Source: Raja brachyura
Taxonomy: Eukaryota
Assembly (NCBI GenBank): GCA_963514005.1
Contig: OY740806.1
Coordinates: 28,830,001 to 28,894,000 of the forward strand
Reading direction: 5' to 3'
Length of the DNA: 64,000 nucleotides
Part shown: piece after piece, positions 1-64,000 of the stretch
Layout of the letters: the number at the start of each line of letters is the position of its first letter
How positions within the stretch are numbered: the first letter of the stretch is position 1
Position numbers and translations under genes: made by a program
Notes under the pieces: model-generated
Told to the model about the DNA's origin: nothing
Database searches by the model: none
Seen by the model: the letters and a program-made list of their open reading frames with translations, nothing else

Positions 1-180
1 ATTTAAGTTTTACATAGGATTTACGGGTAATGTAATATACAGGTATATTGCACCATTTTATGTCTGTTAATAAGCTACCTGTAAAAAGGGCCGTTTTAAT
101 AGATGCAATTTTTCCTAAATTCTAATGAATGGATAACGTATGGTGTTCTTCTAATTTTTCACTTGTTAAATTAATTATCA

Positions 181-700
181 TCAAAATTTGAGGAAGGACA
201 TTCTTGCTATTGAGGGAGTGCAGCGAGGTTAATTTCCGGGATGGTGGGACTGTCATATAATGAAGGAATGGAGCGACTGGGCTTGTATTCACTGGAATTT
301 AGAAGGATGAGAAGGGATCAAATAGACACATATACAATTATTAAGGGATTGGACATGCTGGATACAACATGTTCCTGATGTTGGGGAAGTCCAGAACCAG
401 GGGCCACAGTTTCGGAATAAGGGGTAGGCTATTTAGAACTGAGGTGAGGAAAAACTTTTTCACACAGATTGTGAATTTGTGGAATTCTCTGCCAAAGAAG
501 GCAGTGGATGCCGATTCACTGGATGCATTCAAAGGAGAGTTAGATAGAGTTCTTAGGGCTATCAGAATCTTGGGATATGGGGAGAAGGCAGGAACGGGGT
601 ACTGATTGTGGATGATCAGCCATGATCACATTGAATGGCGGCGCTGGCTTGACAGGCCGAATGGCCTACTCCTGCACCTATTGTCTATGTATCTATGTAT
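181..700 (+). mobile_element. CR1-clade (HER1-like) LINE 3' fragment
   Basis: C-terminal CR1 motifs (SRTRGHS, VRKNFFTQ.VNLWNSLP), 3'UTR gccgaatggcctactcctgc and a (tatgtatc)-type tail. Confidence 0.9.
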
Positions 701-2611
701 CATAAACAGGCAATTTTATTATTAGTATCAGTATTGGTTTAATATTGTCATGTATATTGAGATACGGAGAAAAACTTTGTTTTGCATACTTCCCAGGCAG
801 ATAATACTGTACATGGGTACAACAGGTGGTCAAAAAGGGAAAATAAACAGAATACAGAACAGCGTGTTACTGCTACAGATAACGTGCAGATAAATATGAA
901 CAAGATTTGCTCTTGTGATATTGAAAATGTTTTATCTAGATCTAGAGCGTCAAATGATTAGATCTAGATCTAGAAAGGATGTAAACTTACAAGATCTTCA
1001 CAATGCAGGGTCGAAGTCTGCTCTGTTGTCTGTACAAGCATGTGATGTGGTAATGCATGTACTGAAATTCAAGAACTAAACTTCAGAACATCATGTGCAG
1101 GAATTTGGTGCATAGAATCTAGGATGAACTTCACCTCAGGATATTTACTTATTGCATGCCTAAATCAAGTCGTCATCCTGAAATAAATCTCTTGCTTCTG
1201 GTTAGATGGTAGAGTTGCAAAGTTTATGGTTTTACATGCAAGACTAAAAAAAAACCTAGTATATTAAGGCATGTTTCACCGAGAACAACACATATCGGTC
1301 GTGGTGTTAGTCAAATCTACTTAATTGAAAAGTAAGGCTGTTTTGATTTATAGTTGTGAGGCAAGATGAACTCTGAGATTGGATATTATTGCAATCTGGA
1401 GTCTGCAATTGGCAACATGATCTGGCATGTATAATATTAGCGCAGTCAACTGAATATATACTGGCCTCAAGTTTTAGCTGACATGAAGTCATCAGTTAAT
1501 ACAGCACAGTCATGTTCCTTCATATCGGGCATGCTTTTTTCAACATATAATTCGCGCCACTGTCGGTTATTTCCCAGGGAGAGTTACTGCGGGAACATTT
1601 CTGCCATGAGGCTATTTCTATTAATCTTGTGTGTATTTTTAGTCTTGTTGCTGCTCAAGTAATCTGTTGACCGAAAATGGTATTGTTCTGGGAAAGAGGC
1701 ACTTGATGTCACTTGTTGCACAGTGGAAGCACCCCGGCCAGCGGGGCAATATAAGCAACATTCAACGTTTGAATACTTCGCATTTCTTTCAGTATAGAAA
1801 AAGTGTTTTTGGTTCAAGGCCAAGGGTTTTATTCAGCTGTGATTTACTTTCTCCTCTTTAAAGCTGACTTCTTACTTACTGGAAGTGCACTGTTTTGCTT
1901 TAGTTTGCATGTGCCTTGACCACTACAAGGTCAACCCAGTCTGCAACTAAACGTCATCATGGTTACGAAGCAACATTTCGGCATTGCTAGCCTCTTAAGG
2001 AATGGAAAATAGTTTATTTCACGATTATAATTTTTATTTGACATTTGGCAAGGATGGTAGTTAAAGAAAATTCTTACCTCCAATCCAATTTCAGGCAGAT
2101 GAAGTTACGTTAGCCTCCCTTATATCCATTTGACTGGCACAAAAGAAGCATTTAGATTTGGATGACGTGCTTCCTAAGTAGCATTATACTGTGTTTTAGT
2201 TTTGACAAGAGCCTTGTTATTTTTATAAGGTCGTTAAGAGTTCATAGCAACATGATACTCTTAAAGTGAAGTTCATCTGAAATTGATGCCACGTTAATTC
2301 ACCTGAAGTTTGAGATGAATCCCATCTCCTGCTGAGCAGTGGCAGTGAACTCCGCAGACTGATTTACAAGCAAGAATAACCTGAATAGTTTGACAAAACA
2401 TGCTTATGAAAATATTACTCGTCTATGTGTCTATATGTCAGATGCTTTGTCTTCTAAAATCTTCAAAATACTTCAAAAGTCCTCATATAAACTGGAAGAA
2501 AAGCAACAGTATTCAGAAACTATGGAAATAATGGAAGTTCATTTTGTAAAGTCTCACTTTCTTTCCACAAACAAAATGCAGCATGTGAATTGTATTGAAA
2601 ACTTTGGAGAC

Positions 2612-3180
2612 ACAGGTATGCAGATGACACCACCGTAGTGGAGCGGTTAGTGAATAATGGCAAGACTGAGTACAAAAGGAGATTGAGAACCTTGTAACGG
2701 TGCCAAGACAACAACCTCTCCCTTAATGTGAGCAAGACAAAGGAGATAGTGATTGATTTCACGAAGCGAAATAGTACACACACCACAGATTCTACATTGA
2801 TGGTGCCGAAGTGGAGATAGTTGAAAGCTTCAATTCAAAGCTGAATAACTATCATCAGCAATTTTTCCTGGACCAGCCATATCAAAGTTATGGCCAAGAA
2901 AGCACACCAACGCCAACGCATCTACTTCCTTAGAATGCTTAGGAAGTTTGGCATGTCTCCAACTCTCACCAACATCTACAGATGCACTGGAGTAAGCATC
3001 TTGTCTGGTTTGGGAACAGCTCCATCCAAGACCGCAAGAAATTGTAGAAAGTTGTGCACGCAGCCCAGACCATCACATAAGCCATCTCCCTTCCATTAAC
3101 TTGATCTGCACTTCATGTTTCTTCAGCAAGGCCGCCAGCATAAGAACCAGTCTCACCCTGGTCACTCCATCTTCTCCTCT
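2612..3180 (+). mobile_element. Rex1/Babar-type LINE reverse-transcriptase fragment
   Basis: Translates to YADDTTVV, WCQDNNLSLNVSKTKEIVIDF, KKAHQR..YFLR.LRKFGMS, with frameshifts. Confidence 0.85.
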
Positions 3181-3606
3181 AAGGCAGTGAAACTACCAGT
3201 GTTTGGTATTGTTATCCTGAGAAACTGCTCACAATTTTGCAATTTCCACGTTCATATTTGATACCGAAAGCCAAAAAATTGCTAACGTAAGTTCTGAGAT
3301 TGTTGCAGACTTTGCTGCTTACGACCTTCTCCAACCAATCATATATTTAACTTCTTCTTTCGTGTCCATCTTCCATGTTTCAAATGTTGACATCGCTGTC
3401 ATCGTCCGTCCTGAAAAGGACGCAAGCTTCCGGCGACAATCAGTGGGAGTCATTACTTGTTGCAATAAATGATGGTGGTAGCAGAGTTAGCTCAGGATAC
3501 TTCCAGTTTCCAGCCCCGCGACGTGGACGCTTCTGCTATGGGGTCAATATTTAACTAATAGCGTCCAAAAGCACTATAATTACTGACTGACAATCTCTCT
3601 GGCTTA
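3181..3606. mobile_element. Possible degenerate DNA-transposon fragment
   Basis: CpG-rich segment that abruptly ends the Rex fragment. Imperfect terminal inverted match aaggcagtga / tctctggctt, followed by TTAA on the right. Confidence 0.25.
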
Positions 3607-4235
3607 AAAAATATTTATGTATGTATTTTGTTCATTCCTCACATTATTTCATGTGAAGGATGAGTGAAATACACACATAAAGCTATTAACACTTTTGACA
3701 AGGAGAGGATTTCTAGGGAAGTACATTATCCCAAAGTATTAATACTGAGAATTTGTTCGACTATCGATGCTACTAATTGTACAGCAGCATATAATTGCGT
3801 ACACTTGTTCTACATTGTTCCAGCATTTATTTCAATTGGTTTAATTAGTTGCTATTCATTGATTTTCTGTGACCAAGCAATGTTGCTTATGGCAGTTGAA
3901 AGTAGGTTAGATTGGTTACATCAATACCAATGCCTTTACTTGGCATTAGTACTGATATTGCAGTGCACTCTTGAATTAGAAAGTGAGCTTCCACAATGGA
4001 TGCAATTTCCTGTTGTGTGGACGCATCTTTCATTACTCTGTCTATATTCATGCACTCACTACTTTCTGTTTGGAGTTCATTTGTGTTTCATGTCCTGCAT
4101 GGAATTTTCCTCTCTAAACTGAAGTATATGATAGGAAACAGGAAAGGAATTCATCTGGTGGCCTAATGTATGAAAAATAATTTCAATCTGAACTTCCCAC
4201 CTCTTTTCCCATTTGGAACCCCTGACTTTGACTAA

Positions 4236-5035
4236 ATAGAATCAGAATCAGAAGAATCAGAAGCAGGTTTATTGTCATTCAAACATAGGTTCAAATGAAA
4301 TTATGTTCCTGCAGTCCCACTAACAAAAAAAACAAAACACACAATCAACACAATTCCACACAAACATCCATCACAGTGAATCTCCAAACACCTCCTCACT
4401 GTGATGGAAGGCAAAAGTCTTATCTCTTCCCTGCTCTCCGTTCTTATTCTTCTCCCCGCAGCCAAGCAGCTGATCGAGGCTCTTGATGTTAGAGCCCCCG
4501 GTGGGCGATGGTAAGTCTCGCGGCCGTTATAAGCCGTGCTGGGCGATGTAAGGCCCCCGCTCCAGGTCGATTTAACCCCCTCGATTCGGGCGGGCCATGT
4601 TTGCTGTTGCGGGTGCTCTGAAAAGCGGTCTCCCACCAGGGACCAGCGAGCTCCCGATGTTATCGCCCACAGGGCCTGCAGCCGAAGCCTGCGAAGCTCC
4701 GAAGACGGGTCGCAGCTGCGCACCACCACAGCATTCCGCACTCCGAAGTCGGCCAGCTCCGCAATGGTAAATCTACAAGCTCTGCGACTGGAGCCCCCAG
4801 GTCGATTCCGGTTGGAGGCCGCCGGCTGTACGGTGTTAAGCCCCAACGACAACAGAGACTCGACAAGTAAAAAGTCTGGTCCCGTACAGGGAAAAGATGA
4901 AAAAGTTTCCACCGCCGCCCCCCCCCCCCCACATATACACTGCAAAAAATAATATAAAAACTAAAACCAAAACATACACTTAACAGGACAAAAGAAAAAA
5001 AAATACGGACTGACTGCAGAGGCCGCTGCCGCGAA
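4236..5035 (-). mobile_element. GC-rich non-autonomous retroelement with (TTCTGA)n tail
   Basis: On the minus strand it ends in GACAATAAA plus (ttctga)n, a Rex1-like 3' end. The body is CpG-rich and its ORFs resemble no protein I recognise. Confidence 0.7.
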
Positions 5036-5236
5036 GAGAACTGAACTTAGTATATTTGAGATATTGGCATTTCTGATAGATAGATAGATATCTAACATGC
5101 AACTGGTTAAATACTACAGGTACAATAATATCAGTTTGAGATCAGACGCAGTAAAGACATTGGTTTTGCTTTGTGGGCTTATAAGCCTGTCAGCTACTCG
5201 TGGAGGAGGCCGCGTAGAGGCTGTCTTTGTCTCCCC

Positions 5237-5384
5237 CTGGATGGTTTTGTTCATTGGTCGATGTTTGCTATTTCTACTTACCTAGCGTCCGGCACTCTCT
5301 TCTGCTCACCAAATCCCCGGTTCCCATGCTCCTTGTGCACTCACCAAGGTACAGGTTTCTCACTGCAATCTCTCACTAGGGCTC
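5237..5384. repeat. 148-bp inverted duplicate of 6912-7059
   Basis: Reverse complement of 6912-7059 with one mismatch seen by eye. The ORF track shows the same peptide (MFAISTYLASGTLFCSPNP...) on opposite strands. Confidence 0.95.
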
Positions 5385-6007
5385 TCCGGATGCCTACGAC
5401 CCACCCCAGTAAACCAACCGCCCCCCCCCCCCCCCCCCCGCTGGCATCGCCCCAGCCAACATCAGACGAGAAGCAGCCACGCTGGCCCTCTCGTGAAAGG
5501 CACAGACCAGTGAATCCCACCTCCTCCATCAGATCGTCACAGAGACACCACGACGAGTGCGCCTCAAGTCACGGCACCCCTTTGCCACACAAGCCCAAGA
5601 GCTGCTCTGCACAACACCGGCTGACGCTTCTAAGGCTGCCTGGATCAAGATGAGATGGAGAGACCAGTGGAAGTCAGCTGAACCATCTAGGCTACACCAT
5701 TACATCGATGACCTCATGGACGTCCCTGGCCAGGACCTGCCCCAAAAGCAGTGGACAACCCTCAACCGCATGAGGACAGAAATCGGACGCTATGGAGTAG
5801 CGATGAAGAGGTGGGGCCTCGTGGACAGCGCCTCCTGCAAGTGTGGGGACCCAACACAGACAGTGGAGCACATAGTCACCAGTTGCCCCAAACACCGGCC
5901 ACCGAATGGTGAATGAGGTCAGATTGACCTGGACGATGACACGTTGGCCTGGCTCGCCTCAAAGGAGCTGCAGGTCTAAAAGACATACGACAGAAGACGA
6001 AGAAGAA
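5385..6007 (+). mobile_element. 5'-truncated Vingi/Ingi-like (I-group) LINE
   Basis: SGCLRPTPVNQ..AGIAPANIRREAATL, RLKSRHPF, WTTLNRMRT.IGR, zinc finger CKCGDPTQTVEHIVTSCP. Ends catacgac followed by a (GAA)n tail. Confidence 0.8.
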
Positions 6008-7084
6008 CTATTGGGAAATTATAAATCTCTCGTGGTGTAATTGCAACACAGATTGTAATGCCCAGAAATGCTTCTCTTTGGCATACTGGTATTTGCAGTT
6101 CTTCTTCATGAGGTAATCAGATTTGTCGCATGACTTTACTTTTATAGAAAATTATCGCTAGTCCTATAATCTTTAGAGTGTACTGGCATCAAATCCTCTG
6201 GAGCATTATTTCCATTTTTAGTCTCACTATGTTTAGAAGGCAAATTGAAAGATTTGTGCAAAATGTGCATGGTTTTGTTTCCCGACAGAAGTCCTGCACA
6301 TTTCCTCGTGGAAGTTCTAGTTTGAGATTATGTGCATTGACACTATATAAAATAGAATGGTGTAAAACCAAAAAAATGATGCCGTTTATTTGCAGCATAT
6401 CTTAGTAGGAACGTGTATAAATGCAAAAATACCTTGTTACAAAAGCACAGATCACACCGATGACTGGTGGAAGTGACTGGTCATACTTGCCCTCCGCACT
6501 TGCACACTGCAGTACAGAAACACAGCACGTGCTAAAAGTCAGGCGATGGTGCATCTGAGCTTCCTACAGAGTAAAGATGTTTTGTGATGCACTGAGTAGT
6601 GGGGCAGTATGCACCTTGTCTTCAGCTCCACAACTTTGTGCCATCCACATCTGGTGCAGGTGGCAGCAGCATTCGTTTGAAACAAAAACAGAAAATGCTG
6701 GAAACACTCAGTAGGTCAGGCAGCATCTGTAGCAAGAGAAACAGTCAAGGTTTTGGTTTTGCCACTGACCATCTGAAGGAAACGCAAGAAACAGAACCAT
6801 CAAGGGCGGCAGAACTTGAGTTTAAAGGGAGTGTGGAAACTCGGCTTCCTTGAGTGGTTGGAAAGCGCAGAAACCAGTGTCCTGGCAAGTGTTTGCGTTG
6901 CGTAGGAACCCGAGCCCTAGTGAGAGATTGCAGTGAGAAACCTGTACCTTGGTGAGTGCACAAGGAGCATGGGAACCGGGGATTTGGTGAGCAGAAGAGA
7001 GTGCCGGACGCTAGGTAAGTAGAAATAGCAAACATCGACCAGTGAACAAAACCATCCAGACTTCCAAATGGCTGGATAGCGGAT

Positions 7085-7330
7085 TAGACTCATACAGCGT
7101 TGAAACAGGACCTTCGGCCCAACTTGTCCACGCCTGCCAACGTGCCCCATTTGGCTCGTATTCTTCTAAACCTTTCCTATCCATATACCTGTCCAAATGT
7201 ATTTTCAACATTGTGATAGTACCTGCCTTGGCTACCTCCTCCTGCAGCTTTTTTCACATACCTACCACCTTTTGTGTAAAAAACGTTGCCCCACAGGTTC
7301 ATTTTAAATCTTTCCCCCTTAACCTTAAAT
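7085..7330 (-). mobile_element. CR1/HER1-like LINE 3' fragment
   Basis: Minus-strand HLDRYMDRKGLE peptide and 3'UTR ggccgaaggtcctgtttc. Confidence 0.8.
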
Positions 7331-7777
7331 TGTCAGAATTTTACATTTTGTCATGTCTGTCATGAGATGACATCAAAATTTCACCAAGCTACAGCATCAT
7401 TTAAGAATGCTGATAATTAATTTTATTTCTTAGTAAAGAATAACCCCCCAACAAGGGAAAAAATTGACATTTTATGCTGGATAACTGAAGAATGCTTCAT
7501 TTAAATGTTGGTATGTTGAAGACAGCACAATCAATGATTTTACAGATCTTGGAGATACTATTCTGTTCATGTTGCAAGTATAAACATTTATTAAAGGTCA
7601 TTCTTGTTTAATTTTAGTGGATTATTATAACTATGTGTTTTATTTAAGACTTATTCTTGTGGATGACGTATTCTTGCTCAATTCTTCAGTATTTGTTCAT
7701 AATCTTGAAATGGCCGGGAAAAGAATTCTAGGGAAATGATTAGACAATTAGTAATCCCAGCAATCCAACAAAAATCC

Positions 7778-7910
7778 AGTTTGAAGAAGGGCCCCGACAT
7801 GAAATATTGCCTATCTATGTCCTCCAGAGAAGTTGCCTAACCATTTAAGTTACTGCAGCACATGTGTCTTTTGTTATAAACCATCATCTGCAGTTCCTTG
7901 TTTCTACAAT
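7778..7910 (+). mobile_element. Short Penelope-derived element, degenerate
   Basis: tgaagaagggccccgacatgaaat ... gcatctgcagttccttg-type terminus shared with the other copies in the window. Confidence 0.7.
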
Positions 7911-9648
7911 CTAACATATAACAGCTCAAGCAATGCAGATGACTCCATATAGTGAATACTCAAAATCACAAATACTTCAGTCACAAGATTAGAATGGAGA
8001 TCATTGATCATTGTGGAATCATACCGAAATGTAAATTTTCTCTTTAATACTGTAGCTTTGCACTGTTTCAGTTACTTCCCTGGCTGCAAAATTCTTTGGT
8101 CATGAAGGACACTTTAGTTTGTCTTAGTTTGTCTTCTCTCTTCAACCTTTGTAATTCCTGGTGGTGGAGGCAGATACATGGAAAGTAGAATCCTCCAGGC
8201 CACTGATTTGCATCAATGGATTGTGAATGTTGTAATATGAGAGGTTGTTAGACAAAGAAACCGTAGTGTGAGACTGACATACCCATTGATACCCAATTCT
8301 GTATAACTTGCGTAGCCTTTTTTTCTAATGATTCATTCCAGGATGGAAATGTGAAAGGCAAGAGATCATAGTTTTAAGGTCCGAGGAGAAAAGTTTAATG
8401 AGATCAGCAAGGCGATTTTTTTACACAGCAAATAGTAAATGCGAGAAAGCATTGCCATGGGTGGTGGTGCAAGTAGATGCGATATTGGCCTTAAAGAAGC
8501 TTTTAGATAGGCACTTGGTGATGCAGGGAATGGAAGGATATGGATCACATGCAGGCAGGGGAGATTAGTTTATTGAGGCATCATGCTCGGCACAGACATG
8601 ACGGTCTGATGAATGTATTCATGTGCTATTCTACAGATGGTTTATTGGACAAAAATAATGTATTTGGAAGGCAAAAGCATTTTGATGCGAATCTGTGGGC
8701 CGGTTGCAGCATGACAGCACATATTTATGTCAATTACATTTGATTAGCTGTGATTTTTTCCCCATTGTCTTTCAAACAAACTGATACTTGTCATGCTTTG
8801 GCCTAAAGGAACTTCATTGCTTGTAATGCATTAAAACCTTTGTTTTTGTGAAATTTTGGCTAAAGCAAATAAAATCATTATCAAAAACAGATACTTTTCC
8901 CAATGCTAACAATAAACGCAACATTTATGTGGTAAATTACTTATCACTGATGTTTTACATGCAGAACCCTGGCTGAGGCAGTGCTCCATTGTGGGTCCTC
9001 GACCTTCTAATAAAGTATTCAACTTACCCATTGGCAGGCTGGCCTCCTCTGATTTAGATTTCTCTTTTGCTTCAGTTCCCTGGGTACCATTTGCATTAAT
9101 CATCATGACTCTCGTGCACGAGGTGTTCCAAAGACATGATCATTGATATTCTGTTTAATTCAACATGTACACATATCAGTGAGAAAGAGTGGGACGGTTG
9201 TCAACGTTACAATTCATAAGAACACGTATTCATCATAAAATATGTTTCTCTAATTGGATTTCACAATGTTGCAATTATTGAAAGTGATAGGATAAACTGA
9301 GTAAGCATTGGATAATTTGCTAAATGTTTAAATATTTAAGCACCATTAATGTGAAGGAGTGTTGCTGGATATAACTCAAATGTTTTGGGAAGACTGAACA
9401 CATGATTAAACTTATGACTTGTGTTTAATGATAGTATACATTAGGTGGCAGTAGATCATCACAATTGTGCTTTACCTTTTCAATGTAAATGTAGGTTGTG
9501 TTTCTTTTGCTATGCAGTAGCTGTACAGTGAGAGTAAGTATGAACAGTTGTGTTAAGGGCCTGTCCCACTTGGCCGGCATTTACACAACAGATCGATAGT
9601 GACTGACGTGCGACCGCACAGCCGCCTGGAGCGTGTGACGTCATTTGA

Positions 9649-9837
9649 AGATAGACACAAAATGCTGGAGTAACTCAGCGGGACCGGCAGCATCTCTGGA
9701 CAGAAGGAATGGATGGTGTTTCGGGTCGAGACTCTTCTTCAGTCTGAAGAAGGGTCTCGACCCGAAACGTCACCCATTGCTTCTCTCCAGAGATGCTGCC
9801 GGTCCCGCTGAGTTACTCCAGCATTTTGTGTCTATCT
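9649..9837. repeat. Fold-back palindrome of a Penelope-derived end (94-bp arms, centre 9743)
   Basis: Arms are reverse complements around cttcttcag-T-ctgaagaag, with a few mismatches. Confidence 0.92.
9744..9771 (+). ncRNA. Minimal type I hammerhead ribozyme-like core
   Basis: CUGAAGA-A-[GGGU-CUCG-ACCC]-GAAAC-GUC. This matches the minimal hammerhead architecture described in Penelope-like elements. Stem I pairing is weak. Confidence 0.6.
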
Positions 9838-11459
9838 CCATTCGTCTTGGCCCCGCTCTGGGAGTAGGAGTGGGGGCGGATCCGGATCCGCAATGGTTGT
9901 GAGCCTCAGGCCGAGCTCGGCGATCGTTTGCCTGCTTCTGCTGCTGTTGGAGGTGAGACGTTGCGCCGCGCCAATGTCTTGGGCCTGTCCCACTTTGGCC
10001 GTCAGTTACGCGACAGGCCGGTGGCGCGCAAAGATTTTGTGCAGGGCGAAGTCCATACTCATCCACACGACTGCATGCGCCTGTCCCGCGCTGCACAGAC
10101 GCTAGCAGGTCGCATAAATGGCGCGCGAATGACGGCCAAGTGGGACAGGCCCTTTAGGTTCAATTTGATACTCAGCTAGATGAGGAAGAGATAACTAGCA
10201 GTCATTCGTGTTCGTGATCGCTTTGCGTGATCACCATGAGAGCAGACTGCTCAGATCAGGTACTGAAAAACTTCCAATATAGTCAAGAGTGTTTAATTGT
10301 CATGAATCCATGACGGAACAATGAAATTCATACTTGCAACAGCTTACCAGGCCTGTGCACACAATACTTATTAATAACACATAATAAACATTAGTAAACT
10401 AATAACTAATAAAGAGTGCATGTGTCATTACCAGCCAGCTCTTTCAAAACAGGGTAAAACATGAAGATTTTTATATAAATGCTGCTTTAGCACGGATTCC
10501 ATAAATTAAAACTGGGTAAGTTTGCATTTTTTTTAAATGCATTCAACTAATATTTCCTTGAAAGAGTTTCATTGTTCTGTTGTCGGTACATATGATAATT
10601 AAACACTCTTGACTTGACTCTTCATTCTTCATTGAAGAACTTGGTGGACTGTGGCCCTTTACAGAGCTCTGTGAAAATATTAAAATGCTGTATCACATTC
10701 TGCAATGTGATACAGCATTCTCCTTGCTTTAACATGGTTCGTTGCTGGCCGGTCATAATCCAAAGCTCTGTAACTCCAGTCAAAAATTAATATTAAAAAA
10801 CAAGTTAAGAAGGACCTTGCACCATTTAATGCCTGTCAGGTGTCCAGGGAACCATTGTCAACATTGTCAATTGCAGGGAGTAAGCCACACGTGATTTACT
10901 TCCTGCTGTGTGCAGGGTGAAACAGAATATTGCTGAGATCCACTCTTGAGCTATTCAGTTTCTAATATGCCTCTGTTATACTGCAGCCTCTGGCCATAAT
11001 AAAGTACAAAAGGACGATAAAAGCACAGCACATAGATCAACGATTTCAGCATTTTTCCAAATACCCTAAAATGACAAGTTACTATTTTTTCCACTAAAGA
11101 CTTCAACTCTGTGTCCAAGCATTAGTGTCAGTTTCCAAACAATGTATTTAATGGACTTGGCTACTAATTGAGACAGTTTCATTTTTTTTAATAGAAGCCA
11201 GAATAATTAAAATGCTTTTGAGTCGCAACTTGAGAAGGATTATTACAGAATATAATCTTAAAATTTCTTTAAGTTTTAAAACTTGAATGCATATATGTGT
11301 GTGTTATGAGTGACCCAATTAATTCCACTGTGCGACATGCAGATATTTCAGTGATGTTTCACATATTTCTTCAAAGCCTGTTTATTTCTTATTTTGAGGG
11401 AATTGAGATAAAAATACAATGATTATTATCTTTGCTAATCTGAGAATATGTAGAATGAA

Positions 11460-11775
11460 TTAAGACCTGTTGAGTCAACACATAGATTTAAATTCCACCA
11501 CGGCAGCTGGGGAATTCAAGTTCAAATAATTGAATACATGAAGAGTAAAAGGAAAGAACCAGGAATAGAGGCCATGGAACAGTGTCATTAAAAACCCGAC
11601 TGATTCACTACTCTTCCTCGGGGAAGGAAATTTGCCGTCTTTGCCAACTTGTGACTCCAGACTTCTAGCACACTGGTTGACTCATAAATGCCTCCTGCCG
11701 TGGTTCAGAAGGTCAGGAGAAGTTAGGGATGGCCAATAAATGCCAAAACATCCAATGAGTGGATAGGTAAAAAAA
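11460..11775 (+). mobile_element. Old chondrichthyan SINE-like element
   Basis: ccaccacggcagctggggaatt, ggggaaggaaatttgccgtc, tgtgactccagac and tail agggatggccaataaatgc. A related partial copy lies at about 51350-51575. Confidence 0.6.
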
Positions 11776-11989
11776 AACACAATAACGGAACACTGTCCTG
11801 ATAGGAGGCCGTCAACCTGAAGATTTAACTCTGTAAATTCTGTTTTTTTTCTGTTCACTGTTACTACCTGGCTAGCTGTGGATTTCCATCATCTTCTGGT
11901 TTTATTTAATGGTGTCAGGAAAACAATCTAGCCCTTAACGCCATCAGTATGAAAGAGTTGATTGCTAACTGAAGGAAGCATGGAATGGG

Positions 11990-12555
11990 GGTGGTGAACA
12001 CAACCCAGTTTTCATTACAGATTTGCTGTAGAGAAGGTGGAAAGTTTCAAGTTCATAATCAGGCCCCGTCACACTGCTGAGGTGTATTTACTTTCTTCAG
12101 CATCTGAAAAAAATTGGGATTCCACGAGGATTTTCTTGAACTTCTATGGAAAGCATTCTGACGGGATGCATCTCAGCCTGTTGTGGCAACTGCTAAGCTC
12201 TTGACCACCTGAACATGTCGAGAGTGGTGAACACAGCCCAGACTATCACAGGCTTGTCACTTCCTTTCATCCAGTCCATCATCTTGGTGCATCAGGAAAC
12301 CAGCAAATATTGTCAAGGATGCCTGCTACCCTGGCTATTCCCTTTTCAAGGGAAGATGCAGGAGCTTGAAATTTTGTACATCCAAACACGAACAGCTTGC
12401 TCCCTCGTGATAACAAATTCCTGAATCGTTCGTCTCCATCACACTCCTTTGTCGGAGGTGCTGTCACATGATCTTGCTCATTACCTTATTGTTATTCTGT
12501 TAATGCACTGTAGATGTTGCACTACTTTGTACTAGTACACTCTTCGCATCACATT
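11990..12555 (+). mobile_element. Degenerate Rex1/Babar LINE fragment
   Basis: VEKVESFKF, ESILTGCI..W.GNC and RVVNTAQTITG-like motifs. Confidence 0.7.
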
Positions 12556-12562
12556 GTGGTTA

Positions 12563-13000
12563 TTATGCTGAGAGAATGGAGCAGCTGGGCTTGTACACTC
12601 TGGAGTTTAGAAGGATGAGAGGGGATCTCATTGAAACATAAAAGATTGTTAAGGGCTTGGACACGCTAGAGGCAGAAAACATGTTCCAGATGTTGGGGGA
12701 GTCCTGAACCAGGGGCCACAGTTTAAGAATAAGGAGTAAGCCATTTAGAACGGATATGAGGAAACACTTTTTCTCACAGAGAGTGGTGAGTCTGTGGAAT
12801 TCTCTGCCTCGGGCGGTGGAGGCAGGTTCTCTGGATGCTTTCAAGAGAGAGCTAGATAGGGCTCTTAAAAATAGCGCAGTTGGGATATGGGGAGAAGGCA
12901 GGAACGGGGTACTGATTTGGGATGATCAGCCATGATCACATTGAATGGCGGGGCTGGCTCGAAGGGCCAAATGGCCTACTCGTGCACCTATTTTCTATTG
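12563..13000 (+). mobile_element. CR1/HER1-like LINE 3' fragment
   Basis: Closely similar to 181-700, with the same C-terminus and 3'UTR. Confidence 0.9.
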
Positions 13001-13044
13001 TTATACTTCATTTGTTTATGAGCTTCATGTGAATATTGAACGCT

Positions 13045-13670
13045 GGTGTCTATGAAATACCTTGGTGTAATGAGGTGTCCCGGCCTGTCGCTGCGCACCG
13101 GCAATGGAGGACCCGCTCGCCGCAGACTGAGACTTGGCCGCCACAGACTGACGATGGAGGACCCATGGCTAGGCCTGGTTTGCCCACTGCAGACTCTAAT
13201 TCGGGCCCAAGCCACCGGTATCAACGGGAATCACAACACCGAGAACAAGGAAGGACTGAGAGCGAGGCAAATGTTGAGACTGAGATGGACTGCTGAGAAT
13301 AATATGGGCCGCTGAGAAGGAAGGGGGAACTGGTGGGGGGGGGGGGGGGGGGGGTGGATGATATGATAGAATTGTTCGTTTAAGAAGGAACTGCAGATGC
13401 TGGAAAATCGAAGGTAGACAAAAATGCTGGAGAAACCCAACGGGTGAGGGATCATTTATGGAGCAAAGGAAATAGGCGACGTTTCAGGACGAGACTCTTC
13501 TTCAGATTCGAAATAGGTGATATTTTGTGTCGAGACCCTTCTTCAGATAGGATTGTTCAATACTTCTGTAACTTTGTCAGTGCCAAAACCTGACAACACT
13601 TGTGTACTGCCTAGGTTGTATGCAAAGCAAAGCACTTCACCGTAACTAGGTACATGTGCCAATAAAATTT
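13045..13670 (+). mobile_element. GC-rich non-autonomous element with Rex-like tail, interrupted by an insertion
   Basis: GC-rich body, G run, and a 3' end ttcaccgtaactaggtacatgtgccaataaa. Confidence 0.55.
13378..13545 (-). mobile_element. Short Penelope-derived insertion with a duplicated hammerhead-like end
   Basis: Flanked by a 13-bp TSD gatagaattgttc / gataggattgttc (13365-13377, 13546-13558). Two tandem ctgaagaag units on the minus strand. Confidence 0.8.
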
Positions 13671-13689
13671 AATTTCTTCATTTATGAGA

Positions 13690-13940
13690 AGTTAATCATC
13701 ATTGATCTCGGGTGCTGCCTGGGTGGAATTTTCATGTTTACCCTGTCATGGCGTATATTTCCTGCGGTGCTCCAGTTTTCTCAGACATGTGGTTTAATTG
13801 GCCTGTTTAAAGTTCACCTAGTGTGTAGGGAATGGATGGAAAAAGTGGAGTAACAGAACTAATGTAAACGGTTGATCAATGGTTGGCGTGAACCAAAGGA
13901 CCAGTTTCCATGCAGTATCTCCAAACTAATCAAAATCAAA
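13690..13940 (+). mobile_element. V-SINE (HE1-like), degenerate
   Basis: V-domain-like ttcctgcggtgctccagttttctc and a CR1-derived tail. Confidence 0.65.
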
Positions 13941-16900
13941 TAGATCAGTCAGCATTCTTCTCAACTCAATACAAACTAAATGTACGCTGCCTGTCCTCAT
14001 AATTTAATCCTTTAATCCTTTGAATTAATCAGAAGCATTGATTGCATCACCTCCATGTACAGTGTGGCGATAGTTTGAGAAAGAATTGTCCTTTAAATTG
14101 TTTATATATTGTTATATAGAATGCTTGCTCAAAATTCTTCTCATTAATGTTTTTATCTTTAATATTTTCATTGCCGTGACAATTTTAGATGTTTTCAAAT
14201 CGCTACCATCTTGCTGATGTTCATCTCAGCACTTGAAGATTTTGACTTTTCAAGTATTAGGAAATAATTCTGTTAACTGGGTAAAAGGAATCGCAAGTCA
14301 CTATCGAGTAACAGAAATTGTTTTAGTTGCCAAAATATCATTATAAATTAAGCTGTAATAAATAAAATCAAGCACAGAAATTACATAACCACATATAATA
14401 GCACAGATTGTATGTGCATAACATATTGAGAAGCAAAGGGAACCGGGAACTCAAAAATCCTTTCTTTTAGCAGAAGCATATTGGGTATAGAAAGGGCTGC
14501 ATCTGGCTGCAGTTCATAAAATTGACTAATTGTTAACGGATTTAATGAGCTCCTTATCTCACAGTTTTGGATATTTTACACCATGCCTGTCTTACAATGG
14601 TTTCACTGTATCACAATACAGCCATTGCAGTTATCCCAATTACCTGAGGGAGTAGATTTCAGCTGAGGTCAAGTTCATGTATACCTATGTTCACTTTGGT
14701 TGCCACCTCGTTTGACCAGAAAGTCATTCAAGCCATTTCTCATGAAAATGGAAAAGGAATAGACAGAGTAACAGCTTACATTCTTACTTCACACTCCTAC
14801 AGTTACAGATTTCACCACCGGTAGCACATGTCTGTTTGAATGCTTACTTTATCCTCCTACAGTTACAAGTCTGATTGCCAACACTCATGTCTAGTTAAGT
14901 ATTCTATATCAGATTTCACTGTTAACCCCCGTGTTCATAGCTTGAGCACTGAAGTGTTTGTGGATAAAGAATTTGTGTGCTGCAAGAAGATCTGTTTTCA
15001 GATTTGAAGGAGCCTTACCAATAACTGACATGGGGAAATGTGCAACCCACATCCATCTGAACAGAATATACCTTAAGGAAGCATAGGATCAGGGAATAAT
15101 ATCATGGGAAATGGAGCTCATTAGGGTTGAGGGGGAAACAGAACTTGAATAAGGTAGCAGCAGCACCTACTCAACATGACTAGAATCCTTTCTCTTCCCA
15201 GTAAGTTCTTCTTTTACATTTTTAGTAAAGACCAGAAAGTGTCAAAAGTGCCCTCTTCATTTGCACCAATAACGCTAACATGCCCTAATGTTGCATTGTT
15301 GCGTGTCTTAAGTAATAACATAGCAACAGTAGTAACTGGCAGTAATCATGTTATTCCTCATGGGAGTTACAGCCAGAATTCCAGAAGAAAAAGGCAAAGG
15401 TGAAAGAGACAGATTGTTGCTGTCTGTGTAAATACAGCCTTGGTTTGTGATAAATTGCAGTAATTTGAGTTTTTGCAGGAGAAAAAAAAATCAGAAAATA
15501 GAAGAACACAATAAATTATGTATGTAGTATAAATAAAAGATATTGGCTTAAAGGAGCTGAAAATGTTCATCTGATAAAACTGACGGATTCAGTGAAACTT
15601 ATGGTTTATCTTCCTATTTTTCTTGGGAAAGGGAAATACAGGAGAAGCTCATTGCGCAATACTGACCCTACTAATCCTTTAGGGCCAATTCCTAAATCAT
15701 CTTCTATCGAAAATGTGAGATATCCCAAGTTTCTTGACATTTTGCAGGGATATTGTAGGAGTACCTATCCCATTGGGTTTTGTTATGAGTGTATAGTTTT
15801 TTTTTAACAATGCCAGTAAAGCACTTACAAATATTTTTCCTGGCACACTCGCAGACCTTAATCAGACCTACTTTAGTACTGAGAAATTTTCAAGTGTGGT
15901 GTAGGATGAGTTTGTGCATAATGTCTCGTTTTCATTTGTGGTGCTGATAATCTTGTTCTAATGAATGAGCAAATCATTCAGCAATGCCTGGACTCTGGTC
16001 TTCTTCACTTGTCTGAGCTGTTTTGTGATACACGGTTGATAATTGTATTGAGACTTAAACCAAAATGAGAATTATGATTATTGGAGACTCTTTATTGGAT
16101 GTCCTTGGGCAAGAGTCAGGGACCTCTCCAATCACTGCAAGTGATATTAAGACCAATGCATTCTATTTCTCATGATTCACATTGCAATTTGAAATTAAAT
16201 CCAGCTGAACTAGATCCAGTGACAAGATGGTGTTTTGTACAATAATGATTGAATACATTCTATAGACAGAAAGTTTCAATTCAAATTCAAAGTTGTGGAA
16301 GACATTAGCAGGTCAGGAATCTCCGGAGGAAATGAACAGAATACGTTTTGGGTTGAGACCCTTCTTCAGTGTGCCTATCCATTCCACAGATGCTGCCTGA
16401 CCCACTGAGTTCCTTCAGTACCTTTTTTTTTGTCCAAGATTCTGGCATCTGCAGTTTCTTGTGAACCCTATTCAAATTGTTCTTTATTCTCCAGTAGTAC
16501 TATTTCCTGAAGTGCTATTAAATACAAAATGGAATATATGTCAAGTAGCACTAAGAATGTGGGGAAGAGGAGTGATTACCGATTGGATTACCAGTTGGAT
16601 TACCGATATTGTTGAATTTAATCTTTGTCAGCTTTGTGTACTAATTGAACATCAGTATAATCTTCACAATAACAAGTTTGAAGCAAGCTAAATCATGTCA
16701 CATTTATAAACAATGTATTCTGGTAATCAACTGCAGAAAAAATATTATAGAACTAGAGCAGTTACTAGAATCATTAATCCTTTTACATGGAAATGATAAC
16801 AGGTTGTGACTACAAGCAAGAATCAACTGTTTGTAAGCAAAACTATGCCAATCTCTACATGTAATAATCTCTGTATGCAGTGAGCAAACTAAAACATGCA

Positions 16901-17089
16901 AATGTAGACAGTTCCAGGTAACTAAGGCTAGAATGACCCCTCGAGGAGACTGCTTTCAGAGACCTGTAACAACTATTAGTGCTCTCTAAGGATGTCACTA
17001 CGCAGATTGAAAATTTTAAGCTTGCATCAAACCAAGGAACTGGCCAGTGACTCTAGGGAGTGAAATACATGTCTCAGTCTGTATCATTG

Positions 17090-17970
17090 GTGCTAAAGTG
17101 GGAATAATGTAAATATCACCAACAATTTGTCCTGATCCAACCACATTTATGCTGCGGCTAAAAAAGCTCATCAACACCTTTGAAGACAATAGAAAATCAG
17201 CACGTCTCTAATTACTATAACCAGTTTAGTTTAGAGATAAGCATGGAAACAGGCCCTTCAGCCCACTGAATCCACCCTGACCAACGGACACTAGTTCTAT
17301 CCTATTTACAAGGAACAATTTACAAAAGCCAATTAACCTACAAACCCATCTTTGGAATGTGGGACGAAACCGGAGCACCCGGTGAAAACCCAAGTGGTCA
17401 CATGGAGATCATACAAACTCCGCACAGACGATACCCATAGTCAGGTTCGGGTACAGCAACTAGTCTTCCCAAGACTGCAAGAATTTGCAGCAGAGAGTCG
17501 TGAACACAGCCCAGTCCATCCGCAAACAAGCTTTCCTCCCATCCGCCCCCCCCCCCCCCACTCTGTCCCAACCATCGACTCCATCTACACTTCATACAGG
17601 CTTGGGGGAAGCAGCAGCCCACATAATCAAGGACCATTCACACCCTGGTCATTATCTCTTCTCCACTCTACTGTTGGGCAGATAATACAAAAACTTGAAA
17701 GCATATACTACCAGATTTACGAACGCTGTATTCAGACTATTGGATAATCTATGCCAAGGATAATTTCCCAATTTTGCAATATACCTCGTCGCGGCCCTTG
17801 CACTTCTTATAAATCTGCACATTCTCTGTAGCTGTAACACTATATTCTGCACTCTGTTCATTTTCCCTGTTGCACTACCTGATCTGCTCAAGTAAGGTAT
17901 AATGTGCCTAGACAGCACATAGCATCGAGTTGCTTACTGTATTTTGGTGCAAGTGACAATAATAAACCAA
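17090..17970 (+). mobile_element. Rex1/Babar 3' fragment with a nested minus-strand V-SINE (~17225-17445)
   Basis: QRVVNTAQSI and IIKDHSHPGH.LFS.L..GR motifs, 3' end gtgacaataataaacc. The insert contains gtgggacgaaaccggagcacccgg. Confidence 0.75.
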
Positions 17971-18249
17971 TACAGGACACTCTTATGTATCTATCGACTC
18001 AAGCACAATATTTGCAGCATAATATCTTAAACTACAATTCTTCTATTGAGGTGTGTACATCCAGAGTTTAATGCTTATGTGGGTATAGTGTTAGCGATGA
18101 ACAGAACATGTATCTCCCATTGCCTACATTGACTTTTAGAACTTTGGGGTACTCATTCGTTCTTCTTCATAAATCAAAATGCATGAAAATGCCCCAACTA
18201 CTGTTGCTCTGTGACCCATCTGGAGATGATATTCCTCAATAATCTAAGA

Positions 18250-18990
18250 GCCTTTATCCTTTTCTTGGCATGAATAAGGCAGACAGTCTGAACATTTTTC
18301 TGTGTGTGGAAATCTCCAACACTAGAGGGCATAGCTATAAGGTGAGGGGAAAGTTTAATGAATATGTGTGGGGCAAGTTATTTTACATAGAAAGTGGTGG
18401 GGAACTGTAATGTATTGCCAGGGATGGTGGTGGAGGCAGATAAGATAGTGATGTGTAAGAGGCTATTGGATAGGAACATGGAAGTGCAGGAAATAGAGGT
18501 ATATGGATCATGTTCAGGCAGATGCGATCAGTCTAACTTGGCATCATAGAAACATAGAAAATAGGTGCAGGAGTAGGTCAATCGGCCCTTCAAGCCGGCA
18601 CCGCCATTCAATATGATCATGGCTGATCATCCAACTCAGTTTCCTGTACTTGCCTTCTCTCCATACCCCCAGATCCCTTTAGTCACAAGGGCCACATCTA
18701 ACTCCCTCTTAAATATAGCCAACAAACTGGCCTCAACTACCTTCTGTGGCAGAGAATTCCACAGATTCACCACGCTCTGTGTGAAAAATTATTTTCTCAT
18801 TTCGGTCCTAAAAGACTTCCCCCTTATCCTTACACTGTGACCCCTTGTCCTGGGCTTCCCCAACATCGGGAACAATCTTCCTGCATCTAGCCTGTCCAAC
18901 CCCCTAAGAATTTTGTAAGTCTCTATGAGATCCCTCCTCAATCTTCTAAATTCCAGCGAGTGCAAGCCGGGTCTATCCAGTCTTTCTTCA
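18250..18990. mobile_element. Two CR1/HER1-like fragments tail to tail (+ ~18250-18545, - ~18546-18990)
   Basis: The minus copy starts with a (catagaaa)n tail and is the reverse complement of the 181-700 family. Confidence 0.85.
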
Positions 18991-21044
18991 TATGGAGTTC
19001 CCAGCCAGAACCAAGTACTCTGTTATTACTTTCATTGTTCCCTGTTTGTATAACAAAAGTAAAGACAAATGCAAATGCTGGAAGTCTGGAATATAAACAG
19101 AAAATGGTGAAAACACCCAGTAGGTTTGGTTGTAAAAAAGAAGGGAAAACAGTTCATAACTAACTTGATTTTTCCCTCTCACAGTTCTGATACAGGGAGT
19201 TTAACATGAAATGTCAACTTTACTTTGCTTTCCATAGATGCTGTCTGACCTATTGTGTGCTTCCAGCATTTTCAGTTTTTTTTTGGTACGGTAATATATC
19301 CTGCAGCAATTAAATCAGCATTTCACACCTTCCCCTCTTGGGCATTGACTAATTAAAGAGTGTTTTATTAGTATACAATCAAATGCTATTAAATTGATTT
19401 CTTTTGGCAAGGAAGGCATGTTGGCAGAGAGGACCTTATTAATTCTTTGATGTAATTAAATACACTGCATGGTGTGATGGTGTGACGTACATTTAGATTT
19501 GAAGGTTACTTTATTGATTGCTGTCTTCTGCTGAGTTTGTAAGTCCAGGTTGTGATGGCAACGGGAATACAATAAGCAGTCTCAGCATTTTTGGCTGGAG
19601 AAGTGGGGAAAAAAAACACGGTTCCCATACTTTATGCTTACTCACGGCCTGTGTGTGAGTTGTGAATAGTGGTGATATCAAATCTGATTGAGGTGAGCTT
19701 ACAATTGATTAGCCCATCACAATTGATATACAGGCCATGCATGCATCCCATTCCAGGATACTCCAGCAGATACTCCAGGAGTGAAAGGATAATCAAATGA
19801 AAGTGATAAGGAGCCATGGTCACACAAGAGCCTGTTTGGAAAGGCAATGTAGCAGTGAGTGTGAAAGAACAACACAGCAAACTTTCCACCCAAAGATAGG
19901 TGTTTTGAGTTTCTTTTATGGTCAGTCCTTGACAAGTTGTGCAGTGTTTCTTAAAGATGGCTCTTTTCTGACATCAAGAGGAGAGGCTGGACAGGCTAGG
20001 ATTGTTTTCTTGGCAGAAGGTCGAGGGGCAACGTGATTGAGGTAAACAAAATGGAGATAAAGGAACGGCAGATGCTGGAACCCTTGAGAAAACCACAAAA
20101 GTGCTGGTGTTTGGGATGAATCTGGCATATCTGTGGAGGGAAGAGATAGGCAATGTTTTGGGTCGGGACCCTTCTTCAGACCTTTGAGTTTTGCTTGAGG
20201 TATACAAAATGTTGATGAACATAGACAAGATAATGAATAACTCTTCCCGAGATAATGAATAACTAATAATTAGTAGGAATGCCCATGACCACGGGGCATA
20301 GATTTTAAGAGATGGAAATTTAGAGAGGGCATGAGGAAGAATTATTTTAACCAGAGGGCGTTGAAATTTAGAATGCAAGGGAGGTTGGAGCAAAAGGTGT
20401 GGGTCAATGTTTTGGGTTTAGATCTTGCATGAGGACTGAGAATGATGGGGAAAGGCTTCTAGTATACTCAGTATGCAGCGGTCTGGTATTTGGAGGGGAG
20501 GAGGATGGCTGCAGTGGGGGGCTAGCGGAATAGAGGCCGGTAGCTGATAGATGCATTAGATATTGGGTGATGATGGGCAAATGGAACTAGGTGGATGTTG
20601 GGGATGGGAAAGACGAAGAAAGGGAGAAGAAGGTGAGATGAACAAGAGTGTGTGTGTGTGGGAGGAGAATACAAGGGGTGTGGATTACCTGATAGTGGAA
20701 AATGCAATGTTCATACCATTGTGCTGCAAGTACCCAAGTGGAATGTGAGATGTCATGAAATTGGTATTGGTTTATTATTGTCACATGTACCAAGATACAG
20801 GAAAAAACTTTTGTTTGATTGCTATCCAATCAATATGTCAGATAATATGATAAATGAATGCAGTCAATACATACACAAATACAACAGTTAGAGTAAAGAG
20901 GAAAATTCTTAGAGGCAGAATTACCTTTCAGAGTACGGATAGAAATGCTGATAGATTTCCAAATGGAATAGAGGTTTAAGATTGGAGCAATTGTACTGGA
21001 TGATAGTAGATCCTCTTCTGAGACCAACACGTAAAGGCTTTAGA

Positions 21045-21350
21045 ATTTAGAGATACAGCGTGGAACAGGCCCTTCAGCCCAACGGGTCCATAACGACCAA
21101 CGATCATCCGTACACTATTTCTATCCTACACACCAGGGACAATTTACAGAATCCAATTACCATACAAACCCGTAATTAAACTGCAGACATCTTTGGAATT
21201 TGCAAGGAAACTGGTGCACCTGGAGAAATTCTGCATCGTCACAGGGAGAACATATAATAACATATAATAACACCATATCAGTGGTCAGGATCGAACCTGA
21301 GTCTCTGACGTTTTTAGGTAGCAACTCTGCCACTGTGCCGCCGTAACACC
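21045..21350 (-). mobile_element. V-SINE (HE1-like)
   Basis: Minus strand: ggcggcacagtggcagagttgct head, B-box-like ggttcgatcc, V-domain remnant, CR1 tail. Confidence 0.8.
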
Positions 21351-22059
21351 ATCTTGTAGAAGGTTGTGTATTTTGCATAGCATGTAGGGCTGTCCACAAT
21401 AGCCATCTTCAGTTTCCAGTGGCACGTCACTCCCACACCGACCAGTCAGTTCTTAGCCTTCTCCATTGCTGCTGTTGCCTTGATACAAATGCCAATCACT
21501 GTCATCTCACTGCTGGAATTCATTTCTAAATGTGGTGTTCATTTATATCATCGTCAAATTCCCAATAAAGTCCCATAAAACCAATATGTTTCAATTTACA
21601 GCATTGTTAAATGTCTACTTTTAGAGTACATCACCTGAAAATAACAAGAAGTGTTAGGTCCCCAGAAGCTACAAGTTAAACTCCTAAACATGTGATTAAC
21701 CAGGTAAAATGTTTGAAAGTAGTATGCTTTAACTAATTTTAAAACTATTCTACTTGCCTTTCAATTTCTATCCAGGGTCTCATGTTGGACTTTTCAAATG
21801 ATTAAGCAAATGATCCTGCCAAACTTTCAAAGTAATAAATGTGTTTTGTGTGTTCAATAAAAGTCTTGGCTGAAGAACAGTTTGTTTCTACGCAAGCAAT
21901 AAATGTGTTTGTAGAGTAAATACAGCCATTTAAGCTATTAAAGTACATTATTTTATTGAAGAGGCTTGGAATAATAGTTGATGACTTCACTGTGGAGCTG
22001 CTGTATATCTGAAATCTTAAGTATGTTTATGTTTTAGAAAGTATGCTTTGGTTTAGGAG

Positions 22060-22740
22060 ATGCCAGAGACTGCAGATGCTGGCATCTGGAGCAAAGTCAA
22101 CTTTTGGAGGCACTTAACGGGCCAAGCAGCATCTGTGGAGGGAAGTGGGTGGTTGATGTTTCAGACTAAGACCCTGCATAAGGACTAACAGTATAAATGA
22201 AAAATAAGCAGTAGAGAGTTGAGAAGGAGGGGTGAGATAGGGGGTGATGGGTGATAGGTGGAAATAGTTGACATATGGGATAATGGGCCGATGGATGAGA
22301 GGAGGGAGAAGGTAGAGACAGGCTGGAAATATATAAATGGAACCAGATATGATAGGCAAATGGGACTAGATGAAAGAGCGGAAGAGAAAAAAGGTTAGGT
22401 GCATGGGAAAGGTGAACAAAAGGAAAGAGATCCAGGTTGGAATGGAAAGGAATACACAGGGTGTGGAATTCCATAAACATGAAAAGTTCAGTATTCTTGC
22501 TACTGGGTTGTAGGCTACCTGAGTGGAATATGAGGTAACGTAGGCTTGGTTCCTGTGATGTATTTTCAAAGCTCAAGCTGGAGGTTGTTGTACAATTTAG
22601 TATGTTCAAGAAGGAACTGCAGATGCTGGAGAATCGAAGGTAGACAAAATTGCTGGAGAAACTCAGTGGGTGCGGCAGCATCTATGGAGCGAAGGAAGAG
22701 GCAACGTTTCAAGCCGAAACCCTTCTTCAGACTGATTTCT
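22060..22740 (-). mobile_element. Penelope-like 3' region plus a short Penelope-derived insert (~22604-22737)
   Basis: Minus-strand LIFHSGSLQP motif (PLE endonuclease C-terminus), pyrimidine-rich 3'UTR, and a ctgaagaagggtttcggcttgaaacgttgcc unit. Confidence 0.7.
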
Positions 22741-23519
22741 TCCGTTTTTTTGTCTACAATTTAGTATGACCAGAAGAGTTCAATTCAGTACTAAAGTCTT
22801 ACAGCAAAATGGAAGAATAACACAAATTAACAAGTGTACTATTACTCACAATCGTAATGTCTTCTTTGGACAATGTAACATCCAAACTAATGCATTTTTA
22901 ATGAGATCATACATTGGTAGTAGGTGATCAAGGAACAAATGTGCATGTTAGCCACACTTAACTTGCGAGGAAAATTAATTGAAACTATCCAAAAACAACT
23001 CTCAACATTAAGTCATGCAACATAGAAATTTGAATGACTGCTAGCGTGCACATTTTTAACTTTACTCATTTGTCTTGTGCATGGTCGGAGGGATGATTGC
23101 ATTGAAGATCGAGACATTTTTTATGTTGGGCAGCTGTGATAACATCAAACTTCTCTCCACATCTGTCTGAAAAAGTGTTTCTCCATCCGCCTACTTATTA
23201 TCCATTTCCGTCCCTATCATCAAGTGGTAGCAGGCCAACAATATTTGTAGTCTGGTGCTTGAGTCCAATTGAGTACAAGAAATTGATTTAAACGTTCAAA
23301 GCATATTTCCGTTAGGATTCTTACAGACAACAAGCACAGTGGACATTCATACCTTAATCATACCTCGACCACACACAAAAGTAAAAACCTAATGTTATAC
23401 ATCTGATGCATTTTAAGTTTACAACACTTGGTGGAACTTGGGATGTTTGTTGATGGAAAATATTTGAACTGTGCACCATTAATGAAAGCAGCTGCCACAA
23501 AGTTGCCTTGTAGTTTTCA

Positions 23520-23830
23520 CAAGTTAGTGGGGATGGAACAGTGGTCAAGGGAGTCACCAAGTGAGTGATTTCTGCAAAATGCGGATAGGGGAGGAGAAAA
23601 TAAGATGTGACTGGTGGTGGGATTATGCTGCAGCTGGCGGAAATGTCAAAAGATGATATGTTGTGTGCATAAGCTTGCTGGGTGGAAGGTGATTACCCGA
23701 GGACTCTTGTTCTGTCATGGTGGAGATGGGTGAGAACAGACATGGGGGAAATAGAAGAAATGTGGTTGTGATCTCCATCTACTCGACAGAGGGAATGTCA
23801 TGTTTACTTAAATGGCATCTGGCCAAGGTA
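23520..23830 (-). mobile_element. Penelope-like element coding fragment
   Basis: Minus strand gives ITFHPASL..QHIIF.HFRQLQHNPTTSHI...PLSAFCRNHSL, typical of the PLE RT-endonuclease linker. Confidence 0.7.
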
Positions 23831-24269
23831 AACTAGGTTCACCGAGTCAAGATCAGCTGGGTTTCCTTGCATTCAGTTCTATGTTGGTGTTCTCCCTGCC
23901 CAGTGACTACTGAACACCAGATTTTCAGTCCTTTGACTGTTGATCTTCCTGACCTGCTAACTACCCCTGTACTGAATACCGTTGTCAATGTGCTGGTTGA
24001 TCCAACCTCCGTCACATTGATGGATACCTCAAAACCTGCAATCCCCAAACCCATCTCCTCCCTCAGAACCTTCCAGTCGGATTATTATTTATCCCTTCCA
24101 GTTCACATCCTCTTGTTCACCCTTGGTTGTCAGTCAGCTTCATTGATCCCTCCCACTGCCTAAAGCAGCTTTGTGACAGGTCTTTGATTTTTCCCCATGC
24201 AGAACATCAGTAACATCTGTTCAAGTTTTCCCAAAAAGCCAAGTGCTTTGTGATGTTACTTACAAGTTC

Positions 24270-24795
24270 AGGTTTAAATTCAAGTTTATTGTCATGTGCA
24301 CGAGTACAGTGAGGTGCCGGTACAAATAAAAATCTTGCTTGCAGCAGCATCACAAAACAAAACAAACCAAATTATACATAAATGTCAAACAACAAAAAGG
24401 ACCATTCAAAAAAAATAAGACATTAGTGCAGAAATATAATTAGAAAAATATAATTAGAAAAATAATTAGAAAAGTCCATTATAGTGCAAGAGGTGAGGCA
24501 TAGTGTTCCGTTGTTGAAGTAATATTGGTGCAGGTTGGTTCAAGAATCTGATAGTAATCAGCTGTTCCTGAATCTGATGGTGTGGGACCAATCTTCTGCA
24601 CCTCCTGCCTGGTAGTGTGAAGAGGGCATGACCCAGATCGTGGAGATCCATGATAGATGTCGCCTTCTTGAGGCATTGTCTCATGTAAGTGCTTTTGATA
24701 GAAAGGCTGTCTATGCCCATGGTGGACTGGGCGGAGTACACCACTCTGCAGCCTCATGCGTCCTCGGTGTTGGAATTGTCGTACCAGACCATATA
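24270..24795 (-). mobile_element. Rex1/Babar LINE 3' fragment
   Basis: WYDNS, VVYSAQS.MG, CLKKATSI, GHALF motifs and a catgacaataaa tail. Confidence 0.75.
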
Positions 24796-25143
24796 GATGT
24801 CTAAGCAATGTAAGTTTTTCATTTTTTTAATAACATCACACTGAAGTTTTAGTTGGAAAAGCTATTCAGGGGAAGATCCGGTAGAGCTGATTAGGTGCAG
24901 TGCAGATTAATGTTATTTATTATCATGGTTGCATGAATGCAATAAGGCATTACTACAGTTATCAGCATGTTGCTTTCAGTGGTTCAGGCATTGTGTGGTT
25001 GTGTTTCTCTGCCACATGCACTTAATCTAATTGATGACATGTCTGAAAACAATGCAGCAGAGAGGAAGGGAAAGGGAAAGAATGTGACCTCCATAAATTT
25101 CATACCGAATACAACTTTCAGAACAGGTGAAACCTTTGTATGA

Positions 25144-25425
25144 TTTAGTTTAGTTTATTTTGAAGATACAGCGTGGAAGCAGGCCCTTTGGCCCACCGAA
25201 TGTGTGACCACCAGCGAGCCCCCCCATATTAACTATCCTACACACACTACGGACAATTTACATTTATACTAAGACAATTAACCTACAAACCTGTACATCT
25301 TTGGAGTGTGGGAGGAAACCGATGATCTCGGAGAAAACCCACGTGGTCACACGGAGAAGGAACAAACTCCGTACAGACAGCACCCTACCGCACTTGCTCT
25401 CTACCACTGCACCACCATGCCGCCC
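25144..25425 (-). mobile_element. V-SINE (HE1-like)
   Basis: Minus strand: gggcggcatggtggtgcagtggtagag head, V-domain ggttttctccgagatcatcggtttcctcccacactccaaaga, (ctaaa)n tail. Confidence 0.85.
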
Positions 25426-26046
25426 TTTGTTTTGCGCTGAATCGTAACCACTGGAACACCAGGGTGAATGATGGTGAACATGGATTTTAATACTGTCTCA
25501 GAGAAAGTCGTGATAAATAATGGAGATTTCTGTTTTCAGAATGGAAGTGTCATTTAACGAATACTTGCAGAATTCATGTCATTTCAGAAATGCTAGAGGC
25601 CTCTACACCATCGCATAACTGTCTTTTTGACAAACAGGTTGTTTTTGAAATATTTGGACTTATCACTGATTTTAATTAGTGCAAAAGTTTAATTTAACAT
25701 GGCAATTCTCTCATCTTGTAAATTTGTTTGAAGCTCTGAATAAATTACAGCTGTGCAATAGCATACTGGAGTTGATTGTGTCCGTAAAGACAGCTTCAGC
25801 TCTTGGTTTTTGCCATATGAATGAGTATCTTCCTGAGAAATTCATAGGTGCAGGATGTTCAAGGTGTGGGAGTGCTACGGAAGCAGCCTTATATACACAA
25901 GGACTTTTCTTCTCCCCCTCCAGTAGTGGATTGTGGGGCTGAGAAGCTTGGAACCAGGAAATAGCAGAGGTTTCTGATACGACACTGAAATCAATGAGTG
26001 GTCTTTAGTATTGGAACCCAGTGGGTATTGGTAGTCAGCGCTTTGG

Positions 26047-26245
26047 AAATTCAATCGTTCAATGGTATATTATTGTCATGCGCACCCAGAAATAGTGAAA
26101 AAGTTGTTTTGCATAAAATTCAGTAAAATCATTCTATACGTAAGCACAATCGTAAATAAGTACAAAAGTGCAAAGATTATAGTGTAAGAATGGTAGACTT
26201 CACTGAGGCAATACACAAAGAGTCGCCACGTTTCCAGCTCCAACT
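26047..26245 (-). mobile_element. 3' part of the non-autonomous family also seen at 48290-48903
   Basis: Aligns by eye with 48290-48470 (tagacttcactgaggca..tacacaaagagtcgccac). Confidence 0.7.
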
Positions 26246-27929
26246 TATGCCTTCAAGTTATTCTGAACATCTTCCTACATGTATAGAAAAGTCTTCTTTA
26301 CTGTTACACAGATAAAAGCTGATGATTCTGCTGGCTTTTTGCAGACATTTCAGGTGACTGGACAAATTCAGAAAGGGAGTAAAAATACCATTCACAGAAT
26401 GACAATGAATTTCTAAAGCTTCGTTTTTTATTTGAATATTTCTTTCAACAATTTTATTTTTGTTATGTAACATTGCATTCAGTAACTTTTTTCTTAAATC
26501 CAGCCAGCATCCTCCTCGTGTAAAGCCATTCAATTCCATAATATGAAGAGTTTTTAGTATATTATAATAGAACTCTGCTGTTAATACAATTATATTAATG
26601 TAGCGTGCACACACGTTAAATGAGTTGGCAATGCAGGTACATTAGGAATCCATAGTGTCAATAGTTGCAGCAAGCGCCAAGTGCTGAAACGTTTTCATCC
26701 GGCTACAAAAATATTTGTGGTGAGAACAGTTAGACCTTTTGGCGTTGTGCACTTACCAGTTTAAAGAGGAAGCCTTCAATCAAAAGTAGTAAGTAATAAG
26801 TTAATTTTGCTGTCAGAATTTAAACATGAAGACTCAATTAATGAACGTTGATATCTCTGCACTAAGTCATTGGGTACACATTGACTTTTTAATCAGTTTA
26901 TTTGGATAATTTTTGTGGGTCAGTGGATGCCTGCAGGCCACCATCGTAATTTTCCCATCATTGAAATAAAATGAGTTTGGATTTTAATCCTGATATTGTT
27001 AAACTTTAAGATAATTTTGAATTAAACAAAATGTATGCAGTTGCTTTTGAGAGCCATTGTTGTAAAAACAATACATTATTTTCCAAAGGCTCCTTTGATC
27101 ATTCAGGTGCTAGTCCAATATAAATTACATGAGATCGGGTTTTTGTGTGAACATTGATATCTGAACTTTAGATCACATTTTCAATTCTTGTTTTCTTTCT
27201 TAGTAAATGCTTTTGTTTCCAGAATGAATAGTTTATTGAAATAACAAAAGCCTTATCCAATGCCACATTCATAATGATAATGCCATTACATGGCAGAGGT
27301 TTGGTGATCATTTTCCGTCTAGCCGCCTTCAAAGTAAAATTATAGCGCATGGGTGTGATAACAATGTGAGAAATCCATTTGCAGAAAAGAAAGGCAGAAC
27401 TTGGCATTGATATAACAACTTATTAGGTCTCTCAAATGGAATGAAAACAGACAAGAACAACGGGTGTTCTCATGTTGTATGCAGGCAGTCTATTAATAGG
27501 CCATGTCCTGGACTTGCTGATAACTTAGTGAAACTACAATAGATATTCAATACAAATTATGAAAATCGATCTAATCGTTACCCTGCTGTTCATTGAAAAC
27601 ATGGTCAGTTTATGTTCCTGATTACTAATCATGAACATTTGCTATCAGATGGCATGCATAGACATCAGATGAAGGAGAAGGAATGTTACAAATGTGCAAA
27701 TATGACTGGAAATCACTGCAACTCTGCTGTGGATGTCGCACCTTTAGAAAAAGATGATGCTGATTTCCTTGTCCCTTTACTGTCATTTTGTTCTCTTTAG
27801 TAACATGCTTACAGATCTAAATAATGTAGATCCATCCGAGTTATCCAGCACGGAACAGACCCAACTTGTCCACGCTGGCCAAATCTAATTATATTTGGTG
27901 CCGCTGCTTTAGCAGCAGAATGTTTAACA

Positions 27930-27951
27930 ATATATATATATATATATATAT
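27930..27951. repeat. (TA)n microsatellite
   Basis: Direct observation. Confidence 0.95.
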
Positions 27952-28539
27952 TGCTGTAGTGGTATTGAGTTACTTTTTTTCCTGAAAAATGAGCACATTG
28001 CAAGGCAATTGCCCACAACTATTGCCATGGGAATCTACATTTCACTGTATAGTTCATAGGGGTTTTCTACACTATTGTCACAAAATTAAATGTGTAATTA
28101 TGTTAAGGATTATTTGAAATATTTAGGATTAATAGCAAGCTTCAACATTCATTCAGCCATAAATTTAAATATGCACCGCTTAGTTACAGAATTCTACAGT
28201 GTAAAGACAAATATTGAATACCGAGTTTAGATTTTGTCAATTAAAATTAATTGGAAAACATTCTGCGTGAGTAATAGTTATCACGTGTGGGGTTGTCTGA
28301 AATATCTTGCTGTAACCTTTCAAAATCAGGTTGGTCTTTAATCTGAATCCCTAGACATGTTAAAATTACATTTAAAAAAATATGATAGTCCCAGAGTTGC
28401 AGGCTGTTCTGTTACTGTGTTTTCTCAAAGCCTGTTCTCACTTTCTCAGCCGATCTCTGACTCTTTATCTCCATCTTTGGTCAGAGACAAAATTCCATTA
28501 GATACCTACAGGTTGACTACACCTCTGATGTGGTTTTCT

Positions 28540-28850
28540 ATACACTGTTTTCGAGATGTATTCCTTATTTTCTTAACAATGGTTTCCTCACCAACAGCAT
28601 TGATAGGACGCTCAGCCGTATCTGTTTCATTTTATGCACTGCTGTTCTCATCTGACCCATCATTCCACTCTTGAGTTCAATAGCGTTTCCCTTGCCTTCC
28701 TTCTCCAGTCCACCAGCTCCACAATTTCTGATAAAAGTTTTTGACCTAAATCATTTGATCTAAAATAACTCTTTATCACTCTCTTCGTAGATCCTGCTTG
28801 ACCTGCTATGTATTGCCAGAATTGTCTGTATTTGTTTTAGATTTCTACCA
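28540..28850 (+). mobile_element. Degenerate Penelope-like fragment
   Basis: FLNNGF....IDR.L-like motif and a degenerate PLE terminal unit (ctgataaaag..gacctaaa..cctgcttgacctgct). Confidence 0.5.
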
Positions 28851-29383
28851 ATTTCACTTTTTTTTTGTTTTTCAATTACTTTAGTTAATTGATAACTGTT
28901 GCCATCTTTTCCTAAAAAACCTTCATCACCTTCCTTGGAGATAACTAAAAAACAGAGGATACAGCTTTTAGATCCTTGAAGGTTGTAGGGTTCCCCTGAG
29001 TCAACTATTTTATTACCAGATATTTTCATGAGCAAAACTTGTTGCCTTCATTCCAACAAATTGTATTCCAATCTTGTGCACTTGTTGTATGGTCATCAGC
29101 AACCCATCGAAGACACTCTCTTGGTGCAGACTCTCTGCTATATGCCTAATATATGTTCTCTTTGAAGATCGACATATTTCCTTGCTTGCCTAGCTAAGAA
29201 AAGGATGCACTTCACACTGATAGAACTTGCTTCATTATGTAGTATTGAGTTGTATAACCTACAATTCGTAATATTTCTGTATTGGCCAAAAAACTTATTG
29301 TTTAGTTTTCTTTATGATTGGTATGATTGATCAAATATTATTTGTGATGATTATGCACAAATCTATCTATTTCCTCATTACAG

Positions 29384-29568
29384 GTGGCTTGAAGTTCAGA
29401 TTATTAACCTGACGAGCACTCAATACTGGGTTGTATACCTCAAGCTTTTACAAGAGGCTATCTGGCCTGGAGGAGCTTTACCTAAATGTCCAAAACCTGC
29501 TCGAACTCAAGAGCAGAAAATGCAGACCCAGGAGCTGGCCTTACAATGTCTCATGAAGATGCTACCAG
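29384..29568 (+). CDS. SNX19: SNX19 internal coding exon (third from last), PXC/Nexin_C domain
   Basis: Acceptor ttcctcattacag|G and donor CCAG|gttaat. 185 bp, translating as (R)WLEVQIINLTSTQYWVVYLKLLQEAIWPGGALPKCPKPARTQEQKMQTQELALQCLMKMLP. This closely matches my recollection of vertebrate SNX19 (WLEVQVANLTSPQRWVQYL..LQESIWPGGVLPKFPRPVRTQEQK). Confidence 0.96.
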
Positions 29569-30734
29569 GTTAATATATTTTTATTTTTAATAAATACAAG
29601 AATTAATCAGATTTGCCTTCTGCTAAAGAATGATTTTTCTATACTTGCTATGTGGCTTATAAAAGAGAATAAATGTACAAATTGAAGGCAAATTAAATAT
29701 GTTCATTGTGAATGAAATGCTTACTACAGGAGTCAGCAGCCCAAATAACGAGGTGTGTATTGAATTTTGAAAATAATGCTTCATCTTAAGAGCCACAAAC
29801 ATGTGACTCCACTCTCCCTAACCAAATAACAGGACAAAGATGTAGTCTTTTCAAGATCAATGATGCTTATCTTTTTCATGAAGGCCAGATTTGCAAACAA
29901 AGCCCCATCCAGAGACCACTCAAGAGGAACAGGTTTTAATTGCACATAGCTAGACACTGGTACCTTTAGACATGTTTGATCACTCAAGTGCTGTGGTTCT
30001 CATTACTCCACTCACTGTCTCCTCACTGTTCCATGGAATATGTGCTTACTATTCCACTCACAACCACTCTGCAGCTACCTGCTGCTTCCTCAGTGCCCCT
30101 TCACTGAATCCCGCTACCATCTTGCAGCTCCCTCCGCTGCCCCATTCACCAGACCTCTGTTGCTGCTTCTCACCTTGTCAATGATCTCAACATCTCTCTC
30201 AAAGAAAATGTTTTGCAAAAAATTAGTTCAGGCAACGTTTAGGTTTAAGCTTATCATTGTCATGTTTAATTAGGTAAAGTGAAAACCTTTATTTGGCATG
30301 TCCTCCAATCAGATCAGATAACTGTCTTGCTTCATGTTTCTAACATCTGCAGTATTTACATTTTCAACATCTTCCACGTTTAAAACCACTTGAGCTTCCT
30401 AATGAGTGGCAATGATAAAGGTTTTTTTTTCTTCTTGAATAACCATTCTTCTTGAAATTAAAACAACAACTTCAAACATTTGAGGCAGCTAAAACAGAAT
30501 TAGAAACTAAAATTAATTTTCAGACATCATTCTATTCCTTCACTATATGAGGTGCTATCTCAAGAAGGCGACATCTAACATAAAAGGATCCCAACATCCG
30601 GGCCCTGCTCCCTTCTTGCTGCTACCGTCGAGCGGGTGGTACAGACGCCCAAAGTCACCCCACACCACCTGTTCAGTGCTGCCACTGAAGTTTGTAAGTT
30701 TATTATTCTATAAGTACATAAAAGTTCTATAAGT

Positions 30735-31150
30735 ACCTTATGGAGGTAGAAGCAGTCATGAGGATTGTAGGTATGGTAAATATTCATAAACTTTTTCCCA
30801 TGGTAGAGGTGTTTAAATCTAGAGGACATGGGTTGAAGGAGATAAGAGAAAGATTTTAAAAGAGACCTGAAGGGATAGTTTTCACAGACGTGGAGAGAGC
30901 TGCCAGATGAAGGGGTAGAGAAGGACACAATGACAACATCTGAAAGACAGTTAGACAGGTACGAGGATAGGAAAGGTTTCAAGGGATATGGGCAAATGGG
31001 GCAGCATATGGACGAGGGTACACAAAAGGCTGGAGAAACTCAGCGGGTGCAGCAGCATCTAAGGAGCGAAGGAGATAGGCGACGTTTTGGGTCGAGACCC
31101 TTCTAGTTGGGTTGAAATGCCTGTTTCTGTGCTGTATAACTCCAGGAATT
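30735..31150 (+). mobile_element. CR1/HER1-like 3' fragment with a nested short Penelope-derived piece (~31012-31105)
   Basis: CR1 C-terminal motifs. The insert matches the left arm of the palindrome at 42855. Confidence 0.75.
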
Positions 31151-32321
31151 TATGAACCTTGAAATTATTTTTCAGTTGTAAACCTTTTTACTCTGGAGCT
31201 CATCTTTGAATTCGGTAATAAAGTGTAGGTTTAACTGTGATGCATTTCTGTTTATCTTTTGCTTTGTTTTTATTATCCTTTGCTTTTATAACTTGGGTAT
31301 GTTTGAATACATGTTCAGATTGATAACTTTATCTTCATAATTGGCATGGGAGACGTTTGGGTCAATTATGGGGTGGGAGCTAATTAATGATACTCCCTCA
31401 CTTAACTCCTTAATACATTTGAGCTTTTCATTATGACAAAATTTCATCATCTTAACAAAATATTTGCAAAAGTATGGAGAAAACAATGCAATCAGCACTT
31501 TTTAAAATAAAAAATAAAATCTATTTACGAATGGTATTAAAAGATGTTGCTTGAAACGCAATTGCCACTGTTAATAGAACATTGCAACCATGTCTCCATG
31601 TACAGAAAACTGTCTAAGCTGACATTGGCTTAGTTGTTAGCCTTAGTTGTTAGACTTCCTTTCTAAAGCATGTTGTGCACAATATAAATCAGGTCAAATA
31701 AATATATTAATTCTGTCTTGTTGAGGCAGTGTAAAGAAGTTGTACTGTGATCTTCAAAATGTCGTTTGGTTATAAATTCTATTAATATTTGACCCAGTGT
31801 TCCACTTTTGGCTGCTTCATCAATTTTGCATCCCATCTATTAAAACAACTGCCAAAATGCACTTTTATGGTTAAGTTCATATCTCTCTGTTGGTTTCCAG
31901 TTATGTAAACCATTTATACTTTAGCATCAGCAATATGATTTGCCTCATTTAGCCGTGGAGAAACTTTTACAATTAGACAAAACATATCTTGAGTTCCAAG
32001 CACTGCTTATCATTTGTTTTGGAAGGCCTGCTTTTCTTAATCTTATACAATAAATCACATTATAAATCACTTTATAAAGTGCCTGCTTTTTGTAACACTT
32101 TTAAGATATTGTTTTGTTTTTTCAAGATATGAAGGGCTTAAATGATTGAACTTGTAAGTATTAGCCTTCCAGCATTCACTTGTTAATAATAAAGCTTACT
32201 CTTTGTTATCCAACAATGCCACATTATCCAAACTTATCAATGTAATTTGGCTCTTAAATTATGCATTTCTGTTTGCTAAAGCAATAGACAGTAAATGTGT
32301 ACAAGCGTAGTGCCTTTAGGT

Positions 32322-32650
32322 GGCAGTCTTGGCTCAATTGTAAAGTCTCAGGGTCTGAATTATGGGTCCATGTTGCACTCCAGAGATCTGAGCACCAAAC
32401 CCAGTGATGTTTAACAAAAAGTCCTGTCCCACATGAAAATAATGATCCTCCTGCAATTTGAAGAAGAGTGAGAGTAATTTCCTTGTGATTTTAATCTCAC
32501 CAATAACTCTAGAACGTTACTTGGCTGCTTTTTTTACTGTTCATTTCGGGAACTCTGTGTGCTGATTAGTGGTCACGTTTTTCAGCAATAATGACTGCTA
32601 AGTATTGTTTGGTTGTAAGACAACATGGAAGTGCACATTATTCATTTCCT
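32322..32650 (+). mobile_element. Ancient Deu-domain SINE (SacSINE1/AmnSINE1-related), degenerate
   Basis: tRNA-like head cttggctcaattg..cactccagagatctgagcac and Deu-like core gatcc..gcaatttgaagaagag..ag..tttcctt.gtg, compared from memory. Confidence 0.6.
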
Positions 32651-33544
32651 TTTTCCTTCACTCCATTCTCCTTTGTGTTTTGCTATTTTGATGTCCCATT
32701 CTTCGCATGTCTCGTGGAGTGTCAGAGCAATTGTTATTTTGAAGTCCCATCAAAGTTGTTGCATTGTAAATGTAAGAATTACATTCATAGCTTTTAGAGA
32801 ATAATTCAGGGAACTTCGAGGGAGGTCAGAGTTCTCGTTCAATCTGAAGTGACTCTAGGTGACAGATGGAGCAATAACATTGAGCACCTGTGGCAACGGT
32901 TGCAAAATAGATTCCATATCCTTCTTAACAGCAGTTATTTTCTGCAATAGGAGCTATTCTAGTCAAAAATCTTTGAAAACATTTAGGCAAACGAACAAAA
33001 AATTGCAATAAACATCTCTAAAACTGAACTAAAACAAAATTTCATAATTGCATTTAGTAGCTTCCTTTGCCCTCCTTTTCTATTACTATATTTTAAACTG
33101 ATTGGGTCTCACACATTTGCTAACCAATTGTAAATATTTGCTTTAAATAATATAGGGGTTGGTTGTTTTGTGCAACACATGCTCTAAATTCATTTCTACA
33201 AAACTTAATCAATTTCATTGACGATAGGGAATATTAGCACTGGGGCATAATTGTATGCAATGGCATCCTGTGTAATAAAAGTTAATTGAATATTGCCCAG
33301 CATAAAACCTGGGGTCATCATCTTTCTGTAATAATTTTTTCACTTCCTAAATTCTTAAATAAAATAAAATCTTCAGCGTCCTTTTAAAATTGTCAGTTTA
33401 AGATATGTATTTTATATCTGAAGAGGAAAAAATCGATTTCCTATATCACAGCACTTGCCACTTCCCATAAAAGAGACTTACTGTTCTGTGGCCTTTCTGT
33501 GGTTAGTGTTGGTTGTGGCTCTGCCACGTTTTAGAATCTATGTC

Positions 33545-33905
33545 AGAAATCATGAGAGGAATAGATCACGTAGATGCACAGAGTCTCTTGTCCAGACTAG
33601 GTGAATTGAGGACCAGAGGACACAGGTTTAAGGTGAAGGGGAAAAAATGTAATGGTATTCTGAGGGGTAACTTTTTCACAAAAAGGGTGGTGGGTAAATG
33701 GAACAAGCTGCCAGAGGAGGTAATTGAGACAGGGACTATCCCAACATTTAAGAAACAGTTGGACAGGAACATGGATAGGTCAGGTTTGGAAGGATATGGA
33801 CCAAACACAGGCAGGTGGGACGAGTGTAGCTGGGACATGTTGGCCGGTGTGGGCAAGTTGGGCCGAAGGACTTGTTTCCACACTGTAGCACTCTATGACT
33901 CTAAT
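33545..33905 (+). mobile_element. CR1/HER1-like LINE 3' fragment
   Basis: RTRGHRFKVKG, NFFTKRVVGKWNKLP, QLDRNMDR.GLEGYGP. Confidence 0.9.
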
Positions 33906-34077
33906 CCCGACGTTCGGCAGAACCTTGCTGATTAGGATGACATTGGCTTCGCAAGGAAATTCTCATTGTTGATTAGTGTGGCTTATCAGATGTGTGACAA
34001 ATGCTCACAGCTTTTATTTCCTGTTTCTCAAAGGAATTTTATTTTAATTATTACAACTGCTCCTTGATTTATTTGTT

Positions 34078-34541
34078 TTGTATATCGGCAAGAGCAAGTG
34101 CAGGCTCGGCGATCGTTTCGCTGAACACCTCCGCTCAGTCCGCCTTAACCTACCTGATCTCCCGGTTACTCAGAACTTTAATTCCCCTTCCCATTCCCAA
34201 TCTGGCCTTTCAGTCCTGGGCCTCCTCCATTGTCAAAGTGAGTCCCAGTGCAAATTGGAGGAACAGCACCTCATATTTTGCTTGGTTAGCTTACATCCCA
34301 GCAGTATGAGCATTGAATTCTCTAACTTCCAGTAGCTCTTGCTTTCCCTCTCTCTCCATCCCTTCCCTCATCCCAGTTCTTTCACCAGTCTTACTGTCTC
34401 CGACCACATTCTATCTCTGTCCCACCCACTCCCCTGACATCAGTCTGAAGAAGGGTCTCGACCCAAAACGTCACCCATTCCTTCTCACCAGAGATGATGC
34501 CTGTCCCGCTGAGTTACTCCAGCATTCTGTGCCTACCTTGA
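34078..34541 (+). mobile_element. Penelope-like element 3' end encoding part of a GIY-YIG endonuclease
   Basis: YIGKSKCRLGDRFAEHLRSV...FNSPSHS...KLEEQHLIFCL.SLHP.SMSIEFS. Followed by a 3'UTR with ctgaagaagggtctcgacccaaaacgtc (hammerhead-like, GAAA changed to AAAA). Confidence 0.9.
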
Positions 34542-34849
34542 TTTATTTTATTGAATATTGTAGTTTAAATACCAGTCTTGATTGACGTGGACAAGTTAGG
34601 CTGAAGGGTCTCCTTCTGTTCCGTGTGACTATGATTCTATAATAATAAAATGTTTCTGCATCACCTTGGAAAGAGAAGGATACTCATTTATGCCACGAGG
34701 ATTGGGATTGATGGCTGGGAAGATGAAGAAATGTATTCCCTTACTCCAGCCATGATCCTTGAATTATTGATGCATAGACTTGAATTTTAGATTGATGTAG
34801 TTTGTGCAATTTACTTTTTATGCAATTTGGGTGGTGGGGTCACCCCAGC

Positions 34850-35330
34850 GGTGAGGTCAGTGTTTATTACCCATCATCATTTTCCCGTTGAACGGAGGTG
34901 GTGCACCTCAAACTACTGTAGAGAGTCAGTGAGGTGCCCTCACAGTGCTGTTGGATGGACTTCCCAGGATCTTGACCCAGAAGTGATAAATTGGCAGGTC
35001 AAGATGTGTAACTTGATGGAGAGCTTGCAAGTAATTGCTTTCCTCTGCAGTGCTCCCTTAACCTTCTGGGTATCTGAGGTCATGGTTTTGAAGTTGTCAA
35101 CAATGCCTTGCTGAGTTGTAGCAATGGATTTGGAAAATGGTAGTCTTTGGATCCCAACCAAGTGACCACAGTCTTGGATGTGAACCTCTTGAGTGTTGTT
35201 GGAACTGCACTCATGTTGGCAATGGAGGGTATTCCATTATATTCTTGACATGTCAGAAGAATTTTGGAAGGCAGGAGATGTATTTTGTGCCACAGAGTAC
35301 CCAGCTTCACATATTTTTGGTGATAATACA
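34850..35330 (-). mobile_element. Old CR1-group LINE 3' fragment
   Basis: Minus-strand ITSGSRSWEVHP.ST-like motif and tail gatgggtaataaacact. Related pieces at about 43335-43560 and 43830-44260. Confidence 0.55.
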
Positions 35331-35489
35331 ATTATACAGCTAGACTATTTAACGTGACCCGAAGGATAACCCATAGGTGTACTAACATGGGCCAAATGAA
35401 GCAGGTGGGAGGAGTGTAGATGGGGCGTGTTGGGCGGTGTGGGCAAATTTGGCCGAAGGGCCTGTTTCAACGCTGTATAACTCTATGAT

Positions 35490-35790
35490 TCTACTGCAGC
35501 AAGTGGTACTGCTGGCTTTCAACTCCAGTGACCCAGATTTAGTCCTGACCTCCCATCATTGCACATTCTTCCTATGGCTATGTGGTTTTCCCTCAGGACG
35601 TGGTTTCCTTCCATGTCCCACAGACATGCTGGTTGATAGGTTATTTGGTCAATGTAAATGACCCCCCCAGGTGAAGTGTGTGGGAAATCAATGGGCATGT
35701 GTGATAAGTGAATAAATAGGATTGATGGGATTACTTTGAGAGCTGTCATCTATGGGCAAAGAACGGCCTCTTCTATTGTAATAAAATATA
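35490..35790 (+). mobile_element. V-SINE, degenerate
   Basis: tgtggttttccctcaggacgtggtttccttccatgtcccacagac V-domain remnant. Confidence 0.6.
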
Positions 35791-36215
35791 AATGCGATGC
35801 TGGGGAATTTGTGGTAAGAATAGCCAAGGTATAGAAAACTACAATCAAGTGGTTGGTATGAATATGATGGACTGAAGGACTGTGTTGAATGGTCGAGCAG
35901 GCAATTTGATTTTTACTGGATAACTGTGATTGGACTTGATATCGCATGTTACTTGCGGGGCGGGCAATCCTGAATGATCTCCAAGTCTTACAAATTGGAG
36001 GAAAGGTAAACAGTGTTAAGTGTGGGTCTTGTTTTTTTTTGTAGAACTGTAGAAAATGCAATTTCGTTCAAACCAAGCTGGTTGAATGACAATAAAGGGC
36101 ATTCTATTCTATTCTATTCTATACAGTATCTGAGAACATTTTTTACCATAAGCCAAGTTACCTTAACTAATGACCTATACCTTTTGATTAAACACTTTTT
36201 CTTCTATTTTGACAG

Positions 36216-36303
36216 CTCTGATTCCTGAGGTTCTTGGTGAAGAAGGTTATGAGAAAAGTTGGCAGCTAGTGCTGGAATCTCTGCAGGATCCTGTGATAAA
36301 CAG
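36216..36303 (+). CDS. SNX19: SNX19 penultimate coding exon
   Basis: Pyrimidine tract cttttttcttctattttgacag|, donor AACAG|gttggt. 88 bp, phase-compatible with the previous exon (G+CT=Ala): ALIPEVLGEEGYEKSWQLVLESLQDPVIN(R), matching the SNX19 motif SW.LVLESLQ.P.INR. Confidence 0.95.
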
Positions 36304-36929
36304 GTTGGTCCACTACAGACCTTTAGATTTGCCAAGTTCAGTTTTGTACTTCGGTTGAGTTGCCAGGCTGAGAATTCACTCTGAATTGAAATGCCCTGTA
36401 GTGTTCATCTTCGTTAGAAGAAAATTATTAGATTAGTATGTTTAATGAAAACTATTGCTGAACAAAAGAAATGCATTCAATCTTGCTCTAATACTTATCT
36501 ATCAGAAATAGTTAAGATTTGTTTTTGGCAATATCCTTATAGATCACTTTTACTGTATTTTTATATGTGTGAATAATGAGAAATTAGAAAATAATGTTGT
36601 CCACTTACTGTATGCTCCAATCCTACTGAGATTTAAAGTGCATTCCAGATGTGATGATCACTAAACACACATAATTTATTTATCATCCATTTAATAACGT
36701 ATGACATAATAAAAGCTTCTCAATTTCTCTATCACCCAGGTTATCAGTGTGGAAACGGTAGTGATACAAACTCAGTAGGCGTGAACTCAGTTGGCCAAAT
36801 TGCTGGTTTCAATGCTGTATCTCTAAAATGTGATCTGTATCTCTAAAACCACATGCATGCTGCAATGGGGCAACCTGAACTGCACACAATGCTCTGAATG
36901 CAACTTAATCAAAGACTTTCTGCCTTTGG

Positions 36930-37390
36930 ATTTTTGCATGCAGTTCTGGTCACCCGATTGCAGGAAAGATTGCATACAAACATGTGAACACTTTAAAGAG
37001 GGTGCAGAGGAGATTGACCATAATGATGTCTGGAATAGAGGGCTTCAGCTACAGGGAAAGGTTGGATAGACTTGGAATGTTTTCTCTTGAACATCGGAGA
37101 TTGAGGGCAAACGATAAAAGTTTATAAAATTATGAAGGGCATGGATAGGATTGACAGTCAGAACCTTTTTCCCAGGGTGGAAATGTCCAACACTGGAGGG
37201 CATAGCTATAAGATTAGTTTAGAAAGTTTAACAGAGATTTGTGTGGCAAGCCCTGAGTGTGTCGGAAGTGAATATGAAAGTGGGATAACATGGAACAAGT
37301 GGGAAAAGGTAATCGATGGTCAGTGTGGACTTAGTGGGTTGAAGGACCTGTTTCCACACTGTATCTTCCAATCAATCAATTAATCAAAGA
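36930..37390 (+). mobile_element. CR1/HER1-like fragment fused to a SINE tail
   Basis: QFWSP..RKD and MKGMDRIDSQNLFPRVEMSNT.GH motifs; (caat)n tail. Confidence 0.75.
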
Positions 37391-38669
37391 TTTAAAACCG
37401 TGTTTGCTGCTTTATGGTTTTATATGTTTGATTATCAACTTCTTACTGCTTTCTTGTAATCCTCATATTTTAACAAGTGCTCTTGACTTCTTCAGATTTG
37501 CTCAGTTGACTTCAAGCATATGAACTGAGCAAGTGTCAGATTTTCCACCTATCTAAGGCAACAAAGCTGCCCAACAGCTTTGGAACTGCACAATCCATTC
37601 CTAATAGAATGTACTGAGGCATGACAGATAAAATGCTTCACATGTCTACTGGCGATATTGGGAGGATGTTCATATTGCTTCTTATACTGAAAATTTAAGG
37701 TGAAAATTGACTGCAGAATCTCTCAGTACAGAAGTCTTGAGAAAACTCAGTCTCAGCTGTAATTAGAATTCAGTCAATATCAAATTGAATGAAAATTACT
37801 GTACATAACTTGAACCAAATGTTTGGTAGCAATGTTGTCTACTTTGCCAATCTTTATGAGACCAAATGAAATCTGCATTTAATTTTTTTGAAGCCTTTTT
37901 GGCTCCCAGTCGGTACTATCAGCACAATGGTGGCATCTCACGGGATTAGAAAATGAGGGAGAAAAAGCCTTGCTTTGTAGCTCAGTCTTGGAAAGCAGTG
38001 CAGGATATATTTTTCAAGTGACCCATAGCTCATAAAACATCTTTTTTTAAATTTCAAACAAATGAAAAGATCTGGAGCCATTTACTTGCCACCTTTTTAT
38101 TGGAAAACCTTTGTATATATTATGTTATAAAAAATGATTAGAAATCGTTTTTGGTATAGTGGACACATTTTCCACATGCTGGATTGCATTTAAGCAAGCC
38201 AACTAAACCATGAATGATTTTATGTTGCTTTAAATAGTGCATTTCTTGGGGAGACTCTGGCTGCAGGCAACAGATTTTTAGGGTTCCGTCAAAAAATTGG
38301 TAGGAAATGCATACCAAATGTACACTTTCATTGCCAAAATTTGGTCTAATATTGTGAGTCGAAATCCCAAGATCCCCACTTTATGCATACCCAACAGCAT
38401 TAACAAGTATTAAGTCTAGGAATTTGGTCTTTGTTGGTAACAAGGTCCCAGGATAAATCCTGACTCAGTCTCTCATAAATCTAGTGTGGTTTGCAGTTGC
38501 ACTTTAGTCTTGACTATATTTTCTTTTCCTTTCGGACCTCAAAGGTTGCGGATTCCAACAATCTTGAATTCTAGCACTTCTCCAGACCTTCTATCTCCCT
38601 TTACCTTTCTCTACATCCTGGCAATGGAGGGTATTCCATTGACTACATGTCTCCCACCAGGACCTGCCA

Positions 38670-41590
38670 TAGAAAACAAAACAGCACAGGACAGGAACAG
38701 GCCAATTTAACTAAACTCCTCAGCCTGCGCATTATCCATATCCTGAATATTCATTTGCCTATCTAAGTCTCTTAAACACCACTATCGTATCTGCCTCCAC
38801 CACCAACCCTGGGAGCATGTTCCAGGTACTTTGTTTTCACCACACCTTCTGATTTTATAATTTTTGTGTCATCCATAAACTTACTAACTATGCCATCATA
38901 ATATCCAAATTGTTAATATAACTAACAGACAACAGTGGACCCAGTTCTGATCTTTGTGGCACACCATTTGTTACAGGTTTCCTGCCTTCATTTTTTTAAT
39001 TTTTTTATTTAATTCTTTATTTCGAACAGAATAAAACAATAAAAAGCAAGTGTGAAACACCATACACAAAACAAAACAAGAATATTTATAAAGTGTCATA
39101 AACAGTATCTATAAATAAATGAAATCGTATGTCCGAAAAGGAGCAGGAAGAAGCCAAAGTTTATTAATTCCCACCCCTTATTCAACTGCTTAAAATTATC
39201 TTATACAAATTTAGCCTTAAAAACAATCCTCTTCCACCATCTTCTGTGTTCTGCCTTCAAACCAATTTTCTATTCAGTTGCTTGGTTTGTCCTGGATCCT
39301 TCCTAACCTTCCAGACCAGGTACCTTGTTGGAAGTCTTGCTAAAGTCAATCTGTAGACAATCTTATTTTTGTCGCCTCGTCAAAAAACTCAATAGATGAG
39401 ACAATTTCCCACTCACAATGCGATGCTGACCATCCCTAATCAGTCCTTTCCTTCCCAAGTGCATCTTGTTCCTGTCTCTGAGAATCCCCTCCAGTAACTC
39501 ACCCACCAGTTATAAGGGTCATTGCCCAGGCTTTTCCTTACAGCCTTTCTAAATAAAGGCACACCATTCGCCACCCTTCAATCTTCTGGCATCTTGCCTG
39601 TGCCTTTCTCAAATTGTGCCCACAATTACTTCCCTAACTTCTCACAATGTACTTGGACACACTTGATCAGGTCTCAGGGACTTAGCTACCGTATTACATT
39701 TTAAGATGTTCAACATTGATTTATACCAATGTTGATTTCAAAAGTATAAATATATAACTGATCAGTAACAGTATAATGGTTGTTCACTCAACTTTTGATG
39801 TTTGACTCATGCTCCCAGACAATGTGAGCCAGTTACCACATGTTTTCACTAAAAGTGTTGAAAATCATGTTCAAAGTTTCCTTGATCATAATGGCCGAGG
39901 TTAGTAGTGGAGGAGTGTTTGTCTGACTGGAGGATTGGAGTTAGTGTTCCACAAAGATCAGTGCTGGGACCTCTACTGTTTGCGATATTTATGGAAACTT
40001 GGATGAAGTAGATGGGCTGATTAGTAAGACATATTAAAATGGTGGATAGTGAAGAAGGTTGCCAAAGAGTTTAGCAGGATATTGATCATTTGGATATAAG
40101 ACAAGAAAATTGGCAGATGGAGTGTCAACAGGAGAGATTTTGTGGTTTAGGTCCATAGCTTACTAAAAATGGACCAGCTTCCCTGTAACCACCAGACTAT
40201 TGAACAATACATACTGCAATTGATCTCTGAACTACGAACTGTTCTGGTTGCACCAGGGACCTCGGACGTTGTTTTGTTCTGAACTATATTGTTTTTTGCT
40301 CATTTATTGAACTTATTTTTATTTGTTTGATTGTACTTTCTATAAAGTATTGTGTTTACAACTGTTGTGCTGCTGCAAGAATGTCATTGTTCCGTTTCTG
40401 TACATATGATCACTAAACACTTTTGTATCAGCATTGAGTATAATAGTCAGCAAATCGTGTTCCAGCTGTGTAAGACTTTGTTAAGGCTACATTTGGAGTA
40501 TAGTGTGTAGTTACGGTTGGCGCATTACAAGATGAATGGTGGGGGCTTTCGCGAGGGTGTTGAAGAAGTTCGCCAGGAATTTACTGGGATTAGAAGATTT
40601 TGGTTATGAGGAAATGTTGGATAGACAGATTGTTTTCTCTGAAGGCACTGATAGGGTAGATAGAGCCTTTTTCCAGGGATGGGAATGACAAATATTAGAG
40701 AGCGTAGGTTTAAGGGGGGGGGGGGGGGGGTACATGTAAATAACATGCATGATAGGTATATAGATAGGAAGGGTTTTGTTGGCATAACAAAGATGGACCA
40801 AAGGACCTGGTTCTCTGCTGTTTAGAACAAAGAATATACAGCACAGGAAAAAGCTATTCGGAGCAGTAGTCCGTGCCAAACAGAATACCAGGTTAATCCT
40901 ATCTCCTCAGCTTGCATGTGATCCATATCCATCCATTCCCTGCATACCCATGTGCCTGTAATAAACCTCTTCAAAGCCAATTGTATATCTGCCTCCACCA
41001 CCACCCCTGAAAATGTGTTCCAGGCATCCACCACTCACTGTGTAAATGAAACCCACAGCACCTTTAAACCTTGGTCCTCTCATCTTAAATCTATGCCTCT
41101 AGTCTTTGACATTTCCACGCTGGGCATAAAGGATCTGACTGTCTACCCTATTTATACCTCATAATTTTATGTACTTCTATCAGATTTCCACATAGGCTCC
41201 GAAGCTCCAGAGAAAACAAGCTAAGTTTGCCCAACCTTTCCTTATAGCCAATACTCTCTAATCCAGACACTATTCTGGTACTGTTCTGCACCCTCACCAA
41301 AGCTTCTATATCCTTCCTGTAATGGACCAATACAGCTTTATGACTGTGCGTGGTAAATTTTTATTTACACAAACAGTAGGCGCTGGAACAGGGTGGTGGG
41401 GGGGGGGGGGGGTAGTGAAAGCAGATACGAAAGTGACATTTAAGAGACATTTGGAAAGGCGCATGAACAGGCATGGGAAGGAGGGATACTGATTATGTGC
41501 AGGTGGATTCGATTAGTTTAGTTTAGCATCATGGTTGAAACAAACATGACTGATGTACTGAAGGGTCTATTCCTCTGCTGTTCTATAGTG
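38670..41590. mobile_element. Cluster of nested CR1-type fragments in both orientations, with Rex-tail pieces
   Basis: VPQ.SVLGPLLF (39945-39985), RLHLEYSV, YKERLGKLSLFSLELR.L.GNLIEV (minus strand) and several CR1 3'UTRs. Confidence 0.75.
38991..39214 (-). mobile_element. Poly(A)-tailed 3' end of a different non-LTR element nested in CR1
   Basis: Minus strand ends aataaagaattaaataaaaaaattaaaaaaa and interrupts CR1-like sequence at cctgcctt / gcctt. Confidence 0.5.
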
Positions 41591-42429
41591 TTAATAATAG
41601 AAATATTAGTTGTTTTAGTGTTTCTTGCTGGGAAGTAGTAAAGTTGGTTTCCGAAAGCTATAATAGTACACTGGCCACGACTAGTGAATGGAAATAATTT
41701 TGAGTATTCTCCTGTGGTGCATGTTTTTATCACTTATTCAACTTGTATTACAGAGTAAGTAATGGATAAAATACTATTGAGCGTAAAGAACATAAAATAT
41801 ATTCCAGATAGAAACTCATTGTGGCAATCAATGAAACCTGCTCTGGGCAAAATATTGAATACACTTGCAGTTTAAAACATTATTTTGAAAGGACCAAGTG
41901 TCTTTATGATTCAGTTTAGTCCTTCATCTTCTTTGTGTGCAGCAAATTGATTTCAACAGTTCATTATTTCAAGTTAATCATAAAAGTTTGGTATGAAACC
42001 TTTGCAATGCATTTTTTGTACTTTGAAAGCTAAAGAGGAGACATTACTGTGTGTTATGGAAATTCTTCTTACAGATGTATTAATACTCAGCAAGTCAAAT
42101 TGTCTACCTCCATTCCTTCGTACAACCTTTTATTTTTAAAATTAATGTCTGATTTCTGACAGGGAAGTTTTGATCTATCAGAGACCATAAGCAAATTGTG
42201 TGTGGGTGCATTGGTTTCTCATCCACCACAGCCTAGTTGACATTGAGAATAAAGCCAAATTGTGTTATTCCATAAATATTGATGCCAAGGATCAAAGATG
42301 CTTCTTTTTAAATCTGCAGTAACGATAATCTACTGCAAGATAAATAGTCTTTGATTGTTATGCCTTCACTATAACTGATGTTGACACACTAGCTTTACTT
42401 CTAATTAATTTCATATTTTCAAGCTCTGC

Positions 42430-42800
42430 TCCCTCGCTGATTCTCTCCCATTCATTGAACCAGATCGATTGAATCCTCGGTGTCATATTTGACCCTAGCT
42501 TGAGCCTCAACTATTTATCTTTGCCATCACAAAGACACTAATATAATACTGCCTGACTTTGCCTCAACCAAAGGTCAGCTGCGATTGATCCATGCTTTTC
42601 CTGCCAAGGTTTGACTGTTCCAATGCCCTGTTCCACTTTTTGTAAACTTAAGATAATCTAAGACACTGCTGCCTCTGCCCTGCTCCAATTCAACCACCAT
42701 CCATGTGCTTGCTGACCTTATTTGACTCAATGTTAAACAACATGTTAATGTTAAAATTTGCATGTTCGCTTTAAAGTCTCTTTATATATTCTTACCTCTC
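42430..42800 (+). mobile_element. Ancient L2-type LINE fragment
   Basis: LGVIFDPSLS and LIHAF...RFDCSNAL motifs. Confidence 0.65.
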
Positions 42801-42821
42801 ACTCATTTTGTAATAGTCTGT

Positions 42822-43044
42822 GTTAAAGAAGGAACTGCAGATGCTGGAGAATCGAGGGTTACACAAAAAGCTGGAGAAACTCAGCGGGTGCAGCAGCATC
42901 TAAGGAGCGAAGGAGATAGGCGATGTTTCGGGTCGAGACCCTTCTTCAGTCTGAAGAAGGGTCTCGACCCGAAACGTCGCCTATCTCCTTCGCTCCTTAG
43001 ATGCTGCTGCACCCGCTGAGTTTCTCCAGCTTTTTGTGTAACCC
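42822..43044. mobile_element. Young palindromic Penelope-derived insertion (95-bp arms, centre 42950)
   Basis: 14-bp TSD ttgtaatagtctgt (42808-42821, 43045-43058). Arms 42855-42949 and 42951-43045 are reverse complements with one mismatch seen (a CpG-type change). Confidence 0.93.
42951..42978 (+). ncRNA. Minimal type I hammerhead ribozyme-like core
   Basis: CUGAAGA-A-GGGU-CUCG-ACCC-GAAAC-GUC, with predicted cleavage after C42978. Stem I is only about 2 bp. Confidence 0.6.
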
Positions 43045-43700
43045 TTGTAATAGTCTGTTATCATTTCCAAATGTGATTGCCATTGATGATTATGTCTTCA
43101 GTTACCAGGTCTTACATTCTGGTATTCCCTCCCTCACTTATTATGAAAGCATCACGATCAAACTTTGTAGTTTGTTTCAAATTCATTTATAATGGTCCTG
43201 TGATGTGCCTCAGGATATTTTGCTGGATAGAATGCCCTTTTTAAAGAATTAATATCGTTTTTGTGGTTATCATTCATTGTCTTGTGAAGATGAGTACTCA
43301 GCTGTCTTCTAGTGACTATATTTTAATAATGCTATCAGATAGGAAGTTCCAGCAATGATGAAGGAACAACAATATATTTCCAGGTCAGGTTGGTGTGCTG
43401 CTTGGAGAGTTTATGAGCTACAGATGGTCGTGTTTTAAGGTGCCCACTACCATTGGTAGTAGAGTTAGTCAGTTTGGTGCTTTCAGTGTGGCCAAAGCAC
43501 GTATGTTGTGTTTTATACATGGTGCACAATGTGCTGGTGTAATTGATAATGCTTCCACTCTGGTTTCAAGATTCAAGAGAGTTTATTGTCATGTGTCCCA
43601 GATAGGACAATTAAATTCTTGCTTTGCTTCAGCACAACAGAATATAGTAGGCATAAATAAATACAGAACAGAACAGATCAGTGTGACCATATACCAATGA

Positions 43701-43733
<33 letters not shown>
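43701..43733. repeat. (AT)n(AC)n microsatellite within a minus-strand Rex-tail fragment (~43562-43835)
   Basis: Direct observation. Confidence 0.9.
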
Positions 43734-44869
43734 TAAATGAACAGATAAAGTGCAATGGGCTATTTAACAATTAGAGTTTTGTTTGAGTTGAATTTAATAG
43801 CCTGATGGCTGTGGGGAAGAAGCTATTCCTGAATTGAGCTGGCACATATGATGAAGAAACTGCTTTGGGCTGGATGAGTGGTTTATGAGGTGGTGCACTT
43901 CTGTCATTTATGTAGGGCCTCTGTGGTGTCAGGGTTCCCAATGCCATCACAAATGATCCTTCTCCATGTTGAGTGGTGAAGCACAGGGGAATCACAGAGG
44001 TCATTTTCTCAAGGAATTTTTGAACACATCCTTGAATCTTTTCATTTGTCTGTCTGGTATTCCATAACAGGGTTTGGAATAGGCCATAAGGTTTGGAAGC
44101 CTGGTGTGAATACGTGCTACCTGAAAGAAGGTTGAAAACATCATCCATCATTTTACTCTGAAAGTAAATTGATTGGGTAGACATTAACCAGATTGGATGT
44201 GTCTCGATGTTTGTGAACAGGATGTACCTGGGCAATGTTCCACATTGCTGGGTAGATATCAATGTATAAATAAATCAGTAGAAGATGTAGTGGTTTTTCC
44301 ACATAAATAAATGGTATATGTGTATTTAGATTGCGTTCATGTTTAAAGTCATTTAACATTTTTATTGGATTGCATCCACTGCCTCCAGGAAGGCGATCCA
44401 AATGCCAATTAAATTGGAGTTGGACGTCATTTACAGCAAGTATTTGGCACACGATTCCAGTCACCGTATTGCATTTTAATCAAAAATACCTAAAGCTTTT
44501 ATTTGGACTAAAATTTAAATTCAGCTACATTCAAAGAACTGTCAAGATTTCAAACACACCTCTGCCTTCAGTCTAACTACCATATGGTGTAAAGCTGCCT
44601 TTTGTTCCTAAGCCTTTGAGGGCATTGTGTACAGCGTTCAGAAATAATGATTGTTTCTTTCTATTTTTTTGAGAGTCCTCAAAGACGAACACATTTCGAG
44701 ACTCTCTGTGGGTATTGCTGGATTTTTAACATTTCAACTCAGTGCCTGAGGGACGTCTCAAATTCTGCGAAACTAAAATGTACCACAGTGGGTTTGATTG
44801 TTTTTTGCATCTTCTAGATGTCATGTGTAACCACAACCTGGACTCTAGATCTAAGGTGAAGGGACACAA

Positions 44870-45050
44870 AGGGGCACAGTGGCACAATGGTTGGCGCTGT
44901 TGCCACATGGCACATCTTTGGAATTTGGGAGAAAACCAGAATGTCAGTTCTGACCGGGTAGTAGCTGTTCGGCATTTGCACTTTTTTCCTCTGGCCATGT
45001 GGGTTACCCCAGGTACTCTGGTTTCTTCCCACATTCTTGCCTTCACACCC
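44870..45050 (+). mobile_element. V-SINE 5' part
   Basis: ggggcacagtggcacaatggtt head and gggttaccccaggtactctggtttcttcccacatt V-domain. Confidence 0.7.
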
Positions 45051-45199
45051 AAGGTCATGTTACCTGCAGCTCTGTATTTGCAGCATAACTTCACAATGCT
45101 TATCCTGAAAGCTGTTTTGAGAATATCTCTATTCCTTTGTGATCATGTTGCCTAATTCTTGTTGTAACTCTGCAATCATTGCACATTCTCCATTAATAG

Positions 45200-45323
45200 A
45201 CATCTGGTCTACTGCATGTGGGACCTGCTGCTTGACTTCCTAATCCCTGAAGCTTCCAACGAGGAGTTCCAAAAGTCTCTATTGACCTCTGCTTCAGGAA
45301 GCTCAGAGAAAATGCTGGGATGA
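45200..45323 (+). CDS. SNX19: SNX19 last coding exon with stop codon
   Basis: Acceptor attctccattaatag|A. AG+A=Arg continues the frame: RHLVYCMWDLLLDFLIPEASNEEFQKSLLTSASGSSEKMLG* (TGA 45321-45323), matching the SNX19 terminal motif RHL.YC..D..L.FL. Confidence 0.95.
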
Positions 45324-48289
45324 GGTAAGTGGCCGATCTAGCGAATATTCTCATTGGCATTTTGCTTCTCTGATGTTCTAGTGTCAATGCCCGTCATCTG
45401 CCTATTTTGACTATCATGAATAAACTAAATGTGCAAATGCTAAAATCTTCAGCAAAACACAAAATAGCTGGGGGAACTCGCGGGTTAGTTAGCATCTGTG
45501 GATGGAATGGACAGACGACGTTTCAGGTCTATTGTATAATAAATTCCAAATGTCTATTCTAGTTTTACTTCACATTAGCAGTTTGGAAGAGGCGCATCAA
45601 CAATTTTTCAGTCATGAACCCATTAGTAGAAAAAACAGTTGTACCTGCAAGCTATGTTATGGTTACATTCCAATTTGTAATCAGATCATTCTTTTCTTGC
45701 ATATCATTGAAATACATTTCTTGGCCAACATCTCCAGTTTAAAGGCTATTTAAGTTCAAAACCTGTGAAATTTGTCCAGAATTGTAAAGTGGTATTTATT
45801 TATCAACAACGGAATAACATTTTTTTTTTCTGGATTTACTTATATCTTTTTCTCTCTAATAGAGCCAAGAACCATCTCCACCCATCAACTGAATACAAGG
45901 GAAGTGTATCTCAAGAATATTGCTGGGATGTTGTGAAAAGAGATCAGATGAAGGTCGTTTTGCACAAGTGGATGCAAGATCAATTTTGAGTCAAATTCTT
46001 TACATTTCAACATTAGTTTCATAGTAAAATGAATGCACTAAATAATTAGCTATTTATTGAAAATGTAATGCATGTTAGAAATTATCTGGCACTGTGTCAG
46101 CTTTGTTCATCAGAGAAGATCTGGATGGGTTATTTTACACTGTATTGGCCTTCTTCATGGATAGAATGTGTACAGAGAAATCAAGATAATTGTAACGTTT
46201 AACGTGCAATACTGTTAAAACTAATCCGACTGAAAAAGGTGAGTTTTAAATGGCTTTACATTCAGCAGTTGCCAACACCTCGGAGGTAGGTGTATACAGC
46301 AGCCTTCTCAATCATTCCATCTCACATTTCATCCACGTAAATGACTAAGCTGCTTTATTATGGTTGTGCTGCCAAGACCAGTCCCCATAAATGCACTCAT
46401 TTAAAATATTTATTCAAACATTCCTAAAACCAGTGCTTTTTCTGCAATGGTACATGCTGGTATAAAGTACCTCTTAAGAAGTCAAACGTCATTATTTTGT
46501 TTTCCAGTCACGTGACGCGCATGTTTGTTAATCGTGCGTTCTGGCAACTTTTTTATCTACAAAAAGCACTGCCTAAAACAGAAATACTAGCACAGTGTGC
46601 ACTTACTGTTTAGCACTTGTTGGGGTACCAAGTCCATGAAATTCTTCAGAATTATTTTATTTAGATTACACAAATGTGGAAGACATTCTCTTTTCATGTT
46701 AAATGGGTTTCCGCTGCACCTTTAGCTGTGGAAATCATTGAAGGATTTTTTAAATTACGACCCAAGAGAAAAGAAAAAAAATGTGAAGCTGCATTCATAC
46801 TTAGTACAACATGGTGGCTGAGAGCTATTCCTTGTTGTCTGTCACAGTTTGTCCTTGGATAGAACAGAAGTCACCAATCTTAGCTTTGTTTTAAACAAGA
46901 TATAGTTGTTCAGAGGCGACCTATTTAATTGCCACATTTTTTAATTTGTTGAATCGCTTGAGGGACGCGCATGTTTGGCCATTGAGAGAAGCTGTAGTAT
47001 GAGAACCACTGCTTGCAGGTGTGTAACTGATGTGAAACAGCAATGCTGGAAATACTCAGCACTAATGTTTCCATTCAATGTCCTTTCTCCACAGTCTGAC
47101 TGCTGAGTGTCTACATCAGTTAACATTTTTATAATATGTTTTGACCATTTGCAATGTTTCTGTGAATTTGATATTTAATTAGCGGCTTTTAAAAGTATGT
47201 ACGAAAAATTGTATTTTCAGTCTCAATTATAATTCTGATGCAGGATAATTATTTATCAACCTGTGCTGCAGTTTCCTCATTCCAAGGTTGACATTTGTAA
47301 ATAATAACTAATACAGAGCAAGATATGCTTCCTGTCAGGATAAAGCACAGTGCTGTAACTATTTGATCTTGTCCCTCTTCCATCTGCTGCTATGTCCATC
47401 TGCTGTGGTGGTGAATTGTTGGGTGTTGCTTAATGCAAACTGAATTATCTTTAAAATAGAAAAGGTGCCTCAACTCATTCTGTATTAGATGTTAAACATT
47501 GTCTTTTGAGCTTGTATGAAAGTCTGTCTTCCGCGGACATAGACGGAAATAAGGAACAGAATCAAAGCACAAATACAAAGTTGCACCTTCCATTAAAATC
47601 TCTGTTAATCATTTCCCTCTACCTAACTGTGCCTGCCATTTTCTTTAGAAACAGAGCAGACTTTGAGTGTTTTGCTTAATTTAAGTGTTATGTTGAATAA
47701 TCAAACAGTTATGGAGCTAGACTACCAATTCCTGTAAGCTTCTTCTGGGATCTTAAGCACTTGTGCTATATCCAGGGGATTCATGCTTGTAAAGAAACAC
47801 ACATTCCAAATTGTGGAAATGTTGGTCTCTTTCACACTAATACCCCAATAGACACAACTGAGACTCCCATGCACAATAAATCCACGTACCCAAACTCAGG
47901 AAATTCAAGTTGACCCTGTCTCCCCCAGATTCTCACCTGCTCCCTTTCCTAATTCTTAGCCTTTCCAGACCTTTTCATCACTCATGTAGAGTCAGATACA
48001 GCCGTAAATTTTCTGAGCTGGAGGATTAATTATTAATAAAAGACTAAATGTCTAAATCTCTTTCAGGGAACAACCTGTTCTAGCTATTAGGTGGTACAAG
48101 AGTTGTTACTCCTTATATATGTAGGCCCTAAGGCTGATCTCAACAAGAAGTAGTTTCATATATCAGTGCAGCTAATCATAAGCTTTATATGATTAATGTG
48201 AAAAGCAGCAGGAGCCAGACATAATTGGATCAAGGCAGGATTGGCCCAAATAATCTGTATTGGTTGTGGCATTCTCTTTCCCATTCTTA

Positions 48290-48903
48290 ATTCAATGGTT
48301 CAATGGTATTTTATTGTCATATGTACCTGGGTACAGTGAAATTCCTTTTTTGCATACAATTCAGTAAAAATATTATTATACATCGGCACAATTATGCTCA
48401 AGTACAAGAGTGTAAGAATAGTAGATTTTGCTGAGGCACTATACAAGAGTCACCACATTTTCAGAGCCATCTTGTACTCTTCAAGTTCAAAGTAGCTACA
48501 AATGTTAGTCTTACCTTGGCCATAAAGGCCCAATGTCCTGGTGGCGGCACTGCAGGGTCGACCTGGCCTGGCCCGGCAATTTTGTTGGTGTCCTCCACCG
48601 CCACTCCGTGCCTTTGCAGGCCGTTTCCAGTTCATGCATTGGACCACTTGGAGCAGCACTCAATTTAATCAAGCCCCAGGTTACTACAGGGTCTCCAACG
48701 GCTCATTCCACCAACACAACGATCCGAACACGCCGACCGGCAAGCATGCCGTCCCTCGTCTCATTCAGCCAGCCTTTGTGTCCCGGGGTCTCCTGCAGCC
48801 GATCTCAGAACACCCAGAGCGCTCCCTAGGGCGGGGGAGGTGCGCTCCCAGCCCTTTCTTCGACAGCACCCCCTTCCTCTGTTCACCGCTGCCACCATCT
48901 TGA
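48290..48903 (-). mobile_element. GC-rich non-autonomous retroelement with Rex-like tail
   Basis: Minus strand starts caagatggtggcagcgg and ends catatgacaataaa plus (ccattgaa)n. Confidence 0.7.
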
Positions 48904-49964
48904 AGTAAAGGGTTACTGTGTTTGTAAAGTGAAGAGTGAATGCTCAATTTAATCTTATATGTGGAACATTGAAATCCATGCACTAGGCTTGGACATTGAA
49001 GTTTTGTGGGTAAAGGAGTAAGAGGAAGAAATAGACTTGTGCTTGAAAAGAAGATAGACCAGGCTTCAAAGTTGCTTTAAATAGAATTTAAAAGCTTGAT
49101 ACTAATGCTGAAGTTCATCGCAGTTGATGAGAAGTTGAAGTGCTTTACAGTGGAACCCATTGGCATGATGCAGGTTGAACATAATGGAAATCCACACTGG
49201 CAGATGCACAAGCTGCTATTTTAAGATTTCTGTTTTTCCAAAGTGACACTTCAGTTAGATGCTACTGTTTTGCATCAGGATATTATTTGGTAACCATGGA
49301 TATGGTGTATGTTTGCATAAATATGCTGAGCATGTTCAATTATAACTATTAATTGTCTCAAAAGTTCAGTGTCTAGTCACAGTTCCCAGTTGTAAAACTC
49401 AAGCCTGCTGCTTCTAAGAATTGTGAACTTGTTAACTATGAAACATTGTCTCCCACTAACCTTGGAGTGACGGAGCCAGTTTTAACTATTCCCCCAACGT
49501 GGGAACCAGCAAGTTACTCACACATTTTACACTCTACCCAATGAAGTTAATTGAAAGGAAAATGGAGCAGAATGCTGCACAGGTGATTACCCGACTGCTG
49601 ATGATACCATGCAGATGGCAACAGTTAGGGTCAGCTGAGATGCGTCTGTACTTTCATGATTTACCCTGAAAATGCATTGCTGTATGGAGAACAATGTGGT
49701 CAGATTTTGTAATAGAGTTATAGTTTATGATGTATATTGTGCATTAAAGTTCTATAAATAAAGCTTTGAAGATGAGTGTCAGATACTCTGATCAATTTTA
49801 TTCACAACCGTTGTCCAACAGCTTCACTGACTCAACACCAGAACGAGTTTCTGGACAAAAGAAATGGTCCATCTCTGAAGATGTCTTCATGTTTCTAAAC
49901 AACTTCCAGGGAAATGAAGGATCCTGACCCGAATCATCACCTATCCATGTTCTCCATGGAAACC

Positions 49965-50340
49965 TATACCTTCTTTCCGATGCGAGTAGTGAAATGAGAG
50001 CATGGTCAGGGTGCTGTACGTCCTTGATGATGCTGGCTACATTTTAGAGGCTGCACCTCCTAGAGGTCCCTTTGATGGTGGTGATGTCAGTACCCATGAT
50101 GGACTGGGCAGTATTCACCACTTTTTGCAATCTCCTTCGTTCCTGGGCATTCGAGTTGCCGAACCGTGATGCAACCAGTCAATATGCTCCCTACTGTACA
50201 CCTTTTATGTTCAAGACAATATCTGTTGGCATCCTGAATCTCCTCAGGCTTCTAAGAAAGAGGTAGCGTTGATGGGCTTTCTTCATGATGCATCAATGTG
50301 GTAGGTCCAGGACAGATCTTCAGATGAATGTATGCACGGG
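49965..50340 (-). mobile_element. Rex1/Babar fragment
   Basis: Minus-strand KKAHQRYLFLRSLRRF and KVVNTAQSIMGTD motifs. Confidence 0.75.
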
Positions 50341-51919
50341 ACCTAAAGAGGGGCAATGCAAAGTTACAAATGCCAGAAGAATTAAAATTTGTTCAAAATA
50401 ATTTCCTATGGTCACCATCAAAAGCTTCATGCATGCTGGTGCTAATCCAATGGTAACAGAACATGCTGCAAACATTTGGGAGATTGGCAGCCTCTTCAGA
50501 AACTGAAACAAGTTATAAGTAGAAGAAAAAGTAATAATAGGTTAGTTTTTAATTTAAATGGCAAGGAGAATATCTGTGATCGGGTGAGGAGAGAGTTGCT
50601 ATGGGAATCTGAAGAAGGATCCCAACCCAAAATATCGCCTGTCCATTCCCTCCACAGATGCTGCCTGACCCGTTGAGTTATTCCAGCACTTTATTTCTTT
50701 TTAGTAAACCAGCATCTACAGTTTCTTGTGTCTCCAAGTAGATGTATTGGATTGAGGCAAATTATATTGCAAAGTCATATCTCAACAGCACCTGCAGGAT
50801 GTAATGCCAATGGAGAGAGTCAAAGAATGTTCTCAGAGAACACAGAAAAATAATTGTTTACGTCGGTGTGATAAATAATATTTAAACATCAATTCAGGTT
50901 ACTCATTGCTGCCAACTAAATTGTTACGCTTTTTTTAAATTACTATGAAGTTATTCTATACATCCTCATTAGCGTGTAAATATATGTAAAATTTCTTCCC
51001 TCTGAACAATTTTTACTGTTGTAACTCTCCAGAAATTTGCCCACAATACTGTCCTTTCCATAACCAATTGAAAAGTAAAAGTTTTAGCACAAATTTGAAA
51101 GTTTGGCAATCTGTTTAGCCTTTTCTCTTGTGCAACCGTATATGTACACATTAATTTCACATACGTCAATTGTATTATAACTGGACATGAGAGGGAAGCA
51201 TTTTATACACACAGGAAAAGTGAAAAGCATATTTCTGTAATGTTATACACTCTTTAATGTCTCCCAAAGGAAACAAAAAAATATGAGACTACTGGCTCTA
51301 CAAACATTAAGAAAGCCAACACTCTTGCGGTTTGAATCTGCACACTAGTGTAGGGGAGTGCAGTGCTAATGTTACTAAATGAATAATCCAGAGGCCAGCA
51401 CTAATAGACCTGGGAATGTGAGTTCATATCCCAGCATGGCATTTTGTGAATTTCAAATTGATTTAAAATTCAACAGATAAAATAAAACCAGAACTAGTAA
51501 AATATTGGTCATGAAGTTTATCAAAGTTGTTTAAAAAAAGGGAAAGACATAGTTCATTCATGCCCTTTATAAAAATATTTATCATGTTGGGGGAGTTCAG
51601 ATAAAGTGGTCAGAACTAGCACAGGGACATCTGGGGTAATGTTAACATTTATACAAAGAGTACTAGAAATTTAGAGCACTTGACAGCTGTAGAGCTGCGT
51701 ATTCATTTTAAACCTAATGCAGATACATACTTTTCTTAGACCACGTTACTGAATGTTATAGACCAAGAAGGGTTGATGAAGCATGGTCTAAATGAACTGA
51801 AGAACGTTCCTTCCTTATCCTGTCTGATTAGCCTGTGTCCTGTCGAACTCCTTTACCCAATGACATATCACCGCCTCAGAATCCTATCAGTGATTCGATC
51901 TGTCACTGGATACTCCAGT

Positions 51920-52465
51920 GAACTTGTCGAAAGTATCAGGAATGCTTGCATCATGACCTGGCATGGAAATTTCAGCTCCCAGACCTGTGAGACAGTGGTG
52001 GACTCAGCCTGGCCCATCATGGGCACAGCCCTCCCCACCATCTAAAGCATCTATATGAGGCACTTCCTCATGAAGGTAGCTTCTATCATCAGGCATTCCC
52101 ACCATCTGAGCCATGCCCTCTTCTCACTGCTATCATCAGCCAGGGGTACAGAAGCCTGAAGTCCCACCACATCAGATTCGGGAACAACTATTATCCTGCA
52201 ATCATGAGGTTGTTGAACTGACCTGCACAACCCTAATCCTACCATGACAATGGAATGCTACAGACGATGTCTTCCCCTACTTGGGGGTTTCTAAATGTGT
52301 TTTTCATTAAATACTAATACCAAATTCCTCTGGGAAACACAATTTCAGTTTTTGTGTGTTGTCTGAGACTGAGTTCCTGTGATGCTGCTGCAAGTAAAAT
52401 TTTCATTATACCTGTCCCTCACCATACCTGTGTCTCTGACAATAAACCCGACTTGCCTTGACAGT
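51920..52465 (+). mobile_element. Rex1/Babar 3' fragment
   Basis: ACIMTWHGN, VVDSAWPIMGTALPTI motifs and a gacaataaa tail. Confidence 0.75.
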
Positions 52466-53672
52466 GGCCCACCTCGGTCCAGGAGCAATAAGGGATAGAC
52501 CATGAACGATGGTCTTTCAAGCGATGTTGACATTCCAAAAATGAACCAAAAAAAACAGCATATAAATTCTACGTAGCTCGGTCTGAGGAGAGAAAAATGG
52601 TCATGATTTTTTAAATTAGACTATTGGATCTTGTTTTACATAGTGCAAGTATAAAATATGGCCAGCGAAGAATGTGTGTTTACTGCCATATGCTAGCATT
52701 TAAATAGATAGGCCAGGCCGTGCAGAGTTTTTGACATTTAATAGCAAGGGAACATATTTTTTACTCAAATTGACTGAGTTGGAATGCAGGAATGTTAGCA
52801 GATGCTTCAAATCGGGTCTTTTCCTCTCCTTATAAACCGGACATTTTACTTCAATTAATTCAGACCACAGGTGTCAGTTGGATTTCACGATTGTCAGGGG
52901 ACTCTTTAGTCTGCAGCTTTCTGCGTCTACAATGGCACTGATATAAGCAAGCTGCTCGAGCCAAGGAAACAATTCAGAAGTGATTTACTTAATAAGGACT
53001 GTGTGACATTCCATTTGGGATTTTTCAAAAACGTGCACTTTGCTATTTTGCATTGTAGTAAAATGAAGTTCATCATGGTTTGGCTTGTAAAGCTTTTTTT
53101 TAGTTCTGTCTTTGGACTGGGCTGAAAATTCTGTATGTGAGAACTGGGATTGATGATTTACTAGAATATGGTCCCCATTCATTGAATATTTGAAGGGGCA
53201 AACCGGTTTGGCACGAGAACCTGACTGAAACCCGAATCAAGGATTAGATGAAGAATTACATTTTATAACCCACGGACATATCTCCATGATGCATAATTAG
53301 CTGATTACTCCATTCTCTTTTAACTTTTTTGGTTTCTTTTCTTTCCCTCTATTATTTTCTATCTATATAAAAATTAAAGTTTATATAAAAATATATATAG
53401 AAGTACTATTATTATACAATTGTTAATACAAACAATATTAATAATGTATGACTACAACAAACAAAATGCTTTTTATTATGTATTTACTTCTAATTAAAAA
53501 AATTATTAAAAAAAAAACTGGGATTGATGGAAGTCCTAAGTGCCAGGCTTTCAACTGTAAACAAAGGTTGTAAAAGGTCACATACACTCTGGGTTTGCTA
53601 ATGCTACCTGATATGCAGTAAGATAGAGAGTGGTTTAAATGCATTTGCTAGCATAACTTATCTCATTAAAAA

Positions 53673-53979
53673 GGGCAGGACAGTGGTGCAGTGGGTAGAG
53701 CTGCTGCCTCACAATGTCATAGATCCAGGTTCGATCCTGAGGTTGGGTGTTGTTTATGTGGAGTTTACATGTTCTCCCTGGGTCCTCTTGGGTTTTCTCT
53801 GGGTGCTCCGGTTTCCTCCCACATTCCAAAGACTTGCGGGTTTGCAGGTCAATTGGTCTCTATAAATTGCGCCTAGTGTGTAGGGCGTGGATACGAAATT
53901 GGGATAATGTAGAACTAATGTGGCATGGATTTGGTGGACTGAAGGGCTTGTTTACTTGCTGTATTTCTAAACTAAAACT
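53673..53979 (+). mobile_element. Full-length V-SINE (HE1-like)
   Basis: A-box tggtgcagtggg, B-box ggttcgatcc, V-domain gggttttctctgggtgctccggtttcctcccacattccaaagac, CR1-derived tail with (ctaaa)n. Confidence 0.9.
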
Positions 53980-55689
53980 CCTTACCATTTGGATTCCAAT
54001 GTTTCCCAAGCATGTCATGTCTTACAGAAGCAATTTACCACCAATGTGACCTGTTCGACAATAGATAGCATAGCAAGATTCTAATTCAAAGGAGCTGCCA
54101 CTGGTATAATGACCCCCAAAAAATGACTCTGTTATAAAATCCTGATGGGGACATTTCACAATGATAAAACCAAAAGCTATAATTTTCAACAGGTCGGGTA
54201 ATAACAATGGAGTATGAAATTCATAGGTGATGTTTCCAGTCAATGACTTTTTACCCAAAATGGGGAAAGTTAGAAATAAGTTGCAGGAAAAGGGAGAATG
54301 GGAGGAATGATTAGTTCTGTCATTTGGTGGAATGCCAAATAGTCCAATTGATGAAAGGGATGATGGAGCAAGTTAAAGTAGCAAAGGGACAAGCAAAGAA
54401 ACATAAAATGGGTGCAGAGGAGGTGTAAATGGGAACATCATGCTAAAATTGTTGAATGCAGATGCTGCAATACGCAAATTTGGTCCGCTTGACCTCTGGG
54501 TCTGAGAGGTTGAAGCAGGGAAGAAAATGAAATGACAAACAAAAGTTCCCAAGCACCACTTCACAGTGATCTTCAGGAATAGATTACTTGGATTAGGAGT
54601 CCAATTTTCCACTGATTCCATTCATGAGCAATTGGATTTTTTTTTTTTTTTTTGTTTTTTCCTCATTAGAAAGGAAAACAATTTGGTTTAATAATTATCA
54701 TCTTGCTTCTCTGCTATACCTTCAGTAGAGAGGTGATGTTTGTGCTCATAACTGAAGACTGCAAATGTTACGTTGCAACCAAAATTACCTTGCAACTTTC
54801 TTTTAGATCCCTGCTGTTTGATAAAAGTTGGTTTGCTATAAAAATATAACACGAGTAAGTGTGGATCTTAATTTAATAATTGATACATAAGTTTATCCTG
54901 ACTATTTGACGTATTTTCAGATTATTTTCTCACTGGAAACAAGCTAATAATATCTGAAAATATTTTTAGCTTCAGGATGTTTTACATGGCTAAAGATCTA
55001 AGTTGAAAAAGAAAAATGAAAAACAAGCTAATAATTTCTACAAATATTTTGAGATTTAAGATATTTAATGTGGATAAAAATCTGAGAAGGAGAAATGAAA
55101 TCCTCCCATCCCTTTTATCCATCGGTGTCAATGGTGGAACAAAACTTCTCTCAAACCAAACTAAACCACATGGATCACATGCAGTAGTCTTGCTGCTACC
55201 TACGTATTGTGTAGATTATCTTGGACTCTTGTAAAATTATTCCATAAATTGTGGCTATAGTATTTGTAAATCAGGATTGCAGGAAGTGTCCACAGAAAAA
55301 GAACCAGAGGCTACTTTCAATGACCTGAATAATGTAATAGATGCTGTCTGAATATTTCCAGCATTTTCAGCTTTATTTCGGATATCTAGCATCTGCATTA
55401 TTTTGCTTTTTAATCTGCTTGGTCGTCTAAGACATCATCTTGATTTGGCTAGAGTTCTGAATTCAGATGATGCAAAAACCTACCCAAACAATACGTCGAG
55501 AGATAGTGTATAGAGATAGTCGATATTTTGGTTTCTGTTGCAGGGTTACGACCTGAAACAGAATCATTACTTTCCTTCTACAGATACTGACTGACCCTCT
55601 GAGTTCCTCCAGATTCCAGCATCTGCAGTCTATTGTGTCTCCCGATAAATAACATTTAAATGAGCTATAACTTCCTGATCTTCAAATGT

Positions 55690-56070
55690 TATAGGATTTT
55701 GGCCATTCGGCCATCAAGTTTACTCCATCATTCAATCATGGTTCATTTATCTTTCCCTCTCAACCCCATTCCCCTGCCTTTTCCCCATAACCCCTGACAT
55801 CCTTACTAATCAAAAATGTGTCAATCTCTGCCTGAAAAATAACCATTGACTTGGCCTCTACAGCTGTCTGTGGCAATGAATTCCACAGAATCACTACCCC
55901 CTGATTAAATAAATTCCTCATCTCCTTTCAAAAGTTACATCCTTTTATTCTGAGTCTATGGATTCTGGTCCTAGACTCTCCCACCAGTGGAAACATCCTC
56001 TCCATATTTACTCTATCCAGGCCTCTCACTTTTCACTAAGTTTCAATGAGGTCCCCCCGTCATCTTCTAA
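55690..56070 (-). mobile_element. CR1/HER1-like 3' fragment
   Basis: Reverse complement of the CR1 C-terminus and 3'UTR seen elsewhere in the window. Confidence 0.8.
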
Positions 56071-56794
56071 ATAATGTACACCATAATAATGTGCTTTATC
56101 TATGCATTTCACAGGGCAAGTAGACTGCACTTGCCTCTGCTTCTCATTATCCTGAATATATATCTGGGTGGCTGAAAATGTATATCTTGAAGAGCGAACA
56201 GAGTGTAACAGGCTCACACTGGGATGCTGGGGTCAATTATGACCCATTTCAGATGACTTGCATGTGTCTTGGCTACGCAGCAGTGTGGAAGCACGCACAT
56301 AATCTGATACAAAATGTACTAAACTTGCAGACAGGTCTCAACCTTGCATTTCGATCATCCTTCCCCAGACATTTTCGTAATTAAATATGTTGTCATTTTC
56401 TTTGCTACTGCCAAATAAAAAGGATCTTATTGAACTGGATGTCTGTGGAAGCACATTGCTCAGAATCTGGCTTTAGCTCAAGAGTTTGGAGAACATCTTT
56501 TGCTAAATAGTAGGGTCTTGCGCCACAACCATTGTATTAATCCATTAACCCATGGTTCTTCTAGATTTCTATTAGAGCATAATTGGACAAAATTAGAAAA
56601 ATTACTTTGCAATGAGTTTTTTAAAATAATCTAAGATAATCTAGTCATGGAGTTGTACATCTTGGAAAGAGGCCCTTCAGCCTAATTTGCTCACGCCAAT
56701 TTAATTGTATAATCCAACTGGACATTATTTGTAATTTGATTTATATTTTTTCCTTTTGTATGTTTAAGATAATATTAATTCCTCTTAAAACGGT

Positions 56795-57075
56795 GTATCA
56801 AATCATGAGGGTAATTCTTTGGGTGAATGGACAAAGTATTTTACTCAGGGTAGAGTAGATTTAATAAGAATCTAAGGGGCATGATTTTCACTCAGAATTC
56901 AGGTACAACAGCGTTTGAAAAATTCTTGGACAGCTACATGGATAGGAAAGGTTTAGAAGGATATGGACCAAATACGGGCAAATGGACTTAGCTTAGATGG
57001 AACATCTTGATCGACATGGATGAGTTAGGCTGAAGGGCCTGTTTCCGTGCTGATTAATTCTATAATTCTGTGACA
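56795..57075 (+). mobile_element. CR1/HER1-like 3' fragment
   Basis: LDSYMDRKGLEGYGPN and gctgaagggcctgtttcc. Confidence 0.8.
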
Positions 57076-58334
57076 TGAGGGAATTACAGGTTAAGGGCTA
57101 CATACATGGAGGGGTGGAAAGAGACTATTGGAATGTATGGTCGGCATGGACTCGGAGGGTCAAGTAGCTTCTTCTTGTTCTGTATTACACAATCCAAACA
57201 CCAAGATTTGATCCAACCAGCACAGTTATACTCTAGATTATTTTCTCTATCGAGTTAATTCTTCTCCAGCTCTGACTGGAGAAGAAGTTCACTTTGACCG
57301 TGTATCGGTAGTGTCCTTGCTGTATCATGGATACAAGGAACTGCAGATGCTGGTTTACAAAAAAGACACAAAGTGCTGGAGTAACTCAGCAGGTCTTGCA
57401 GCTTCTCTGGAGAACATAGATCTTCTATGGATTTTGTCTTTAGTCGCACCAAGTAATTTTTTTCACTATTACCATAACCTAATATTACTGTTATTAATTT
57501 GATGCACTTTTGATTTGTATATATTATCTGTGTTACACTATTTACAGGCGTGTGGATCTGCAGCAAGTAAGAATAGTATTGTTCCATTGTCGGCACGTAT
57601 GACAATTAAACACTCTTGAAACCTAAGTGCCAACTATTACAGCTGATGCATTTATTCTAACAGCAAGCCCCCTTTAGAACAACAGCTGCCACGTAAATCT
57701 CATCTTTCAGCTCAGACCCTGTAAAACAAGACTGTTCTTTGGCTTTGTTGCGTAAGGAGTGGAGCTGACTGACGGAGATACCGTTATCAATGAAGAGGGC
57801 TGGTGATCACAGACCAGATATCACAGCAGTATTAAATGCAGACCTGCGCCTCCTGGCGTCATTGGTGACGCTACAGAGTGGGGTCACGCGGATTCTTTGG
57901 ATGATTGACGTTGTTACTATCGAGCAAGGGGAATGTGTTGGATGTTTGTGAATCAGGCAGGCAGCTCAAATTCAACTGTGTAGCGATGCACAGAACATTT
58001 AGAGCTATCACAGGAGCCTCCAGCTCATTAGGTGCCAGACGTACCTTCCCACATTACAGCGCAATAACATCAATAAGCCGAAAGCGGACTTCATTGATCA
58101 CAAACATTATCCACCTCTTCAGCACCACTGATCGGAGGTGCAATTTCTTCTTTTATAGTGATGAAGTACAGCAAAGTCAATGTCGAGTTAAGTTTATTAT
58201 TGTCATATGCACTGAGGTACAGTAAAAAGTTTGTCTGTGCATGGTATCCAATGCATGTCCTTATTGATGCAACAGGTCAAAAGGAAATAATGAAATATTT
58301 GGAAATTTAGTTTATCGAAAGACAAAGGGAAGGG

Positions 58335-58960
58335 AGGCATAAGAATCTACAGATGCTGGAATCTTAAGCAAAGCACAAAGTACTGGAAGAACTCAGCGGG
58401 TCAGGTAGCAACGTCAATGATTCCTTCTCTCCAGAGATGCTGCCTGTGCCGCTGAGTTACTCCAGCTTTTTGTGTCTAGCATCTGGGGAGGGAATGGACA
58501 GGTGACATTTCTTTAGACTATGAGACTAGGGCAGAACATGGTCGGAGACCAGCAGTCCTCTTGACCTGTTACATCAATTAGGGTTCATCAATAAAGGCTC
58601 AATTGACTACATCAAACCAGGTGTGATTGAGAAATATCTCGGGTTAATTCCTGGAATGGATAATAGGTGCTCCAAGTTCAAGAAATGGTTCAGTTTCATG
58701 GGAGCAAAGGTGAAACAATGACAGCAATCACCGAGGGGGAGCAAAGAGAGGCTCTCATTGAACTCCCCTTGGAGAGAGGAGGGTGAACTTCTTCAAGCTT
58801 CTCCCTCCCTTCTTTGAAGGATTATCACAGTGGAGCAGTAAAATAGGGACACAGATGCTGGAACCTCAAGCGAAGTGCTGGAGGAACTCAGCAGGTCAGG
58901 CAACAGCTATGGAAGGAATGGACAGATGATGTTTTGGTTCAGGATCCTTCTTCAGTCTCT
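58335..58960. mobile_element. Cluster of short Penelope-derived pieces in both orientations
   Basis: cagatgctggaa..ggaactcagc units at about 58345 and 58850, with an oppositely oriented piece nested at about 58415-58478. Confidence 0.7.
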
Positions 58961-59687
58961 TAGGTGGTGAGAGGTGTGGATTAGGAAGGTTAATTGTGAT
59001 AGATGAGAAAATCCATTGAGCTAGAATGAGATTCCAGTTTGGCAGTTTCTGTTCCCAATTACTGGAATATAGCGAAAGAAGAAATCAATTTATTGGCTGT
59101 TCACCAAGAATGCATTAGTTTGTGGCAAGATGACAAGATCTTTCCAGCGAGTTGTTGTGATGATTCTTTGCGTGGAGCCAGCTGAGTGCTGTTGACGGTC
59201 ACAGGAAGGTCCAGCAATGGGTGGGAGATTTCAGCAGCAACAGCTGCAGCCCTCTTCACAGCTGTTAACGTCTGCACGTATACTAAAGCAACAGCAGTCC
59301 AAGGAGACGATGGAACAAACCAAACACATGCAATGGAGAAAGGTCAGTTGAGATCCGTGGCCACAGAAGAGCAACACTTTGCACTGAGCACTTTGTCCAC
59401 CATTTCAAACCAGCTGAACTCTAGGATCTAGTCTCAAATTCAGCCAAACTGTTAAAGGTTACTTGTTGAGACGCAAGAAACTGCAGATGCTGGAATCTTG
59501 AGCAAAAACAGGCAATACAGTATCTGTGGAAGGAATGGGCAAACACATTTTTTCAGGTCAGGACTCTTCTTAAGAAGAGTTCTGCCCAAACTTCATCTAG
59601 CTGTTCCCTCCACTGGACTGCCTGACCTGTTGAGTTACTCCAAAGTTTCCTTCGAGCAATTAACCATCTGGATACATTGACATTAAA

Positions 59688-61310
59688 GTCATAGAATAAT
59701 ACAGTGTGGAAACAGGCTCATAGGCCCAACTCGTCCATGTCGACCAACATGCCCATCTACACTTGTCCCACCTGCCTGCGTTTGGCCCATATCCCTCTGA
59801 ACCTATCCTATCCTTATTCTCAAAGCTGATAATACATTTTTCTCATAACCCTGTAATTTTCAAAAAGGAGTTTTCTGGTCTTGTATGCCACTTTTAAATG
59901 TATTTTGTTATTCAGTTTGTTAATGGTGAATTTCAAATGTTACTTTTCTGATTGATGTTGGTACTGTAGCTTGTGAAGAGAATAGCAGCAAGATGGAAAG
60001 CACTGAGACTAACCAGCAGGTTGCCACGAAATCGTGTCAATCGACCATCCAGTAAGTAACAAAGTCGATTTTAGAACTATAGTGTCAGAATAACCCTGCT
60101 GATGTCAATGTCCATTCATAACACTTCTAATTATTTATAAACATAGCTGGTTATTTTGGTGTTGACACTTGTGGTGTCACGAGGAGAGTTTGAATATCTA
60201 AATTAGTGGACTGAGAATAACATCTGTCCGAGGGAATCGTGAGAATCTATTACGGAATATGTTATAGCAGGACACTCAAGCATAGTCAAGGTAACCAGGC
60301 AAATGCATAGGACCATACAAAATGGATACATATCCTTCAGCTCAACTCATCCATGCTGAACAAGATGCCCCATCCAATGTAGTCCCATTTGCCCGCGCTT
60401 GGCCCAAATCTCTCTAAAGCTTCCCTATCCATGTACCAACCCAAATGTCTTTTAAATCTTATCATTCCTGTCTCAACCATTTCCTCAGGCAACGTGTTCT
60501 ATATGCCCACCACCCTCTGTGTAAAAAGGTTGCCCCCTCTCACTTTAAACTGGCGTGCTCTAATTCTTGATTTCCCTAACCTTGGTAAAATACTCTTTTC
60601 ACCCTATCATTATTCATATATTCCAATAGTGCCGCATTCCAATAGTCCCTTTCCCCCCCTCTATGTCTGTAACCCTTCAAGTTTAATTCCCTCAAGTCAC
60701 AGAATCACCGAGTCATACAGCACAGAAACAGGCCCTTTGCTCCAATTCGTCCATGTCGACCTAGATGCTCCATCTAAGCTAGTCCCTTGTGCCCGCACTT
60801 AGTCCATATCCCTCCAAACCTTTCCTATCCATGTACCTGGCCAAGAGACGTTTAAATATTGTTATTGTACCTGCCTCAACTCTCTTCTCTGGCAGCTCAT
60901 TCTATATATCCGCCACCATCTGTGTGAAAAAAGTTGCCCCTCAGGTTTGTATTAAATCAAAGCCGAAATTCGTCCTCATCTCCTTTCTAAAAGAGCGTCC
61001 TTTAATTCTGAGGCTATGACCTCTAGTCCTGGACTCTCCCACTAGTGGAAATATCTTCTCCACGTCTACTCTATCCAAGCCTTTCGCTATTCTTGACATT
61101 TCAATGAGGTCCCCCTTCATTCTTTAAAACTCCAGTGAGTACAGGCCCAGTGCTGACAAACGCTCTTTAATAATAGCTAGCAGGTCCTGGCAAATCCTCG
61201 TAAATCTTCCCTGCACTCTTTCCATCTGAATGGTATCTTTCCCTCAGCAAGTTGATCAAATCTGAACACAACAATCCAAGTGCACTCTCGCCAACATTTT
61301 GTACAGCTGT
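59688..61310 (-). mobile_element. Several minus-strand CR1/HER1-like 3' fragments
   Basis: Repeated acaggccc..gtccatg..cctttcctatccatgtacc units at about 59690, 60310 and 60700, separated by other sequence. Confidence 0.75.
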
Positions 61311-62629
61311 AAACTAACTAACACAATTTCAACATAGCTTTGTGAAAGGGAAAACATATTTGAATAACTTACTGAAATTTCCTAATGAAGCTACTTCTGC
61401 TCTAGATGCAAGGAGCAGTTGCTGCAGGGTGCAGAAAACTATTTATGATCAGGAGCTAACATTAGTCTGAATAGAATATCGAACATAGAAGAGTAGCGGC
61501 CAAGAAGGGGCTCATCAAGCCACAATGTTTGTGCTGACCGTGATGCCTATTTGAACTGTTCAGGAAGGGGGGGGGGGGGGAAGGTGAAATCTGTAGTTTC
61601 TTGTTATTATGTAAGTTGAATTGCAATTGGATTGCCACATTTCAGAGAGAATACTTTGAATCGTTGGATCAATTCCAACCATGGGCCTGTCCAGAATTAA
61701 AGATTGCTGTTCAGGCAGTTCACAAATATCCTCTCACAGAACATAAATAACAGATATCTGCTATCAACATACTCGATTCCCACATTTGCTCATAGGAACA
61801 CAAGGTCACAAATAGCCTACAACAGTTCTGCAAGGAACCCCTGATGTGATGAGGTGCTATTTATCGTATTTGGGGAACATTTACTGAAATAAATATTTCA
61901 ACAGTTCACCGAGACAACATCTCTCCTCCACAGGAACCCAGTGCAGCGAAGGGTTTGGACACTGGGTGGATGGAAGGTATTTTCATGTCAAGAGTGTTTT
62001 ATTGTCATATGTCCCAAATAGAACAATGAAATTCTTACTTGCAGCAGCACAACAGAATAATGTATACATAGTAATCTGTAAACAGTAAATTAAATGAAAA
62101 GAAGTTTGGAGGTGTTCCGCAATCAGGACGTCATTTCTGGAAAGTTCCAATGATAATAATGTCCAGGAGACGCCAAGAGATAGAGAACACTGTTTTGCGG
62201 ACTAATGAAAAATAACACACATGCTTGTGTCATGTGCAGGATGATATTGCTGTAATCAAATGGCTTACTTACATTCTTACATAAATATTTGCTACACTCG
62301 ACACATATCCAGAGCAATTCCAGGTTCGGTCTGTTAGCATGCTTTCAGATGCCTGGATCTTATTAACTATGTTTGGGTCTTTGATGTTGTTTATGATATG
62401 TTCTTAGTCTGGAGATTGATAGAACGTAAGACAGAACAGCACACAAACAGCACTCTTTACGCTCGACCATGTAGATAAGTTAAACTGTAGGTCTGCCTGC
62501 ACGTAGTCTATATTCCTCCATTCCCTGCCGGTTCATGTGTCTGTCTAAATGCTTCTTCACCTGAGTGACATCCTGACTTAAGACACTGTTCATCAACTGT
62601 TTTTGACATGGTACAGTCATAGAATCACA

Positions 62630-63145
62630 GAGCTCCTGGGATGCCCCGCGATGGCAAAAGGCTCCTGGAACCCGTCCAGGAGAAGTTGGTGGCCGGACGA
62701 AGGAAAACCCAGCAGGCCGTGGCCAGTAGGGGGTGCCGCTGAGCTCTCCACGGACACGGGCAAGGCTCGCCGCCATGAAGGAGGGAAGATCTGGCGGGCC
62801 ACAAGCTGCAGGGGGGAAGCCGAGCTGGGCACTGAAGACTGGAGAGCCGAGGATGAGGGAGCCGCTGACGACGCAGGAGGCATCCCCGGGACACAAAAGC
62901 GGTCGGGCGAGGAGAAGGATGTCAGTTGGAGGGCCGAGTCTGTCGAGGGAGATGGAGGAGGACCAGCAGCAGCCTGGGGCCTACCTGGATCAGGAGCCGC
63001 TCCAGTACATTGGGCGCATGGGCCAGACTTTGGACTTTTTTGTAAATTACACCAAAATATGGGGACTCGTACATGTGTGATCTTTGCAAAAAGAATTTCA
63101 TTGTGCAGTGCGCACATGACATTAAAGCACTATTGAACCATTGAA
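62630..63145 (+). mobile_element. GC-rich non-autonomous element with Rex-like tail
   Basis: GC-rich body ending atttcattgtgcagtgcgcacatgacattaaa plus (attgaacc)n. Confidence 0.65.
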
Positions 63146-63687
63146 ATCCTTCTAAACCTTTCTTATCCGTGTACCTGTCCAAATGTCTTTTAAATGCTGT
63201 TATAGTTTCTGCCTCAACTACCTCCTCTGGCAGTGCGTTCCATATACCCACTGTCCTTTCCTATTTCACTTTTCCTACCAAAATGGAGAAATTCACATTA
63301 GCCGCGTTGTTCTCCATTAGCCACTAGCTAACTGTATCTGTTGTAACCTCCTTGGGTTCTCTTCACATTTTACTTCCCCACCTAATGTTGCGCCATCAGC
63401 AAATTTAGCAGCCACACCATTAGTGACTATCCAAGCATTTATGTAAATTGTTAAAAGTTGGGTTGGCTCGCCACTCGTCACATCTAGTGCTCACGTGTTT
63501 CCTGTTAGCCAGCCTATCTCCTATTCCTCTCGTAAAAGAGTTTATAAAATTATGACAGGCACAGATAGTGCAGACAGTCAGAACCTTTCTCTTTGGGTGG
63601 AAATGTCCAAGACTAGAGGGTATAGCTACGTGGTGAGAGGGGGGAACTTTTAATGGAGATATACTGGGCAAGTTTTGAACAAAACGT

Positions 63688-63962
63688 CAGCACAGTAGCG
63701 CATCAGTATAGTTGTTGCCTTCCAGCGCCAGAGACCTGGATTCGATCTGACTATGGGTGCTGTCTCTACGGAGTTTGTACGTTCTTCCTGTAACTGCGTT
63801 GGTTTCTCTTGGTGCCCTGGTTTTCCAAGGACATGCAGGTTTGTAGATTAATTGGTTTCTACCCGCAAATTGCCCGCAGTGTCTACAATAGAACTAGTGT
63901 ATGGCTGATCAATGGTCGGCTGGGACTTGGTGGGCCGAAGGGCCTGTTTCCACGCTGTATCT
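63688..63962 (+). mobile_element. V-SINE (HE1-like) nested in a CR1 fragment
   Basis: gcacagtagcgca..gcctt..cagcgccagagacc..ttcgat head and a gggccgaagggcctgtttcc tail. Confidence 0.8.
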
Positions 63963-64000
63963 GGGGGCCTGGAATGCATTGTTGGGGATGGTGGTGGATA

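What the first reader, a model, noticed from the sequence alone, without database searches (positions are those of the whole stretch)
42822..43058. Young fold-back Penelope-derived element placing hammerhead-like cores head to head in the last coding intron of SNX19
Seen: a 223-bp insertion with an exact 14-bp TSD, made of two 95-bp inverted arms joined at cttcttcag-T-ctgaagaag. The sense arm has an intact CUGAAGA / stem II / GAAAC-GUC core; the antisense arm has a one-base change. Established: Penelope-like elements carry minimal type I hammerheads, reported to act as dimers, and often insert with inverted segments. Inference: the inversion point sits at the same position, right at the ribozyme core, here and at 9743 even though the arm sequences differ. 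That suggests either a stereotyped fold-back step tied to the motif or a self-propagating hairpin element family. In SNX19 pre-mRNA the hairpin would mask the core and create ~95 bp of dsRNA. Stem I is only about 2 bp, so catalysis is doubtful.
Basis: partly seen in the sequence, partly recalled or inferred. Interest (0 to 1): 0.72.

Follow-up and report, generated by a model that had tools for sequence, protein, structure and literature searches.

The report
Twin-primed head-to-head Penelope stub
This hairpin-shaped insert is one of more than 1,600 like-centred stubs of a Penelope-type jumping gene in an already described layout, and genome-wide counts suggest that its two halves were likely copied separately from the two cut DNA ends and then joined, rather than made by fold-back or by the ribozyme motif.

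Summary
The anatomy is real: 14-bp TSD, 34-nt one-sided tail, two 94-bp arms, one central base, in the last coding intron of a Nexin_C gene. It is the end of a Neptune-like Penelope element (RT plus GIY-YIG upstream in longer copies) in the published 'inverted pLTR + tail + TSD' layout; the exact centre occurs 1,636 times. This scan found the layout before in this and other genomes. It is not a self-propagating hairpin or an active double hammerhead: each transcript carries one sense core, locked in the duplex. The junction marks a 5'-end hot spot 0-5 nt before the core (39 of 71 copies), not the cleavage site. What is useful is the statistics: relative to the tail the central base is A in 534 and T in 513 copies (69:80 among unmutated ones); either arm can be the longer; 59 of 61 young pairs carry exactly one tail; arms share subfamily variants. 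This favours two cDNAs primed from both target nicks at two RT start sites and joined at the RNA 5' end, against the published self-priming proposal. RNA starts and cleavage were not tested.

The parts
42808..42821 (.). left copy of 14-bp target-site duplication
   Evidence: exact repeat; family TSDs 11-19 bp, mode 15, in 62 of 73 young one-tail pairs (10 none found, 1 six-base match)
42822..42855 (-). 34-nt Penelope tail between the two inferred RT start sites (42855 is shared ambiguously with the arm)
   Evidence: matches the tail of ORF-bearing copy L044; present on one arm only
42856..42949 (-). tail-bearing arm, 94 bp, sense on -; core broken by CpG change at 42924
   Evidence: 128 nt with tail, 1 mismatch to L044
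42950..42950 (.). central base; T read from the tail side, i.e. the base of the tail-less arm's cDNA was kept
42951..43044 (+). tail-less arm, 94 bp, sense on + (same strand as the host gene)
   Evidence: 0 mismatches to L044
42951..42978 (+). minimal hammerhead-like core: CUGAAGA, unpaired A, 4-bp stem II with 4-nt loop, GAAAC-GUC; predicted cut after 42978 but buried in the duplex
   Evidence: no Rfam hammerhead match
43045..43058 (.). right copy of 14-bp target-site duplication
9646..9840 (.). older head-to-head copy of another subfamily, same centre (9743), no tail or TSD seen, nested in a TIR element 9555-10154
36216..36303 (+). host sorting-nexin exon before the insert
45200..45323 (+). 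last coding exon of the host sorting-nexin gene, ends in TGA

Best explanation
The insert is a protein-less, head-to-head stub of a Penelope-like (Neptune-type) retrotransposon, likely made when both nicked target ends each primed a cDNA on the element's RNA and the two cDNAs were then joined near the RNA's 5' end. Shown: layout, TSD, link of this sequence to an RT + GIY-YIG ORF, exactly one tail per pair, balanced centre base, balanced arm lengths, shared variants. Inferred: the endonuclease cuts the two strands about 15 nt apart (TSD); one 3' end starts reverse transcription at the tail end (+128), the other at the arm end (+94), on the same RNA or RNAs of the same source; both run about 100-130 nt to a 5' end 2-4 nt before CUGAAGA (probably the transcription start); the cDNA ends (…CAGACT-3') are self-complementary around a central A:A mismatch and are joined by annealing or microhomology end-joining, either strand winning. 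The hammerhead core sits at the junction only because it lies next to that 5' end. In the host pre-mRNA it would form a 94-bp dsRNA with a masked, probably inert core.
For: Upstream of long copies lies an ORF with YIDD, a C-x4-C-x2-C linker and GIY-YIG (PF01541 E 2.1e-4, 22.0 bits, just under the 22.6 cut-off). Centre base read from the tail: A 534, T 513 of 1,047 (p 0.54); among exact 194-base copies A 69, T 80 of 149 (p 0.41); subfamilies appear in both lists. Of 84 junctions not selected on the tail, 61 are young and 59 of these have exactly one tail, against 41% expected from the 18 of 62 tails on single arms; two-tailed pairs number 23 genome-wide with a looser centre pattern. Of 30 non-symmetric young junctions the tailed arm reaches further 5' in 13, the tail-less in 11, both reach -2 or beyond in 4, equal in 2. 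Tail-less arms end at +85 to +98, 52 of 73 at +93 to +95, where tail-less single copies also end. 39 of 71 core-bearing arms start at -5 to 0. Variant T43C is in both arms in 4 pairs and in one arm in none (7.6 expected if templates were independent). In vitro, the anole element nicks and extends both strands and starts RT at two sites flanking the tail; ribozyme mutants still insert (PMC11167929).
Against: No RNA 5' end was observed: only contigs were available. In vitro the anole protein showed no difference of start site between strands (PMC11167929), so the one-tail rule has no shown cause. Tail-to-tail neighbours do not follow the rule: none/none 12, one 15, both 6, as if independent. Very fast post-insertion inversion of the centre, or assembly error at palindrome centres, would mimic the balance and was not excluded by raw reads. 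Junction samples come mostly from contig C1 and require an intact core, so inversions with both arms cut shorter, or far upstream (L197, L208), are under-sampled. Counts include duplicated copies (L006/L008, L012/L013).
Confidence: 0.72

Rival explanations
1. Fold-back/self-priming: one cDNA (or an antisense RNA, as proposed in PMC3846280) snaps back at the CAG-N-CTG palindrome and copies itself; the centre is later inverted often enough to randomise orientation.
For: Short palindrome at the junction; arms nearly identical and share variants; published proposal.
Against: Needs a fixed centre base and a fixed longer arm; observed 534:513 and 13:11; still 69:80 in unmutated copies, so flips would have to outrun substitution many-fold; 4 of 30 junctions keep the extreme 5' end on both arms, which a snap-back cannot copy; it does not explain why the second arm ends at the site where tail-less single copies end.
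Confidence: 0.15
2. A self-propagating hairpin element: whole fold-backs are transcribed and re-inserted from one or a few masters.
For: 149 copies are identical over 194 bases apart from the centre; an earlier scan note reports one possibly edited hairpin elsewhere (e1-9141068, not checked there).
Against: Both centre types in each subfamily tested (lists); the same asymmetric junctions recur in both orientations to the tail (L049/L069 against L087); outer end of the tail-less arm varies +85 to +98; no convincing A>G or T>C cluster in 105 junction pairs (2 rows flagged, one beyond the arm end, one an older subfamily); RT would have to cross a 94-bp duplex.
Confidence: 0.05
3. The hammerhead sets the junction or is active here: cleavage or the folded core defines the turning point, and the intronic copy cuts the host pre-mRNA.
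For: Boxes kept across subfamilies whose arms differ, with pairing-compatible one-sided changes in stems I and II; the anole ribozyme cleaves when its protein is present.
Against: Arms and single copies retain the core, so the template was uncleaved; the 5' hot spot is 28-33 nt upstream of the cut site; hairpin -209.5 kcal/mol buries the core; helix I is 2 bp; no Rfam match. A folded core acting as an RT stop or the motif overlapping the promoter is not excluded.
Confidence: 0.08

Closest known systems
Inverted-pLTR insertion units of EN+ Penelope-like elements (Adineta Pen2a/Pen2/Pen3a, PMC3846280; general scheme in PMC8557442 Fig. 2 legend)
   Same: Head-to-head inverted pLTR, palindrome at the junction, shorter inverted copy, 30-40-bp tail on one end, TSD, hammerhead motif in the pLTR.
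   Different: Reduced to the last 94/128 nt with no ORF; thousands of young copies; TSD about 15 bp against 8-10 bp; the counts favour two cDNAs over the self-priming proposed there.
PAc, Poseidon element of Anolis carolinensis (PMC11167929)
   Same: Tail bounded by two RT start sites; both strands nicked and extended; AT-rich targets; hammerhead not needed for insertion.
   Different: Here a Neptune-type cysteine linker; no ATG at stem II; start sites lie about 94 and 128 nt after the core; the paper's text read here does not explain inverted pairs.
LINE-1 twin priming (Ostertag and Kazazian 2001; recalled, not read)
   Same: Both target ends prime cDNA on the element RNA; joined by microhomology; gives an inversion within a TSD.
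   Different: In L1 the two cDNAs cover different, abutting parts of the RNA from a variable internal site; here both cover the same 5' stretch from two fixed sites, giving a full palindrome.
Minimal type I hammerheads of metazoan PLEs (PMC4209133) and non-LTR retrozymes (10.64898/2026.07.22.740005)
   Same: Core boxes, unpaired base before stem II, palindromic 15.2-16.2 pair; dual motifs on opposite strands were noted in Schistosoma.
   Different: Helix I only 2 bp (as in the D. virilis variant), helix II 4 bp; cores are inverted, not tandem, so not a retrozyme.

Membership tests
EN+ Penelope-like element insertion | terminal sequence attached to an ORF with PLE RT and C-terminal GIY-YIG endonuclease | tested here: met
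   L028 ORF of 376 aa with YIDD and GIY-YIG (E 2.1e-4, 0.6 bit under the cut-off) ends 231 nt before the same core; the window insert itself has no ORF
EN+ Penelope-like element insertion | inverted 5'-truncated copy adjacent at the 5' end | tested here: met
EN+ Penelope-like element insertion | 30-40-bp tail on one end only | tested here: met
   34 nt; 59 of 61 young pairs have one tail
EN+ Penelope-like element insertion | target-site duplication | tested here: met
   14 bp here; mode 15
Neptune clade | CX2-5CxxC linker between RT and EN | tested here: met
   CNRKRCYTC in L028; motif as given in PMC8557442
Neptune clade | RT phylogeny | not tested
   no reference PLE RTs at hand
Minimal type I hammerhead | CUGANGA and GAAA-UH boxes, unpaired base before stem II, G10.1-C11.1, palindromic 15.2-16.2 | tested here: met
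   right arm on +; left arm lost G16.2
Minimal type I hammerhead | helix I of 4-5 bp | tested here: not met
   2 bp in hairpin and in native context; 2 bp is reported for the D. virilis variant
Minimal type I hammerhead | able to fold, with a second sense core for the dimer | tested here: not met
   core inside a 94-bp duplex; second core is antisense; unconstrained folds of the single arm give no hammerhead
Minimal type I hammerhead | self-cleavage | not testable with these tools
   needs in vitro assay with and without element protein
Non-LTR retrozyme | head-to-tail tandem units each with a type I hammerhead | tested here: not met
   inverted pair; definition
MITE / foldback DNA transposon | inverted repeats at both termini and fixed short TSD | tested here: not met
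   one end carries a 34-nt extra; other end varies +85 to +98; TSD 11-19

The most novel reading that the evidence does not exclude
Penelope-like elements integrate by concerted twin priming from two fixed start sites: one RNP uses the tail-end site on one target strand and the arm-end site on the other, copies the same 5' RNA stretch twice, and the cDNAs meet at the transcription start. This would explain at once the inverted pLTR, the one-sided tail and the junction palindrome, and the central A:A mismatch in over a thousand copies is a built-in readout of it.
Probability: 0.6. Interest if true: 0.62.

Novelty: new member of a known kind. Interest (0 to 1): 0.42.

Why it matters
The locus itself is ordinary transposon debris. 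But how PLEs make their inverted, one-tailed insertions is stated as unresolved (PMC8557442), and the one explicit proposal found is self-priming on an antisense template (PMC3846280). This genome holds thousands of near-identical young events whose centre base, arm lengths and tails discriminate between the models, and they give three sharp predictions for the existing in vitro system: one tail per double product, 50:50 centre base, dependence on both nicks. Side point: such stubs would put many ~94-bp perfect dsRNA hairpins into introns.

Tried and rejected
Rfam: 0 matches at gathering score in 64,000 bases; E-value scan of 42700-43200 gave 13 sub-threshold hits, mostly miRNA hairpin models matching the long stem, none hammerhead. 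Tail-to-tail pairs as a second outcome of one double-nick event: spacers 11-22 nt net in 14 loci fit a TSD, but tail use is independent (12:15:6, p 0.73), so not support. A special fold of arm plus tail (tail pairing with the core and with AGAUGCUG): seen in the young subfamily, z only -1.5 and -1.1, and +1.8 and +0.6 in two older copies; kept as a lead only. Cap-derived G before the 5' AGT: 6 of 9 single arms, too few. Splice acceptor (pyrimidine tract + CAG) as the 5' boundary: 23 of 39 short copies keep the AG and the base or two before it, which splicing would remove. RNA evidence: 24 runs listed, all contigs; 4 laid show the family in two other organisms with loose ends at the same -4 to -2 place, but contigs cannot show starts, strand or cleavage. 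Read support for the host exon joins, for editing and for presence/absence of this insert was not obtained. PDB search with the Nexin_C exon: 1 irrelevant hit at E 0.54. No continuation beyond the tail was found in 130 tail ends, so no full-length element 5' region was seen. Repbase and Dfam are not available here. Literature searches found no paper pairing twin priming with PLE inversions or describing this family; subscription papers (Arkhipova 2006, Evgen'ev and Arkhipova 2005) and supplementary figures (Fig. S2 of PMC11167929; bioRxiv supplements closed) were not seen and may bear on that.

Full report
Observation. The insert is as described, with small corrections. A 14-bp direct repeat (42808-42821, 43045-43058) brackets 223 bp made of a 34-nt unpaired segment, a 94-bp arm, T42950 and the inverted 94-bp arm. 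The arms differ at one base, a CpG change at 42924 that breaks GAAACGTC on the - strand. The + strand folds into one long stem, -209.5 kcal/mol, z -26. The same centre is at 9743 in an older subfamily. A Nexin_C exon joins in frame by GT-AG introns to two further exons and a stop; the insert is in the last coding intron, 36304-45199. That the gene is SNX19 is recalled likeness; no call named it.

What it is. Longer copies of the arm continue upstream into a 3' UTR and an ORF with YIDD, a C-x4-C-x2-C linker and GIY-YIG (PF01541 E 2.1e-4, just under the cut-off). The linker is the Neptune mark given in PMC8557442; no tree was made. The exact 28-base core occurs 50,608 times, the exact 23-base palindromic centre 1,636 times, and head-to-head cores within 30 nt 3,414 times. 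Read on the - strand the insert is inverted copy, direct copy, tail, inside a TSD. That is the layout in PMC3846280 (inverted pLTR, optional 31-bp tail, TSD, palindrome at the junction; passages and Discussion read) and PMC8557442 (passages and one section). Opposite-strand minimal hammerheads were noted in PMC4209133 (parts 1-2 of 4). Earlier notes of this scan report the same layout in this and other genomes and a twin-primed reading in one other genome; they are unchecked notes and not support. My reading was written down before seeing them.

Why the junction is at the core. In 71 arms taken only for an intact core (30 loci plus 40 fetched of the 100 places listed; one fetched locus gave no central match), 39 begin 0-5 nt before CUGAAGA, 6 at -7 to -36 and 26 further up or beyond the fetched flank. 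So single copies stop where the pairs turn. The native context is CCAG-T-CTGAAG. Cleavage would fall 28 nt further in and remove the core, so these templates were uncleaved. CCAGTCT fits the initiator consensus YYANWYY (recalled) and a G precedes AGT in 6 of 9 informative single copies; a transcription start is the likeliest cause but is inferred. Contigs of two other organisms show loose ends at the same place and cannot show starts. The junction is not fixed: 20 of the first 50 listed have the symmetric register, 30 have spacings from 8 to 29 (counted by hand).

How the pair forms. Three models differ in what they predict relative to the tail. A folded-back cDNA, or a hairpin master, fixes the centre base and the longer arm. 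Two cDNAs primed from the two target ends do not. Genome-wide, the centre read from the tail is A in 534 and T in 513 (95% interval 0.48-0.54; a few asymmetric junctions and duplicated copies are included). Among copies exact over 194 bases it is 69 and 80, so the balance is not a slow drift after insertion. From 105 distinct junctions I removed 21 from loci chosen by a tail pattern; of the 84 left, 61 are young (both arms 80 nt or more, 6 or fewer mismatches): 59 have one tail, 2 have two; of the 23 older or other-subfamily rows 18 have one and 5 none. Single arms have a tail in 18 of 62, so independence predicts 41% one-tailed. Of the 59, 29 are symmetric; in the other 30 the tailed arm reaches further 5' in 13, the tail-less arm in 11, both reach -2 or beyond in 4, and 2 are equal (14:11 after correcting two rows with end mutations by eye). 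In 73 young one-tail pairs the short arm ends at +85 to +98, the TSD mode is 15, G41A is in both arms 12 times and in one 4 times (a CpG site), T43C in both 4 times and in one never. Both arms therefore come from one template lineage but play symmetric roles at the junction and different roles at the outer ends. PMC11167929 (parts 1-2 of 4 read; supplement text search without hits) supplies the biochemistry: both strands nicked and extended, two RT start sites bounding the tail, predicted dimer, ribozyme dispensable for insertion. Joining these: nicks about 15 nt apart, one end primes at +128, the other at +94, both cDNAs end in …CAGACT, which pairs with itself around an A:A mismatch, and repair keeps either base. 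In this copy the tail-less cDNA's base was kept.

Against. The in vitro paper saw no strand difference in start sites, so the one-tail rule lacks a shown cause. Tail-to-tail neighbours, which I first took as a second outcome of the same event, use tails independently (12, 15, 6). Very fast centre inversion or assembly error is not excluded without raw reads or orthologues. Sampling is mostly contig C1 and biased to intact cores.

Ribozyme and host. The right arm has the boxes and small features of PLE minimal hammerheads, kept across subfamilies with only one-sided pairing-compatible changes (my subfamily labels A and B overlapped there). Helix I is 2 bp, Rfam finds nothing, the second core is antisense and mutated, and the stem buries the first. 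Activity at this locus is unlikely; in the source element it may be protein-assisted as in the anole. Intronic dsRNA is predicted, not shown.

Novelty. The structure is known and common; this copy is a new member. Searches found no paper that applies twin priming to PLE inversions, but subscription papers, Repbase, Dfam and some supplements were not seen; L1 twin priming is recalled. The preprint on retrozymes (part 1 of 5 and passages) concerns tandem units and does not cover this. Interest 0.42: ordinary locus, useful test of an open mechanism.

Noticed in passing
window 9555-10154: Element with 27-nt terminal inverted repeats (96%) and apparent TTA duplication, Harbinger/PIF-like by recall; it holds the 9743 head-to-head copy and a repeat of its own left end at 9981.
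   Followed up: partly
L033/L034 (G000:C1:1207551-1207760): Head-to-head pair, one tail, both arms starting at -3, with about 150 nt of unrelated DNA captured between them and an apparent TSD outside.
   Followed up: partly
L197 and L208: Inversions with junctions far upstream of the core (direct arm from -145 next to an inverted -328 to -746 piece; -36 against -247), closer to L1-style twin priming.
   Followed up: no
L224-L238, L247-L256: 33 tail-to-tail neighbours with 3-33 nt allowed between them, most spacers 14-25 nt, often inside multi-arm clusters that repeat the spacer: looks like repeated use of one target site.
   Followed up: partly
L022, L054, L082, L207: Recurrent junction with short templated duplications of the 5' end, like abortive extension and re-annealing in polymerase-theta joining (recalled signature).
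   Followed up: partly
L028:1498-1628: Predicted pairing of the tail with the core box and with AGAUGCUG would bring the two inferred RT start sites onto one stem-loop and mask the ribozyme; weak z-score.
   Followed up: partly
window 34048-34540: Older family copy with a GIY-YIG-like C-terminal remnant on + (34048-34332) upstream of a tail-less arm at 34440; about 15-20 further arm fragments lie in the window.
   Followed up: no
whole genome: The exact 28-base hammerhead-like core occurs 50,608 times.
   Followed up: partly
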